NCBI GenBank assembly: GCA_964291395.2
Contig: OZ219856.1
Location: 224,001-288,000 of the forward strand
DNA length: 64,000 nt
Origin: Alphaproteobacteria bacterium
GTDB taxonomy: Bacteria; Pseudomonadota; Alphaproteobacteria; UBA2966
Direction: 5' to 3'
Shown here one piece after another: positions 1 through 64,000 of the stretch. Position 1 is the first letter of the stretch, and every line of letters begins with the position of its first letter. A model generated the notes under the pieces. That model saw nothing but the letters and a program-made list of their open reading frames with translations. It had not been told where the DNA came from and searched no databases. A program made the translations under genes and the position numbers.

Positions 1-1
1 C

Positions 2-3000
2 TACGGGGACGCCGTCCTCCAGGGAATCCGGGATGTCCTCGGGCTCGAACCGGCCGCTCTCCTCCCCCACGGGCGGATCGCCGGTATCAAGATGGGCACC
101 ACCGTGGCGACCAACGCGCTGCTCGAACGTCGCGGCGATCCCACCGTCTGGGTCACGACGCGTGGATTCGGAGACATGCTGCGGATCGGCTACCAGCAGC
201 GTCCCGATCTCTTCGCCCTGAACATCGTCTTGCCCGAGCCCGTCCACGACCGGGTGATCGAAGTTGCCGAACGGGTCATGGCGGACGGCACGATCGACGT
301 ACCGCTCGACGAGGACGGCGCCGAGCGTGAGCTCGAGGCCGCCTTCGAAGCGGGTTACGGATCCGTCGCCATCACGTTCATGCACGGATACCGCTATCCC
401 GATCATGAACGGCGGATTGCCCGGATCGCCCGGCGCCTCGGCTTTTCCCAGGTTTCCGTGAGCCATGAAGTCAGTCCGCTGATCAAGTTCATCTCGCGGG
501 GCGATACCACGGTGGTGGACGCCTATCTCTCGCCCATCCTGCGGCGTTACGTCGACACGGTCGCCGCGGACGTCCTGACCGACGGCAGCGGCATGCGGTT
601 GATGTTCATGCAGTCGAACGGCGGGCTCACGGACAGCAGCATGTTCCAGGGCAAGGATTCGATCCTGTCGGGACCGGCCGGCGGAGTCGTGGGTGCCGCG
701 CGCACGTCGCGCATGGCGGGCCTGGACAAAATCATCGCCTTCGACATGGGCGGCACGTCGACCGACGTGTCGCACTTCGCCGGCGAGTTCGAGCGCAGCC
801 TCGAAACGGAGGTCGCGGGCGTCCGAATGCGAGCGCCCATGCTCTACATCCACACGGTCGCCGCGGGCGGTGGCTCGATCCTCCATTTCGACGGCGCGCG
901 CTACCGGGTCGGCCCCGATTCCGCCGGTGCCGATCCCGGCCCGGCCTGCTACCGGCGGGGCGGTCCGCTGACGATCACCGACTGCAACGTCATGCTGGGG
1001 CGCATCGTGCCGCGGTTCTTCCCGGGCGTGTTCGGCTCGGGACAGGATGAGCCCCTGGACGATCGGGTGGTGGCCGAGAAGTTCACGATTCTCGCTTCCG
1101 AAATCACGGCCGCGACCGGCGACCGGCGCTCCCCCGAAGCGGTGGCGGAAGGATTCCTCACCATCGCCATCGAGAACATGGCGAATGCGATCAAGAAGAT
1201 TTCTCTGCAACGGGGATACGACGTTTCCGAATATGCGCTGTGCTGCTTCGGCGGCGCCGGAGGACAGCACGCCTGCCGCATCGCCGACTCGCTCGGCATG
1301 CGAACCGTGTTCATCCACCCGCACGCCGGCGTCTTGTCCGCTTACGGCATGGGTCTCGCCGATATCGTGGCGATGCGCGAGCGATCCATCGAGACGCGTC
1401 TCGACGAGACGGCGATGGAAAGCCTGACAGGCGTCATCGCTGCATTGGAGGCGGAAGCCGTCGGAGAGTTGCGGGAGCAGATCGGGACGGAGGCGGCGGT
1501 GACCGTCGAGCGCCGGGTCCTGATCCGCTATGACGGTACGGACTCGGCGCTGACCGTGGACTTTGGCGCCGCAACCGAGATGACGACCGCGTTCGAGGCG
1601 CTTCATCGCCAGCGCTATGGGTTCGTCACGCCCGACAAGCCCTTGATCCTCGAAGCCGCCGTCGTCGAGGCACTCGGAGGTGCCGCCGATATCGAGGACC
1701 CACAGATCGACCGGGAAGGGGAGGGTCGAACCGGCGCGTCCGTGCCGAGGATTGCCGAAACATCGGTGTTCATGGACGGCGGACGCCGCACCGTGCCCGT
1801 CGTCGACCGCGCCGGCATGCTTCCGGGCGACATCGTGGAAGGTCCGGCAATCATCGTCGAGCCGCATGGCACCAACGTGGTCGAGGACGGCTGGCAGGCC
1901 CGCCTGACGAACCGGGGTCACCTCATGCTGGACCGGGCGATGCCGGCCGAGGAGTCGGTCCGCCTGCGGACGGCGGCGGATCCGGTCATGCTCGAGGTGT
2001 TCAACAACCTGTTCATGTCGATCGCGGAGCAGATGGGAGCCGCGCTGACCAACACGGCCTATTCGGTCAACATCAAGGAGCGCCGCGACTTCTCGTGCGC
2101 CTTGTTCGATTCCGAGGGCCAACTGGTCGCCAACGCTCCGCACCAGCCGGTGCATCTGGGATCGATGAGCGAGAGCATCGCCGCGGTGATCCGCGGCCGC
2201 CGCGACACCATGCGGCCCGGCGAGGTCTACATGCTGAATGCGCCCTACAACGGCGGAACCCATCTTCCCGACGTCACGGTGGTGCGGCCGGTCTTCGACG
2301 ACGCGGGACAACAGGTGATCTTCTACGTGGGGGCCCGCGCTCACCACGCCGACATCGGCGGCCTGACGCCCGGTTCCGTGCCGCCCGACTCGCGCGTCGT
2401 CGAAGAGGAGGGCGTCCTGATCGACGACTTCCTGGTGGTGGAGAACGGCGTGTTGCGCGAGCGGGAGACGCGGGATCTGTTCGCTTCGGGCCGGTACCCG
2501 TCTCGGAACGTCGATCAGAACCTGGCCGATCTCACGGCGCAGATCGCCGCGTGCGAGACGGGTGTCCGGGAACTCGCGCGGATGGTCCGTCACTACGGTC
2601 TCGACGTCGTGCGGGCCTACATGGGGCACGTGCAGGACAACGCGGAAGAGCTGGTACGCCAGGTGCTGGGTGTGCTCGCCGGCGGCGAGTTCGCGTACCC
2701 GATGGACAACGGCGCCGAGATTCGCGTGCGCATCGACGTCGACCGCGGGGCGCGCCGGGCGACCGTCGATTTCACCGGCACGTCGCCGCAGCAGCCCAAC
2801 AACTTCAACGCGCCGACGGCCGTCTGCAAGGCTGCCGTGCTGTACGTGTTCCGCTCGCTGATCGATGACGACATCCCGCTGAACGCCGGGTGCCTCAAGC
2901 CGCTCGACATCATCGTGCCGGAGCGCTCGATGCTGGCCCCGGAATACCCTGCCGCGGTGGTCGCCGGGAACGTCGAGACCTCGCAATACGTCACCGACAC

Positions 3001-3526
3001 CTTGTTCGGCGCGCTCGGCACCTTGGCCGCGTCACAGGGGACCATGAACAACGTCACCTTCGGAGACGGCACCTGGCAGTATTACGAGACCAATGCCGGA
3101 GGCGCCGGGGCGGGCCCCGGCTTCGACGGCGCCTCGGTCGTCCAGACCCACATGACCAACGGCCGACTGGCGGATCCCGAAATGCTCGAATGGCGATTCC
3201 CGGTCCTCGTCGAATGCCTGCGCATCCGTAACGGCTCGGGCGGTCGCGGTCGCTACGTCGGCGGAGACGGGTCCCACCGAAGGTTACGCTTCCTGCGGGA
3301 CATGACGGGAGCCATCGTGTCGTGCCATCGAAAGGTTCCGCCTTACGGCATGGCGGGGGGCGAGCCCGGCGAAGTCGGCAGGACGTGGGTGGAGCGCACC
3401 GACGGGACCACCGTCGAGCTGGAGGGCTGCGACCAGGTCGAGATGACCGCGGGTGACGTCTTCGTGCTCGACACGCCGTCGGGCGGCGGCTATGGGCCGC
3501 CCGCGGAGCGCTCACCTCCGCAATAG
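2..3526 (+). CDS. Fused hydantoinase/5-oxoprolinase (A+B domains), 5' end outside the window
   Basis: Frame is open from base 2 ([11 protein letters not shown]...[15 protein letters not shown]). Motifs [54 protein letters not shown]. Confidence 0.93.
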
Positions 3527-3563
3527 CCGCGGCCGGTCGGCGTGCCGAGCCGGTTCGCCGGGG

Positions 3564-4547
<984 letters not shown>

Positions 4548-4744
4548 TCGAAGCTCCTGTGGGTTGGGCGGCGGCGCAGGGTGTCACAGGGGCCGGGTTC
4601 CGCTCAAGCGGAGGCGAGTCGGAAGGTTCTCTCGACTCATGGACCGCAGGGACCGGTCCGGCCGGATGGACTCCATCGATTTGAGTCGCGGGCCTGCAAC
4701 TCCCGAGACCGACATGCGCTCGTTCGGGAAACCGTGCGATGCGT

Positions 4745-4774
4745 GACTAGGCGAGACTAGGCGAGACTAGCCGA
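4745..4774 (+). repeat. 10-bp tandem repeat x3 (GACTAGGCGA GACTAGGCGA GACTAGCCGA)
   Basis: Read directly from the sequence. Confidence 0.9.
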
Positions 4775-4939
4775 GTCGGCGCCGTCGCTCCGCCTCATGC
4801 GAAATCTCCCATGGGTGAATGGGCGGACGCGAGAGGAAACGCCCGTCTCTTGGCGTTCCGCCCCCCGTTTCCGTGCCCCGCCCCGGCCTCTGCGCAGAGC
4901 GCAGGCGGTCGACGCGGCGCATGCGCGCGCATGTCATGT

Positions 4940-5320
4940 ACTCGACGCGAAGACGTCGTTCGTAGCCGTAGTCGAGCCTAGGGCCGCACAGGGTGTGTCT
5001 CGGCGAGTGCCTGTTGCAGCCGGTCGAGATGGACCACACGTCGATCACCGTCGACCCGGTCCGGAAAGATGCGGCGCAGTCCGAAGCCGCTTTGAGCGGT
5101 GCTTCGCGCGCTCGATCCGAGCAGTGGGTCGCGTCCTGCGGAACTGTCTCCAGCGTCCGGGTCACCACCTCGACAATCTTGTCGTCGCCGATCTTACGGG
5201 GAGCGCCGGGTCGTGGCTCGTCGTCGAGGCCCTCAAAGAAGCGGCGCCGCAGGTGCCGACGGTCAGCCGCGACACGCCCAGCTTCTCCGCAATCGCCGTG
5301 TTGCTTAGCCCCTCCGTCGC
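4940..5320 (-). pseudogene. Degenerate IS630-family transposase remnant
   Basis: Minus strand reads ATEGLSNTAIAEKLGVSRLTVGT / frameshift / RRRF.EGLDDEPRPGAPRKIGDDKIVEVVTRTLETVPQDATHCS, the IS630 HTH region. Downstream part is eroded and boundaries are approximate. Confidence 0.8.
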
Positions 5321-5353
5321 CCGGGTGGGCGGCTTAGCCGCGGGTAGGTCTCT

Positions 5354-5404
5354 CCCGCCATATTGCCGTCATTTTTCTACGAAGAATAACGGCAATATGG
5401 CGGG
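5354..5404. repeat. 51-bp near-perfect inverted repeat
   Basis: CCCGCCATATTGCCGT (5354-5369) pairs perfectly with ACGGCAATATGGCGGG (5389-5404). The inner ATTTTTC/GAAGAAT also pairs. Confidence 0.9.
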
Positions 5405-5498
5405 CATCGGCGAGTCAATGACGCGACCCGGACGCCTCGGAGTGATGACAGGTGAACGGGTTCTGCGTTAGCGTTCCAGGGGCGGTGCGGAATCTCAA

Positions 5499-6284
5499 AT
5501 GAAGTTGTCTGACGCGCAGATCGAACGGTTCGAGAACGACGGGTTCCTCGTCCTGCCGTCCGTGTTCACGCATGACGAGGTCGACGCGCTGAAATCGGAC
5601 CTGCCGCGACTGTTCGCCGAACGCCGGCCGGAAAACTTCAGGGAGAAGGAGAGCGACGCCGTGCGCACGGCGATGGCCCTGCACCAGCGCAGCGACGTCT
5701 ACGCGCGTCTGGTGCGCCACCCGCGCCTCGTGGAGCCTGCGAAACAAATCCTCGGCGATGACCTCTACATCCAGCAGGTCAAGGTGAACGCCAAGGAGGC
5801 CTTCTCCGGCGACGTCTGGCAATGGCACTACGACTTCGCCACCCATCACGAGGAGGACGGCGTGCCGGAGCCGCTGGCGCTCAATCTCCATATCCTTCTC
5901 GACGAGGTAACCGAGTTCAACGGACCCCTCGTGTTCATTCGCGGCTCGCACCGGCGTGGTCCCGTGCCCGCGGCCTTGGACACCGAGACGACCAGCTACC
6001 CGCTCTGGGTCGTCGATCGCGAGGCCGTGGCCGAGCTGGTGGCGGAGGGCGGCCTGGTCTCGGCCAAGGGGCCGCCCGGCACGGTGCTCATTTTCGGCGA
6101 CACGCTGGTGCACGGCTCGTCGATCAACATGTCACCCTGGCCGCGCACGATCTTCTCCCTGATTCTCAATCCCGTGTCCAACGCCTTGACCCGCTACCGA
6201 CGACCGGAGCACCAGCACCATCGGGACCTCGGCGCGGTGGTGCCGCTCGCCGACGACTGCCTGATCGCGGGGGCGGCCGCGTGA
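5499..6284 (+). CDS. Fe(II)/2-oxoglutarate dioxygenase, PhyH family (ectoine/proline hydroxylase-like)
   Basis: WHYD (HxD), distal H in [17 protein letters not shown] in PRTIF. Confidence 0.88.
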
Positions 6285-7564
6285 GCGAGCCCCACGCCGG
6301 CTACTTCAGCGCATCGTTGGCGGAGGCGGATTCGGAGGTGGCCGCGGCCATCGCCGGCGAGGCGGCCCGCCAGAACGACCAGATCGAGCTGATCGCCTCC
6401 GAGAACATCGTCAGCCGGGCGGTGCTGGAAGCCCAGGGTTCGATACTCGCCAACAGGACCGTCGAGGGGTACCCGGACGGGCGCTATCACGGCGGGGCGG
6501 CGAACGTCGATGTCATCGAAAAGCTGGCGGTGGACCGCGCGCGCCGGTTGTTCGGCTGCGCGTTCGCCAACGTGCAGCCCCACTCGGGGAGCCAGGCCAA
6601 TCACGCCGTCCTCCTGGCCCTCGTCAAGCCCGGCGAGGCCCTTCTCGGCATGGATCTGGCGGCGGGCGGACACCTGAGTCACGGGGCGGGGGCCAACCTT
6701 TCCGGCAAATGGTTCGACGCCCGGCACTACGGCGTGCGGCGCCAGGACGGGCTGATCGACTACGACGAGGTGGAGCGCCTGGCCGCCGAGCACCAGCCCA
6801 AGCTGATCATTGCCGGCGGTTCGGCCTACCCGCGCGTCATCGATTTCGGACGGTTCCGCGCGATCGCCGACGACTGCGGTGCTTCCCTTCTCGTCGACAT
6901 GGCGCACTTCGCCGGGCTCGTGGCCGGCGGCGTGCACCCGAACCCCGTGCCCTACGCCGACGTGGTGACCACGACGACTTACAAGAGTCTGCGCGGCGCC
7001 CGGGGTGGACTGATCCTGACCGACGACCCAGCGCTTGCGCGGAAGCTCGATTCCGCGATGTTCCCCGGACTCCAAGGCAGCCCGCTGTTGCATGCCGTCG
7101 CCGCGAAGGCGGTGTGTCTCGGCGAGGCGTTGCGGCCGGAATTCAAGGACTACGCGAAACGCGTGCTGGAGAACGCCCGCGCCCTGGCGGACGCGCTCAT
7201 CGCGGGCGGTCTCTCCCTGGTGAGCGGCGGCACGGACACGCCGCTCATGCTGGTCGACTTGCGGCCCCTCGAGCTTACGGGAGATGCGGCGAGCGCCAGT
7301 CTGGAGCGGGCCGGCCTCACCGCCAACAAGAACGCGATCCCGTTCGATCCGAAGCCGCCGACGGTGACGTCGGGCCTGCGCCTCGGCTCCTCGGCCGGTA
7401 CGACGCGGGGTTTCGGGACGGCGGAGTTCAAGCTGATCGGGGAGACCATCGTCGAGGTCTTGAAGGGTTTGCGGACGTCGCCGGACGACAACGGTGCCGT
7501 CGAAGCCGCCGCGCTCTCCCGCATCGGCGCCTTGAGCCGATCCTTCCCGATCTATACGGCGTGA
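6281..7564 (+). CDS. Serine hydroxymethyltransferase-family PLP enzyme with an atypical active site
   Basis: GTG overlaps the upstream [40 protein letters not shown] and [10 protein letters not shown] are present, but several canonical GlyA residues are substituted. Confidence 0.9.
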
Positions 7565-7653
7565 CGGCGCGAGGCCCGTGAAATTCGCCGGGGATCGCGG
7601 TCCTGCCGCTCCGCTCGCAGCTCGGACACTTCATGCTCGGCATCACCCGGAGG

Positions 7654-8238
7654 TCAGTCCTGCGAAGGCCTTCCCAGGATGTCCGTGACGGAAACGACCT
7701 TCGCGAATCGCGTGCCCATCGTGCGCAGCGAAGGTTCGTGCATGTCGCCCATGCGGGCACCCGTGGCCTCGCGCGGGATCACGACGCGGTAGTCGAGGCT
7801 GTCGGCGTCGCGCACCGTCGACTCGACGGCCCAGTTGGTCGACGTGCCGACGACGATCAGGCGCTCCACACCCAGGCCGCGCAGCACCCAGTCGAGATCC
7901 GTGCCGAAGAACGCGCTCGGACGTTTCTTCGTGATGACGATGTCGTGGTCCCGCCGCCCCACGTCATCGCAGATGTCGGCGCCCCAGCTTCCGTCGACGA
8001 GACGGCCGGCCATCTCGTCCGCCGACTCGCGGACCGACAGGGGGGCGTCGATGTAGCCCGGCCGGAAGGCCATGCGGATCCAGATCACCGGGATGTCCCG
8101 ACCGTGCGCCCAATCGACCATGGTACGAACGGCGGCGAGGAGCCCCTCGGCCACCTTGGGCAGATCACCGCCGAGCGTGCCCTTCGGATCGAGCACTTCC
8201 TTCTGGACGTCGACGACGAGAAGAGCGTCTTGCGGCAT
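7654..8238 (-). CDS. Isochorismatase/cysteine hydrolase family protein
   Basis: Start MPQDALLVVDVQ after an AAGGA RBS. KKRPSAFFGTDL and GTSTNWAVESTVRDA. Confidence 0.88.
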   Translation of the reverse strand: MPQDALLVVDVQKEVLDPKGTLGGDLPKVAEGLLAAVRTMVDWAHGRDIPVIWIRMAFRPGYIDAPLSVRESADEMAGRLVDGSWGADICDDVGRRDHDIVITKKRPSAFFGTDLDWVLRGLGVERLIVVGTSTNWAVESTVRDADSLDYRVVIPREATGARMGDMHEPSLRTMGTRFAKVVSVTDILGRPSQD

Positions 8239-8279
8239 CTGATTTCCTTCACAATCCGGCGCGGGCATGAGGCCCCACG

Positions 8280-9377
8280 CTACAGGACCTGCTCGGAGCG
8301 GGCCGGCCGAGTTTGCGCCTGTCCGGATGCGTCCCTCGGCATTTCTTCGAGAACCGCCCGCACCGCATCCGCGGCTTCCTCTACGTCGGCGCTGGACACG
8401 TCGAGATGCGTCACGGCCCTGAGCCGGCGCTGCGAGACGGCGGTGATGCGTACGCCCCGTTCCTCCAGTCCCGTCTGCATGGCCGGTGCGGAGATGCCGC
8501 TTCGGGATACGTCGAAGAAGATCATGTTGGTCTGCACGGTGTCGAGGTCGACGGAGATTCCCGGCAAGTTGGCCACTCGTTCCGCGAACACGCGCGCGTT
8601 CGCGTGATCCTCCGCCATGCGGTCCACATGGTTCTCCAGGGCGTACAGGCCGGCGGCGGCGATGACGCCTGACTGGCGCATCGCACCGCCGAGACGCTGT
8701 TTCCACCGCCAGATTTCGTGGATAAATTCAGTCGACCCTGCGAGAACCCCGCCGATGGGACAGCCGAGGCCCTTGCTGAGGTCGATCCACACCGAATCGA
8801 ACGGCGCGGCTTGATGCCCGGCCGGCACGCCCGTCGCGACCACGGCGTTCATCAGCCTGGCGCCGTCCATGTGAAGGGCGAGATCGTGTTTCCTGGCCAC
8901 TTCGGCCACGGCCCGAATCGTCCCGAGCGGCCACACCGTCCCCCCGCCCGCGTTCGACGTTTGCTCCACTTCGACCAGTCGGCTGCTCGGCGCGTGACGT
9001 CTGGACGGTCGGATGGCCTCCTCAAGTTGGTCTGGGCCGTAGATGCCGTTCCGGCCGTCGAGCGGCCGGACCATCGCCCCGAACATGGCGAGCGCGCCGG
9101 ACTCGGCGTTGATGATGTGCGACGTGCGATCGCAGATGATTTCGTCACCGGTGCGGCAGTGGACGGCGATCGCGGCGATGTTGCACATGGTGCCCGAGGG
9201 CATGAGGACGGCCGCTTCCTTGCCGAGCAGCTCCGCCACCGTTTCACCGAGTCTGATGGTCGTGGGGTCCGTCATCGACTGCTCGTCACCCAACTCCGCG
9301 GCCATCATGGCTTCCTTCATGCCCGGCGTCGGCCGGGACTGGGTATCGCTGTGCATGTTGATGTGAATGTCAGCCAT
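8280..9377 (-). CDS. ltaE: Low-specificity L-threonine aldolase (PLP)
   Basis: HSDTQSRPT, PSGTMCN, HMDGARLMNA, LSKGLGCPIG, GGAMRQSG. Confidence 0.88.
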   Translation of the reverse strand: MADIHINMHSDTQSRPTPGMKEAMMAAELGDEQSMTDPTTIRLGETVAELLGKEAAVLMPSGTMCNIAAIAVHCRTGDEIICDRTSHIINAESGALAMFGAMVRPLDGRNGIYGPDQLEEAIRPSRRHAPSSRLVEVEQTSNAGGGTVWPLGTIRAVAEVARKHDLALHMDGARLMNAVVATGVPAGHQAAPFDSVWIDLSKGLGCPIGGVLAGSTEFIHEIWRWKQRLGGAMRQSGVIAAAGLYALENHVDRMAEDHANARVFAERVANLPGISVDLDTVQTNMIFFDVSRSGISAPAMQTGLEERGVRITAVSQRRLRAVTHLDVSSADVEEAADAVRAVLEEMPRDASGQAQTRPARSEQVL

Positions 9378-9676
9378 CGTCAGATCCCTTCGGCTTCCGC
9401 CTCCGCCGGTCTTCGTAAGTCTGTCGGCGAGAAGGTACAAACGTAAGCGATCGACGTATTTTGGCAAACAGTGCGGCGGGGTTGGGGTGGGATCGGTCTC
9501 CTCGTACATCGGCTCGAGGCTGCGCGAATGATCTTCTGGGCTGGCTGGTCGTCATCCCTCCGTCAACTGCACCGACTTGTCCAACGGCGTCCAACGGCGC
9601 GGCAGCAATGGCGATCCCTGCCACGATCAACACCCTGCGATGACGGGCGTCCTTAAGCGGGAATCTCGCCCTCCGT

Positions 9677-10225
9677 CTACTCAGATAGGAAGTCCTTCAC
9701 CTCGGAGATCGCCTTCTCGACTTCCATTTCGGAATACTTGGGCTTCAGAGCCATCACATGCTTGGCAAGTTTCCTGTCGTCTTCAAATTCGTCCTGCGGC
9801 GCGTGTCGGCGCAGATAGGTGATCGTAGAAACGAGCTCCAGGCCTTTCGCCGTTCTATTCCCGAAAGCCGCCAATACTTCGTCGATGGCTGCCCGGTTTT
9901 GCTTCAAAAACTCTCGCCCCTTCCCGATCATTCGTTCAGTGTGCTTGCCGGGTTCGATCAGGTAATGGTTGTCCCGACTGTCATAACGAATCGTCGCGCC
10001 ACTGCTGTTTGCAATTACATCCAAATCACCGGCGAGACTGATCGAATACGGCCCATAGGTATAGAAGGAAAAACGATAGCCCGTATCGACGCCTCCCAAT
10101 TCCTGGATGAGATGCACTTTCTTCTGAAGCGCCTTCTTTCCGAGCTGCTGGCGGTGCCGCTTGGCTTGGTCGATCAGAAATGCGACCAGAGCATATTGAT
10201 CGATCTTTCCCGTTATTCCTGTCAT
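9677..10225 (-). CDS. YwgA/Panacea(SocA)-like protein, putative partner of the HD dNTPase
   Basis: ATG after GGGGAC RBS. GKKALQKKVHLIQ...YRFSFYTYGPYS...LELVSTI...LKPKYS pattern of YwgA/DUF4065/DarG C-terminal-like proteins. Confidence 0.75.
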   Translation of the reverse strand: MTGITGKIDQYALVAFLIDQAKRHRQQLGKKALQKKVHLIQELGGVDTGYRFSFYTYGPYSISLAGDLDVIANSSGATIRYDSRDNHYLIEPGKHTERMIGKGREFLKQNRAAIDEVLAAFGNRTAKGLELVSTITYLRRHAPQDEFEDDRKLAKHVMALKPKYSEMEVEKAISEVKDFLSE

Positions 10226-10321
10226 GATGAGTCCCCTAAATTCTCCGTCCATGTCGGACGGTCGCCTCGGCATCCCGGCGATTTCCCTCTGGCACGTAGA
10301 GTCGGCGCTGGTTGACTCTGA

Positions 10322-11515
10322 TCAGTCCGGCAACGACGGGAGACAGCGTCTGTAGAGGTACTGAACGCTGGCGCCGCCCGAAGTGCGCCATACCTTGATC
10401 TCCTCCGATCCCGACTTGTACCAGGACTTCTCGGCGTCGCGGACGACACAGCCGTGCGGTTCGAGTTTATCTGCGAGCTCCTCTACGTCGCTTATCTCAT
10501 CGTCGGTGACGATTTCGGGAGTTGCGAAGACCATCCGGTAGTGTTTTCTGGACGTGAGGATTTCACCGTGATCGCCTGCCTTTCCTTCGGCAATTAGACC
10601 GAGCACCTTCCAGTCATCCCATTTGAGATAATCGGCGACCGCGGCAGGAGACGGAAATACGCCGCCCGTGCTCGCAAGCAGGTCCTTCAAACACTCGATC
10701 AGGTGATAGTCGTAGATGGTCCGCGTCTTGTGGAAATAGAGCTGCGTAAACATCATAAAGCGAGCGATCAGCAGTCCTTCGACAGCATGGACGCCGTCCT
10801 CCTCGACGCCGATGTGGTGACCTTCCGTTTCAGGGTCTGGGCAGAGGCGCAAGGTATGGACCACTCTGTCTAGGTCGTATCGCCCGTACTGCACGCCGGC
10901 GTGATAGGCATCGCGCAGTAGGTAATCCATCCGATCGGCATCCATCTGTCCGGAGACGAGGTCCTTCCAAACCAACACACCTGCCGAGTGAGCCGGTGTC
11001 TCAAAGATTTCGAGAATGTCCTTGACGTGAATCCCGTTTGCTCTCGACTCCGGGTGGTTCTCGATTAGATCGTTCAGACACAGTCTCAACGCTGCGGCCG
11101 AGTAGTCCTCGTGCTCGTATCGGTTGGAACTGCCGGGCTTGAGGGGCAGGAGTTCCTCGGCCGCATGTGAGAACGGACCGTGACCAAGATCGTGCAGCAA
11201 GGCTGCTAGGCGCATAATTCTCCTCTGGCGCCCCAAGCTGGCGTCGTCAAATCCGTAATCTCCGCTGCAAAGGACGTTCCGGCTTCGGCGCAGCAACGCG
11301 TCGAACATTCGTGATGCGACGTGCATGACGCCGAGCGAATGCCCGAATCGGGCATGTGTCGCGCCAGGATAGACCATGTCGGTCCAGCCGAGTTGACGAA
11401 TCCTGCGGAGTCGCTGAAAAACCGGTTGGTTGATCACGTCCCATTCGAGTTGATTCAGGCGAATGAATCCGTGAACGGGATCCCGGATCTCATACGGCTC
11501 TAACGGGTCGCTCAC
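10322..11515 (-). CDS. HD-domain phosphohydrolase, SAMHD1/YwfO-like dNTP triphosphohydrolase; C-terminus probably frameshifted
   Basis: IRDPVHG, FQRLRRIRQLG, VYPGATHARFGHSLG, ALLHDLGHGPFSH, HEDYS, MDADRMDYLLRD, QLYFHKT. Confidence 0.9.
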   Translation of the reverse strand: MSDPLEPYEIRDPVHGFIRLNQLEWDVINQPVFQRLRRIRQLGWTDMVYPGATHARFGHSLGVMHVASRMFDALLRRSRNVLCSGDYGFDDASLGRQRRIMRLAALLHDLGHGPFSHAAEELLPLKPGSSNRYEHEDYSAAALRLCLNDLIENHPESRANGIHVKDILEIFETPAHSAGVLVWKDLVSGQMDADRMDYLLRDAYHAGVQYGRYDLDRVVHTLRLCPDPETEGHHIGVEEDGVHAVEGLLIARFMMFTQLYFHKTRTIYDYHLIECLKDLLASTGGVFPSPAAVADYLKWDDWKVLGLIAEGKAGDHGEILTSRKHYRMVFATPEIVTDDEISDVEELADKLEPHGCVVRDAEKSWYKSGSEEIKVWRTSGGASVQYLYRRCLPSLPD

Positions 11516-11545
11516 GCTACTTCCCAGGGAAACACCTAGCAACCA

Positions 11546-11574
11546 AATTTGTTCACGATTTGTACCAATGTCAA
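11546..11574 (-). promoter_or_regulatory. Possible sigma70 promoter of the HD cassette (TTGACA-17 nt-CAAATT)
   Basis: Perfect -35 and weak -10 in the AT-rich intergenic region just upstream of the GTG start. Confidence 0.35.
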
Positions 11575-11689
11575 GATACAAGATGTTGAGGTCACAGCTA
11601 TCACGACTGCCAATTTGTAGCAATCCGCGTCAAGTGACCGACACGGAAACGGTTGATGCCGTTCTCGATGTTTTCGGACCGGCCGATCA

Positions 11690-13006
11690 TCAACCGAACA
11701 GCACTTCCGGCAGCCACAAGGCCAGTTGCGGAAACATCAGGAGGCAGCTCAGGCCGATGAGCTGGATCACCATGAACTGGACCATTCCGGCGTAAATGTC
11801 GCTGAGCTCCCAGCTCGGAACGACGCCCTTGATGTAGTACGCGGAGAGGGCGACCGGGGGTGACAGCCAGGCGGTCTGCAGACACACGGCAACCAGGGTG
11901 CAGAACCACAGAATGTCGATTCCGAGCGCTTTCACGAGGGGCAGCACGATCGGCACGATGATGATGACGATCGGCACCCACTCCAACGGCCAGCCCAGCA
12001 CGAAGATGAAGCCGAGCAGGGTCAGCAGGATGACCATCGGATTGAACTCCAGGCCCAGCAGGGACTCGGCGATCATCGTGGCGGTGCCGAGTCGCGAGAA
12101 CACCGCGCTGTAGAGGTTCGATCCCACCACCAGGATGGAGACCATGCTGGACGTGAGGATGGTCCGGTAGGCCGCCTGTTTCAGACCCTCGAGCGTGAAG
12201 CGCCGATAGAGGACGGTCAGCACGAAGGCGCCGAAGGCGCCCATCGCCGCGGCGTCGGTCGGGGTCGCGAGACCCCCCAGGATGCTGCCGAGCACGGCCA
12301 GAATCAGTACCGCGAGGGGAATGATCCCGAAGAACAGCTCCCGGACCATCTCGAGGGCCGACTTCGCCCGCTCTTCGACCGGCAGGGCCGGGCCCAGGGC
12401 GGGATTGACGTAGCTGCGAATCAGGGCGTAGGCGGTATACAGCCCGGCCAGGACCAACCCCGGCATGACGGCGGCGGCAAACAAGTCCGTGATCGGGACA
12501 CCGACGATGGGCCCCATCACGACCAGCATGACGCTCGGCGGGATAAGCATGCCGAGCGTCCCGCCCGCGGCGATCGCGCCCGCGCTCAGGCGGATGCTGT
12601 AGCCGCTTCTCTCCATTACCGGGCCGGCCATCACGCCGAGGATCGTCACCGATGCGCCCACGACGCCCGTGGCGGCGGCGAACAGCGTGGCCGTCGCCAG
12701 GACGGCGATGTAGAGAGAGCCCTGGATCCCCGCGAGCAGCAGCCGGAAGCCGTTGAACAACCGGTTCATCAGCCCCGCCTGTTCCAGGAGATAGCCCATG
12801 AAGAGGAACAGCGGCACGGCGGCGAACAGCGGCTCGCTCATTACCTGAAAGGCGTGCAGGACCATCAGATAGAACACCGGGGCGCCGAACCCGATGACGC
12901 CGAAGACGATCCCGAGGAAGATCAACGTGAACGAAATCGGAAAACCGACGCAGATGCCGATGAATAGAGCGGCGAGCGAGACGAGTCCGAGGGTCTCGGA
13001 ACTCAT
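11690..13006 (-). CDS. dctM: TRAP transporter large permease (DctM)
   Basis: AVPLFLFMG, GTLGMLIPPS, LSPPVA. Hydrophobic; start overlaps the dctQ stop. Confidence 0.93.
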   Translation of the reverse strand: MSSETLGLVSLAALFIGICVGFPISFTLIFLGIVFGVIGFGAPVFYLMVLHAFQVMSEPLFAAVPLFLFMGYLLEQAGLMNRLFNGFRLLLAGIQGSLYIAVLATATLFAAATGVVGASVTILGVMAGPVMERSGYSIRLSAGAIAAGGTLGMLIPPSVMLVVMGPIVGVPITDLFAAAVMPGLVLAGLYTAYALIRSYVNPALGPALPVEERAKSALEMVRELFFGIIPLAVLILAVLGSILGGLATPTDAAAMGAFGAFVLTVLYRRFTLEGLKQAAYRTILTSSMVSILVVGSNLYSAVFSRLGTATMIAESLLGLEFNPMVILLTLLGFIFVLGWPLEWVPIVIIIVPIVLPLVKALGIDILWFCTLVAVCLQTAWLSPPVALSAYYIKGVVPSWELSDIYAGMVQFMVIQLIGLSCLLMFPQLALWLPEVLFG

Positions 13007-13542
13007 GACGGCCACTCCCCCTTGATGGCGGCGTACATGCTTTTGATGAACTCCGAGACGCCTTGCATTATCAGCATGGCCCCGGTCACCGGAATGACCG
13101 TCTTGAAGGGATAGAGCGGCGGCGCCCAGGGGCCGGTGATGCCGACCTCTCTCTGCTCCCACGAGACCGAGGCGAAATCGTAGCCGGCCCAGGTGAACAA
13201 GCCGATCGCGGGAAAATACAGGCAGGCGTAGAGCGTCGCATCCACGATTCCCTGCCACCGCGGCGACCAATTTTGGTACAGGAAGTCGGTACGGACGTGC
13301 GCCTGGCGCACCGACGTGAAGGCGGCGCCCAGCATGAAGTGGGAGCCGTAGATCATGTAGGTCGCGTCGTAGGCCCAGACGGTCGGCGCATCGAAGAGAT
13401 AGCGGGCGAAGACCTCGTAGACCAGGCAGAGGACCATCGGGACGATGAGCCAGCAAAAGAGCTTCCCCGACCAGACGCTGATCGTGTCGATGGCCAGGAC
13501 GACGAGGCGGATCGTCGGCGGCAGGGATTGGTAAGAGGTCAT
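13003..13542 (-). CDS. dctQ: TRAP transporter small permease (DctQ)
   Basis: YEVFARYLFDAPTVWA, HVRTD; four TM segments. Confidence 0.93.
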   Translation of the reverse strand: MTSYQSLPPTIRLVVLAIDTISVWSGKLFCWLIVPMVLCLVYEVFARYLFDAPTVWAYDATYMIYGSHFMLGAAFTSVRQAHVRTDFLYQNWSPRWQGIVDATLYACLYFPAIGLFTWAGYDFASVSWEQREVGITGPWAPPLYPFKTVIPVTGAMLIMQGVSEFIKSMYAAIKGEWPS

Positions 13543-13655
13543 GTCGAACCCGCCCGCAGCACCTTACCCATGCGCGCCGCTTTCCTGATCAAACGGGACT
13601 GAAACACTCGAACGGGCGAGAACAAAGTGCGTGGCTACAATCCGTATCCGGCGTA

Positions 13656-13698
13656 TCGGGTGCGGGCGGCGGACCGGCCGGTCCCCCACCCGCACCCG
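13656..13698. repeat. GC-rich hairpin between dctP and dctQ
   Basis: CGGGTGCGGG...CCCGCACCCG inverted repeat enclosing an inner GGACCGGCCGGTCC palindrome. Confidence 0.6.
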
Positions 13699-13741
13699 GA
13701 TCCTACGGGATCACGCCAAAGCACGCTTCATCACGCTTCCG

Positions 13742-14851
13742 CTAGTTCTTCGCAAGCGCGGCTTCGCCCATGGACGCGTAAAGCGCAAGCAGTTTCGTCC
13801 AGTACGGTACGACCACCTTGGCGAACTCTTCCTGCGATTCCGCAACCTTCTTGAAGAAGGGGTCCGCCGCCTTGTGTTTGGCCATCACTTCCTCCGACGC
13901 CGCGGCGAACGCGGCGAACAGATCCGGCGGCGTGTCGTACACCTTGACCCCATGCTTTTCCTGCAGTTCGTTCAAGGCGACCGCGTTCCGGTAGATGTTG
14001 CCGGTCAGCGTCGTCGTGATCGTCGCCAATGTCGCGGTCTCGATGATGGCCTGGAGATCGTCCGGAAGCTTGTTCCAGAAGTCCTTGTTGATGATCAGCT
14101 CGGTGATGTCCGTCGCCTGGTGAAAACCCTGCAGATAGTAGTTCTTCCAGATGTCCTGCAGCCCGAGATTGATGTCCTCGCCGGGATTGATCCACTCGGC
14201 CGCGTCGATGACGCCGCGTTCCGCCGATGGAACGATCTCGCCGCCGGGCAGCGCCACCGCGGTTATTCCCATCGTCGTAAACAGCTCACCGGTGATGCCC
14301 GGCGGAGACCGGTACTTGAGCTTCTGGAAATCCTCCAGGTTCTCGATCGGGTTCTTGAACCAGCCGAGCGGTTGTCCACCCGACAGCAAGGTGATGAACG
14401 GAACGATGTTGACCTTCAAATGATCGTCGTGCATCTCCCTGTAGAGCTCGTTTCCGTCACCTTCCAGAAACCATGCGACGGCGCCCAACTGGTCCAGTCC
14501 GCCGACCGCCGGCTGGTCGGCGAACAGGTAGGCGGCCGACACCTTGCCCGAGTGGAAATGCGCTCCCGTGACGCCGGCTTCGACGATACCCTGATGCACT
14601 GCGGTCAAGGTCTCGGTAAAGCCGACCACGGCGCCCACGGGCAGCATCTCGACGTCCAGTCTTCCGCCGGACATCCTGTTGATACGCTTTTCCATGTCCT
14701 GCAGCATGCCGAAATACATGCTGGCCGACGGAAAGATGGTTTGGACACGCATCTTGATGGCATCGGCAGCCTGGGCGGTGCCGACCGCGCCTACCACAAT
14801 AGGTAAAGCCAGCGCCGCCGCGAGGGCTGACGCCAATAATTGCCTTTTCAT
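13742..14851 (-). CDS. dctP: TRAP transporter substrate-binding protein (DctP, TakP-like)
   Basis: Signal peptide, MSGGRL, GWFKNPI, KYRSPPG, ERGVIDAAEW. Confidence 0.92.
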   Translation of the reverse strand: MKRQLLASALAAALALPIVVGAVGTAQAADAIKMRVQTIFPSASMYFGMLQDMEKRINRMSGGRLDVEMLPVGAVVGFTETLTAVHQGIVEAGVTGAHFHSGKVSAAYLFADQPAVGGLDQLGAVAWFLEGDGNELYREMHDDHLKVNIVPFITLLSGGQPLGWFKNPIENLEDFQKLKYRSPPGITGELFTTMGITAVALPGGEIVPSAERGVIDAAEWINPGEDINLGLQDIWKNYYLQGFHQATDITELIINKDFWNKLPDDLQAIIETATLATITTTLTGNIYRNAVALNELQEKHGVKVYDTPPDLFAAFAAASEEVMAKHKAADPFFKKVAESQEEFAKVVVPYWTKLLALYASMGEAALAKN

Positions 14852-15143
14852 GATTTCATCCTCCCCATGGCAAGGTTCTTTCCACTTGCCAAATCATTGG
14901 TACTCGCCAACTACCAGAGGACTGAAATAGTAGCGGAAGCGGGTGTCCGTCCCAACCGCTATTTGCGGGATCCCATCTCGAGTGCCGTGGGGTTGGCCTT
15001 CGGAGGCTCGATTTTGCTTTCGAGGGTTTCCGACCGATCGAACCGGATCACGTCCGCCGAGCACCACACCCGAAACCGAGCTGCGTCAGGTCCGGCAACG
15101 GCCTTGGACGGCGAGCCGCGCGGTCGTCCGTAGGCGCCCCGAT

Positions 15144-16868
15144 TCAATCCGCGCGCTTCGAAGCGTTGTACCCGTAGTCCCGCTTGGCGCCCTCCTCGGT
15201 GATGAAACCGTCCGCAAGATCTTCCTCGATCTTCGCGGGGTCCCGCTCTCCCGGATCGCCGTAACCGCCGGCGCCGCTGAGACGCCAGCTCACGACGTCG
15301 CCCTTCTTGAGCATGCGGGTCTCCTTGGAACCGAGCGCAATCGCGCCGTCGTCGGAATTGAGGATGGTTTCGGCCAAACGCCCGGGCTTGCCGCCGAACA
15401 GACCGTAGGGTTGGTGCACATGGCGATCGCCGAGATTGCAAAGGCTGGCACCGGAATTGAGAAGTTCGACGTCCTTGCGCACGCCGCAGCCCCCTCGGAA
15501 TTTGCCCGCACCGGCGGAATCGGCGATGAATCCGAGATGACGAATGCGAATTGGATTGCGTGCCTCCAGTATCTCCACGGGAATGTTCGTGCAATTCATC
15601 ACCGGAGAGAGGCCTTCGACGCCGTCCCTCCTTGATTGGGCGCCCAACCCGCCGAAAATCATGTCGTAATAGAGGAAATTCTCCCCCGTGCGGTCGTCCA
15701 TCCCGCCGACATTCGGGTTGGAAAAATGGGAGAACGCGGCGATCGCCTTTTCCGGTACGATCGGCGCGAGGGCGCCTACGACCACCTCGAAGATGCGCTG
15801 CGGGTTGGCTGACCTTCCGCCGCTCGGCGCGGGATAAACGGCATTGAAATAGGAGCCCTCGCGCGCGATGGCCTGGAGCGGTTTCGCCGAGCCGTGGTTC
15901 TGAGGCACCAGCGCTTCGGACATGATCTTGGCGGCAAAGGTCGAGTAGGCACGGGTGTAGTTGATGTAGCAGTTGATCCCTGCGGGGACCTGATCGCTGC
16001 TGCCGGAAAAATCGATCAACAGGTCGTCGCCCTTGATCGTCACCTCCACGTGGAACCGGATGGGGTCGGAACCCGGTCCGTGATCGTCCATGAAGTCCTC
16101 GAACGTGTAGGTCCCGTCGGGCAGTTCGCGGATGCGGTCCCGCATGCGCTTCTCGGAGTGCTCCAAAATCTCCTCGATAACGCCTTCGATCAGGTCCGTG
16201 CCGTATTCTCGATAGAGACCGGCGAGGCGCCGCCCGCCAACGTGGTTGGCGTTGCGTTGTGCCTGCAAATCGCCGCGCACCTTGTCGGGGAAGCGCACAT
16301 TGCCGAGGATCAAGCGCAAGAGGTCCGGCTCGAACTCGCCTTCGCGGATCAGTTTTATGGGCCGGATGCGCAGGCCCTCCTGAACCGCCTCGCTGACACC
16401 ACGAACCTCCTGCGAGCCGGGATGGGGGCCGCCGACGTCCACGTGGTGTGCCGTATTGCACGCAAAACCGATGAGCCGCCCGTCGTCGAATGCCGGCGTC
16501 ACCATGAAGCAGTCGGGGAAATGCCCCGAACCGATGCGGGAGTCATTGACGAAGATCGAATCCCCCGGACGCAGCGTCTCGGGCGGAAAGAAGTCGAGAA
16601 CCGTCATCACGACGTAGGGCATGGCGCCCGTATGGCCGGGAGTGAAGTTGCCCTGGGCGACGAGCCGGCCGTGGCGGTCGAACAGGCCCGTCGAAAAATC
16701 ATCGCCTTCGCGCACCGCTTCGGAAAACGCGGTTCGCCTCAGGGTGCTCCCCATTTCCTCGGCGACGGAGAGAAGCCGGCCCCACAAAACCGACAGCGTG
16801 ACCGGGTCGACCGCCGGGCGATTTGATCCCCGGCTTTTCGAAGATTGGGGCGCGTCGTTCATCGTCAA
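15144..16868 (-). CDS. Hydantoinase B/oxoprolinase subunit
   Basis: DPVTLSV, RTAFSEAVREGDDFS, GHFPD, AHHVDVGG, SAGAGKFRGG, GAGGYGDP. Confidence 0.92.
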   Translation of the reverse strand: MTMNDAPQSSKSRGSNRPAVDPVTLSVLWGRLLSVAEEMGSTLRRTAFSEAVREGDDFSTGLFDRHGRLVAQGNFTPGHTGAMPYVVMTVLDFFPPETLRPGDSIFVNDSRIGSGHFPDCFMVTPAFDDGRLIGFACNTAHHVDVGGPHPGSQEVRGVSEAVQEGLRIRPIKLIREGEFEPDLLRLILGNVRFPDKVRGDLQAQRNANHVGGRRLAGLYREYGTDLIEGVIEEILEHSEKRMRDRIRELPDGTYTFEDFMDDHGPGSDPIRFHVEVTIKGDDLLIDFSGSSDQVPAGINCYINYTRAYSTFAAKIMSEALVPQNHGSAKPLQAIAREGSYFNAVYPAPSGGRSANPQRIFEVVVGALAPIVPEKAIAAFSHFSNPNVGGMDDRTGENFLYYDMIFGGLGAQSRRDGVEGLSPVMNCTNIPVEILEARNPIRIRHLGFIADSAGAGKFRGGCGVRKDVELLNSGASLCNLGDRHVHQPYGLFGGKPGRLAETILNSDDGAIALGSKETRMLKKGDVVSWRLSGAGGYGDPGERDPAKIEEDLADGFITEEGAKRDYGYNASKRAD

Positions 16869-18946
16869 CTCTCCAGGGAAACCGTGATGATCAAATGACC
16901 TCGCGGCGATATGCGGGCATTGTCCCCCGGCAGCACGACCGTCGTCGAATCGCGCTCCTCGATGATCGCCGGTCCGGCCACCTCATCGCCCGGCGCCAGG
17001 CGAAAACGGTTGACCACACGGCACGGAACGAATCCCCCGGCTTCTTCGAAGTAAGCTTGCCGTTCGCCGTCGTCGGGCGCCGCCGACATCTCGCCATCGT
17101 CACCGAGAACCGTGGGTTCCCCGTCGACCGAGGCCGGTATGACGGCCGCCAGGCACCAGTCCACGGCTTCGATGCCCGCCTCCTCGTCGCGATAATCGAA
17201 ATTACGTTCGTAGGCTTCGTGGAACGCGCATGCAACGCGGTCCGCATAGCCTTCCGCAATCGGCCCGTCCGGCAGATCGACCTTGATCTCGAACCCTTGT
17301 CCCAAGTAGCGCAAGTAGGCGTATCGGGACCAGACGAGCGGTCGGTCGCTGCGCAGCCGGGCCACGTCCTCGGCGGCGCGGGCCTCCAGTTCCCGGTAGA
17401 TATCGGCGATGCGGCGATCGCTCTCGCCGTCGAGAGCAAAGATCCTCGATACCGATACGTCGATACGCGAATCGGCGTTCAGCAACCCGATGGCCGAACC
17501 GACGCCCGCGCCCTGCGGCACCACGACTGTCGGAATGTTCAGGGAACGGGCCAGGCGCGCGGCGTGCAGCGGGCCCGCGCCACCGAAGGCGACCAGGGCG
17601 TAGTTGCGGGGATCTCGGCCACGCTCCACCGAGATGACCCGCATGGCCCGTTCCATGTTGCCGTTGGCGACGGCGTGGATGCCCCACGCGGCTTCCCCCG
17701 CTGACAGACCGAGAGGCTTGGCCACGGCGGTTTCGATGCCCGTGGCGGCCGCGGCGGCGTCGATCCGCATGGCGCCGCCGTTGAAGTAATCCGCGTTGAG
17801 GTATCCCATGACCAAGTTGGCATCGGTCACCGTCGGCCGGGTGCCGCCGGCGCCGTAACACATGGGCCCGGGGTCGGCGCCGGCGCTTTGCGGACCCACC
17901 TCGATAAGGCCACCGTCGGCGCGGGCGATGCTGCCGCCGCCGGCGCCTATTTCCAGAAGCTCGACCGCCGCGATGTTGAGAGGAAGACCGCTGAACTTGC
18001 GATAGTGTATCGCGCCGACCTCGAATTCCGACGTGATGGCGGGTTCGCCGTCGTCGATCGCTCCCATCTTCGCGGTGGTGCCCCCCATGTCGAGGGTCAG
18101 CACGTGATCGAAACCTTCTTCGCGGCCGACGACGCCGCACATCAGCACACCTGCGGCCGGTCCCGATTCCACGATGCGCACGGGGTATTCCTTGGCCAGA
18201 TCCGTCGACACCAGACCGCCGTTGGACTGCATGACGAGGAGGTCCGGTTCGATGTCGGCGGCGTGGAGAGAATTCTCGAGATCGGTCAGATAGCGTTCGA
18301 CGATAGGCTTGACATAAGCATTGGCGACCGTTGTGCTGACTCGCTCGTATTCGCGAATCCTCGCCGAGACCTTGGAAGACAAGGAAATACTCACCCCGGG
18401 CGCTCGCTCCAGCACCCGCGCGGCCACGGCTTCCTCATGCGCGGAGTTGGCGTAGGCGTGCAGCAAACACACGGCAATGGATTCGACTCCCGCCGCCAAC
18501 AGGCCCTGCGCGGACTCGTCCACGCTTTCCAATGCCAGCGGCTCGACGACCGTCCCGTCGAAGGCGATGCGTTCATTCACCTCGGCGATGTAGCGCCGTT
18601 TGGTCAACGGTTCCGGCTTGCCCATGTACATGTCATAGGTGTCGTAACGCTTTTGCCGACCGAGCAGCAGCACGTCGCGGAAGCCTTTCGTGGTGAGGAC
18701 GCCCGTGCGGCTGCCCTTGTTCTCGAGAATTGCGTTGGTCGCGATGGTCGTGGCGTGGAACACCGAATCCACGTCTGGCGCCTCGGTACCGCAGCGCCGC
18801 AACAACACCGACAAGCCGTCCATGACGGCGCGCGACAATTCAGCCGGAGTGCTGGGAATCTTGTGCGCGACCATGCGCCCGGTCCGCGTGTCCTGCAGCA
18901 CCAGGTCGGTGAACGTTCCGCCGATGTCGAAGGCGACGCGGATCAT
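16865..18946 (-). CDS. Hydantoinase A/oxoprolinase ATP-binding subunit
   Basis: DIGGTFTD, HATTIATNA, ESGPAAG, DMGGTT, GAGGGSIA, AFGGAGPLHA. Confidence 0.93.
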   Translation of the reverse strand: MIRVAFDIGGTFTDLVLQDTRTGRMVAHKIPSTPAELSRAVMDGLSVLLRRCGTEAPDVDSVFHATTIATNAILENKGSRTGVLTTKGFRDVLLLGRQKRYDTYDMYMGKPEPLTKRRYIAEVNERIAFDGTVVEPLALESVDESAQGLLAAGVESIAVCLLHAYANSAHEEAVAARVLERAPGVSISLSSKVSARIREYERVSTTVANAYVKPIVERYLTDLENSLHAADIEPDLLVMQSNGGLVSTDLAKEYPVRIVESGPAAGVLMCGVVGREEGFDHVLTLDMGGTTAKMGAIDDGEPAITSEFEVGAIHYRKFSGLPLNIAAVELLEIGAGGGSIARADGGLIEVGPQSAGADPGPMCYGAGGTRPTVTDANLVMGYLNADYFNGGAMRIDAAAAATGIETAVAKPLGLSAGEAAWGIHAVANGNMERAMRVISVERGRDPRNYALVAFGGAGPLHAARLARSLNIPTVVVPQGAGVGSAIGLLNADSRIDVSVSRIFALDGESDRRIADIYRELEARAAEDVARLRSDRPLVWSRYAYLRYLGQGFEIKVDLPDGPIAEGYADRVACAFHEAYERNFDYRDEEAGIEAVDWCLAAVIPASVDGEPTVLGDDGEMSAAPDDGERQAYFEEAGGFVPCRVVNRFRLAPGDEVAGPAIIEERDSTTVVLPGDNARISPRGHLIITVSLES

Positions 18947-19207
18947 GCGCCTTCCTTCCCCGGGAGAGTCGCCTGCGCGGGAGATACGGTAGCGAGGACG
19001 GTTTTACCCCGCAAGAACTCCACGGGACGCTCCACCGTTCGCCCGACTTCGGCCGAAAGCAGCCTGCCCGCCCAGGCGAACCGTGCCGAGAATGACCGGA
19101 TGTATCGGCTACGAAACCGGATGCCTGTATTCGACGCGGCGAGCATCGCCCCCAGCCGACGGACACCGCAGCGTCGACGGCGGAAACATGAAGGGAAATT
19201 GATTGGC

Positions 19208-19305
19208 GTCCCCGAACTGCCGGGTTGCATCGCGCATGGGGACGATCAGGAAGCGGCGATGGGGCATATCAAGGCGCCATGCGATCCTGGATCGAAGTCT
19301 CGTGA
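19208..19305 (+). pseudogene. HicB-family antitoxin remnant (truncated, frameshifted)
   Basis: VPELPGCIAHGDDQEAAMGHIK, then after a frameshift AMRSWIEVS*. Matches the HicB core PELPGC.AHG.T.EEA...I.DA..W. Confidence 0.75.
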
Positions 19306-20865
19306 CGCGCCCAAGAGCGAGATAGGATTCGCACCCCCGGAAGCCGATTGGGAGGCGGCCCGGGGTGAACGACTCCGACAACAGCGTCGTCCGGGCGACG
19401 CGGGGTAGCGAGCTCGGAACAGCCATCCTTCCGAATCGGCTGGGATGGCTCAAGGTGAAGGGTGATCAAGCACGCGTGCGGGAACAGCGGGGGATGGCCC
19501 TCGGAGCGGTCATGACCTCGGCTTCATGCCCTGTCTCGATTGTCGCGCAGGGGGGAATCGCGCTGAAGTCCCGACGGCTCGCAAGTGGCGGCGGAATATT
19601 GGGGAAGAGAGGCGAATCGCCGTGAAAGACGGCGGAGCGTCAAGAGCCTATGGGGGCGAGCGTTGCCACGGATTGACCGATGACGGCAGGCCTCGAGGGC
19701 GATCACCCCAGCGGTGCGAGCTCGTAGGCCGCCGTAACCAGGCAGTGTCGAGATCGCGCGTATCGGTCGGCGAACGGTTGATCGATGGTGGGACGTAGAC
19801 GGTTCCTATCGCCGGGAGTTGGAGTAACAGATACCTTCGCCGGAGACGAGCACACGGCGGGGTGCCGAGCGCGTCGTTCATGTTCGCTAAGCCACCACGC
19901 TGACCGAACCTTGGCGGGGTGTCTTCCGGCTCATGACCGCGTCACGTCCGATCCCATGGGCCATGCTCGAGTTCACGGATGTCTCCGGCTGCGGGTCCGC
20001 CTTCGTGTCCCTACCGAGGGAGGAAGCCGATCCTTTTCGCCGCGAAGGGCCGCGCGGTCCTCGTGCATGGAGTGAAGTGGATCTGAGGTCCGACTAGCAC
20101 CTCGGACTGACCGGACGGTCTGGATGCTTCCTTGCCGTTCCAACACGGCACGTATCAAGTGGCGTCCCCATTCGTAGACGTCAGGGGGCGAAGCCTTCAG
20201 CGCCGGCAGCGGCCCTGGTACGACGTAGCTCCGTGACTGGAGCTTGATACTCCCGGACGCGGGCACGGACTCTTTGCCGCCCAGACGAGGGCGTGGAGGT
20301 CCTTGGCTGGACAGAGGCCGCGTTGGACCCACAGACCGCCGCCCCGGCGGATTGTCAGACGATCGACGACGCTGCGCTCGATCGTGATGAGGCGGCAGTT
20401 GCGATGCGGGAGCTACACGGGCCGAAGCCGAGGTGGCCCATCTCGGGGATCTCAGAATGCGGACGTCGCGCACAATAAACCCGGTCAGCAAGAAAGCAAT
20501 CTGCCATAGCGGCAATAGAATGCCAGATAGTGTCCTAGGTTCCGCCGAGGAGCTTTTCCGCTCGTATGTGGGCGTGTCTCTCGAAGTGGTACAGTTGGAC
20601 CGCGAAACACAATAGCGGCATGATTTCGCGCAACAGGGCTTTATCCCGAATGCGTAGAACCGCGCTGAACGCGAAAAGGGCCTCGTGCCGTCCCCGTCCG
20701 TCAGGAAGGTCTTTCCTTACAATTCCATGGTTTGGCGACGGGTCCGAACCCATGGGCGGTCCGATCCGCCGACGGCGCCGCGTCAAGTAGTGGGAACGGA
20801 AGTGGGCACTCTATTTCAATGACGAAAGTTTTTATTTATAATCAAATGGTTAAGTATTGCATATA

Positions 20866-20941
20866 TGGCGTCCCCTAGGGGACTCGAACCCCTGTTTTCG
20901 GCGTGAGAGGCCGATGTCCTAGGCCACTAGACGAAGGGGAC
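20866..20941 (-). tRNA. tRNA-Glu (anticodon CTC)
   Basis: GTCCCCTTCGTCTAGTGGCCTAGGACATCGGCCTCTCACGCCGAAAACAGGGGTTCGAGTCCCCTAGGGGACGCCA; cloverleaf with encoded CCA. Confidence 0.97.
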
Positions 20942-21083
20942 GCCGTAACGCATAGAGATAACCGGCGATTCGCATTCGATCAAGCCTCCGGACGAACCCG
21001 GGGTGGAGGAGTGACGTCTCCCGGTCCACATCGGCGGCCATCCTGCGCCGCGACTACCGGGACGGATTGTCCGGCAGGCCGTT

Positions 21084-21713
21084 CTACGCAAGCCCGAGGC
21101 CCTGCTCGATGGCCGCACACATCAGATGGCCGACCAGGATATGCATTTCCTGGACGCGCGGGGTCTCGGAGCTGGGAACGACCAGCACGGGGTCCGTCAG
21201 ATCCTTCAACGCACCGCCGTCTCCGCCCGTGAGTCCGGCGGCCGTCATGCCCATGGTCCGCGCCGCCGTCAGCGCGCGAATGACGTTTGGGCTATTGCCG
21301 GACGTGCTGATTCCGATGGCGACGTCACCCGCCTTCCCCAGACCGAGCAGCTGACGCTCGAACACGCGATCATAGCCGTAGTCATTGGCGATTGCGGTCA
21401 ACGCCGCCGTGTCCGAGGTGAGCGCGATGGCCGGCACCGGCTTCCGGTCGGAAGCGAAGCGTCCCACGAGTTCGGCCGCGATGTGTTGCGCATCCGCGGC
21501 GCTTCCACCGTTGCCGAACAGGATGAGTTTGTGTCCGCCGGCAATCGCCTTCACGCATGCCTCGACCAGCCGGGGGAACGGTTCCGCCACCGCGTGCCGC
21601 GTGGCCTCCAGAAGCTTCCCGTGTTCTTCGAAACCGGCAACCAACAGAGCCTCGACGTTCACGGGAGTGTTCTGCACGTGCGCGAGCCTATCAAACCATT
21701 GCCCGATTTCCAT
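21084..21713 (-). CDS. gmhA: D-sedoheptulose 7-phosphate isomerase (SIS domain)
   Basis: FGNGGSAADAQHIAAEL, TAIANDYGY, ISTSGNSPNV, RVQEMH. Start codon uncertain. Confidence 0.92.
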   Translation of the reverse strand: MEIGQWFDRLAHVQNTPVNVEALLVAGFEEHGKLLEATRHAVAEPFPRLVEACVKAIAGGHKLILFGNGGSAADAQHIAAELVGRFASDRKPVPAIALTSDTAALTAIANDYGYDRVFERQLLGLGKAGDVAIGISTSGNSPNVIRALTAARTMGMTAAGLTGGDGGALKDLTDPVLVVPSSETPRVQEMHILVGHLMCAAIEQGLGLA

Positions 21714-21877
21714 TGCGTCATACTCCCAACGAGGCTGGAAAGACAAGCGCTCCGGCGGGTATTGCGAACGATCCTGCCCGGTAAGTCCGTCCTTCTGGAC
21801 GACAGTCCTTCAGACGGCCGTGCATGCCGGGAGGTTTGCCCGCGGCTCCCGATGCGCCTATCTTCGGGGCCGGTCGC

Positions 21878-21952
21878 TGGGGCGTAGCCAAGCGGTAAGG
21901 CACCGGTTTTTGGTACCGGCATGCGCAGGTTCGAATCCTGCCGCCCCAGCCA
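21878..21952 (+). tRNA. tRNA-Gln (anticodon TTG)
   Basis: TGGGGCGTAGCCAAGCGGTAAGGCACCGGTTTTTGGTACCGGCATGCGCAGGTTCGAATCCTGCCGCCCCAGCCA. Preceded by TTGCCC-17 nt-TATCTT. Confidence 0.97.
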
Positions 21953-21983
21953 ACTCCTAGTCGACCAGCCAACTCCTAGTCGA
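21946..21983 (+). repeat. Perfect 19-bp tandem duplication including the tRNA-Gln 3' end
   Basis: CCAGCCAACTCCTAGTCGA twice. Confidence 0.95.
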
Positions 21984-23436
21984 AATGCGGCGTCACGCCC
22001 GGTGGCACGGAGAATCCGAGATCGCCACGGGCGATGACCGCCTCCCGGCCGCCGTTCGCCGCGAGCTGCTCCGCCTGCCGCTTCTTCGCCCGGGCATCCA
22101 CCTCCTCCGGGTCGCAGATGGATCGGAGCTTTGCCTCGCACTCTGCGATCACCGCGTCGTAGGCCGGATCGCCGGCGAGGTCGGTCAGTTCCTCCGGATC
22201 CGCCTCGAGGTCGAAGAGCTGCGGCTCGTACTTCACGTAGTAGACGAACTTGTACTTCCCGTCGCGGATCATGAACGCGCCGGTCGTCGAGCCCATGGCG
22301 TGATACTCCGACAGGATCGTGCGCTCCGGCGTCGCCCCGTCGGCCAGGTCGAACAGCGAGACGCCGGGATGGTCCTCGTCGTACATCTCCCCGCCCGTTT
22401 CGCCGACGCATTCCATGATGAAGGGGTAGACGTCGACGTGCGACGCCGGCGCGTCGCGGACGATGCCTTGAGGAATGCCGTCGCCCATGACGATCAGGGG
22501 CACGGCGGCCGACTCCTCATACATCGTCGACTTGCCCCACAGCCCCCGCGCGCCGAGGTTGTCGCCGTGGTCGGACGTGTACATGACCCGCGTCTCGTCG
22601 GTGAGGCCGCAGGCCTCCAGGGTTCGCATGATCTTGCCGATCTGCTCGTCGACGAAGGTGCAGAGTCCGAAATAGCCGGCTCGGGCCTTGCGCACCAGAT
22701 CCTCGCTCGTGAAGTGATCGTCGTAGCACGACGATTCGGCGTAGTCCCTGACGTAAGGATGCTCCGGTCGCTCGTCCTCCGCGTAGAGCTTCGGCCAGGG
22801 CAGGTCGGGATTTCGGTAGTACTCGTAGAAGTACTCCGACGGGGCGGTGAGCGGAAAATGCGGGCTCGCGATCGAGACGAACAGCACCCACGGCTTGTCC
22901 GTGTGCCGCGGCGCCACTTCCTGGAGCCAGATCTGAGCGCGCGCGGCGGTGTCCCGGTCGTAGCGCGTATAGCTGGACTCTCCGGGCCCCGCCATGCCGG
23001 CGACCTTGTAAGCCCCCTTTCGTTTGGGCAGATCCTCCCGGATCAGGCCCATGGTGTCCCCTTTGCCCTCGATGACGTGCATGGGGATGACCTCTTCGTT
23101 GAAGCCGTTGTCGTCTTCCCCCGACCGGAAATGCAGCTTGCCGATCGAATCGACCCGGTGCCCTTTGCCGCGCAGGCGGTGATGCCAGCTCGGAACGGAG
23201 CCCTCGTAGGGATCGGCGTTGTCCCAGTAGCCGATCTGGTGGATGTACTTGCCCACGGCGAAGGACGCCCGCGCCGGAATGCAGATCGGCGAACAGGTGT
23301 AGGCGTTGGTGAACGTGGTTCCGCGGGACGCCAGCGCGTCCATGTGGGGGGTCCGGACCATGCCGTGCCCGTAGCACCCGGCGAGCGCCTTCTGGTGCTC
23401 GTCCGAAAACAGGATGAGGAGGTTCTTCGGCTCCAT
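21976..23436 (-). CDS. Sulfatase (choline-sulfatase-like, Cys-type)
   Basis: SDEH, CIPARAS (CxPxR), GKLHF, PHFP, SDHGD, LWGKSTMYEES. Confidence 0.92.
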   Translation of the reverse strand: MEPKNLLILFSDEHQKALAGCYGHGMVRTPHMDALASRGTTFTNAYTCSPICIPARASFAVGKYIHQIGYWDNADPYEGSVPSWHHRLRGKGHRVDSIGKLHFRSGEDDNGFNEEVIPMHVIEGKGDTMGLIREDLPKRKGAYKVAGMAGPGESSYTRYDRDTAARAQIWLQEVAPRHTDKPWVLFVSIASPHFPLTAPSEYFYEYYRNPDLPWPKLYAEDERPEHPYVRDYAESSCYDDHFTSEDLVRKARAGYFGLCTFVDEQIGKIMRTLEACGLTDETRVMYTSDHGDNLGARGLWGKSTMYEESAAVPLIVMGDGIPQGIVRDAPASHVDVYPFIMECVGETGGEMYDEDHPGVSLFDLADGATPERTILSEYHAMGSTTGAFMIRDGKYKFVYYVKYEPQLFDLEADPEELTDLAGDPAYDAVIAECEAKLRSICDPEEVDARAKKRQAEQLAANGGREAVIARGDLGFSVPPGVTPHFD

Positions 23437-23588
23437 CGGATCCTCGCTGTTCAATGCCTTCGCGGCGTGGATATATCACATCTCTTCGGCGCGGGCAGGG
23501 CCGCGGGCGCCGGCTTTTGCGCCGGCCCTGCCCGAACGGCTAGTCTCCGGCCGAGTCCGGCGAAGGAAACACCGAGAGGAGGATCGAG

Positions 23589-24470
23589 ATGGCGAAGAGG
23601 GTCGTGGTCACGGGAGCGAGCGGAAAGGTCGGACGCCCCACGGTGTACGAGTTGCTGGAGCACGGCTACGACGTGCTGGCGGTCGACAGGATTCCGTTCC
23701 CCGACCCGCGAGTCCCGTCGACGATCGTCGATCTGGACGACTTCGGCGCCACCTGGGATCTGATGAACGGCGTGTTGCGCCGGATGGAGAGCGGACCCGA
23801 AGCGGTGGTTCACATGGCGGCGGGACTGCCCGGCAAGCAGACCAACGCCTACACCTTCCACACGAACATCCTCGCCAAATACAACGTCTTCGAGGCATGC
23901 GCCCGGGCGGGCATCGAGCGCGTCGTCTGGGCGTCGAGCGAGACCATCCTCGGGCAGCCGTTCGACCAGGCGCCGCCCCCGTATGCGCCGCTCGACGAGA
24001 TCCCGCCGGCGCGCACCCAGGCGTTCTTCACCGGCTACGCGCTCTCCAAGCTCCTCGGAGAGCTCATGGCCCGCCAGTTCGCGGAGTGGCATCCGGCCAT
24101 GACGTTCGTCGGGCTGAGAATCGCCAACGTGCGCGACGCGGAGGCGGGGGAGTACGAGGAGTTCAAGGAGTGGCACAAGGATCCCCTGGCCCGGAGATGG
24201 AACCTGTGGGGCTACGTCGACAGCCGCGACGTGGCGCAGGCCTGCCGTCTCGGACTCGAGGCCGACGTGACCGGGGCGGACGTCTTCATCGTGGCCGCCG
24301 CGGAGACCGTCATGACAACGCCCAACGGCGAGCTGATGAAGACGGCCTTCCCCGGCGTCGAGCTCAAGGAGGGCACGGGCGAGTTTCAGACGCTGCTGTG
24401 CATCGACAAGGCGCGCCGCGTGCTGGGCTACGAGCCCAGGCACAAGTGGCGCGACCACATCGACGCCTGA
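23589..24470 (+). CDS. NAD-dependent epimerase/dehydratase
   Basis: TGASGKVG, WASSE, YALSK (YxxxK), YVDSRDVA. Confidence 0.9.
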   Translation: MAKRVVVTGASGKVGRPTVYELLEHGYDVLAVDRIPFPDPRVPSTIVDLDDFGATWDLMNGVLRRMESGPEAVVHMAAGLPGKQTNAYTFHTNILAKYNVFEACARAGIERVVWASSETILGQPFDQAPPPYAPLDEIPPARTQAFFTGYALSKLLGELMARQFAEWHPAMTFVGLRIANVRDAEAGEYEEFKEWHKDPLARRWNLWGYVDSRDVAQACRLGLEADVTGADVFIVAAAETVMTTPNGELMKTAFPGVELKEGTGEFQTLLCIDKARRVLGYEPRHKWRDHIDA

Positions 24471-24551
24471 GCGCCGATCCCGCATAGGGGCCGCGGCACG
24501 GTCCGCCGGCCCGCTGCCGCCGGCGACACCGAATGCCGGGGCGGTGCCGGG

Positions 24552-25571
24552 TCAGACCGGAACGGCTTCGGCCTCGACGCCGTCCGCTCCCGGACGTCCC
24601 GCCGCCGCCGTCGGCAGGCGGTTTCGGTCATGCGGGCGCGTGAAGTCGAGCATGGGTCCCTTCGAGACGATGCGGAACGGATTGATGCTCTCGTGGCTCG
24701 CGTAATAGTGCCGCTTGATGTGCTCCATGTTCACCGTGTCGGCAACGCCCGGATATTGATAGAGCTCGCGAAGGTAGTTGCTGAGATTGGCGTACTCCTC
24801 GATCCGCCGCTTGTTGCACTTGAAGTGTCCGACATAAACGGCGTCGAACCTCACCAGGGTGGGGAATGCCCGCCAGTCCGCTTCCGTCATGCGATCGCCC
24901 GCGAGATAGCGCCGCGTTTCCAGCCGGGCTTCCAGCATTTCGAGGGTATCGAACAGGGCGTCGAAGGCTTCCTCGTAGGCCTCCTGGGTTTGGGCGAATC
25001 CCGTCTTGTAGACTCCGTTGTTGAGGTTCTCGTACACCGGTTCGTTGATCGCGTCGATCTCGTCCCGCAGGTCGGGGGGATAGAAGTCGGGCTCGCCGTC
25101 GCCCCATTCGTTGAACTCGGCGTTGAGCATACGGACGATCTCGGGCGACTCGTTGTTGACGATGGTCTGCTCCCGCTTGTCCCAGAGCACCGGCACGGAT
25201 ACCCGTCCGGTGTAATCGTCCAGGGCCTTCTTGTAGATCTCCCGCAAATAGCGGGTGCCGTTGACCGTATCCGGAATGCAGCCGGGACCGTCGCTGAAAT
25301 GCCAGCCCTCGTCGCTCATGAGCGGATCGACGATGGATACCGAGATCACGTCCTCGAGCTTCCGCAACGCCCGGAAGACCATCGTACGATGGGCCCACGG
25401 GCAGGCGTGCGAGACGTACAGGTGATAGCGGCCGGGTTCGGCCCTGAAACCGGATGAGCCGTCCGCGGTGACGAAGTTCCTGAACGTGGTGGTGGCGCGC
25501 TGATAGCGTCCGCTCGTCTTCCCGTTGTCGTGCCAGCCCTTGATCCACTCGCCGTCGACCATCCTGCCCAT
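24552..25571 (-). CDS. Glutathionyl-hydroquinone reductase (YqjG-like GST)
   Basis: RYHLYVSHACPWAHR, VPVLWDK, IVNNES, NNGVYK, RFDAVY, HIKRHYY. Confidence 0.93.
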   Translation of the reverse strand: MGRMVDGEWIKGWHDNGKTSGRYQRATTTFRNFVTADGSSGFRAEPGRYHLYVSHACPWAHRTMVFRALRKLEDVISVSIVDPLMSDEGWHFSDGPGCIPDTVNGTRYLREIYKKALDDYTGRVSVPVLWDKREQTIVNNESPEIVRMLNAEFNEWGDGEPDFYPPDLRDEIDAINEPVYENLNNGVYKTGFAQTQEAYEEAFDALFDTLEMLEARLETRRYLAGDRMTEADWRAFPTLVRFDAVYVGHFKCNKRRIEEYANLSNYLRELYQYPGVADTVNMEHIKRHYYASHESINPFRIVSKGPMLDFTRPHDRNRLPTAAAGRPGADGVEAEAVPV

Positions 25572-25828
25572 GATTTCTCCCTACCCCTCGCGGCTTGCAT
25601 CGGCCCAAGGGCGCGTGGCCCGTCGGCAATGCTCGTCGACGCCGGTTCGTATCACCGAATTCGAGTGTTTCAAAACTCGGGGTTGTCCCGGATGACTCGG
25701 TCGGGGATATCATGGGCACGAAGCGCTCGGCGAAGCGCGCGCCGAACGAAGGTTGCGGGACCTCGGATGACGCTGGTTTCGCGGTGCCGGCTATGGTATT
25801 CAGACGCCCCCGGCGAGAGGGTTCCGCG

Positions 25829-25906
25829 ATGTTGAGCCTCCGACATCGAAATACGTGGCGACCGAAAGCGCGCGGCGTGCGGCGAACGCCGCCGATCCGG
25901 CGCTAG
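25829..25906 (+). other. Putative Arg-rich leader peptide uORF (MLSLRHRNTWRPKARGVRRTPPIRR)
   Basis: GAGAGGG RBS-like motif upstream; 8 Arg in 25 codons, four of them CGA; ends 130 nt before the GNAT gene. Confidence 0.45.
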
Positions 25907-26036
25907 CCCATTTTCGTCCCGCGCTGCCGTTCGACCGGTGGCGCACCCCCGAGCCCTCCAACCAGATGCATCCCGGCACCCGTTTCACGTCGCAGACGTA
26001 CCTTTCTCATGGATGGCTTCCGTCGGAGCACCGAAG

Positions 26037-26570
26037 ATGATCGACATCAAGGCCGAACAACCGCACCACGCCGAGGACATCGAGCGCCTTTTGGACACGG
26101 TGTTCGGCGGGGACCGTCGGTCGAAAGCCGTCTACGCTCTTCGCGAGGGTGTCGCTCCCATCGACGAGTTGTGCCACGTTGCCCTGGTCGATGGAGAGCT
26201 CCACGGGGCGATCCGATACTGGCCGGTACGGGCTCTCGACGCCGAGCGCGACCGTCACACCGATCTGCTCCTGCTCGGCCCATTGGCGGTCGATCCCGTT
26301 TTCCAGAACGCGGGCATCGGCCGGGCGCTGGTCGAGTATTCGCTCGTCCTCGCGGGACGCCGTGGGCACCGTGCCACGGTACTGGTTGGCGATCCCGCCT
26401 ACTACAGCCGATTCCGCTTCGAACGGTCGGGCGCGCGTGGCCTTCACCTCCCCGGCGAGGCGGATCAGGAGCGCGTACTGTTGCGCGAGATCGTTGGTGG
26501 GGCCGCCGCGGATTGCGTCGGAACGCTGGTCCGCGCGTCGGCCGGCGTCCCCGAACTCTGTCCCGGCTGA
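26037..26570 (+). CDS. GNAT N-acetyltransferase (YhbS-like)
   Basis: GGAG RBS; LLGPLAVDP..QNAGIG, LVGDPAYYSRF. Confidence 0.88.
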   Translation: MIDIKAEQPHHAEDIERLLDTVFGGDRRSKAVYALREGVAPIDELCHVALVDGELHGAIRYWPVRALDAERDRHTDLLLLGPLAVDPVFQNAGIGRALVEYSLVLAGRRGHRATVLVGDPAYYSRFRFERSGARGLHLPGEADQERVLLREIVGGAAADCVGTLVRASAGVPELCPG

Positions 26571-26578
26571 ATCCGCGT

Positions 26579-28702
26579 TCAGCGTCCCTCCCGATGCCAC
26601 GCCATCATCAGGGCGCCGAGCGCCAGAAGGAGTACGGCGAGCGCCGGGAAAAGGGACGTTTGCTCAACGCCCGTGACGATGTAGCTCCCGTTGGCGATGA
26701 GCCCCAGCCAATCGCTTCCCGAGGTATCCCGCCCGGGTCGGACGAGGCGCATATTCGGTACGCCATCTTCCGCGATCCAGTAGATGCCCCCGGATGTGGC
26801 TTGAACGACGGGCATCAACGTGTCGGGGGACGTTCTCACATCGGCGTATTCCTGGGCGTTCAGCGCCCCTACCACCGTCACCGCCTCGAGGTCCCCGTCG
26901 CTCACCGTGTAGAGCCCGGTCTCGCTGACCGTGGCGCTGCCAATCGCGCGTCCGCCGCCTTGATCCTCCAGCTTGACCGGTAACCGATCGCCCGACGGCG
27001 TGCTGACGGTGACCTGCTCCGGGGCGGCGCCGAGGCTGCGGCGGGTGATATCGAGCCGACTGCCCCGCGTCGAGAGCCTCAGGTCCTCCTCTTCCAGGTC
27101 GGGCTCTTTCATCAGCCAGTGCGCGAGTCTGCGGAGCAGCTCGGCCTGTGGGCCGCCACCCTCCGCGCCCCGCGCCCAGAGCCAGGCGTGGTCGGAAAGC
27201 AGCAGTGCCACGCGGCCGTCCCCGATCCGATCGAGTTGTAACAGGGGGCGGTTGTTGACGCCCTGCATGACGGTGGTGCCGCTCTCGACGACCGCGTCGA
27301 TCATCCTGAACCACCGTCCCCACTCGGGCGTTTCGGCTGCCGTACCGGCCAGATCCGCCGTCACCGGGTGCCGCTCCCCGAGGGTCGTGAGCATCGGCCT
27401 GAAGCCTTGTTCGATGACCTCTCCCGTGGGACGGCCGGGCATCACCGCCTTGAGCGGCGTCTGGTAGACGGAGAGCGGCGTGGCGAAGGCCGGGCCTACG
27501 GCGCCGAGCAGCGCGCCACCTTCCGTGATGTATCGGACAATGTTGATGAAGTAGCTCTGAGGCAGGACCCCACGCCGCCGGTAGCGGTCGAAGATGATGA
27601 GATCGAAGTCCGTCAGCTTGGTTTCGAAGAGTTCCCGGATCGGGAAGGCGATGAGGGAAAGCTCGCGGACCGGCGTGCCGTCCTGCTTTTCGGGCGGGCG
27701 CAGGATCGTAAAGTGTACGAGATCGACCGACGGATCCGCCTTCAGGAGGTTTCGCCAAGTGCGCTCGCCCGCATGAGGTTCACCTGAGACGAGCAAAACG
27801 CGGAGACGCTCGCGCACGCCGTTCACGGTGAGCGCGGCGCGATTGTTCCGTTGCGTCAGTTCGCCGCCGGCGTCTGCGACCTCGATCTCGATGATCGTCT
27901 GGCCGCCGTGGTCCAGCTTGAAGGGCACGCGCTGGTCCTTGCCCACCTCCAGCGTGTGAATCTCCTCGCGTCCGCCATCACGCCGCAAGGTGACTTGCGC
28001 CGTTCCTGGCCGCTCGCTGCCGCCGGCGTCTTCCACGCGCAGCGTGAGCTGGAGCTCCGAGTTCACCATGCCGTAGCTCGGGGCCTCGGCGACGACGAGT
28101 CGGCGGTCCGACTCGCCCCGCTCTCCGGTGAGCAGGACATGAAGGGGCTTCAGGTTCCCGACCCGGGGTGCGCGCGTCGGATCGCGGGGAGTGTCGTGCA
28201 CTTGCCCGTCCGTGATGAAAACGGCACCGGCGATGCGGTCCAGCGGAATGTCCGCCAGCGCCAGATCGAGGGCGCTGAACAATCTCGTCCCTTCCGGTGC
28301 CGCGCCGATAGCGTCGGCCTGGTCTGACGATCCGACGCCGGTCGTGCCCGCATCGATCATCCGGACTTCCACGTTCGACAACCGCTGAAGCCGTTCCCGC
28401 ACCACGCGGAGGGTCTGGTCCGTCTGTTCCCGTCTGGTGCCAATGCGCTGGCTAGGGGAGCGGTCGACGACCACGGCGACCACGTCGGTCAGTAGATCAC
28501 GGTTTTCGGTGTTGAGAGTCGGGTTGGCCAGCGCTCCGATGGCAATCGCCAGTGCCGCTCCGCGCCAGCCCGCCCCCGTGGCGCGCTTCCTGAAGGCGAT
28601 GGCCGTCAGCAGGGCGGCGAAAGCCGAAAACGCGCCGATGACCGCCCACGGCAAAAGGGGCGCGAAGGACACCGATGTCATGGCGGCCGCGCTGCTCGTC
28701 AC
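26579..28702 (-). CDS. Conserved membrane protein of the MoxR operon (vWA-like DRSPSQ plus glutamine amidotransferase-like domain)
   Basis: N- and C-terminal TM segments; VVDRSPSQ, ITDGQVHD, LLVSGEPHAGERTWRNLLKADPSVDLVHFTILRPP. Confidence 0.82.
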   Translation of the reverse strand: MTSSAAAMTSVSFAPLLPWAVIGAFSAFAALLTAIAFRKRATGAGWRGAALAIAIGALANPTLNTENRDLLTDVVAVVVDRSPSQRIGTRREQTDQTLRVVRERLQRLSNVEVRMIDAGTTGVGSSDQADAIGAAPEGTRLFSALDLALADIPLDRIAGAVFITDGQVHDTPRDPTRAPRVGNLKPLHVLLTGERGESDRRLVVAEAPSYGMVNSELQLTLRVEDAGGSERPGTAQVTLRRDGGREEIHTLEVGKDQRVPFKLDHGGQTIIEIEVADAGGELTQRNNRAALTVNGVRERLRVLLVSGEPHAGERTWRNLLKADPSVDLVHFTILRPPEKQDGTPVRELSLIAFPIRELFETKLTDFDLIIFDRYRRRGVLPQSYFINIVRYITEGGALLGAVGPAFATPLSVYQTPLKAVMPGRPTGEVIEQGFRPMLTTLGERHPVTADLAGTAAETPEWGRWFRMIDAVVESGTTVMQGVNNRPLLQLDRIGDGRVALLLSDHAWLWARGAEGGGPQAELLRRLAHWLMKEPDLEEEDLRLSTRGSRLDITRRSLGAAPEQVTVSTPSGDRLPVKLEDQGGGRAIGSATVSETGLYTVSDGDLEAVTVVGALNAQEYADVRTSPDTLMPVVQATSGGIYWIAEDGVPNMRLVRPGRDTSGSDWLGLIANGSYIVTGVEQTSLFPALAVLLLALGALMMAWHREGR

Positions 28703-31452
28703 TGACCCAACCGTTCGAGGATGGCGGGGACGTGGACCTGATCCGCCTTGTAGTTGCCGGTCAACGTGTACATCACCAGGTTGACGCCGAAGCGCAGGGC
28801 CATTTCCCGCTGATGCTCGCCCCCCGGGATCACGGCGGCGATGGGCTGACCCAGGTCGTCGGTCGCCCAAGCCGCCGCCCAGTCGTGGTCACCGATGATA
28901 TATCCGGACACGCCGTCGTTGACGCCGCCGGCGTGGCGTTCCACCCAAACCCGTCCCCCGGTCCAGCGCCCGGGAAACTCCTGGATCAGGTAGAAGGCCT
29001 TGGTCAGGATATGCTGCTGCGGCACGGGTGTGAGCGGCGGGACGTCCAGCCGGTTCAACAGTCGCCGAAGGCGTCGGGTTGCCGGGCCCGGGTTGCCGCT
29101 CAGGCCGGGCGTGGCGCTGATCAACTGCCGTTCCCGAGTGTCGAACACCATCGTTCCGCCGTTCTTGGTGAAGCTGTCCACCTTGGCGATGGCGTCTTCC
29201 GACAGCATTGCCAGCTCGGGAACGACGGGCCAATAAATCATCGGGAAGTACACGAACTCATCACCTTCGGGATCGAGGCCGATGGGTTCCGCACCCTCGA
29301 ACGCGGTTCGGCGCGCCAGGATCTGGGTCAGTCCTCTCATGCCCGCGCGGCTCATCTCGTCCACTTCCGGATCGCCGGTGATCACGTAGGCGAGTCTCGT
29401 GTCCAGCGTGGCGGTCAGCGCAAAGCTGTCGTCGGCTTCCGCAGGGTTCGGAGACAGGAGCGCGCCCAGGACCAGTATGGAAAGTGACGTGGCCCCGGCG
29501 GCTGCCCGCCGGTCTCCGCCCAGCAAGCCGCGGAGCCGGAGACTGATGGCCATCTCGATCAGGATCAGCGCGACGGCGATGGCGAGCAGCAGGGGCTTGA
29601 GATCGGTCTCGCCGCTCTCCGCGAATTCCCGATAGCTCACCCCTTGCGGCAGACTCTCGATCGGATCCAGTGCCGCGATGGCGGGCCCCAAGTTGAGGGC
29701 ATGGCGGGCGCCGGGATCGCCGTAGTAACCGGGCGGCGTGCCCGGAGAGGGCACCGCCCGTCTGAACATTCCATCCGCGATGGGTTTGGCCGTTGCCGGC
29801 GGGTCGACGAGTCGTCCGAAACCGTCGAGGACCTGGAGCGGCGGAAGCGTGATGCTGTGGACATTGCTCGAAACACCTTCTGCCAGCTCGACGATTCGGC
29901 GCAGCATGTTCACGAATAACCCGGAGATCGCCAGGTTCGACCATTCGGTGTTTGCCGTGGTGTGGAACAGGACCGCCCAGCCGCGGCCCCGCCGCTCGGC
30001 CGTCACCAGCGGCGTCCCGTCGGTGAGGCGAGCCCACGTCTTGCTGCTCAGGTCCAGCGAGGGTTCGGCCAGAACCTGGCGGGCCACCAACACGTCCTCC
30101 GGAACATCCAGCCCGAAGAAGGGGCTGTTCTCCTCGAACGCGTCGAGACGCGCCGGCTGGGTCCACGTCAGGGCACCGCCCAGGATTCGGCCGCCTGTCC
30201 GCAAGGTGACGGGGATCAACGAATCGGTCTTCTCCGCCATCTTCTGGCCGGCAAACCGGACCAGGACCCCGCCTTTCTCCACCCAGTCTTCGATGGCTTT
30301 GCCGTCGGGCCCGACGACGACGCCGATGTCGGCCAGAAACATCACCGCGAGCTCGCGCTCGAGGAGTTGCGCAACGGTGCCGCTGCGCACCTCGCTGAAC
30401 GGGCTCAAGGCCCGGTCCAGGTAGAAGATGCTGGACAAGAGGGGTTGCGCGGTTTCCAGAGTGTCGCCGGAATACAGGCCAACGGGCCGCCGCCGCCAGC
30501 GCTCGTCGAGAAGTGCGACGGCACCGGCGGATTGCTCGCCCTCGATCTCGAGTCGGGCCAGCCGGTTTCGAACCTCCAGGGGGACATCGATTTCGGCGTG
30601 TGCGGTGAGTTCTCCATCGCTGAAGGTAGCGGGCAAACGCGCGAGCAACCGTCCACGCTCTCCGATACCCCGAATCCACACGCTGGCGCCGCCCAGGGAG
30701 TCCGACCTCATGACCGCGACGCCGAGGGCCTTTCGATTCTCCACCGGAGGAAGCAGGACACGCACCCGCGACGCGGTCGGCTCTCCGAGCAACTCAACCG
30801 GCCCCATGTACTGAAGGTGTTCGGTCAAGTCGTAGACTGCTTGCGCCTCGTCTGGCGTAGCCAGGATGTCATCCGTGAACCAGACGGTTTGCAGCGGCGA
30901 GGACACCTCGAGACCGTGAACCACGTCGGCGGCGGCCAGCCGATCGACCGGCCAGGGCTTTGGGCGCAAGGCCTGGACCAGGCGGCGTGCGTCGACGGCG
31001 GAGAGAACGTCGCTCGCCCGAAGCGGTCCCTCGTCCTCGGGAGGAGCCGTGGTCACGACGACGACGGGCCGTTCCAGCCGTTCCGCTTCGTCCAGGACGT
31101 CGGAAATCGCCTGCATGCGACGCTGCCAGCGGGGCGCTGACGCCCATCCGTCATCGACGATCAGCAACAAGGTACCTCGGTCGGCAAGCCGGGTGCCCGG
31201 ATTCAGAATGGGATGCGCGAGAGCCAGGATCACCAGCGCCGCGATGAGCAGTCGCAGCAACAGCAGCCACCAGGGCGTTCGGGCGGGCGTCTCCTCGCGC
31301 GCGCGCAATCCCGACAACAGGCTGACCGCGGGAAAGTTCACGTAGCGGGGCGCCGGCGGCGTCACCCGCAGCAACCACCACAGCAATGGCAGAGCGAGCA
31401 GAGCCATGAGCAGCCACGGCGATGCGAATGCAAGAGAACCGAGTGTCAGCAT
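28699..31452 (-). CDS. BatA N-terminal / DUF4159 domain protein
   Basis: N-terminal F.SPWLL...TPWWLLLLR (BatA), VDDGWAS, C-terminal DWAAAWA...ALRFGVNLVMYTLTGNYK. Confidence 0.85.
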   Translation of the reverse strand: MLTLGSLAFASPWLLMALLALPLLWWLLRVTPPAPRYVNFPAVSLLSGLRAREETPARTPWWLLLLRLLIAALVILALAHPILNPGTRLADRGTLLLIVDDGWASAPRWQRRMQAISDVLDEAERLERPVVVVTTAPPEDEGPLRASDVLSAVDARRLVQALRPKPWPVDRLAAADVVHGLEVSSPLQTVWFTDDILATPDEAQAVYDLTEHLQYMGPVELLGEPTASRVRVLLPPVENRKALGVAVMRSDSLGGASVWIRGIGERGRLLARLPATFSDGELTAHAEIDVPLEVRNRLARLEIEGEQSAGAVALLDERWRRRPVGLYSGDTLETAQPLLSSIFYLDRALSPFSEVRSGTVAQLLERELAVMFLADIGVVVGPDGKAIEDWVEKGGVLVRFAGQKMAEKTDSLIPVTLRTGGRILGGALTWTQPARLDAFEENSPFFGLDVPEDVLVARQVLAEPSLDLSSKTWARLTDGTPLVTAERRGRGWAVLFHTTANTEWSNLAISGLFVNMLRRIVELAEGVSSNVHSITLPPLQVLDGFGRLVDPPATAKPIADGMFRRAVPSPGTPPGYYGDPGARHALNLGPAIAALDPIESLPQGVSYREFAESGETDLKPLLLAIAVALILIEMAISLRLRGLLGGDRRAAAGATSLSILVLGALLSPNPAEADDSFALTATLDTRLAYVITGDPEVDEMSRAGMRGLTQILARRTAFEGAEPIGLDPEGDEFVYFPMIYWPVVPELAMLSEDAIAKVDSFTKNGGTMVFDTRERQLISATPGLSGNPGPATRRLRRLLNRLDVPPLTPVPQQHILTKAFYLIQEFPGRWTGGRVWVERHAGGVNDGVSGYIIGDHDWAAAWATDDLGQPIAAVIPGGEHQREMALRFGVNLVMYTLTGNYKADQVHVPAILERLGQ

Positions 31453-31470
31453 TCCGCGATCGTGCCCCGG

Positions 31471-32352
31471 CTACCCGAGCTCATCCGAGAGGGCTTGGTA
31501 CAGGGCCAGCAAGGATGTTTGCGGCGGACGGTCCGTGCGGTGGCTCGCGAAGGTCCATCCGATGGAACGCGAGAGATCGACGAGCGCGGCCTGTCGCGCG
31601 GCAAAACGCTCATCGTAGGCGAGCTTCACGCTCTCGACACGGCTGATGGTGCAGGCTTCCTCGCCTTCCAGCCCATGAAATCGAGTGCGTCCCTTGAAGG
31701 GCAGATCCTCTTCCGCCGGGTCCACGATTTGCAGCAGATGGCCTTTGACGCCGCGGCTCGCGTAGAGCTTGAGCAGGGTTTCCAGCTCTTCGATGGGCGA
31801 GAGGAAATCCCCGATCAGGACGAGTTGGGCGTATCGCGGCAGCAGTTCGCTCGGTGGCAGGCTGGAGTCGTGCGCATGATCCGTCGCGTCCTGGTGGAGA
31901 GCGGCGGCGAGGCGGTCGAGCGTGCCGCGGCCGGTCGTTGGCGTCCGGTCGAAACCCAGCAGTGCCGTGAACTCTCCGGCCCGGACCAGCAAAGCCGCAG
32001 TGGCCAGAAGGAGCACCGTTGCGCGTTCCACCTTGTCGCAGGGAGCCATGCTCGACGCGTAGCGCATCGACGGCGATTCGTCGCGCCATAGCCAGACGCT
32101 CTGTGCGGCTTCCCATTCGTGCTCCCGTACGAAGACACGCTCGGACTTGGCCGACTGGCGCCAATCGATCTTCGATGCAGGGTCGCCAGGCTGGTACTGG
32201 CGAAACTGCCAGAACGTTTCGCCGACACCGACGCGTCTCCGCCCGTGAACGCCCTGAGCGACCGTGGCCGCGACCCGGTCCGCCGCGACCAGGAGCGGCG
32301 GCAGGATGGCGGCCAGTTGCTCTGCGCGCTGGCGGGTTGCGGCGGCCTGCAT
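31471..32352 (-). CDS. DUF58 domain protein
   Basis: GVHGRRRVGVGETFWQFRQYQPGD, IDWRQSAK, DESPSM, IGDF. Confidence 0.9.
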   Translation of the reverse strand: MQAAATRQRAEQLAAILPPLLVAADRVAATVAQGVHGRRRVGVGETFWQFRQYQPGDPASKIDWRQSAKSERVFVREHEWEAAQSVWLWRDESPSMRYASSMAPCDKVERATVLLLATAALLVRAGEFTALLGFDRTPTTGRGTLDRLAAALHQDATDHAHDSSLPPSELLPRYAQLVLIGDFLSPIEELETLLKLYASRGVKGHLLQIVDPAEEDLPFKGRTRFHGLEGEEACTISRVESVKLAYDERFAARQAALVDLSRSIGWTFASHRTDRPPQTSLLALYQALSDELG

Positions 32353-32365
32353 GCGCTACTCCGGC

Positions 32366-33382
<1,017 letters not shown>

Positions 33383-33417
33383 GCCATTCTCCACGACAAT
33401 GCGGACGCATCCTCGGC

Positions 33418-34029
33418 ATGGCAAAGCGCAAGAAAACTCCGGCTCCCGACCCTGCCGCCTTGGCAAAGGCGTTGAGCGGTTACGGGACGGGCGGAACCTC
33501 GGATATCGGGGTTGGCCGTCCCGTGCCCGTTTTGCGCGGCGATATCGACATGCGGATCGCCCGCGATGGAACGTGGTTTTATCATGGTTCTCCGATCACC
33601 CGCAAACCGTTGGTCAAGCTGTTCTCCACGGTTCTCGTACGTGACTCCGACGATGAATATTACCTGGTTACGCCGGTTGAGAAGTGCCAGATAACGGTGG
33701 ATGACGCCCCTTTCGTAGCGGTCGAACTGAGCGTGCGGGGCGGCGGTCGGAATCAGTCGTTGACGCTCCGTACCAATGTCGACGATCGAGTCACCGTGAG
33801 TGACTCGCATCCGGTCCGCGTGACGTTCGATCCGGAGACGGCGGAACCGTCGCCTTATGTGCTTGTCAGGGATCGGCTGGAGGCCCTGATATCGAGACCG
33901 GTGTACTACGAACTCGCCGACATAGGGTGTGAGGAAGAGGTCGAGGGCGACCTCCTCTTCGGCGTATGGAGCGAAGGAGGGTTCTTCCCTCTTGGGCGGC
34001 TGGATGACAAGGCCGCTGCCGATGCGTGA
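33418..34029 (+). CDS. DUF1285 domain protein
   Basis: DIDMRIARDGTWFYHGSPI, YYLVTPVEK, VDDAPF, TNVDD. Confidence 0.88.
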   Translation: MAKRKKTPAPDPAALAKALSGYGTGGTSDIGVGRPVPVLRGDIDMRIARDGTWFYHGSPITRKPLVKLFSTVLVRDSDDEYYLVTPVEKCQITVDDAPFVAVELSVRGGGRNQSLTLRTNVDDRVTVSDSHPVRVTFDPETAEPSPYVLVRDRLEALISRPVYYELADIGCEEEVEGDLLFGVWSEGGFFPLGRLDDKAAADA

Positions 34030-34642
34030 GCTGCGCGCGAAGCTGCGGGATCGTCTGCACGACGTCGCGCTTTCGCCGTCGAAAGAGCCGGCCCGAGGAG
34101 ATTTCGACCTCAATCCGGAATGGCGGGAGCGGCTGGCGCCCGCCGAGCTCACGCCCGCGGCGGTGCTCGTTCCCATCGTGGGCCGGATTGGCGGACCCGC
34201 CGTCCTCTTTACGCAGCGGACGTCTCATCTGAATGCCCATGCGGGGCAGGTCAGTTTTCCGGGCGGTCGCCTGGAACCGCATGACGGGGGTCCGATTGCG
34301 GCGGCGCTCCGCGAATCGGAGGAGGAGATCGGGTTGGGCCCTGAACATGTCGACGTCGTGGGCCTCCTGGGCACCTACCAGACGGGGACCAACTACATCG
34401 TTACGCCGGTGGTCGGAATGGTCAGCCCGAACTTCGTACCGGAGCTTGATGAATTCGAGGTGGCGGAGCTGTTCGAGGTGCCGCTCGATCACCTGCTCGA
34501 CCGATCGAACTTCGTTCGCGAAAGCCGCGACGTGGGCGAATTCACCCGCGTGTTCTATGCCGTGTACTACGAGGGGTGGCGTATCTGGGGGGCGACGGCC
34601 GGCATGCTGCTCGATCTGGTGGAGAGGATGGACGGCGAATGA
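34022..34642 (+). CDS. NUDIX hydrolase, CoA pyrophosphatase (NudL-like)
   Basis: AAVLVP, HAGQVSFPGG, ALRESEEEIG, IWGATA. Confidence 0.92.
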   Translation: MRELRAKLRDRLHDVALSPSKEPARGDFDLNPEWRERLAPAELTPAAVLVPIVGRIGGPAVLFTQRTSHLNAHAGQVSFPGGRLEPHDGGPIAAALRESEEEIGLGPEHVDVVGLLGTYQTGTNYIVTPVVGMVSPNFVPELDEFEVAELFEVPLDHLLDRSNFVRESRDVGEFTRVFYAVYYEGWRIWGATAGMLLDLVERMDGE

Positions 34643-34905
34643 TCTTCAAAGTTCTCAAGTATGCGATCCCGCTGCTTCTGCCCTTCGTCCTCTATTTCCT
34701 GTGGACGTTCATCGAGCAGCGCCGCAAGGCGGCAGGCGGTTGGGAAGCGAAGGATGCCCCTTGGGTCTGGTTGACGATGACGGGACTCGCGCTGCTCATC
34801 ATCTCACTGTTCGTGACGGGCCTGGTGATCGGCTCCGAGCCGGGCGGCACTTACGTCCCGCCGCATGTCGAGGACGGCCGGGTCGTTCCCGGACGGGTGG
34901 AATGA
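34639..34905 (+). CDS. Small membrane protein (DUF6111-like)
   Basis: Two TM segments, YVPPHVEDGRVVPG tail; ATGA overlap with the NUDIX stop. Confidence 0.8.
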   Translation: MIFKVLKYAIPLLLPFVLYFLWTFIEQRRKAAGGWEAKDAPWVWLTMTGLALLIISLFVTGLVIGSEPGGTYVPPHVEDGRVVPGRVE

Positions 34906-34914
34906 GTGTGACCC

Positions 34915-36147
34915 GTGCCGCGGCCTGCACGCCTCGACCCCCAGTCCTGGATGACGGCAGATGAAACGCGGGCCGTCATTGCCGCGCTCTCCGCCGCCGG
35001 CGCCACGGTGCGTTTCGTCGGCGGCTGCGTGCGCGACGCGCTGATCGGCCGGCCCGTCAAGGACATCGACATTGCGACTCCCGATCCGCCGGACCGGGTC
35101 ATCGAGCTGCTCGGGGCGGCGGACATCAAGGCGGTCCCCACGGGCATCGGCCACGGCACTGTAACCGCGGTCTTTCCACCGCGGCGTTTCGAGGTCACGA
35201 CGCTGCGGGTGGATACGGAAACCTTCGGCCGGCATGCACGCGTCGAATTTTCCGCGGACTGGGACGCGGATGCGGCGCGGCGGGATTTCACCATCAACGC
35301 CATCTATTGCGGAGCCGACGGCGACCTCTTCGACCCCACTGGCGGCATCGCCGATCTCGGCGCCAAGATCGTTCGGTTCGTGGGCGATCCGGACACGCGG
35401 ATCAAGGAGGACTTCCTGCGCATATTGCGGTTCTTCCGCTTCATCGCGTTCTACGGTGCGCTGCCGGCGGACTCCGATGGTCTGATGGCATGCCGAGCCA
35501 ACGCCGAGTCCCTGGCCACCCTGTCGGGTGAGCGCGTCGCGGGCGAGATTCTGCGTCTGCTCGAGTCACGGGATGCCGCCGCGGTGTTGCATGTCATGCG
35601 GGAAAACGGCGTGCTCCAACCGATTCTTCCCGAGCTGTCGAACATCGCACGAGTCGGCCGGCTGATCGCCGTCGATGCGGACGATCCGGATCCATTGCGG
35701 CGCCTCCTGGCCGGATTGGCGGTGGATGGGCGGGGCGTTCATGCCCTGGCCAACCGATTGCGGCTGTCCAACGCCGAACGCGAACGCCTGGTGGCCGCCG
35801 AAGCCCACGTCGGCGAGGCGATGGGAGCACTCGATGCGCGAGGCCGCCGCCGGCTTCTGTACCGGCTGGGCCGCAAGACCTTTGTGGATCTCGCTTACCT
35901 GGGCTGGTCCCGGGACCCCGCGCGGAAAAACGCCTGGCGCCGGCATCTCCGCGCCGCCCGGGACTGGGTCGCGCCGGCCCTTCCCGTCGGCGGGTCCGAC
36001 GTATTGGCGCTGGGCGTGCCGCGCGGGCCTGCGGTGGGGCAGCTCCTGAACGAGGTGGAGCGCTGGTGGATCCGCGGCGATTTCAAGGCTGATCGTGAGA
36101 AGTGCCTGCGCAAGTTGCGCCGGGTCGCGGCGGCCAGGTCATGGTAG
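34915..36147 (+). CDS. cca: CCA tRNA nucleotidyltransferase / poly(A) polymerase family
   Basis: FVGGCVRD, DIDIAT, RRDFTINA, EDFLRILRFFRF, SGER. Confidence 0.9.
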   Translation: MPRPARLDPQSWMTADETRAVIAALSAAGATVRFVGGCVRDALIGRPVKDIDIATPDPPDRVIELLGAADIKAVPTGIGHGTVTAVFPPRRFEVTTLRVDTETFGRHARVEFSADWDADAARRDFTINAIYCGADGDLFDPTGGIADLGAKIVRFVGDPDTRIKEDFLRILRFFRFIAFYGALPADSDGLMACRANAESLATLSGERVAGEILRLLESRDAAAVLHVMRENGVLQPILPELSNIARVGRLIAVDADDPDPLRRLLAGLAVDGRGVHALANRLRLSNAERERLVAAEAHVGEAMGALDARGRRRLLYRLGRKTFVDLAYLGWSRDPARKNAWRRHLRAARDWVAPALPVGGSDVLALGVPRGPAVGQLLNEVERWWIRGDFKADREKCLRKLRRVAAARSW

Positions 36148-36295
36148 TCATCTGATGTTGACGACATGTTCACCGCACGGTCCGGACGCGCCGGCGCGAA
36201 CCGATGAAGGTTCTGATCGTGAATGAGGAAGTGTCCGCCTTTCGGCGGCAGCCTGACGTGCGCCGTATTGATCTCCATGGTCTTTTGAAGATCGC

Positions 36296-37576
36296 CTAGC
36301 TGCGGATGTGCCGGTCGACCCAGACCGCGTGGCGGAGCAGTGCGTCGTCGTCGAAACGGCGGGCGACGAGCTGCGCCCCCATCGGCAACCCCAAGGGGCC
36401 GGTAAACGCCGGGACGTTGAGCGCGGGCATATTCATGACGTGCCAGAGGAAGTTGAACGTCACCGGTCCGGTGTCGGAGTGGCCGACGTGGGCTTCGCCG
36501 ACGGCACTCGGGGTCAGGATGATATCCGTCCCGTCCATGAGCTCATGGATCAGGCTGCGCAACCGTTCGATCAGCCTCATGTCGTCCAGGTAGGTTTCGA
36601 GCGAGGTGGCCTCGCCGTCGGCAATCATGCTGCGCGCCTTGCCGGAAACGCCGTCGGGATGGGCGTATTTCTCGTGGGCCAGCGCACGCGCCATCTCGAA
36701 CACGATGATGCGCCATGTCACGGTGAGAAGGTCATTGAAGTCACCGGGCAGGTCGAGATCGGTAACGGTGGCACCGGCCTTGGCGAGGCGCGCGGCGGCA
36801 TCCTCCAGGTGATCGTGGGTGGCTTTGTCCGCCTCGTCCCACAGCGGCGTACGGCAGAAACCAATTCTTGGCGGAGACTCGGCTGCCTCCAACGGCACCG
36901 CATCGATCGCCATGAGTACGGCGCGGAACAGCGCGATATCGTCAAGCGAGCGTCCCATGACACCGAGCGTGTCGAACGTCTCCGCCAGATCGTGCACCCC
37001 GGCGAAGCTGAACAGGCCGAAGGTCGGCTTCAGGCCGTACACGCCGCAGTAAGCCGATGGCCGGATCATCGAGCCCGCCGTCTGCGTACCCATCGCCAGG
37101 GGGACTTGAAAGTCGGCCACCGCCGCGGCGGAGCCGCTCGACGAACCGCCCGGCGTATGTGCCGGATTGTGGGGATTGGCCGTGGGGCCGGGATGGCGGC
37201 CCGCGAATTCCGTGGTGACGGTCTTGCCCAGGACCACGCCGCCCGCCGCACGGGTCAGAGCGACACAGGCCGCATCCGCCTGGGGCACGAACCCTTCGTA
37301 AATCGGCGAGCCGTATCGCGTGGGCAGGTCCGCCGTATCGATGACATCCTTGAAGCCGACCGGGATCCCGTGGAGCGGTCCCGACACGGGGCCCGCATCC
37401 AGCACTCGGGCCTGCTCGAGCGCATACTCCGGATCGACGACCACCCAGGCCGCCACGTCGGCATCCCGCGCCTCGATGCGTTCGAGGCAGGCGCGTACCA
37501 AGGATTCGCTGGTGATCTCACCGGCGGCGATGCGTCGCGCCGCCTCGCTCGCCGTCAGTTCGTTGAGTGCCGTCAT
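36296..37576 (-). CDS. Amidase-signature family enzyme
   Basis: GIPVGFKD, TPGGSSSGSAAAV, GTQTAGSMIRPSAYCG. Confidence 0.92.
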   Translation of the reverse strand: MTALNELTASEAARRIAAGEITSESLVRACLERIEARDADVAAWVVVDPEYALEQARVLDAGPVSGPLHGIPVGFKDVIDTADLPTRYGSPIYEGFVPQADAACVALTRAAGGVVLGKTVTTEFAGRHPGPTANPHNPAHTPGGSSSGSAAAVADFQVPLAMGTQTAGSMIRPSAYCGVYGLKPTFGLFSFAGVHDLAETFDTLGVMGRSLDDIALFRAVLMAIDAVPLEAAESPPRIGFCRTPLWDEADKATHDHLEDAAARLAKAGATVTDLDLPGDFNDLLTVTWRIIVFEMARALAHEKYAHPDGVSGKARSMIADGEATSLETYLDDMRLIERLRSLIHELMDGTDIILTPSAVGEAHVGHSDTGPVTFNFLWHVMNMPALNVPAFTGPLGLPMGAQLVARRFDDDALLRHAVWVDRHIRS

Positions 37577-37686
37577 GCCATGGCCTTTCCTGGTTATCCG
37601 CGAGGGTCCGCCGGCGAAATCGTCGCTTCCACCAAACGGTTCTGCCGGAGAACCCTCGAAACCGCTGGGGAGGAAGTCGACCCGCG

Positions 37687-38634
37687 TCAGGCGCCTTCGG
37701 TCTTCTGCAGTGCCTTTTTCAGGCGCAGCAGCTTGGCGTCCCGCCGGCGAAACAGCTCGGCCGGAGACGTATCCCCGTAGTCGTAGAACCCCGCCCCCGC
37801 CATCACTCCCGTGCGGCCCGACTCGACCAGCTCGTCGAGCGTCCTGCTCCGCCCGGCCGGCTCCGGCGGCGTATAGGTCCGGTTGGCCAGAGCCCGCTGC
37901 GCCATTTCGAGGCCCGTGTAGTCCAACTTCTCCAACTGACCCCCGGCCGCGAGCCGCAACGCGAGGCCGTGGCGGATCGATCCGTCGATGTCCTCTGCCG
38001 TCGCCATACCTTCGTCGAGCAGCCGGAAGATCTCCAGGTTCATCGCCGCTTGCAGGCGGTTCGCGACGTAACCGGAGATGAAACGCTCGAAGACGATAGG
38101 GTGCTTGCCGCACCCGGCATAGAGGACGCGCATCGTTTCCATCACCTCGGGCGCCGTTTCCGGTCCGGGAGCCAGGTCGACGAGGTCGACGACATACGGG
38201 GGCGTGTACCAATGGGCGATGAGACTGCGCCCTTGGCGGTTCTTCGGCACGAGGGGAAAGACATCGAGGTGCGAGGTGTTGCTTGCGATGATGGCGTCCG
38301 CCTTCGCCGTGGCATCGATCTCGGCGAAGACGCCGCGCTTGATGTCCTTGTTCTCGGTCACGGCTTCCACGACCAGGTCCGCGTCGCGGACGGCGCCGGC
38401 GATATCGGTCACGACTTCCACGCGGCCCGCCGCCGCCTCCGCTTCCGCCGCGTCGACCGCGCCGGCTTCCGTCAGGGTCGCCAAGGCCGCGTCGATCAAC
38501 ACGGGCGCCCGCTCTCGTGCCGCCGGATCGGAGTCCTGCGCACGCACCCGGCACCCGCCCAGTGCGTGCACCAGCGCCAGTGCGTGGCCCATGAGACCCG
38601 CGCCGATCATCGCCACGGTTTCCGGGATCTTCAC
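37687..38634 (-). CDS. 3-hydroxyacyl-CoA dehydrogenase family protein
   Basis: IGAGLMG, EAVTE, ASNTS, HWYTPP, GYVANRLQ, DYTGL. Confidence 0.88.
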   Translation of the reverse strand: MKIPETVAMIGAGLMGHALALVHALGGCRVRAQDSDPAARERAPVLIDAALATLTEAGAVDAAEAEAAAGRVEVVTDIAGAVRDADLVVEAVTENKDIKRGVFAEIDATAKADAIIASNTSHLDVFPLVPKNRQGRSLIAHWYTPPYVVDLVDLAPGPETAPEVMETMRVLYAGCGKHPIVFERFISGYVANRLQAAMNLEIFRLLDEGMATAEDIDGSIRHGLALRLAAGGQLEKLDYTGLEMAQRALANRTYTPPEPAGRSRTLDELVESGRTGVMAGAGFYDYGDTSPAELFRRRDAKLLRLKKALQKTEGA

Positions 38635-39389
38635 GTCTCGTTGCCGGCGAGAAATCGTGCGATCAGGGGATTGAAGATCTCGGAGACTTCCAGATGGGCG
38701 TTGTGGGCGCAGCCCGGGAGGATGCAGAGCTGCGCGCCGGGGATGCCGCGCCACAGCTCGTAGGAAAGTCCGGGGTGGGTCGAGCGGTCCGAATCGCCGC
38801 AGATGACCAGCGTCGGCATCTTGATCTCGGCGAGCCGGTCGCGGATGTCCCAGGGCGCGCTCGCGCGAATCATGCGGATGGCGCCGTCGCGGCTCGCGCC
38901 CGCGCCGGCCGCCTTGGTGAACTCGTACAAGGGGTGCTTCTCGCCGTCGACGAACCAGGTCGCGGCGATCCACGCCGACATCGCCTCGATGGACTCGGAC
39001 TCGATACGCGAGATCGTCGTTTCCCAGGTCTCGAATCGGTCGGGCAGGGTGCCCGACGGCGTGCTCCCGTACAGGATGAGCTTCTCGATGCGGTCCGGGT
39101 AGTCGAGCGCCGCCTGCAGGGCCGTCACCGAGCCCAGCGAATGACCGAGCAGCGCGAACCGCTCGACGCCGAGGCCGGTCACCGTGTCCACCAGGGCCTC
39201 GGCGATCCCGCCGATGGTGTCGGGGACGGGAATGTGGGCGCTGCCGGCGAAGCCGGGCAGGTCCGTCGCGATCACCTCATGGTTTCGGGCGAGATGCGCG
39301 CTCAGCGGGGCGAAGTACTCGCCGCCACCGACGAAACCGTGCTGCAGGACCACCGTTTTTCCAGAGCCGAAGCGCCGATAGTTCAACAT
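38631..39389 (-). CDS. Alpha/beta hydrolase
   Basis: HGF, DLPGFA, GHSLG nucleophile elbow, GDSD, AHNAH. Confidence 0.9.
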   Translation of the reverse strand: MLNYRRFGSGKTVVLQHGFVGGGEYFAPLSAHLARNHEVIATDLPGFAGSAHIPVPDTIGGIAEALVDTVTGLGVERFALLGHSLGSVTALQAALDYPDRIEKLILYGSTPSGTLPDRFETWETTISRIESESIEAMSAWIAATWFVDGEKHPLYEFTKAAGAGASRDGAIRMIRASAPWDIRDRLAEIKMPTLVICGDSDRSTHPGLSYELWRGIPGAQLCILPGCAHNAHLEVSEIFNPLIARFLAGNET

Positions 39390-39548
39390 GGAGACTTTCC
39401 GTTCTCGCGTGGCGGCGACGGCAGTCTACACGCCCTGGCGATGGGGATGGTGTACATCTCCAAATTGCCGAATTTCGTGCGAGTCGTGGGGATTCGGTGG
39501 GGTTGCCCCGCAGAGAAACTGCGGATGCGACATGACCCCCGGAATACC

Positions 39549-39625
39549 TGGTCGGGGAGAGAGGATTTGAACCTCCGGCCCCCACGTCCCGAACGTGGTG
39601 CTCTGCCAGGCTGAGCTACTCCCCG
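39549..39625 (-). tRNA. tRNA-Pro (anticodon CGG)
   Basis: CGGGGAGTAGCTCAGCCTGGCAGAGCACCACGTTCGGGACGTGGGGGCCGGAGGTTCAAATCCTCTCTCCCCGACCA. Confidence 0.97.
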
Positions 39626-39691
39626 AGAAGGGCGAACTTATAGCGCCGGGTGGGATGGGGGGCAAGGAGCGGGGTCGGGGCGCGACCGCCG

Positions 39692-40714
39692 TCAATGCGC
39701 CCGGTCGACGCAGAAATCGACGACGTCGAGCAAGGTCCGCTTGATCTCGCTTTCGGCGAAGATTCCGAGGGCGTCCCGGGCCATGGCGCCGTAATGCCGC
39801 GCGCGCTCGATGGTGTCGGTGAGGGCGTCGTGCGCCGCGAGATACGCCATCGCCCGTTCGAGGTCGGCGTCGGTCTGCTCGCCGTCCTCCAGAGTCCGCT
39901 TCCAGAAGGCGCGCTCCGTGTCGTTGCCGCGGCGGAAGGCAAGCACGATGGGGAGCGTGATCTTGCCCTCGCGGAAGTCGTCTCCCACGGCCTTGCCCAG
40001 CGTCGCCTCGTGGGCGGAATAGTCGAGCACGTCGTCCGTGAGCTGGAAGGCGATGCCGAGGTTGCGGCCGAAGGACTCGAGCGCCTCTTCCTCCGCCCGC
40101 GGCCGGTCGGCCACCACGGCGCCGACCCGCGCCGCGGCCGCGAAGAGGGCCGCGGTCTTGGCCGAGATCACCTCGAGGTACGCGTCCTCGGTGGTCGCCG
40201 TGTCGTTGGTGGTGAGCAGCTGCAGCACCTCTCCTTCGGCGATCACGGCGGACGCCGAGGCGAGGATGTCGAGCACCCGGAGCGAGCCGTCCTCGACCAT
40301 GAGCTGGAAGGCCCGGCTGAACAGGAAATCCCCTACCAGGACGCTGGCCTGGTTGCCCCACACGGCGTTGGCCGTGGCGTTGCCGCGGCGCAGGTCGCTC
40401 TCGTCGACCACGTCGTCGTGCAGAAGCGTCGCGGTGTGGATGAATTCGACGCAGGCCGCCAGCTTCACGTGGCGCAGGCCGGGGTAGCCGCACATGCGGG
40501 CACAGGCGAGCGTGATCAGCGGGCGGAGGCGTTTGCCGCCGGCGGCGATGATGTGGCCGGCAAGCTCGGGGATCAGCGGCACGCGGCTGTGCATGCGCGC
40601 GAGGATGACCTTGTTGACCTCGGCGAGATCCTCGCCCACAAGGGTCTTCAGATTGTCGAAGGCCCGCCGCGACGGCGGATCAGGCTGTTGCGCCAGAGAG
40701 ACGACTGTGGCCAC
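39692..40714 (-). CDS. ispB: Polyprenyl (octa/decaprenyl) diphosphate synthase
   Basis: GGKRLRP, HDDVVDESDLRRG, AFQLTDDVLDY. Confidence 0.93.
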   Translation of the reverse strand: MATVVSLAQQPDPPSRRAFDNLKTLVGEDLAEVNKVILARMHSRVPLIPELAGHIIAAGGKRLRPLITLACARMCGYPGLRHVKLAACVEFIHTATLLHDDVVDESDLRRGNATANAVWGNQASVLVGDFLFSRAFQLMVEDGSLRVLDILASASAVIAEGEVLQLLTTNDTATTEDAYLEVISAKTAALFAAAARVGAVVADRPRAEEEALESFGRNLGIAFQLTDDVLDYSAHEATLGKAVGDDFREGKITLPIVLAFRRGNDTERAFWKRTLEDGEQTDADLERAMAYLAAHDALTDTIERARHYGAMARDALGIFAESEIKRTLLDVVDFCVDRAH

Positions 40715-40791
40715 GACCGGCTCCGTGCTTGACCTTGTTCGGAAGCGCGGGCGAGCATAGTGACGCGCCTCTCCAACGGCAACCCGGCCCC

Positions 40792-41019
40792 ATGATCGAG
40801 CTGCTGCGAACCAACGACCCGGTGCTGATCTCGTGGCTGCGCGCCCTCCTGGCGGACGACGGGATCGAGGCCATCATTCTCGACTCCCACATGTCCGTGA
40901 TGGAAGGCAGCATCTCAGCCATCCCGCGCCGGGTCATGGTGCGCGACGAGCACGCCGCCCGCGCCCGCCGGCTGCTCGACGCCGCCGGCATAGACCATGA
41001 CCAATCGGGCATCGTCTGA
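40792..41019 (+). CDS. DUF2007 domain protein
   Basis: MIELLRTNDPVLIS...ILDSHMSVMEGSISAIPRRVMV; usual position divergent from ispB. Confidence 0.85.
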   Translation: MIELLRTNDPVLISWLRALLADDGIEAIILDSHMSVMEGSISAIPRRVMVRDEHAARARRLLDAAGIDHDQSGIV

Positions 41020-41764
41020 GCTCGCCGGCGGCGGGACCACGGAGGACGCGCTGCTCGGGGGGCAAATCCGCCTCCGCCAGCCGGCGGACGGCTATCGCGT
41101 GGCCGTCGATCCGGTCCTGCTCGCGTCGGCCGTTCCCGCGACGGCGGGCAAGACGGTCCTCGATGCCGGCGCTGGAACCGGCGCGGCGGCGCTGTGTCTC
41201 GCCCACAGGGTCGCCGCGTGCCGGGTAACGGGTCTCGAGATTCAGCCGGCCCTTGCGGCCCTGGCGGTCGAGAACGCCGTGCTGAACGGTTTGTCGGATG
41301 CCGTGGGGGTGCTCGAGGGCGACGTCTCGGCGCCGCCGCCCGGCATCGGGCCGGCCGGGTTCGATCACGTGATGACCAATCCGCCCTATCTCCGGGCGTC
41401 GGAGTCCCGGCTTCCGCCATCGACGATGAAGGCCATCGCGACCGTCGAGCGGGATGTCGACCTCGCGTCCTGGCTGCGTATCTGCGCGGGCGTGGTCAGG
41501 CCGCGGGGAACCGTCACGGTCATTCACCGGGCCGATCGTCTGGACGAGATCGTGCCGGTCCTGAGCGAGTCGTGCGGGGAGCTGGTCGTGTTCCCCCTCT
41601 GGCCCAAGAGGGGCGAGGACGCCCGGCGCATGATCGTGCGCGGCACGGTGGGTTCCGAGACACCGCTTCGGATCGCTGCCGGCCTCGTGCTCCATGAACG
41701 CCACGGCGCGTTTACGCGCGAAGCGGACGCCATCCTCCGCCACGGCGCCCCGCTGGAGCCCTAG
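40997..41764 (+). CDS. tRNA1(Val) A37 N6-methyltransferase-like SAM methyltransferase
   Basis: QPADGYRVAVDPVLL, DAGAGTG, NPPY. Confidence 0.85.
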   Translation: MTNRASSELAGGGTTEDALLGGQIRLRQPADGYRVAVDPVLLASAVPATAGKTVLDAGAGTGAAALCLAHRVAACRVTGLEIQPALAALAVENAVLNGLSDAVGVLEGDVSAPPPGIGPAGFDHVMTNPPYLRASESRLPPSTMKAIATVERDVDLASWLRICAGVVRPRGTVTVIHRADRLDEIVPVLSESCGELVVFPLWPKRGEDARRMIVRGTVGSETPLRIAAGLVLHERHGAFTREADAILRHGAPLEP

Positions 41765-41851
41765 TTCGAAAACCCGGTCGGTGCGGGAACGGTGCCGCGA
41801 GGCCCCGCGCGGATTTCCATCGCGCCGATATCGCACTACATTTGGACCGCA

Positions 41852-42742
41852 ATGACCGACACCCCGTTCGCATCGATGCCCAAGCGGTTGATCGGCCGCG
41901 CCATGCGGCGCGCGCCCGTGGTCGCCGTGCTGCGCCTCTCGGGCGTGATCTCCGCGCCGTCACGCATTCATTCCGGCCTCAATCTCGGCGCACTCGCCCC
42001 GCACATCGAGGCTGCGTTCCGCCAGCGGCGCCTGCGGGCCGTGGCCCTGGTGGTCAATTCGCCCGGCGGCGCGGCGGCCCAATCCAGCCTCATCGCCCGG
42101 CGGATACGGTCCCTCGCCGCGGAGAAGGAGGTTCCCGTCTTCGCCTTCGTCGAGGACGTCGCCGCATCGGGCGGCTACTGGCTCGCGTGCGCCGCCGACG
42201 AGATCTATGCCGACGAAAGCTCGATCGTGGGGTCGATCGGCGTGATCGCCTCCGGCTTCGGGTTCGTCGAGATGATGGCGAAGCTCGGCGTCGAACGGCG
42301 GCTGCACACTCAGGGCGACAAGAAGGCGCTGCTCGATCCCTTCATCCCGGAAGCCCCGGCGGACGTGCGGCGCCTGGCCGCGCTGCAGAAAGACATCTTC
42401 GAGTCCTTCAAGGACGTCGTGCGCGAACGCCGCGGCGGCAAGCTCACGCTCGGCGAACGCCAGGCCTTCTCGGGCGAGATCTGGACCGGGCGCAAGGCCC
42501 TCGAGCACGGACTGATCGACGGGATCGGCGATCTGCGCACGGTGATGCGCGAGCGTTATGGCGAGGACGTCCGTTTCAAGGTGCTGGGTCGGGAGCCGGG
42601 CCTGTTGAGCCGCGTCCTGCGCCGGCGTTTCGGCGGCACCGCCGTCGCGGCGCGCGGGTCGCCCCCGGTGCCCGGGAACTGGGCCGACCAGCTCATCTCG
42701 GCGCTGGAGGCGCGGGCGCTCTGGTCCCGCTTCGGTTTGTGA
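41852..42742 (+). CDS. S49 family peptidase (SppA/SohB-like)
   Basis: NSPGG, DVAASGGYW, GSIGV, FSGEIWTG. Confidence 0.92.
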   Translation: MTDTPFASMPKRLIGRAMRRAPVVAVLRLSGVISAPSRIHSGLNLGALAPHIEAAFRQRRLRAVALVVNSPGGAAAQSSLIARRIRSLAAEKEVPVFAFVEDVAASGGYWLACAADEIYADESSIVGSIGVIASGFGFVEMMAKLGVERRLHTQGDKKALLDPFIPEAPADVRRLAALQKDIFESFKDVVRERRGGKLTLGERQAFSGEIWTGRKALEHGLIDGIGDLRTVMRERYGEDVRFKVLGREPGLLSRVLRRRFGGTAVAARGSPPVPGNWADQLISALEARALWSRFGL

Positions 42743-42745
42743 TGT

Positions 42746-42845
42746 CCACCCCCTCCAGACCTCCCCTCGGTCAGAGGGGAGGAGAGCAAGGCCGATCCGC
42801 AAGGAGTCCCTTTCCCCGGCAAGGAGAGGGACGGGGCGAGGGTGG
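42746..42845. repeat. Palindromic intergenic element (CIR/REP-like)
   Basis: CCACCC...GGGTGG ends enclosing two hairpins, CTCCCCTC-N5-GAGGGGAG and TCCCTTTCC-N7-GGAGAGGGA. Confidence 0.65.
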
Positions 42846-42872
42846 AAGGCGATACTTGCAAGCGGAAATCCC

Positions 42873-43106
42873 ATGTTCGGCATAAGCCTCTCCAAAATCC
42901 TTCTCACCGCAGCCGTGATCTTCGCCGTCTGGTACGGCTTCAAGTACCTGGGACGCCTCGCCGGGCCGTCCTCGCGGTCCGGCGGCGACGGCGGATCCGC
43001 TGCCGCCGACACGGTCGAGGACCTGCGGAAGTGCGAGGTTTGCGGCGCCTTCGTGGCGCCCGGCGTGGCCCCGACCTGCGACCGTGGCGACTGCCTTCAC
43101 CGGTGA
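42873..43106 (+). CDS. Small membrane protein with C-terminal Cys cluster
   Basis: N-terminal TM helix; CEVC...CDRGDC. Confidence 0.75.
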   Translation: MFGISLSKILLTAAVIFAVWYGFKYLGRLAGPSSRSGGDGGSAAADTVEDLRKCEVCGAFVAPGVAPTCDRGDCLHR

Positions 43107-43127
43107 CGCCGGCGGTCGAGAGCTTCC

Positions 43128-43156
43128 TTGACCATGGCGGGGTCCACGGCTACCTT
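43128..43156 (+). promoter_or_regulatory. Likely sigma70 promoter of glyQS (TTGACC-17 nt-TACCTT)
   Basis: Consensus-like -35/-10 with 17-nt spacing, about 60 nt upstream of glyQ. Confidence 0.55.
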
Positions 43157-43217
43157 CCGCCGCGAGCCGGCACCCCCTGCTAAAGACCTGAATTCACGTC
43201 GATGAGGAAACCGTTCG

Positions 43218-44108
43218 ATGGCGGCTTCCAGCCCCCCCGCGCATTCCTTTCAGAACCTGATTCTCGAACTTCAGAGGTTCTGGGCGGACCAGGGGTGCGT
43301 GATCCTTCAGCCCTACGACATGGAGGTGGGCGCCGGCACGTTCCATCCCGCGACGACGTTGCGTTCCCTGGGGCCGGAGCCCTGGAAGGCGGCGTACGTG
43401 CAGCCCTCGCGGCGCCCCGCGGATGGCCGCTACGGTGAGAATCCGAACCGGGTGCAGCGCTTCTACCAGTATCAGGTAATCCTCAAGCCATCGCCCGACG
43501 ACATCCTGGACGTCTATCTGACGAGTCTCGCCCACATCGGCATCGACGCCGCCGACCACGACATCCGCTTCGTCGAGGACGACTGGGAGAGCCCGACCCT
43601 GGGCGCCTGGGGGCTCGGCTGGGAGGTCTGGTGCGACGGCATGGAGATCTCGCAGTTCACCTACTTTCAGCAGGTCGGTGGGTTCGACTGCGAGCCCGTC
43701 TCGGGCGAGATCACCTACGGGCTCGAGCGTCTGGCCATGTACATCCAGGGCATCGACAACATCTTCGATCTCGACTGGAACGGCGTCGAGGGCGAGGGGT
43801 GCTTTACGTACGGAGACGTCTACCGGCGCAGCGAGCGCGAGTTCTCCGCTTACAATTTCGAGCGCGCCGATACCGATATTCTGCTCCGGCAGTTCGTCGA
43901 CGCCGAGGCCGCCTGCGGACAGCTCGTGGAGGCCGGGCTGGCGCTGCCGGCATATGATCAGTGCATGAAGGCCTCGCATCTGTTCAATCTCCTGGATGCG
44001 CGCGGCGTCGTCAGCGTCACCGAGCGGGCCGCCTATATCGCCCGCGTGCGGGCGCTCGCCCGGGCGAGCTGCGAGCAATGGCTCGGCCAGGCGGCGGGGG
44101 AAGCGTGA
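43218..44108 (+). CDS. glyQ: Glycine-tRNA ligase alpha subunit
   Basis: [47 protein letters not shown]. Confidence 0.98.
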
Positions 44109-44111
44109 ACC

Positions 44112-46187
44112 GTGCCGGAACTGCTGCTCGAGCTCCTGTCCGAAGAGATCCCGGCCCGCATGCAGGCGCGGGCCTCTGCGGATCTCAAGAAACTGGTCGA
44201 AGAGGCCCTCGACGAGGCGAACCTCCCGTTCGGGTCGATCGATACCTACGTCACGCCGCGCCGGTTGACGCTGGTCGCCGACGGCCTGTCCGCGCGGCAG
44301 CCGGACATTCGCGAGGAACGTAAGGGGCCTCGCGCCGATGCGCCGGAAAGGGCGATCACCGGGTTCCTGAACTCCGTAGGCCTCGGCCGCGATCAGATCG
44401 AGGAACGGGAGACCGGCAATGGCACCGTCCTGTTCGCCGTGATCGAGCGTACCGGACGGGACACCCCCGAGGCGCTCGCCGACATCCTGCCCGATTCGCT
44501 GAGGAGGCTGCCGTGGCCCAAATCCATGCGCTGGGGCAGCCGGTCTCTGCGCTGGGTCAGGCCGTTGCATGGAATCTTGTGCCTGTTCGATGGTGCCGTC
44601 GTCGGATTTGCGTTGGAAGACGTCGTTTCCGGGGATACGACCGTCGGGCATCGGTTCCTCTCGCCGCAGCCCTTCTTCGTCACGGGCTTCGCCGACTACG
44701 CGGACAAGCTGAGGCGGGCGCATGTCGTCCTCGACCCCGCGGAGCGGCGCCGGATGATCGCCGGGGGCGCCGAGAAGCTCGCCGCGGCCGAAGGCCTGAA
44801 GATCACGCCCGATGACGCGCTGCTCGACGAAGTGACGGGACTGGTCGAGTGGCCGGTGCCGCTGATCGGGCGGATCGACGCGGAATACATGGACCTGCCG
44901 TCCGAGGTGTTGACCGCGACGATGCGCGTGAACCAGAAATACTTCGCGCTGGAAGATGCCGGCGGAGCGATCGCGCCCCGCTTCGTCGTCATCGCCAATA
45001 CCGAGGCGGCCGACGGTGGCGGGGCCATCGTGGAGGGCAACGAGCGGGTGCTGCGGGCGCGCCTCTCGGACGCGAAGTTCTTCTGGGACCAGGATCGCGG
45101 ACGGACGCTGGCGAGCCGGGCGCCGGAGCTCGCCAAGATCATCTTCCATGCCAGGCTCGGCACGCTCGACGAGAAAGCCGATCGCATGCAGGCGCTCGCC
45201 ACCTCGATCTCCAGGCACGTTCCCGGTGCCGACATGGACCGGGTGCGCTCCGCGTCGCGGCTGGCCAAGGCCGATCTCGTCACCGGCATGGTCGGGGAGT
45301 TTCCCGAGCTGCAAGGCCTGATGGGACGACACTATGCTCTTAACGACGGCGAGAACGCCGAGGTCGCGGACGCCGTCGCCGAGCACTACGCGCCGCGGGG
45401 GCCGCGGGACCGCTGCCCGACGGCGCCGGTCAGCGTCGCCGTGGCCCTCGCCGACAAGATCGACACCCTGGTGGGTTTCTACGCCATCGGCGAGAAGCCG
45501 ACCGGCTCCAAGGATCCGTTCGCGCTGCGGCGCGCGGCCTTGGGCGTCATCCGCCTGATCCTGCAAAACTCGTTGAGCCTCAAGCTCCGCGGCGTATTCA
45601 TGAACGCTTACGAACTGTATGCGGAGTCGGCTGTCGCGGGTTCGCGCGCCGACGAGGTCGCGCGCGAGCTCATGGAATTCATCGCCGACCGTCTCAAGGT
45701 GCATCTGCGCGACCGGGGGATCCGTCACGACCGGATCACGGCCGTCTTCTCGTTGACGGGCGAGGATGACCTGTTGCGGTTCATGGCGCGAGTCGGCGCT
45801 CTCGACGAGTTCCTGGCTGGCGAGGACGGCGAGAACCTGCTGACGGCCTATCGGCGCGCCGCCAACATCGTGCGCATCGAGGAGAAGAACGACGGCGCGG
45901 CCTATCAGGGGCGGGCCGACGACGCATTGCTGCGCGAGCGGCAGGAACGAGAGCTGTTCGACGCCCTGGCGGCCTCGGAGAAGGAGATCGCGGAGCGTCT
46001 GGCGGCGGAGCAGTACGTCGATGCGATGTCGGCGCTCAGCCGGCTGCGACGCCCGGTGGACGCGTTCTTCGACGACGTCACCGTGAATTGCGGCGAGCCG
46101 GACCTTCGCCGCAATCGCTTGTTCCTGCTCTCCCAGATCGGCTCGGCTTTGGAGAGCGTCGCCGATTTTTCCAAGATCGAGGGATAA
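44112..46187 (+). CDS. glyS: Glycine-tRNA ligase beta subunit
   Basis: [52 protein letters not shown]. Confidence 0.97.
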
Positions 46188-46194
46188 ACGCGGC

Positions 46195-48858
46195 ATGGCG
46201 AATTGGGTCTACACATTCGGCGGCGGAAAGGCGGAGGGCCGCGCCGGCCTGCGTGATCTGCTGGGCGGTAAGGGGGCGAACCTCGCGGAGATGGCGAGTC
46301 TGGGGCTGCCCGTTCCGCCGGGCTTCACGATCACGACGGAGGTGTGCGCCACCTACTATGAGAACGACCGGCAATACCCCGAGGCGTTCGCCGCCGAGGT
46401 CGAAGACGGCATGCGTCACATCGAGTCGGTCGTGGGGTCCCGGTTCGGAGATCCTGGAGACCCGTTGCTCGTTTCCGTGCGCTCCGGCGGCCGTGCCTCC
46501 ATGCCCGGCATGATGGATACCGTGCTCAACCTCGGGCTGAACGACGAGACCGTCGACGGCATGGCGCGGAAGAGCGGTGACGAGCGCTTCGCCTTGGACT
46601 CCTACCGCCGGTTCATTCAGATGTACTCCGACGTCGTGCTGGGCGTCGACCACGGGGACTTCGAGGACCTGTTGGACGCCCACAAGGATCGCAAGGGATG
46701 TCTGCTCGATATCGACCTTGATGCGGACGACTGGCGTCAGGTCGTCCATGCCTTCAAGACGAAGGTCGAGGAACGTCTCGGGTCGCCCTTCCCGCAGGAC
46801 GTCCAGGAACAGCTCTGGGGCGCGGTCGGGGCGGTGTTCGGGTCGTGGATGAACCGCCGCGCCATCACCTATCGCCGTCTGCACCGCATTCCCGACGACT
46901 GGGGCACGGCCGTGAACGTGCAGGCCATGGTCTTCGGCAACATGGGGGACGACTGCGCCACCGGCGTGGCGTTCACCCGCGATCCTTCGACGGGCGCAAG
47001 GCGCTCCTACGGCGAATACCTGGTGAACGCGCAGGGTGAGGACGTCGTCGCGGGCATCCGGACGCCCCAGCACCTGACGATCGCGGCGCGCGAGGCCGAC
47101 GGGTCCAAGTTGCCGGCCATGGAAGAGACCCTGCCCGAGGTCTTCGAGCAGCTCACGGAGGTATTCCGGAAACTGGAGACCCACTACCGCGACATGCAGG
47201 ACATCGAGTTCACGGTGCAGCGCAACAAGCTCTGGATGCTGCAGACCCGGTCCGGCAAGCGGACGGCGCGGGCCGCCCTCAAGATCGCCGTCGACATGGC
47301 GGAGGAAGGCCTGATCACGCCCCGCGAAGCGCTGGCGCGGATCGACGCCGCGTCGCTTGACCAGTTGCTGCATCCGACTCTGGATCCCGATGCCGAGCGG
47401 GACGTGCTCGCCAAGGGTCTCCCGGCTTCGCCGGGCGCGGCGTCGGGTGCCGTCGTGTTCTCGTCCGACGACGCCGAGCATCTGGCGGCGGAGGGGGACA
47501 AAGTCATCCTCGTGCGCATGGAGACCAGCCCCGAGGACATCCACGGCATGCACGCCGCGCAGGGCATTCTGACGAGCCGGGGCGGCATGACCAGCCACGC
47601 CGCGGTCGTGGCCCGTGGCATGGGCCGGCCCTGCGTGTCGGGTGCCGGCGCGCTCCATATCGACGACGCCGGACAGTGCCTGACCGTTGGCGGCCGGACG
47701 GTCTCCAAGGGCGAAATTCTGACCATCGACGGGTCGACCGGCGAGGTCATGGTCGGCGAGGTCAAGATGATGCAGCCCGAACTGTCGGGGGACTTCGCCA
47801 AGGTGATGGCCTGGGCCGACGAGGTCCGGCGTCTCGAGGTCAGGACCAATGCGGAGACGCCGACCGACGCCCGGACGGCGCGTGATTTCGGCGCCGAAGG
47901 CATCGGACTCTGCCGGACCGAGCATATGTTCTTCGATGCCGACCGGATCGTCGCGGTCCGCGAGATGATCGTCGCCGACGATGAGGAGGGGCGGCGGGCG
48001 GCCCTCGACAAGATCCTGCCCATGCAGCGGGACGATTTCGCCGAGATCTTCCGAATCATGGCCGGACTACCGGTCACGGTACGCCTGTTGGATCCCCCGC
48101 TGCACGAGTTCCTGCCGCACACGGACGGGGAGATCGGCGACGTGGCGGCGGCAGCCGGCATGGACCCGGCCGTGCTGCGCCTCCGCGTCAATCAACTGCG
48201 GGAATCCAACCCCATGCTCGGTCACCGGGGATGCCGCCTGGGCATCACCTACCCCGAGATCTACGAGATGCAGGCGCGGGCGATCTTCGAGGCCGCGCTC
48301 GACGTGGGCGCCGAACTCGGCGTGACCGTCGAGCCCGAGGTCATGCTGCCGCTGATCGCGACGCGCAAGGAGTTCGACATGCTGCGCGCCAAGGTCGACC
48401 GCGTGGCGGACCAACTGGCGGTGGAGCGGGGCGAGCGTCCGGCCTACCTCGTCGGCACGATGATCGAGCTGCCGCGCGCGGCATTGCGGGCCGGCGAGAT
48501 CGCGGAGGGAGCCGAATTTTTCAGTTTCGGCACCAACGACCTGACTCAAACGACCTTCGGGATCAGCCGCGACGACGCGGCCGCGTTCCTCGACGACTAT
48601 ATCCGGCACGAGATCTTCGCCGGCGATCCCTTCGTCAGCCTGGATGTCGACGGCGTGGGCGAACTGGTCGAGATCGCCGCCGAACGGGGCCGCGAGTCGC
48701 GGTCCGATCTCAAGCTCGGAATCTGCGGCGAGCACGGCGGCGACCCGGCCTCGGTCGCGTTCTGCCATCGCATCGGCCTGGACTACGTATCGTGTTCCCC
48801 CTATCGGGTGCCCATCGCCCGCCTCGCCTCCGCCCAGGCCGCGTTGAGGGACGACTGA
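46195..48858 (+). CDS. ppdK: Pyruvate, phosphate dikinase
   Basis: LLGGKGANLAEM, GGMTSHAAVVARG, GLCRTEHMFF, FSFGTNDLTQ, GICGEHGGDP. Confidence 0.98.
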   Translation: MANWVYTFGGGKAEGRAGLRDLLGGKGANLAEMASLGLPVPPGFTITTEVCATYYENDRQYPEAFAAEVEDGMRHIESVVGSRFGDPGDPLLVSVRSGGRASMPGMMDTVLNLGLNDETVDGMARKSGDERFALDSYRRFIQMYSDVVLGVDHGDFEDLLDAHKDRKGCLLDIDLDADDWRQVVHAFKTKVEERLGSPFPQDVQEQLWGAVGAVFGSWMNRRAITYRRLHRIPDDWGTAVNVQAMVFGNMGDDCATGVAFTRDPSTGARRSYGEYLVNAQGEDVVAGIRTPQHLTIAAREADGSKLPAMEETLPEVFEQLTEVFRKLETHYRDMQDIEFTVQRNKLWMLQTRSGKRTARAALKIAVDMAEEGLITPREALARIDAASLDQLLHPTLDPDAERDVLAKGLPASPGAASGAVVFSSDDAEHLAAEGDKVILVRMETSPEDIHGMHAAQGILTSRGGMTSHAAVVARGMGRPCVSGAGALHIDDAGQCLTVGGRTVSKGEILTIDGSTGEVMVGEVKMMQPELSGDFAKVMAWADEVRRLEVRTNAETPTDARTARDFGAEGIGLCRTEHMFFDADRIVAVREMIVADDEEGRRAALDKILPMQRDDFAEIFRIMAGLPVTVRLLDPPLHEFLPHTDGEIGDVAAAAGMDPAVLRLRVNQLRESNPMLGHRGCRLGITYPEIYEMQARAIFEAALDVGAELGVTVEPEVMLPLIATRKEFDMLRAKVDRVADQLAVERGERPAYLVGTMIELPRAALRAGEIAEGAEFFSFGTNDLTQTTFGISRDDAAAFLDDYIRHEIFAGDPFVSLDVDGVGELVEIAAERGRESRSDLKLGICGEHGGDPASVAFCHRIGLDYVSCSPYRVPIARLASAQAALRDD

Positions 48859-48884
48859 CGATAACGCCGCGGTTGTGAGCGGTC

Positions 48885-49484
48885 GTGATGACACGGAGCA
48901 AACTCGACCGGCTGTTGGCCCAGATCCGGGCCTGCCGGATCTGCGAAGAGCATCTGCCGCTCGGTCCCCGCCCGGTGCTCAGGGCCCGGCGGTCGGCACG
49001 CGTGCTCATCGTGGGCCAGGCACCGGGAACCAAGGTTCACGAGAGCGGCATACCCTGGAACGATCGCTCGGGTGATCGTCTTCGCGATTGGCTCGCCATT
49101 GATCGCGAGACCTTCTACGACGAGCACCGGATCGCCATCGTGCCGATGGGTTTCTGCTATCCCGGGCGGGACGAGAACGGGGGCGACAGGCCGCCTCGTC
49201 CCGAGTGCGCGCCGGAATGGCACCCGAAGATTCTGCCCGTCCTCGACCGGGTGGAGTTGACCCTGCTGGTCGGCAGCTACGCCCAGGCGCATTACCTCGG
49301 CCGGCGCCGCGGCCGCACCGTGACCGCAACCGTCGGGCGCTGGCGTGAGTTCCTTCCCGAATACCTCCCGACGCCCCACCCGAGCTGGCGAACGACGGCC
49401 TGGGTGCGCAGGAATCCCTGGTTCGAGGCCGACCTCCTGCCGGAGCTCCGCGGCCGCGTCGCCGCCGCCCTGGCCTCGCGGTAG
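48885..49484 (+). CDS. Uracil-DNA glycosylase superfamily protein
   Basis: CRIC, IVGQAPG, WNDRSGDRLRDW, PMGFCYPG, PHPSWR. Confidence 0.9.
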   Translation: MMTRSKLDRLLAQIRACRICEEHLPLGPRPVLRARRSARVLIVGQAPGTKVHESGIPWNDRSGDRLRDWLAIDRETFYDEHRIAIVPMGFCYPGRDENGGDRPPRPECAPEWHPKILPVLDRVELTLLVGSYAQAHYLGRRRGRTVTATVGRWREFLPEYLPTPHPSWRTTAWVRRNPWFEADLLPELRGRVAAALASR

Positions 49485-49730
49485 ACGCATTCCTCGACGC
49501 CTTTCCCCTTGTCCGGATTTGTTCCCTCGCCAACAGGGGGAGGGTTCGGGCCTTCGCCGCGCCGAAGAGGCTCCCGCCTCGGCGCAGCCTCCGACGCCGC
49601 CGGCTCGTCCCCGGAGGCGGGTGGGGCGTGTCGTGTGTTCGCGTTGGTATTGGATCCCACGTCCGTCGACCCCTCGCGTTGAATCCAGATCGGGAGAAAC
49701 TGCCCCTCCGCAACTCCCAACTCACGACCG

Positions 49731-49863
49731 TTTCGGGGACATTCCAGATGCCTTCACCGTCGCGGGATCCTTGATCCTGACAGTCAGCGGACTGTTCGTG
49801 TACTTCCGGGGGCGCGTCCACGCCCGCCGATCCGCCGTCGTGAAAGTTTCGCCGGAACGCTGA
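49731..49863 (+). pseudogene. 3' remnant of a DMT/EamA transporter gene
   Basis: FGDIPDAFTVAGSLILTVSGLFVYFRGRV aligns with the C-terminus of the downstream DMT gene (FDALPDGPTIVGALIIVLSGLFLFYRERV). Confidence 0.75.
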
Positions 49864-49976
49864 CCACGGAGGCAGGGGGAGATGCTCGCGAGAGGCGAAA
49901 CTCCCGCCCATCGGAACATCGTTTCTCCGGATATCGCGTTCGAATCCTTCAGAGGCTCTGCGCGCCTCCGTGGTCA
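49861..49976. repeat. 116-bp element with 13-bp terminal inverted repeats
   Basis: TGACCACGGAGGC (49861-49873) and GCCTCCGTGGTCA (49964-49976). Confidence 0.7.
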
Positions 49977-50048
49977 ATCCGCCCCGATGGCGGTTTACTC
50001 CCGCCAGCGCCGCGTATATGAGCGGTGCCGCAATCAACGTCGGGGTCC

Positions 50049-50963
50049 ATGAACAGCAGCACGGGTGCGGTGGTCCAGCAGACGAACGTCGTTCGGGCGA
50101 TAGCCTTCATCGCCGTCGGCATGACGTTCTTCGGCCTGTCCGACGCACTGGCCAAGCTGCTCGTCGCTGACCTTCCCGTTTTCGAGGTGGTGTGGGCCCG
50201 TTACACCTTTCACTTCGTCTTCCTGTTCGTGCTGCTCCGGCCCAAGAGCCTCCGGCGGCTCGTTCGGACCCGGCATCCGCGCCTTCAGTTCATCCGATCG
50301 GCCATGCATTTCATGGCGGCGTTTTGCGCCTTCCTGGCGCTCCGCTATCTGCCGCTGGCAGAGGCCACGGCCATCGCCTTCCTGTGGCCGCTGCTGGCCT
50401 GCGTGCTCTCCGTGCCCATTCTCGGAGAGCGCGTCGGCAGGTGGCGTTGGGCGGCGATCTTCGTCGGTCTGGCCGGGGCGCTGATCATCATCCGGCCGGG
50501 ACTGGGCGTGGTTCATTGGGCCGCGTTCCTGGCTCTCGGCATGGCGGCCGCCTATGCCGCCTACCACGTGCTGACCCGTCGGGTCGGCGCGGCCGATCCC
50601 TTCATGACCAGCTTGTTCTACATGGGAACGGTCGGCGTGGTGGTCACGACGGCGACGCTGCCGTTCATTTGGATGCCGCCCGACCAGACGCAGTGGCTGC
50701 TGCTGGCGACGCTCGGGCTGTCCGGCGCGACGAGCCATTTCTGTGTCATCCAGGCGCTGCAGAACGCAGCCGCCTCGACCCTGGCGCCCTTCGGCTACAT
50801 TCACCTCGTTTCCGCCACGCTCCTCGGCTACGTGATCTTCGATGCGCTGCCCGACGGCCCCACGATCGTGGGTGCGTTGATCATCGTCCTGAGCGGACTG
50901 TTTCTGTTCTATCGGGAGCGGGTGCGGACGCGCGAAGCGGGCGGTCGGGGGAGCCGGGGATGA
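50049..50963 (+). CDS. DMT/EamA family transporter
   Basis: About 10 TM segments; VVWARY, LPLAEATAI, LGERVG..RW, LAPFGY. Confidence 0.92.
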   Translation: MNSSTGAVVQQTNVVRAIAFIAVGMTFFGLSDALAKLLVADLPVFEVVWARYTFHFVFLFVLLRPKSLRRLVRTRHPRLQFIRSAMHFMAAFCAFLALRYLPLAEATAIAFLWPLLACVLSVPILGERVGRWRWAAIFVGLAGALIIIRPGLGVVHWAAFLALGMAAAYAAYHVLTRRVGAADPFMTSLFYMGTVGVVVTTATLPFIWMPPDQTQWLLLATLGLSGATSHFCVIQALQNAAASTLAPFGYIHLVSATLLGYVIFDALPDGPTIVGALIIVLSGLFLFYRERVRTREAGGRGSRG

Positions 50964-50965
50964 CT

Positions 50966-51087
50966 CCCACCCCGGCATTCCTTGTCACCTGCCCGGCAGG
51001 CCGTGTCGGAGGGCGAAAAAAAGGAGATGAAGCAGCCATTCCTCGCTTCTCCCTCCTGTCAGGGGGGAGGCCGGGGAGAGGGTGGGG
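50966..51087. repeat. Palindromic intergenic element (CIR/REP-like) between convergent genes
   Basis: CCCACCCCGGC left end; CTCCCTCC-TGTCA-GGGGGGAG followed by GCCGGGGAGAGGGTGGGG, similar to 42746-42845. Confidence 0.55.
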
Positions 51088-51131
51088 CCCCAACATCGTG
51101 CGAACTATGCGAAAGACTTGGCGCGGGAGGG

Positions 51132-51692
51132 TCAAACCTCCTCGTAGCGGAAGCAGTCGACGATGTGGTCGTTCACGATGCCGACGGCCTGCATGAAGGC
51201 GTAGCAGATGGTGGGGCCGCAGAAACCGAATCCCCGGGCCTTGAGGGCCTTGCTCATGGCTCGGGACTCGGGCGACTCGGCGGGAACGTCCTGTCGGCGC
51301 CCGTAGGCGTTCTTGATGGTACGGCCGTCCGTGAACTGCCAGATGAAGTCGTTGAAGGTCTGGCCGGACTCCAGCAGGTCGAGGTAGGCCCGGGCGTTTC
51401 TGACGGTGCCCTCGATCTTGGCGCGGTTGCGGACGATGCCCGCGTCCTTCATCAGCGATTCGACCTTGCGCCGGTCGTAGCGGGCGATCCGTGCCGGTTC
51501 GAAGCCGTCGAACGCGCCGCGGAAACTGTCCCGCTTCCGGAGGATGGTGATCCACGACAGTCCGGCCTGGAATCCGTCGAGGATCAGCTTTTCGAACAGG
51601 GTCCGGTCGTCGTGCTCGGGGACGCCCCACTCCTCGTCGTGATAGGCGACGTACAGCGGGTCGTCGCCCGGCCAGGAACACCGCGTCTTCAT
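51132..51692 (-). CDS. tag: DNA-3-methyladenine glycosylase I
   Basis: RCSW, YHDEEWGVP, FQAGLSW, GPTICYAFMQAVG.VNDH..C. Confidence 0.95.
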   Translation of the reverse strand: MKTRCSWPGDDPLYVAYHDEEWGVPEHDDRTLFEKLILDGFQAGLSWITILRKRDSFRGAFDGFEPARIARYDRRKVESLMKDAGIVRNRAKIEGTVRNARAYLDLLESGQTFNDFIWQFTDGRTIKNAYGRRQDVPAESPESRAMSKALKARGFGFCGPTICYAFMQAVGIVNDHIVDCFRYEEV

Positions 51693-52075
51693 GGGACCAA
51701 CGGGGAGTCGGTGCGGCATACGGCCTCCACCTTCGCACCCGTGGGATCGAAGACGAAGGCGCCGTAGTAGTCGGGGCCGTACATGGGCCGCGGTCCGGGC
51801 GCGCCCGCGTCCCGCCCGCCGTGGGTGAGCGCCGCCGCGTGGAACGCGTCGACGGCCTCTTTGGTCGTCGCGGCGAAGCCGACGTGAAATCCGCGCCCCG
51901 GCGAAAAATCGGATTGCTCGGACGCGCCGATCCAGAACGTCGCCCGGTCGTAACCGTAGCCGATCGTGGTCGGCAGCTCCCTGAACCGTCGCATGCCGAG
52001 AGCTCCCAGGGCAGCGTCGTAGAATGCGGCGCTCACTTCGAGGTCGGTCACGCCGATGGACACGTGGTCGATCAT
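51689..52075 (-). CDS. VOC/glyoxalase family protein
   Basis: MIDHVSIGV, HVGFAA, YYGAFVFDP..KVEAVC. Confidence 0.9.
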   Translation of the reverse strand: MIDHVSIGVTDLEVSAAFYDAALGALGMRRFRELPTTIGYGYDRATFWIGASEQSDFSPGRGFHVGFAATTKEAVDAFHAAALTHGGRDAGAPGPRPMYGPDYYGAFVFDPTGAKVEAVCRTDSPLVP

Positions 52076-52119
52076 GTCATGCTCCGGTCTTGGGCGGTTC
52101 GCAGCCGAGGCGGCGGCCG

Positions 52120-53055
52120 TTACCTCGGCTCCGCGTCAGCCGTGTCGTCGAGCGCCATCCACGCCGGCACGTCGGGCGTGATCTCGGTTCCGCCGGCCGT
52201 CAATGACAAGCCCTGTTCTCGCGCCGACTTCAGGGACTCGACCCTCAACAGGGCGAGACCTCTCCGGCCTGCGCTCGACCGCATTTCGCCGACATTCTTG
52301 TCGTTGAGCGTGATTGCCGTACCGGTGGCGGGCAGGGCCCCTTCCGACCTGACGGGGAACAATCGTTTGCGGATCTTGGCGCGATAATGGGTGCGCGCCG
52401 TCAATTCCTGGCCGACGTAGCAGCCCTTCTCGTAATCGATGGCGTTGAGATCGTCGAGATTGCACTCCAGGGGAAAGGACCTCTCGACGAGAATATCCCG
52501 GCTGCCGTCGGGGATTCCGTGTGACAGGCGCAGCTCGTCGTACACGCCGCTCCCGGTGCGCACGAAGCCGGACTCTTCGAGCAGTCGGGTGATCGTGGAG
52601 GCCGGACCGATGGCCCGCGCCCCGAGCGCGGCGAGGCGCGGGTCGACAAAGGCCACGCCGCCCGCCCGCGGGGCCGCCGTGCCAGCTTCCGGCTCAAGGC
52701 CGAGGGCCGGCGCGGCCTCGTGACCGAAAGCCGCGGATACGGCCCAGTCCGGCGTCGCCCGCTCCAGCACGACGTCGGCACGAAGCCGGTACATGCCGAA
52801 TCGTCGTTCCAGATCGTCGATGCGCCCGGCCTCCGCGTCGAGGAGATAGGCGCCGTCGCCCGCCGGATGAGCCGCGACGAAGAAGTCATGCAGGAACTTG
52901 CCTTGCGGAGTCAGCAGTGTCCCGTAGATGGTTCGATTCGGACTCACGCGATCGACGTCGTTGGAGATCAGGTTCTGGAGAAACGCGCCCGCGTCCGCGC
53001 CCGAAACCACGAGCAGGCCGCGCATTTCCAGGACGGTGAAGTTCCTTTCGGTCAT
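52120..53055 (-). CDS. ygfZ: Folate-binding Fe-S cluster repair protein YgfZ
   Basis: FLQNLISND, LTPQGK, KGCYVGQE signature. Confidence 0.93.
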   Translation of the reverse strand: MTERNFTVLEMRGLLVVSGADAGAFLQNLISNDVDRVSPNRTIYGTLLTPQGKFLHDFFVAAHPAGDGAYLLDAEAGRIDDLERRFGMYRLRADVVLERATPDWAVSAAFGHEAAPALGLEPEAGTAAPRAGGVAFVDPRLAALGARAIGPASTITRLLEESGFVRTGSGVYDELRLSHGIPDGSRDILVERSFPLECNLDDLNAIDYEKGCYVGQELTARTHYRAKIRKRLFPVRSEGALPATGTAITLNDKNVGEMRSSAGRRGLALLRVESLKSAREQGLSLTAGGTEITPDVPAWMALDDTADAEPR

Positions 53056-53263
53056 GTCGGGAGGTTCCTCGATCTACGTGCCGGTAGAGTTATGCGAGGC
53101 CCGTCCGTCTGGCAAGGGCGCTCTTGGCAGCGACGCGCGGCCGGGCGTATAACCGCTGGCAGTTGAGGCTCGGCCGCCGGGACGATGCGCCTTCGCCCTG
53201 ACGGCGGGGTGCCGCCTCTATGTTGCACTGTTCGAGCGGCTGACCGGTTGAAGTAGGGCGAAC

Positions 53264-54595
53264 ATGGCTTACGACCTCGTTATCCGCGGTGGGACGCTCG
53301 TCACCCATGAGGGAACCGGCGCGGGCGACGTCGGGGTGAGAGACGGGCGCACCGTCGCGGTGGGCGATCTCTCCCGGACGGACGGAGGCGAGGTCATCGA
53401 CGCGACCGGCCTCCATGTTCTTCCCGGCATCATCGACACGCAGGTGCATTTCCGGGAGCCCGGCAACGAGCATAAGGAGGACCTCGAAAGCGGCACCCGC
53501 GCCGCGGTCATGGGCGGGGTTACGGCCGTCTTCGAGATGCCCAACACCGACCCGCCGACCACCACGCCGGAGGCATTGGCCGACAAGCTGGACCGGGCCG
53601 ACGGGCGGGCCTGGTCGGACTATGCGTTTTATGTCGGCGCCACGCCGGAAAATGCGGAGACCCTCGGTGAACTCGAAAATCTCCCTGGATGCTGCGGTAT
53701 CAAGATCTTCATGGGTTCTTCGACGGGCAGCCTGCTCGTGCCCGACGACGCCTCCCTGCGGCGCGTGCTGGAGAATAGCCGACGCCGCGTCGCGATCCAT
53801 GCGGAAGACGAAGAACGTCTGAAGGCACGTGCCAGCATCGCGTCGGAAGCGGCGCACCCCCGGGCGCATCCCGAATGGCGCGACGTCGAGACGGCGTTCA
53901 ACGCCACCCGGCGGCTGATTTCGCTCGCCGAGGAGTTGCGCCGCCGGGTGCACGTGCTCCACGTGACCACGCGGGAGGAAGCGACATATCTCGCCGGTCA
54001 CAAGGACGTGGCGAGCGTCGAAGTGACGCCGCAGCATCTGACTCTCGAAGCTCCCCATTGCTACGACCGCCTGGGCGCTTTCGCACAGATGAATCCACCC
54101 GTCCGCGAGGCGCGTCACCGGAGCGGTCTCTGGCAGGCCGTGGCAAATGGCGTGGTGGACGTCATCGGCTCGGACCATGCGCCGCATACGCGCGAGGAGA
54201 AAAGCCGGATCTATCCGAAGACACCGTCGGGGATGCCGGGCGTGCAGACTCTGCTGCCCGTCATGTTGAACCACGTCCACACGGGGCGTTTGTCGTTGAC
54301 GCGCTTGATCGATCTCCTCTGCCAGGGACCGAACCGGTTGTTCGGGATCGTCGGCAAAGGGCGGCTGGCGGTGGGCTACGATGCCGACTTCACGTTGGTC
54401 GACCTCGCGGCATCGCGCGAGATCACGGACGACTGGGTTGCCGCCAAGTGCGGGTGGACCCCCTTCGCCGGCATGACGGTCACGGGATGGCCGGTCGGGA
54501 CCATCATTCGCGGCCGGCCCGCGATGCGGGAAGGTCAGCTCATCGACGAGCCCTCGGGCCGTGTGATGCGGTTTTACGAGGGCGCGGGCCCTTGA
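53264..54595 (+). CDS. pyrC: Dihydroorotase
   Basis: PGIIDTQVHFREPG, FEMPNT, KIFMGSSTG, HAED, NPPVR, GSDHAPH. Confidence 0.88.
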   Translation: MAYDLVIRGGTLVTHEGTGAGDVGVRDGRTVAVGDLSRTDGGEVIDATGLHVLPGIIDTQVHFREPGNEHKEDLESGTRAAVMGGVTAVFEMPNTDPPTTTPEALADKLDRADGRAWSDYAFYVGATPENAETLGELENLPGCCGIKIFMGSSTGSLLVPDDASLRRVLENSRRRVAIHAEDEERLKARASIASEAAHPRAHPEWRDVETAFNATRRLISLAEELRRRVHVLHVTTREEATYLAGHKDVASVEVTPQHLTLEAPHCYDRLGAFAQMNPPVREARHRSGLWQAVANGVVDVIGSDHAPHTREEKSRIYPKTPSGMPGVQTLLPVMLNHVHTGRLSLTRLIDLLCQGPNRLFGIVGKGRLAVGYDADFTLVDLAASREITDDWVAAKCGWTPFAGMTVTGWPVGTIIRGRPAMREGQLIDEPSGRVMRFYEGAGP

Positions 54596-54709
54596 CCCGC
54601 CGCCTCGGTCCTTACGCCTTGCCCGATGTTGTTGTTGGCGCGTCGGCTTCGACCGATTACAAATGCGCGATCGCTCGAGGATGACGGCAGCACGGGAGTG
54701 ACCGACACC

Positions 54710-55708
54710 ATGACCGAGACCTTCAAGGCCCTGGTAGCTCGCGAGACCGATGGCAAGGTGGCATGCGAGTTCGAAGATCTGACGGCGGGCGATCTGCCCG
54801 GGAATGGCGACGCCGTGATCTCGGTCGCGTACTCCACGCTCAACTACAAGGACGGCCTCGCCATCAAAGGCAACCAGGGCAAGGTCATGCGGAGTCTTCC
54901 GATGGTGCCGGGCATCGACCTCGCCGGCGTCGTGGAAGATCCCGGAAACTCCGGTCTCGAGCCGGGGGACGAGATCGTCGTCACCGGTTGGGGGCTCAGC
55001 GAAACGGCCTGGGGCGGCTATTCGCAGAAGGCCAGGTTGAATTCCGACTGGTTGCTGCCGCTGCCCGAGGGGATTTCTCTAAAGCAATCGATGGCGATCG
55101 GAACTGCCGGATTCACCGCCATGCTCTCGGTGATGGCCCTCGAGCACATGGGCCTCAAGCCGTCACAGGGCGAGGTCCTGGTGACCGGTGCCGCGGGCGG
55201 TGTCGGCAGCGTCGCCGTCGCGATTCTTGCGAACCTGGGCTACGACGTCGCGGCCTCGACGGGCCGCGCCGAACAGCACGATTACCTCGAGAGCTTGGGC
55301 GCCGGGAGCATCGTCGAGCGCGCGGAACTCGAAGAGGACGGCGGCCCCATGCGCAAGGCCCGCTGGGCCGGTGGGGTCGATACGGTCGGCAGCAGGATCC
55401 TGGTCAATACCATGGCGCAGATCAAGCCCAGCGGTTCGATCGCCGTCTGCGGCCTCGCCGCCGGTCCCGATTTGCCCGCTACGGTCATTCCCCTCATCCT
55501 GCGCGGTGTCTCTCTCCTCGGCATCAACTCCGTCCACATCTCGAACGAGAAGCGCAAGGTGGCGTGGGATCGGCTCGCCAAGGAACTGCCGATGGACCTG
55601 CTCGATTCCATGACCGAGGTCGTGCCGTTCGTGAACCTGCCCGGCCTGGCTGGCGAGATCCTCAAGGGCCGGGTGCGGGGCCGCACCGTCGTTGACGTCA
55701 ACGCCTGA
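54710..55708 (+). CDS. acuI: Acryloyl-CoA reductase AcuI / YhdH-type MDR oxidoreductase
   Basis: YSTLNYKDGL, PGIDLAG, AIGTAGFTAML, TGAAGGVGS, GRVRGRTVVDV. Confidence 0.85.
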   Translation: MTETFKALVARETDGKVACEFEDLTAGDLPGNGDAVISVAYSTLNYKDGLAIKGNQGKVMRSLPMVPGIDLAGVVEDPGNSGLEPGDEIVVTGWGLSETAWGGYSQKARLNSDWLLPLPEGISLKQSMAIGTAGFTAMLSVMALEHMGLKPSQGEVLVTGAAGGVGSVAVAILANLGYDVAASTGRAEQHDYLESLGAGSIVERAELEEDGGPMRKARWAGGVDTVGSRILVNTMAQIKPSGSIAVCGLAAGPDLPATVIPLILRGVSLLGINSVHISNEKRKVAWDRLAKELPMDLLDSMTEVVPFVNLPGLAGEILKGRVRGRTVVDVNA

Positions 55709-55714
55709 GGCAGC

Positions 55715-56485
55715 TCAGGCCTCGACCCCGCGAGCGATGAAGAACGGGTTCTCGAATCCGTCCTTGCCGTAGAGCAGATCGTCGCCGTCGACCGTTCGGA
55801 CCGAGCCGCCGGCCGCCGCCAGTACGGCGTGTCCCGCCGCCGTGTCCCACTCCATCGTACGCCCGAAACGGGGGTAGATGTCGGCTTCGCCGGCGGCGAC
55901 CAGACAGAACTTGAGAGAGCTTCCCGCCGCCGTGAGATCCTTGACGGGCAACGTGTCGAGAAACTCGTCGGTGCGCGCGTCGCGGTGGGAGCGGCTGGCG
56001 ACCGCCACCAGCCCGTCCTCCGCCGGCGCGCGCGCCGCGATGGGTCTCGCCGGGCCATCGTCTTCCTCGATGAAGACGGCGCCCGGGCCGCCGGCCGTGT
56101 ACATCCGACGCCGGGCCGGCACGTAGACCACGCCGAGCGCCGGCCGGCCGCTCTCGATCAGGCCGATGTTGACGGTGAATTCGCCGTTGCGGCTGATGAA
56201 TTCCCGTGTCCCGTCGAGCGGATCCACGAGCCAGAACCTGCCTTTCGGAATATGGGGAACGTTGCCCGCGGTCACGCTCTCCTCCGCGACGACGGGGATG
56301 CCGGGGGTGAGCTCGGCAAGCCGGGTGACGATGATGCTCTCCGCGCGCTCGTCGGCGTCGGTCACCGGCGACCGGTCCTCCTTCGATCGGATGTCGAAGT
56401 CCGACTCGTAGACGTTCATGATGGCGGCGCCCGCCGCCAGGGCGATGCCGCGCAGCTCCCGGACGATCTCGCCGGACTTTTCCAT
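55715..56485 (-). CDS. cysQ: 3'(2'),5'-bisphosphate nucleotidase
   Basis: SPVTDAD, WLVDPLDGTREF, GSSLKFC, RFGRTMEWDTAAG. Confidence 0.93.
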   Translation of the reverse strand: MEKSGEIVRELRGIALAAGAAIMNVYESDFDIRSKEDRSPVTDADERAESIIVTRLAELTPGIPVVAEESVTAGNVPHIPKGRFWLVDPLDGTREFISRNGEFTVNIGLIESGRPALGVVYVPARRRMYTAGGPGAVFIEEDDGPARPIAARAPAEDGLVAVASRSHRDARTDEFLDTLPVKDLTAAGSSLKFCLVAAGEADIYPRFGRTMEWDTAAGHAVLAAAGGSVRTVDGDDLLYGKDGFENPFFIARGVEA

Positions 56486-57231
56486 CAAAGGGCGCCGGCC
56501 ACGTTCATGTTGGCGCCGGCGACATACGATGCCTCGTCGGAGAGCAGGAAGAGGATGTTCGAGGCCACTTCTTCGGGCGTTGCGGCGCGGCCCATCGGTT
56601 GACGGCCCGCCAGCTTGGCCACGCGGCCGGGCTGTCCGGACCGCGCGGTCATCTCGGTGTCGATCAGACCGGGTCGGACCGCATTGACGCGAACGCCATC
56701 GCCCGCGACCTCCTTCGCCAAGCCGATCGTATAGGCGTCGATGGCCCCCTTGGACGCGCCGTAGTGCACCCAGTAGTGGGAGGCGCCCAGGGTCGCGGAC
56801 ATGGAGGACACGTTGACGATGGCGCCGCCGCCGCCGCCGTGTTTCGGCAGCATGCGTTTCAGCGCCTCGCGGCAGCACAGCATGACGCCCGCGACGTTCG
56901 TGAGCAGCACGACCGACATGTCCTCATAAGGAATTTCGTCGGCCCGGTAGCGGCCCGGCACCATGCCCGCGTTGTTGACCAATGCGGTCACGGGACCGAA
57001 GGCCTCGTCCACCGTCTTGAATAATTCGAGGACATCCCGTTCCCGCGAAACGTCGGCGCCCACCGCGATCGCCTTGCCGCCGTCCGAGGCGATCCGGTCG
57101 GCCACGGCCTCCGCCTTTTCGGCGTCGCTGCGGTAGTTCACGCAGACGGCATAGCCGCGCGCCGCGCCGGCGACCGCCGTCGCTTCACCGATCCCGCGGC
57201 TTGCGCCCGTGACGACCAGCACGCCAGTCAT
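56485..57231 (-). CDS. Short-chain dehydrogenase/reductase
   Basis: TGASRGIG, NNAG, YGASK, VRPGLIDT. Confidence 0.92.
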   Translation of the reverse strand: MTGVLVVTGASRGIGEATAVAGAARGYAVCVNYRSDAEKAEAVADRIASDGGKAIAVGADVSRERDVLELFKTVDEAFGPVTALVNNAGMVPGRYRADEIPYEDMSVVLLTNVAGVMLCCREALKRMLPKHGGGGGAIVNVSSMSATLGASHYWVHYGASKGAIDAYTIGLAKEVAGDGVRVNAVRPGLIDTEMTARSGQPGRVAKLAGRQPMGRAATPEEVASNILFLLSDEASYVAGANMNVAGAL

Positions 57232-57424
57232 GTCGACCTCCGATGTCGCCTTCGAAACGGACGCGAGTGGACCACCGGCGACGGGAGGGGTCAAGGCGAC
57301 TCACCTCCGGTCGTTGAACACGGATTCATTGATGTCGGATCTCAGGTCCGATTCTCATTGGAGTCCGGCGCGGCAAGCGTGGTCGGCCCTTCGTTCCTTG
57401 ACTCCCTTATCCTTCTTGAAATAA

Positions 57425-57439
57425 GAACAAAACAAGAAC
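57425..57439 (+). promoter_or_regulatory. Alphaproteobacterial LexA (SOS) box GAAC-N7-GAAC
   Basis: GAAC-AAAACAA-GAAC in the AT-rich region about 45 nt upstream of imuA. Confidence 0.88.
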
Positions 57440-57483
57440 ATTTTGAGTGTTTTCGACACGCCTGATCGACAGGGGGACGTTCC

Positions 57484-58269
57484 ATGACGGGACATCGGCG
57501 TCCCGCGGTGATCGAGCAGCTTCGCGCTCGTATCGCCGCCATCGACAAGACGGGGCCGGGTGAGGAGGAGGGATACAAGAGGCCCGTCCTCGCATTCGGG
57601 CAGCCGGTCATCGACGCGGCGCTGCCCTGGTCCGGGCTGCCCCTCGGCTGTCTGCACGAGATCGTAGGGCAGGGGACCGGCGGATTTGCCTCGGCTTCCG
57701 GTTTTACCTGCGCGCTCCTGGGGCGGTTCGGCAGCGGCGCTGGCGATCACCGTGCCGGCGACCCGACGGCAACCCGTGCGATGGTCTTGTGGTGTCTTCA
57801 GACCCATGAGATGCGTGAACACGGCGTTCCCTATGCACCCGGCTTCGCCGCGTTCGGTCTCGATCCGGTGCGTACCGTCATCACGCGCGGACGGAACGAT
57901 ACCGACGTTCTGTGGGCGATGGAGGAGAGTCTCCGCATGCCCGGGGTCGCGGCGGTCGTCGGAGAAGCCGACGACGTCGATTTCACCCATAGCCGCCGTT
58001 TGCAGCTCGCCGCCGAGGCGGGTGGCGTAACCGCGTTCATCTTGCGCCGGGGCGGCGACATGCCGGCAACCGCGGCCGTCACCCGCTGGCGGGTCGTGCC
58101 CGTGCCCGGCGTCGGTACCGGACGGTCCCGTTGGCGGCTCGAGCTGCAGCGCTGCCGGGGCGGAGCGCCGAACGAATGGCTTGTGGAGTGGGATGATGAG
58201 ACGGATGATTTCACTATGGTTTCCGAATTTCGCCACGGAACGCCTGAGCCGCAAAGAGCCTACGCTTGA
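57484..58269 (+). CDS. imuA: ImuA (RecA/SulA-like mutagenesis protein)
   Basis: IDAALP.SGLPLGCLHEI, DVLWAMEE, SRRLQLAAE, TRWRV, LELQRCRGG. Confidence 0.9.
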   Translation: MTGHRRPAVIEQLRARIAAIDKTGPGEEEGYKRPVLAFGQPVIDAALPWSGLPLGCLHEIVGQGTGGFASASGFTCALLGRFGSGAGDHRAGDPTATRAMVLWCLQTHEMREHGVPYAPGFAAFGLDPVRTVITRGRNDTDVLWAMEESLRMPGVAAVVGEADDVDFTHSRRLQLAAEAGGVTAFILRRGGDMPATAAVTRWRVVPVPGVGTGRSRWRLELQRCRGGAPNEWLVEWDDETDDFTMVSEFRHGTPEPQRAYA

Positions 58270-59797
58270 CGGCCGGCCGTTCGTAACGGTCGCGGCGGTC
58301 CGGGGGGGGCTGCGGGTGGCGGCGCCAAGCAGCGCGGCCGAGGCCGGGGGCATTCCGCCCGGCCTGCCGCTGACCGACGCCCGGGCCCGGATTCCGAACC
58401 TCAAGGCATTTCCTGCCGACCCGGTCGGCGATGCCAGGGCCCTGGTACGTCTCGCCGAGTGGTGCGGGGCCTATACGCCGTGGACGGCGCCCGAGGATAC
58501 CGGGGAGGCTCTGGAGGGCGGCGGGGCGGGAATCTGGCTCGACGCCACCGGTTGCGCGCACCTGTTCGGGGGCGAGGCCAAGCTCGGCCGCGTGCTGACC
58601 GTCCGGATGCGGCGGCTGGGGTTCACGGCCCGTGTCGGACTGGCCGAGACTCCCGGTGTCGCCTGGGCGGTCGCACGGTTCGGCGACGTCGAGAGGAAAA
58701 GGAAGGGTGGCCGCCAGGACGAGGTCGGCCGGATCGTGCCGCCCGGCGGCGTGCGCAGGGCCCTGACGCCTCTGCCGGTCATGGCCCTGCGCCTGCCCGC
58801 CGATGTGGTCGAGGGCCTGGACGGTCTCGGGCTGCGGCGCGTCGGTGACTTGTTGAACGTGCCGCGCGGACCGCTGACCGCACGGTTCGGCGAGGTCATT
58901 ACCCGGCGTCTCGATCAAGCCCTGGGCCATGCGTTCGAGCCGATTTCACCGCGTCTCGAGACACTGCCGATGCGGGTTCGCGTCATGCCGGCCGAGCCGT
59001 TGGGGCAGCACAAGGACATCGCCGTCGGACTCGCGCGGTTGTTGCGCCAACTCGAAGGTCGGCTCCGGCGCAAGCATCTCGGCGCCCGCAAGCTCATGCT
59101 CAACCTCTATCACGTCGATGGCGAGGTGCGCCGGGCGTCGATCGGCACCAGCCGCCCGGCGCGGAATCCCGATCATCTTTTCCGCCTGTTCTCCGAGCGC
59201 CTCGAAAATCTCGATCCCGGTTTCGGGATCGAAGCGATGGTTCTGACCGCGCCCGTCACCGAGCCGCTGTCGGCGGAGCAGATCCCGCTCGCCTCCCGCC
59301 GGCTGCGGACGGCTCCGGCGGACCTCAGTGCCCTCGTCGACCGTCTGCAGAATCGGCTGGGCGCAGGAAACGTCATGCGGTTCGATCTGCGGGAGAGTCA
59401 CATCCCCGAGCGGGCTGCCGCGCCGGTTCCCGTCTTCCACGGTGGGTCATCCGCATCATCGGCTCCTGCCACCTGCCGGCGGCCCGTACGGCTTCTGTCC
59501 CGGCCCGAGAACATCGAGGCGACGGCCATGGTTCCCGACGGTCCGCCCGCGATGTTCCGCTGGCGCCGGGTGCTGTACCGGACCGCCTGGGCGGAAGGGC
59601 CGGAACGCGTCGCGCCGGAATGGTGGCTGAAGGTCGCGCCCTGGAACGCGCCGTGGGATCTCGAGACCCGTGATTACTACCGTCTCGAAGCCGTGGACGG
59701 CGCCCGTTTCTGGGTTTTTCGGGAAGGCCTCTATCGCATGGCGGGCGAGGCGCCTCGGGACCCGCTGCTCTGGTACCTGCACGGCCTGTTCGCTTGA
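58193..59797 (+). CDS. imuB: ImuB (catalytically inactive Y-family polymerase)
   Basis: SLWFP, LDATGCAHLFGGE, HIPERA, GPERVAPEWW, RDYYR, WYLHGLF. Confidence 0.92.
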   Translation: MMRRMISLWFPNFATERLSRKEPTLDGRPFVTVAAVRGGLRVAAPSSAAEAGGIPPGLPLTDARARIPNLKAFPADPVGDARALVRLAEWCGAYTPWTAPEDTGEALEGGGAGIWLDATGCAHLFGGEAKLGRVLTVRMRRLGFTARVGLAETPGVAWAVARFGDVERKRKGGRQDEVGRIVPPGGVRRALTPLPVMALRLPADVVEGLDGLGLRRVGDLLNVPRGPLTARFGEVITRRLDQALGHAFEPISPRLETLPMRVRVMPAEPLGQHKDIAVGLARLLRQLEGRLRRKHLGARKLMLNLYHVDGEVRRASIGTSRPARNPDHLFRLFSERLENLDPGFGIEAMVLTAPVTEPLSAEQIPLASRRLRTAPADLSALVDRLQNRLGAGNVMRFDLRESHIPERAAAPVPVFHGGSSASSAPATCRRPVRLLSRPENIEATAMVPDGPPAMFRWRRVLYRTAWAEGPERVAPEWWLKVAPWNAPWDLETRDYYRLEAVDGARFWVFREGLYRMAGEAPRDPLLWYLHGLFA

Positions 59798-59817
59798 GAG
59801 ATGGAAATGCCAGCAAC

Positions 59818-62800
59818 ATGACCGCCTACGCCGAGCTTCAGGTCTCGACCAATTTCTCGTTCCTCCGCGGGGCTTCCCATGCCGAGGAACTGGTGGCGAC
59901 GGCGGCCGAACTCGGCCACGCGGCCCTCGCGGTGACCGACCGCAATACCCTGGCCGGCGTGGTGCGGGCGCACGTCGCCGCCAAGGAGATCGGCCTGCCG
60001 CTTGTCGTCGGAACCCGCCTGGACCTTCAGGATGAATTGAGCTTGCTCGTCCTGCCACGGGATCGGCCGGCCTATGGACGGCTCTCGCGGCTTCTCACGC
60101 TGGGCAAGCGGCGGGCGCCGAAGGGCGATTGCCATCTCACGCTCAACGATCTGCTCGGCGAGGAAAACGACGGTGGCGAAAGTCAGGTCTGGATCATCCT
60201 GCCGCCTGACGGGAGGCTACCTGGTGCGGCCTTCGTGGAGCAGCTCGGCGGCGTTGGAGAGCGGGCCGCCGGTCCGGTTTACCTGGCCGCTTCCTGCCTC
60301 TACCGGGGTGATGACGCCAAGCGCCTCAAGCACTTGGCTCATGTAGCGGCGACCTGCCGCACACCTCTCATCGCCACCAACGACGTTCACGCCCATGCCG
60401 CATACCGCCGGCCGCTGCAGGACGTACTCACCTGCATCCGCGAGCATTGCACCATCGACGAGGCGGGCTACCGGCTGTTCGCCAATGCCGAGCGTCACCT
60501 GAAGCCGCCGGAGGAGATGGCGCGCCTGTTCGCCGACTATCCCGAAGCCGTGGCCCGCACGGTGGAGGTCGCCGAGTCCTGTGCCTTCAATCTCGACGAA
60601 CTGCGCCACGAATATCCCGACGAGACCGGACCCGACGGCCACCCGCCTCAAGAGGTGCTCGTACGTCTCACCTGGGAAGGCGCTCACAGACGATATCCCG
60701 GTGGCATCCCCGACAAGGTGCGCGGATTGCTCGAACGTGAACTCGACCTGATCGGGCAACTCGACTACGCCCCCTACTTTCTCACGGTTCAAGATATCGC
60801 CCGATTCGCCCGAAGCCAGGGCATCCTGTGCCAGGGACGAGGGTCGGCGGCCAACTCGGCGGTCTGTTACTGCCTCGGCATCACGGCCGTGGATCCCGAT
60901 CGTATCGGTCTGCTGTTCGAGCGCTTCGTCTCTGCCGAGCGCAATGAGCCGCCCGATATCGACGTCGACTTCGAGCACGAACGCCGCGAACGGGTCATCC
61001 AGTATATCTACGGCCGTTACGGCCGCGACCGGGCCGGCATCGCCGCGACGGTGATCAGCTATCGCACCCGAAGTGCCGTGCGTGAGGTGATCAAGGCGCT
61101 CGGCTTGTCCCCCGACGTCGCCGGGGCCGTGAATGGTCTCGTGTGGGGGTCGAGTCGCGGTAAGCCGATCGACGAGGACCGGGTTCGCGAGGCCGGCCTC
61201 GACCCCGCCGATCAGCGCCTCCGGCTCGCGCTCGCCCTCGCGCACGAACTTCAAGGCTTTCCCCGCCACCTGTCGCAGCACGTCGGAGGCTTCGTCATCA
61301 CACGCGGCCCGCTCTCCGAGGTCGTCCCCATCGGCAATGCCGCCATGAAGGACCGCACCCACATCGAGTGGGACAAGAACGACCTGGATGCCTTGGGGAT
61401 CCTGAAGGTGGATGTTCTCGGCCTCGGCATGCTCACCTGCATCCGCAAGGCTTTTGAGCTCATCGAGCGGCACTACGGACGACCGCTCACCCTGGCGACC
61501 GTCCCGCAGGAAGATCCGGCCGTCTACGACATGTTGTGCCGTGCCGATTCGATCGGCGTTTTTCAGGTCGAGAGCCGGGCGCAGATGTCGATGCTGCCGC
61601 GGCTCAAACCCCGGAATTTCTACGATCTCGTCGTCGAGGTCGCGATCGTCCGTCCGGGACCGATCCAGGGCGATATGGTGCATCCCTACCTGCGTCGCCG
61701 GAACGGGGAAGAGCCGATCGAATACCCCTCGCCCGAACTCGAAGAGGTGCTCGGCAAGACCTTCGGCGTCCCGCTGTTCCAGGAGCAGGCCATGCGCATC
61801 GCCATCGTTGCCGCCGGATTCTCTCCGGCCGAGGCGGATGGTCTGCGTCGGGCCATGGCGGCCTTTCGTCGTACCGGACGGGTCGGCAACTTCCGGGACA
61901 AATTCGTCGACGGCATGGTCGAGCGCGATTACGGACGGGATTTCGCCGAGCGCTGCTTCCGTCAGATCGAAGGATTCGGCGATTACGGCTTTCCCGAATC
62001 CCACGCCGCGAGCTTCGCGCTGCTGGTCTACGTATCGGCATGGATCAAATGCCACTATCCCGCGGTCTTTGCCTGCGCCCTCCTGAATGGTCAGCCCATG
62101 GGATTCTATGCCCCTGCCCAGATCGTTCGCGATGCTCGCGACCACGGGGTCCAGGCGCGGCCCGTCGACGTCGCGTTCAGCGACTGGGATTGTACGCTGG
62201 AGTCCACCGGACGTGGTGACGTGGCGCTGCGTCTGGGCTTCCGCCAGATCAAGGGGTTCAAGAAAGAGGAGGCCGACGCTCTCGTCGCGGCTCGCGCCGA
62301 ATGCCGCCACGACGGCAACCGCCTTTGCGTTCGCGGCCTGTGGCGGCGGGCCCGTCTCGGCAGGGCTGTTTTCGAACGACTGGCCCGGGCCGACGCCTAT
62401 CGCTCACTCGGCCTCAACCGGCGCGAGGCTCTCTGGGAGGTTCGGGCGCTCGACCCCGAGCCGCTGCCGCTCTTCCCCCTGGACGACGGGGCGGGAGAGG
62501 GGCCAGAGCCGTTGGTCCCGCTTCCATCGGCGGCGATCGGGGAGGAGGTGATCGACGATTACGCCGCTCTCAAGCTCACCCTGCGGACCCATCCCTTGGC
62601 GCTCCTCCGTCCCGAACTGGCCGCCCAGGGCGCGGTCCCGGCTTCCCGTCTGTCGGATCACCCGGCGGATACCGACGTCACCGTTGCCGGCTTGGTGATT
62701 TGCCGGCAGCGGCCGGGAACGGCGAGTGGCGTGATCTTCGGCACCCTCGAAGACGAGGAAGGAATCGCCAACCTCGTCATCTGGTCCAAGGTGTTCGAGC

Positions 62801-63024
62801 GTTACCGCAAGGTGGTCATGCGCGCCCGGCTGCTGCTGGCCACGGGGCGCCTGCAACGCGAAGGCCTCGTGATTCATGTCGTCGTTACGCGGCTCGTCGA
62901 TCTCACGCATCGGCTCGATGCATTGGCCGGGGGTCACGGCCGTCTCCTCGATGTTCCGGCGGCGAACGCCACACGCCACCGGGTCCCGCTACACGCCTCG
63001 TTTCCCTCGCGTGACTTTCACTAG
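59818..63024 (+). CDS. dnaE2: Error-prone DNA polymerase DnaE2 (ImuC)
   Basis: YAELQVSTNFSFLRGAS, GRGSAANS, PPDIDVDFEH, YGFPESHAASF, C-terminal SRDFH. Confidence 0.97.
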   Translation: MTAYAELQVSTNFSFLRGASHAEELVATAAELGHAALAVTDRNTLAGVVRAHVAAKEIGLPLVVGTRLDLQDELSLLVLPRDRPAYGRLSRLLTLGKRRAPKGDCHLTLNDLLGEENDGGESQVWIILPPDGRLPGAAFVEQLGGVGERAAGPVYLAASCLYRGDDAKRLKHLAHVAATCRTPLIATNDVHAHAAYRRPLQDVLTCIREHCTIDEAGYRLFANAERHLKPPEEMARLFADYPEAVARTVEVAESCAFNLDELRHEYPDETGPDGHPPQEVLVRLTWEGAHRRYPGGIPDKVRGLLERELDLIGQLDYAPYFLTVQDIARFARSQGILCQGRGSAANSAVCYCLGITAVDPDRIGLLFERFVSAERNEPPDIDVDFEHERRERVIQYIYGRYGRDRAGIAATVISYRTRSAVREVIKALGLSPDVAGAVNGLVWGSSRGKPIDEDRVREAGLDPADQRLRLALALAHELQGFPRHLSQHVGGFVITRGPLSEVVPIGNAAMKDRTHIEWDKNDLDALGILKVDVLGLGMLTCIRKAFELIERHYGRPLTLATVPQEDPAVYDMLCRADSIGVFQVESRAQMSMLPRLKPRNFYDLVVEVAIVRPGPIQGDMVHPYLRRRNGEEPIEYPSPELEEVLGKTFGVPLFQEQAMRIAIVAAGFSPAEADGLRRAMAAFRRTGRVGNFRDKFVDGMVERDYGRDFAERCFRQIEGFGDYGFPESHAASFALLVYVSAWIKCHYPAVFACALLNGQPMGFYAPAQIVRDARDHGVQARPVDVAFSDWDCTLESTGRGDVALRLGFRQIKGFKKEEADALVAARAECRHDGNRLCVRGLWRRARLGRAVFERLARADAYRSLGLNRREALWEVRALDPEPLPLFPLDDGAGEGPEPLVPLPSAAIGEEVIDDYAALKLTLRTHPLALLRPELAAQGAVPASRLSDHPADTDVTVAGLVICRQRPGTASGVIFGTLEDEEGIANLVIWSKVFERYRKVVMRARLLLATGRLQREGLVIHVVVTRLVDLTHRLDALAGGHGRLLDVPAANATRHRVPLHASFPSRDFH

Positions 63025-63123
63025 ACCGCGAATGGTCGTTCCCGCCTCGGTGGGCGCTACTGGTCGCGCGCTCCGGCGCTTGCTATAACGCGGTCGTCCA
63101 GCGGCACGGAGTGGTCGAACAGG

Positions 63124-64000
63124 TTGTCGAGCGTAGCGGAAACTCTCACCGAGGCTGCCCGTCAGTATCAGGCGGGAAATCATGAAGCCGCAAAGAACCT
63201 CTGCGAAAAGCTCGTCGCGGCGGAACCCGACAACGCCGATGCCCTGAACTTCCTGGGCCTGATCGATCATCGGGCGGGTGCTCACGCGGCGGCAGCGAAC
63301 TGGATCGCGCGTGCTCTGGAGGTCGAGCCGGAGAACGCGGCATTCCATTACAATCTCGGCGAGACCCTGCGCGCACGGGAAAGGGTCGACGAGGCGATCG
63401 CCGCCTACTACCGGGCGCTCAACTTCGATCCCGCCTTCGCCAACGCTTACACCAGCATTGGAATTCTCTGCCTGACCCGGAACCGCCTTCCGGAAGCAGC
63501 GGACGTCCTGCGGCGCGCCACCGCCTACAGGCCCACGGACGGCGCCGCGTACGCGCGCCTGGGTGCCGCCCAGGCCGAGCGTGGCGAACTCGACGAGGCG
63601 CTCACGACCTTCGCCCGGGCCATCCGCTTCGAGCCCGGCAACACCGCTTACTTTCAGCACTTCGTGCAGGCGCTCAACGCCTACCCCTTCCCGTCCATGC
63701 CCTCCGGGCTCATCATGGAGCTTCGGACCTGTTTCGATCTCGACAATATCGCGCATCAAGCGCTGGTTCCGGTAGCGACCGCCGTTCTCAAGAGAGACGA
63801 GCGGTTCGCGGGGCTTCTGGCGATGACCGATAGCGAGGACATCGTCGCGATCATGGCCGCTGCCGCGGGTGGCGTGTTCGACGACCTCCTCTCTGAACCC
63901 CTGCTGTTGGGACTGCTCGTCAACACCGTCATCACGGACGATGAAGTGGTCAGGGTTCTGTCGGCGGTCCGCCGGTCCATTATCCTGCAGGGGCACCAGG
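63124..64000 (+). CDS. TPR-repeat protein, runs off the window end
   Basis: Open frame from TTG 63124 to the end: ...EPDNADALNFLGLI...ENAAFHYNLGETL...AFANAYTSIG...AAYARLGAA, i.e. tandem TPR units. Absent from the ORF track because there is no stop codon in the window. Confidence 0.85.
   Translation, partial: MSSVAETLTEAARQYQAGNHEAAKNLCEKLVAAEPDNADALNFLGLIDHRAGAHAAAANWIARALEVEPENAAFHYNLGETLRARERVDEAIAAYYRALNFDPAFANAYTSIGILCLTRNRLPEAADVLRRATAYRPTDGAAYARLGAAQAERGELDEALTTFARAIRFEPGNTAYFQHFVQALNAYPFPSMPSGLIMELRTCFDLDNIAHQALVPVATAVLKRDERFAGLLAMTDSEDIVAIMAAAAGGVFDDLLSEPLLLGLLVNTVITDDEVVRVLSAVRRSIILQGHQ

Follow-up and report, generated by a model that had tools for sequence, protein, structure and literature searches.

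The window that was analysed (64,000 nucleotides of an alphaproteobacterial contig, OZ219856.1) contains a two-gene cassette, both genes of which lie on the minus strand in the ORF listing: one encodes a protein with an HD and an HD_assoc_2 domain, the other a partner protein of 182 aa. The features of the locus are:

9400..11800, no strand: low-GC islet, delimited from GC and GC3, which holds these two genes only
9677..10225, minus strand: partner gene, 182 aa, predicted N-terminal winged helix plus helical bundle; YwgA-like, DarG-C-terminal-domain/Panacea-like
10222..11515, minus strand: HD gene, SAMHD1/EF1143-type HD phosphohydrolase, predicted dNTP triphosphohydrolase, true frame of 431 codons
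10222..10225, minus strand: ATGA, in which the TGA stop of the HD gene overlaps the start ATG of the partner, given two restored bases
10251..10252, no strand: assembly error 2, one base absent from the window, in the last HD codons
10368..10369, no strand: assembly error 1, one base absent from the window, which makes the 3' end of the HD gene look frameshifted
11516..11689, minus strand: AT-rich leader that separates the HD start codon from the stop of dctM, the presumed promoter region

Locus layout and base composition

The GC content falls from about 0.68 to 0.52-0.58 across positions ~9400-11800 (0.52 in 11400-11799, over the AT-rich leader), and GC3 is 0.63 for the partner gene and 0.685 for the HD gene, versus 0.83, 0.90 and 0.81 in the genes around them. 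An initial annotation, made from the sequence alone, had described these two genes as more AT-rich than their neighbours and as set between ltaE and dctM. All motifs that it quoted are present in the ORF translations, the drop in GC and GC3 bears out the compositional difference, and the Pfam-type annotation of the flanks agrees: a Beta_elim_lyase gene (ltaE-like, threonine-aldolase-like) lies on one side and a DctM/DctQ/DctP TRAP transporter on the other. The flanks of the cassette in the window are metabolic genes, none of them related to defence. Upstream of the HD gene, the promoter scan returned 0 consensus sites and no operator-like repeat was found; the terminator scan returned one terminator-like site, located inside the partner gene and not scoring above shuffled sequences. 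Flanking direct repeats that could mark an insertion were limited to short, chance-level ones around the cassette. Among the genomes of the same genus, the ltaE-dctM synteny is shared only by G005, and the dctM matches in the remaining genomes (66-68% identity) lie at other places.

Reading frame of the HD gene

As assembled, the HD ORF spans 10322..11623, the GTG at 11515 being its likely start, and its frame is broken: residues 1-391 are read in one frame and residues 389-430 in another. The frame was checked against contigs from four independent runs (X1-X4), belonging to four studies. All of these carry two extra bases: one behind position 10251 (4/4 runs) and one behind 10368 (X1-X3) or 10369 (X4). 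The frameshift in the window is thus an assembly artefact, which rules out that the HD gene is a pseudogene. When an X is placed at the two breaks, the read-through amounts to 431 aa and ends at a TGA stop (10224-10222), and it is identical to the homologue in locus L016 in 381 of 431 columns. The region around the first error was also aligned as DNA against homologues. The initial annotation had called for a frame-repaired HD gene; the break is real in the window, but as it is an assembly error the gene is intact in the organism and needs no repair. Truncated HD genes in other metagenome-assembled genomes (MAGs) may, given the case of the window itself, in part be assembly errors as well.

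With the two bases restored, the HD stop and the partner start overlap in ATGA, which suggests that the two genes are translationally coupled; in close homologues the spacer between HD and partner gene measures 6 to 25 nt. The partner ORF extends over 9677..10273, and its likely ATG at 10225 is preceded by AGGGGA.

The HD protein

Both domains of the HD protein score above the Pfam gathering thresholds (HD: 36 bits vs 22; HD_assoc_2: 34.5 bits vs 23.1). Among solved structures, the best relatives are 2hek (E 2.6e-46, aligned over residues 45-387), 2o6i (5.4e-40), 2q14 and SAMHD1 (~1e-23); we take the HD proteins SAMHD1, EF1143 and Aquifex 2hek to be COG1078-type. An alignment with 31 homologues showed that the window has both the H...HD...D residues for metal binding and the His-Glu catalytic dyad: H59, H108-D109, H112, H117, E120, H135-E136 and D192/D194/D197 are, among others, invariant in the homologues and all kept, and outside the mis-assembled, shifted tail the window departs from none of the columns with a conservation of at least 90% among the homologues. 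Judged by its sequence, the protein thus belongs to the SAMHD1/EF1143 family and has intact catalytic residues, in agreement with the SAMHD1-like HD protein with a full motif set that had been proposed at the outset, and it most likely hydrolyses dNTPs. The HD plus HD-associated architecture is shared with SAMHD1, EF1143 and 2hek (E 1e-23 to 2.6e-46); unlike SAMHD1, the protein has no SAM domain and is encoded together with a downstream partner gene.

An identity as Dgt-type anti-phage dGTPase was considered and rejected, as the scores are far below the respective cut-offs (TIGR01353: 34.3 vs 152; NF041026, antiphage_dGTPase: 19.8 bits vs 400). The PADLOC dGTPase model did match (E 1.6e-9), over residues 64-170 only, which is the N-terminal HD motif region.

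The partner protein

The AF2 model of the partner has a pLDDT of 94.2. A Foldseek search with this model retrieved 7yk3_B/D (E ~1e-5, TM 0.69-0.73), VIA-align gave 7yk3_D (Z 16.7, rmsd 3.3, 167/187 residues aligned; runner-up Z 9.7), and the partner profile searched against the PDB sequences gave 7yk3_B (E 1.5e-8, positions 33-176 of 185). The sole solved homologue of the partner is therefore an antitoxin domain, that of DarG. The DarG models of PADLOC (4e-10) and NCBIfam (1.1e-8) match as well, in their C-terminal part only, and the NCBIfam score is 34.7 bits vs a cut-off of 250. Profiles and predicted structure together indicate that the partner is a whole-length homologue of the DarT-binding C-terminal domain of DarG. 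The SocA_Panacea model (PF13274, DUF4065) gave 15.9 bits (E 0.026), below the Pfam cut-off of 25.7, and the relation to Panacea is remote and runs via the DarG C-terminal domain; DUF4065 proteins have been described as homologues of the domain by which DarG inhibits DarT (PMC13621843). Of the initial assignment as a Panacea-like protein, the antitoxin-like part stood (E 1.5e-8, Z 16.7), whereas Panacea in the sense of Pfam remained below threshold.

Neither Pfam nor NCBIfam detected a macrodomain in the partner, and an NTase domain was not matched by Pfam, PADLOC or NCBIfam. The partner was accordingly rejected as the DarG antitoxin of a DarTG system: it has 182 aa, lacks a macrodomain match and adjoins an HD hydrolase gene instead of one for the ADP-ribosyltransferase DarT. 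Among longer relatives of the partner, the search for fused proteins gave one match only, a 377-aa Macro-domain protein (P0095); HD-partner fusions were absent from this length-filtered search, a blank that weighs little. No functional study of YwgA was found in the literature on YwgA/YwfO, nor was any paper found that names COG3465.

Pairing and distribution of the two genes

The HD gene adjoins the partner gene in 43 of 48 partner-anchored loci, which span bacteria and archaea (including Nitrososphaerota), and it lies upstream and co-directional in 42 of these 43. Two of the five loci without HD gene have no upstream DNA on the contig. At the class level, 201 genomes of alphaproteobacteria were sampled: 16 contain the HD gene, 16 have partner-like matches and 10 have both, the two genes being adjacent with the partner downstream in all ten. 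The partner was not detected in 6 of the 16 HD-bearing genomes, and the HD proteins of these six are all on long branches. Within a set of 41 relatives, all five full-length HD genes have a YwgA-like ORF directly downstream. The co-occurrence that the initial annotation had put up for checking is thus found: tight co-occurrence of the two genes extends over many phyla, and their adjacent, co-directional and tightly spaced arrangement (43/48; 10/10; ATGA) is a layout like that of type II toxin-antitoxin (TA) genes. Relatives of the partner were found neither on plasmids nor in phage genomes or IMG/VR contigs at the sensitivities used.

Transfer, selection and decay

The cassette is compositionally foreign (low GC3) and patchily distributed (HD in 16/201 alphaproteobacteria), as had been suspected from the sequence. 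In the HD tree, near-identical proteins from MAGs labelled Myxococcota and Atribacterota are nested among Bacillota. Both genes are under purifying selection (dN/dS: HD, 0.09-0.12; partner, 0.10-0.19). Within the genus there are two cases of HD loss with retention of the partner: in G005 the partner is intact and adjoins an HD gene from which ~1030 bp is deleted, and G004 has an orphan partner, the HD gene being undetected in the surrounding stretch of 8 kb. The reverse, HD kept with the partner lost, was not encountered in the six genomes of the genus.

Gene neighbourhoods

The flanks of 24 of the 47 distinct loci were scanned with PADLOC, those of the other loci with Pfam only. Defence genes occur within 4 kb in at least 10 of the 47, a raw count taken without a matched random control, and they span BREX, SIR2-HerA, Wadjet, CBASS-like, restriction and AbiE systems. 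Further loci adjoin TA genes, transposases or prophage genes, and polysaccharide or sugar-biosynthesis loci are also among the contexts. The individual neighbours include:

L028: McrBC
L043, L046: BREX
L045: SIR2-HerA
L047, L049: type I R-M
L054: Wadjet
L060: JAB and SAVED-HNH
L061: AbiE
L062: REase-MTase
L027, L030: gyrB-like/ClpS/ClpA (housekeeping context)
L039, L048: ValRS (housekeeping context)
L031: NrdR/RibD (housekeeping context)
L059: GatD/E (housekeeping context)
L063: thymidylate kinase, adjoining a second HD gene

Taken from these neighbourhoods (at least 10/47, without matched control), a role of the cassette in defence is plausible, and so is one as a TA system.

Comparison with known systems

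Clover (PMC12265719) is likewise described as a two-gene operon of an HD dNTPase (CloA) and an adjacent gene (CloB), in which CloA alone is toxic and is held back by CloB, and which defends via nucleotide depletion. CloB is reported there as a Pol-beta-type NTase that makes the inhibitory p3diT, whereas the partner of the cassette has a predicted non-enzymatic fold of the DarG-CTD/Panacea type, a winged helix plus a helical bundle, without NTase match; membership of Clover was rejected on these grounds. Since the partner would be non-enzymatic, unlike CloB, any restraint in the cassette would have to be exerted between proteins. The same report likens CloA to the Shewanella anti-phage dGTPase, while the HD protein of the cassette is far below the Dgt-type models. 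The single-gene anti-phage dGTPase (Tal et al. 2022, cited in PMC12265719) is also a triphosphohydrolase of the HD superfamily, for which starvation of the phage for dNTPs has been proposed; it belongs to another subfamily, and the cassette adds an obligate-looking partner.

In the PanAT systems (Panacea/DUF4065; PMC8832971), a small antitoxin-type domain is paired with many unrelated toxins, a situation that resembles that of the partner, except that the latter is below the Pfam Panacea cut-off. Table sd01 of that study contains a putative toxin cluster, pT33/T34, entered as 'HD domain-containing protein' (CDD YdhJ) and marked as not tested, with the toxin preceding the antitoxin, a spacer of -4 to +23 nt and at least five rows (Ammonifex, Desulfofundulus and three Caldicellulosiruptor). 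It has Desulfofundulus and the gene architecture in common with L042 and L056, a likeness of genus and layout. The term 'HD domain' has 0 occurrences in the main text of PMC8832971, and neither 'HD domain' nor 'phosphohydrolase' is mentioned in the main texts of the Panacea and NetFlax papers.

Proposed function and alternative explanations

We propose that the cassette is a horizontally acquired, translationally coupled, toxin-antitoxin-like nucleotide-depletion defence module in which the partner gates the HD enzyme, and put the probability of this reading at roughly one half. The HD enzyme would hydrolyse dNTPs and the partner would bind it directly and hold it in check; phage infection would release the enzyme from the partner, upon which the dNTP pool would collapse and the replication of phage DNA would stop. 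This reading is favoured by the family membership and catalytic residues of the HD protein, the homology of the partner to the DarG C-terminal domain, the conserved pairing, the accessory and transferred nature of the cassette, the purifying selection, the defence neighbours, the decay of HD with the partner kept, and the precedents of Clover and pT33/T34. It is disfavoured by the metabolic neighbours in the window, the several housekeeping and sugar-biosynthesis loci, the HD genes without partner (6/16), the lack of copies on plasmids, in phages and in IMG/VR, the possible truncation errors in MAGs, and the fact that YwfO-type HD proteins of Firmicutes have been discussed as housekeeping enzymes (PMC4993169, PMC3814617). 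The wider proposition, advanced tentatively, is that the YwgA/DarG-CTD-like protein might act on a SAMHD1-like dNTPase as a safety catch made of protein and might also sense phage; the pair would then form a widespread and ancient nucleotide-depletion immune module of bacteria and archaea, in which the closest prokaryotic relatives of SAMHD1 would be gated by an antitoxin fold.

The cassette could instead be a housekeeping module without a role in immunity or addiction, in which HD trims or sanitises the dNTP pool and the YwgA-like protein is a regulatory subunit (allosteric modulator or stabiliser). The same two papers count YwfO-type proteins among the conserved housekeeping enzymes of the Firmicutes and of the minimal Mycoplasma genome, and the nucleotide-related or core-gene neighbours (L031, L063, L027, L030, L039, L048), the selection on both genes and their apparent absence from plasmids and phages fit such a role; we nevertheless consider it less likely in view of the patchy presence (16/201), the foreign composition, the near-identical copies across phyla, the recurrence within clusters of BREX, SIR2-HerA, Wadjet, CBASS-like and R-M genes, the retention of the partner after HD loss in G005 and G004, and the antitoxin nature of the partner's only solved homologue.

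A different substrate for the HD enzyme (for example a modified or non-canonical NTP, the 5' triphosphate of RNA or a nucleotide used in signalling), which would mean that the module does not deplete dNTPs, is very unlikely, even if specificity cannot be read from sequence and the Danchin review proposes hydrolysis of 5'-triphosphates or modified nucleotides for YwfO homologues. The closest solved relative, 2hek, was deposited as a hypothetical protein, but the relatives by sequence include SAMHD1 entries. Another of them, 2o6i, is EF1143, which we take to be a characterised dNTPase. Moreover, the HD motif and His-Glu dyad, which according to the Clover paper are required for dNTP hydrolysis (PMC12265719), are invariant in the family. 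Just as unlikely is that the partner mainly binds DNA through its winged helix and regulates its own operon without contact to the enzyme: residues 1-113 of its model do align with PadR/MarR-type regulators (Z 8-9.7; Foldseek E 0.02-0.2), but winged-helix matches at Z 8-10 are common background, the DarG C-terminal domain matches far better and over the whole length (Z 16.7 over 167 residues), that domain inhibits by toxin binding (Deep et al. 2023, cited in PMC13621843), and the scans of the upstream region gave no operator-like repeat or consensus promoter.

If the cassette is the gated defence module that we propose, a DarG/Panacea-fold protein restraining a SAMHD1-family enzyme would represent a second and different solution to the problem of restraint. 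Nucleotide depletion is an antiviral strategy common to animals (SAMHD1) and bacteria (dGTPase, dCTP deaminase, Clover). To our knowledge, the restraint of the depleting enzyme has been explained for one bacterial system only, Clover, where it proceeds via a small nucleotide. The Panacea network would gain a 'toxin' of the enzyme type, directed at the dNTP pool; an HD-antitoxin-like pair is already catalogued there as putative and marked as not tested (HD (YdhJ)-Panacea; supplement of PMC8832971). The uncharacterised YwgA family would gain a function. The ywfO-ywgA genes of Bacillus subtilis presumably have the same order as the cassette, a parallel whose one link to the present data is the JGI name 'uncharacterized protein YwgA' carried by several of the 94 partner homologues.

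An intact HD gene coupled to its partner

The HD gene and its partner are co-directional on the minus strand of the window:

10322..11623, minus strand: HD ORF as assembled (likely GTG start at 11515, from homologue comparison)
9677..10225, minus strand: partner gene, 182 aa
Flanks of the pair: a Beta_elim_lyase gene (ltaE-like) on one side and a DctM/DctQ/DctP TRAP transporter on the other

All motifs that the initial annotation had quoted for the two proteins were found in the translations. The HD protein carries the Pfam domains HD and HD_assoc_2, both over threshold, and its sequence matched the solved HD proteins 2hek (E 2.6e-46) and 2o6i (5.4e-40), as well as 2q14, 9mr6 and many SAMHD1 entries (~1e-23). 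Models of Dgt-type dGTPases scored far under their cut-offs and matched only the HD motif region.

Compared with intact homologues, residues 1-391 of the window HD lie in one frame and residues 389-430 in another. We checked the frame in Logan contigs over window positions 9600-11700 (four runs from four studies): one additional base was present behind 10251 in 4/4 runs, and another behind 10368 in 3/4 and behind 10369 in the run that carried a ~98%-identical strain variant. The window assembly drops single bases at 10251-10252 and 10368-10369. The frameshift is an assembly artefact, and the HD gene does not need the frame repair that had been foreseen for it, as both missing bases are there in all four runs; other apparent frameshifts in the window's genome may be artefacts too. 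Read through with X at both breaks, the gene has 431 codons, 381/431 aligned columns being identical to its closest intact homologue (L016). The two genes are coupled, with the TGA stop of HD (10224-10222) overlapping the partner's ATG (10225-10223). With the mis-assembled tail excluded, the window HD showed 0 differences at columns conserved in ≥90% of 31 homologues, the H...HD...D metal ligands and the His-Glu dyad included. Because the bases are restored by 4/4 runs, the frame spans 431 codons and the conserved columns are retained, the gene is intact in the organism. Most of the runs carrying this stretch bear the label sponge metagenome, a few the label marine metagenome; the strain variant differs by 37 substitutions, most of them transitions.

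As the initial annotation had judged by eye, the pair is AT-richer than its surroundings (GC drops from ~0.68 to 0.52-0.58 over roughly 9400-11800; GC3, at 0.81-0.90 in the flanking genes, is 0.63 in the partner and 0.685 in HD) and sits between unrelated ltaE and dctM, its neighbours being metabolic genes.

The partner belongs to an antitoxin-domain superfamily

Among 209 candidates, 94 partner homologues were recovered with E ≤ 0.001, mostly of 180-196 aa, several of which are named 'uncharacterized protein YwgA' by one source (JGI). The family libraries gave sub-threshold matches only: SocA_Panacea scored 15.9 bits (cut-off 25.7), and the DarG models matched in the C-terminal third of DarG only. 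The proposed domain searches thus bore out the HD assignment but not, at threshold, the Panacea one. The AlphaFold model, a confident one (25 sequences; pLDDT 94.2, pTM 0.90), had a sole strong structural relative, the DarG fragment of the DarTG complex 7yk3 (Foldseek: E ~1e-5, TM 0.69-0.73; VIA-align: 167 residues aligned at rmsd 3.3 Å, Z 16.7), the runner-up VIA-align matches being winged-helix regulators (Z ≤ 9.7, residues 1-113 only). The same chain was retrieved by a profile of 30 partner-family members (E 1.5e-8), and DUF4065 proteins are described as homologous to the DarT-inhibiting domain of DarG in a passage of PMC13621843 that cites Deep et al. 2023. On the basis of fold, profile and this homology, the partner is a stand-alone member of the antitoxin-domain superfamily. 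Lacking both a macrodomain and a DarT neighbour, it is not itself a DarG. In three genomes of the class-level sample (G032, G070, G085), ORFs of 348-359 aa have a partner-like C-terminal half and are possibly DarG-like fusions, and a 377-aa relative (P0095) has a Macro domain.

Conservation of the pair

Searching species-representative genomes with the partner alignment yielded 48 loci, in Alphaproteobacteria, Bacillota, Chloroflexota, Armatimonadota, Myxococcota-labelled and Atribacterota MAGs, Nitrososphaerota and one Bathyarchaeia MAG. A same-family HD gene adjoins the partner in 43/48, and in 42 of the 43 it immediately precedes the partner, reading in the same direction; in the Bathyarchaeia MAG (L057:2352-4339) the order is reversed, partner then HD. 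For two of the five HD-less loci the contig holds no upstream DNA. The HD-anchored survey covered 201 genomes sampled evenly from the class, in which the HD family is sporadic: 16 had a full-length-type HD (E ≤ 1e-30) and 16 a partner-like match. In the 10 that had both, the two genes were adjacent every time, the partner lying downstream of HD. The expected co-occurrence across genomes was thus found from both sides. No partner was detected in the stretches examined around the other six HD genes, which form long branches on the HD tree. Pairwise dN/dS (HD 0.09-0.12; partner 0.10-0.19) shows both genes to be under purifying selection. That the pair is a conserved module is well supported; its function is predicted.

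Loss and transfer

Six genomes of the window's genus were compared (G000-G005). The window's 'type 1' pair occurs in G000 and a divergent 'type 2' pair in G001 and G002; in G003 neither gene was found. G005 combines an intact type 2 pair with a type 1 locus at the ltaE-dctM site (L018 = G005:C2), in which ~1030 bp are deleted across the HD domain and the partner is intact (78% identity). G004 retains an orphan type 2 partner (L076), with no HD detected in the surrounding 8 kb. Loss is therefore asymmetric: in the G005 type 1 locus and in G004, HD is gone and the partner is kept. At L017 (763-2304 and 3115-3987), a transposase-like ORF (Transposase_29 + HTH) lies directly upstream of an HD without its first ~148 codons, followed by an intact partner.

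The module is also mobile. The alphaproteobacterial type 1 HD clade spans several families. Two near-identical HDs (L046 and L060; terminal branches ~0.075), one from a MAG labelled Myxococcota and one from a Candidatus Atribacter (Atribacterota) MAG, are nested among Bacillota; BREX genes precede one of them and CBASS-like genes the other. The pattern suggests recent transfer between phyla. Searches of plasmids, phage genomes and IMG/VR contigs gave no relatives.

Proposed function and genomic context

Of the readings considered, a gated dNTPase has the best support. The effector ('toxin') would be the HD enzyme, acting on dNTPs, and the DarG-CTD-like partner would bind it and hold it off until infection, a putative defence role. 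Clover offers a tested precedent for this logic, a dNTPase toxic alone and restrained by a neighbouring gene, as described in PMC12265719; there the restraint is an NTase-made nucleotide, whereas here it would be a protein. Its main rival would make the HD protein a housekeeping enzyme of the dNTP pool and the partner its regulatory subunit, with which the Firmicute YwfO literature, as far as covered in PMC4993169 and PMC3814617, agrees.

The pairing itself is already catalogued. In the Panacea paper (PMC8832971), supplementary table sd01 has an entry for a putative toxin cluster, pT33/T34 (annotated 'HD domain-containing protein', CDD name YdhJ), adjoining Panacea proteins in toxin-then-antitoxin order and marked not tested; it resembles our pair by description and may be the same family. 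The main text of that paper does not discuss such a pair, nor do the abstract and domain-diversity section of a 2026 survey of dGTPase architectures mention such a partner, and our literature search found no functional study of YwgA. On these grounds, we place the module within known kinds, as a candidate variant on nucleotide-depletion defence and Panacea-type TA.

The Pfam scan covered the flanks of 47 distinct loci (263 ORFs, called by a crude greedy method), and PADLOC was run in addition on the 132 ORFs of L039-L063. Unambiguous defence systems occurred within ≤4 kb in 10/47 loci:

L028: McrBC
L043: BREX PglX/PglZ/BrxA
L045: SIR2-HerA
L046: BREX PglZ/BrxL
L047, L049: type I R-M
L054: Wadjet JetC/JetD
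L060: JAB + SAVED-HNH
L061: AbiEi/AbiEii
L062: REase-MTase

Additional loci had PIN/ParE toxin genes, DNA methylases, transposases, a group II intron or prophage lysis genes. Other loci had housekeeping or sugar-biosynthesis contexts (gyrB-like/ClpS/ClpA, ValRS, NrdR/RibD, GatD/E), and the housekeeping ones agree with the dNTP-pool enzyme. As the defence count has no matched control, the association with defence genes is suggestive and not a demonstrated enrichment. In Nitrosopumilus (L063:5562-8052), a second HD paralogue lies between thymidylate kinase and amino-acid-kinase-family genes, a nucleotide-metabolism context.
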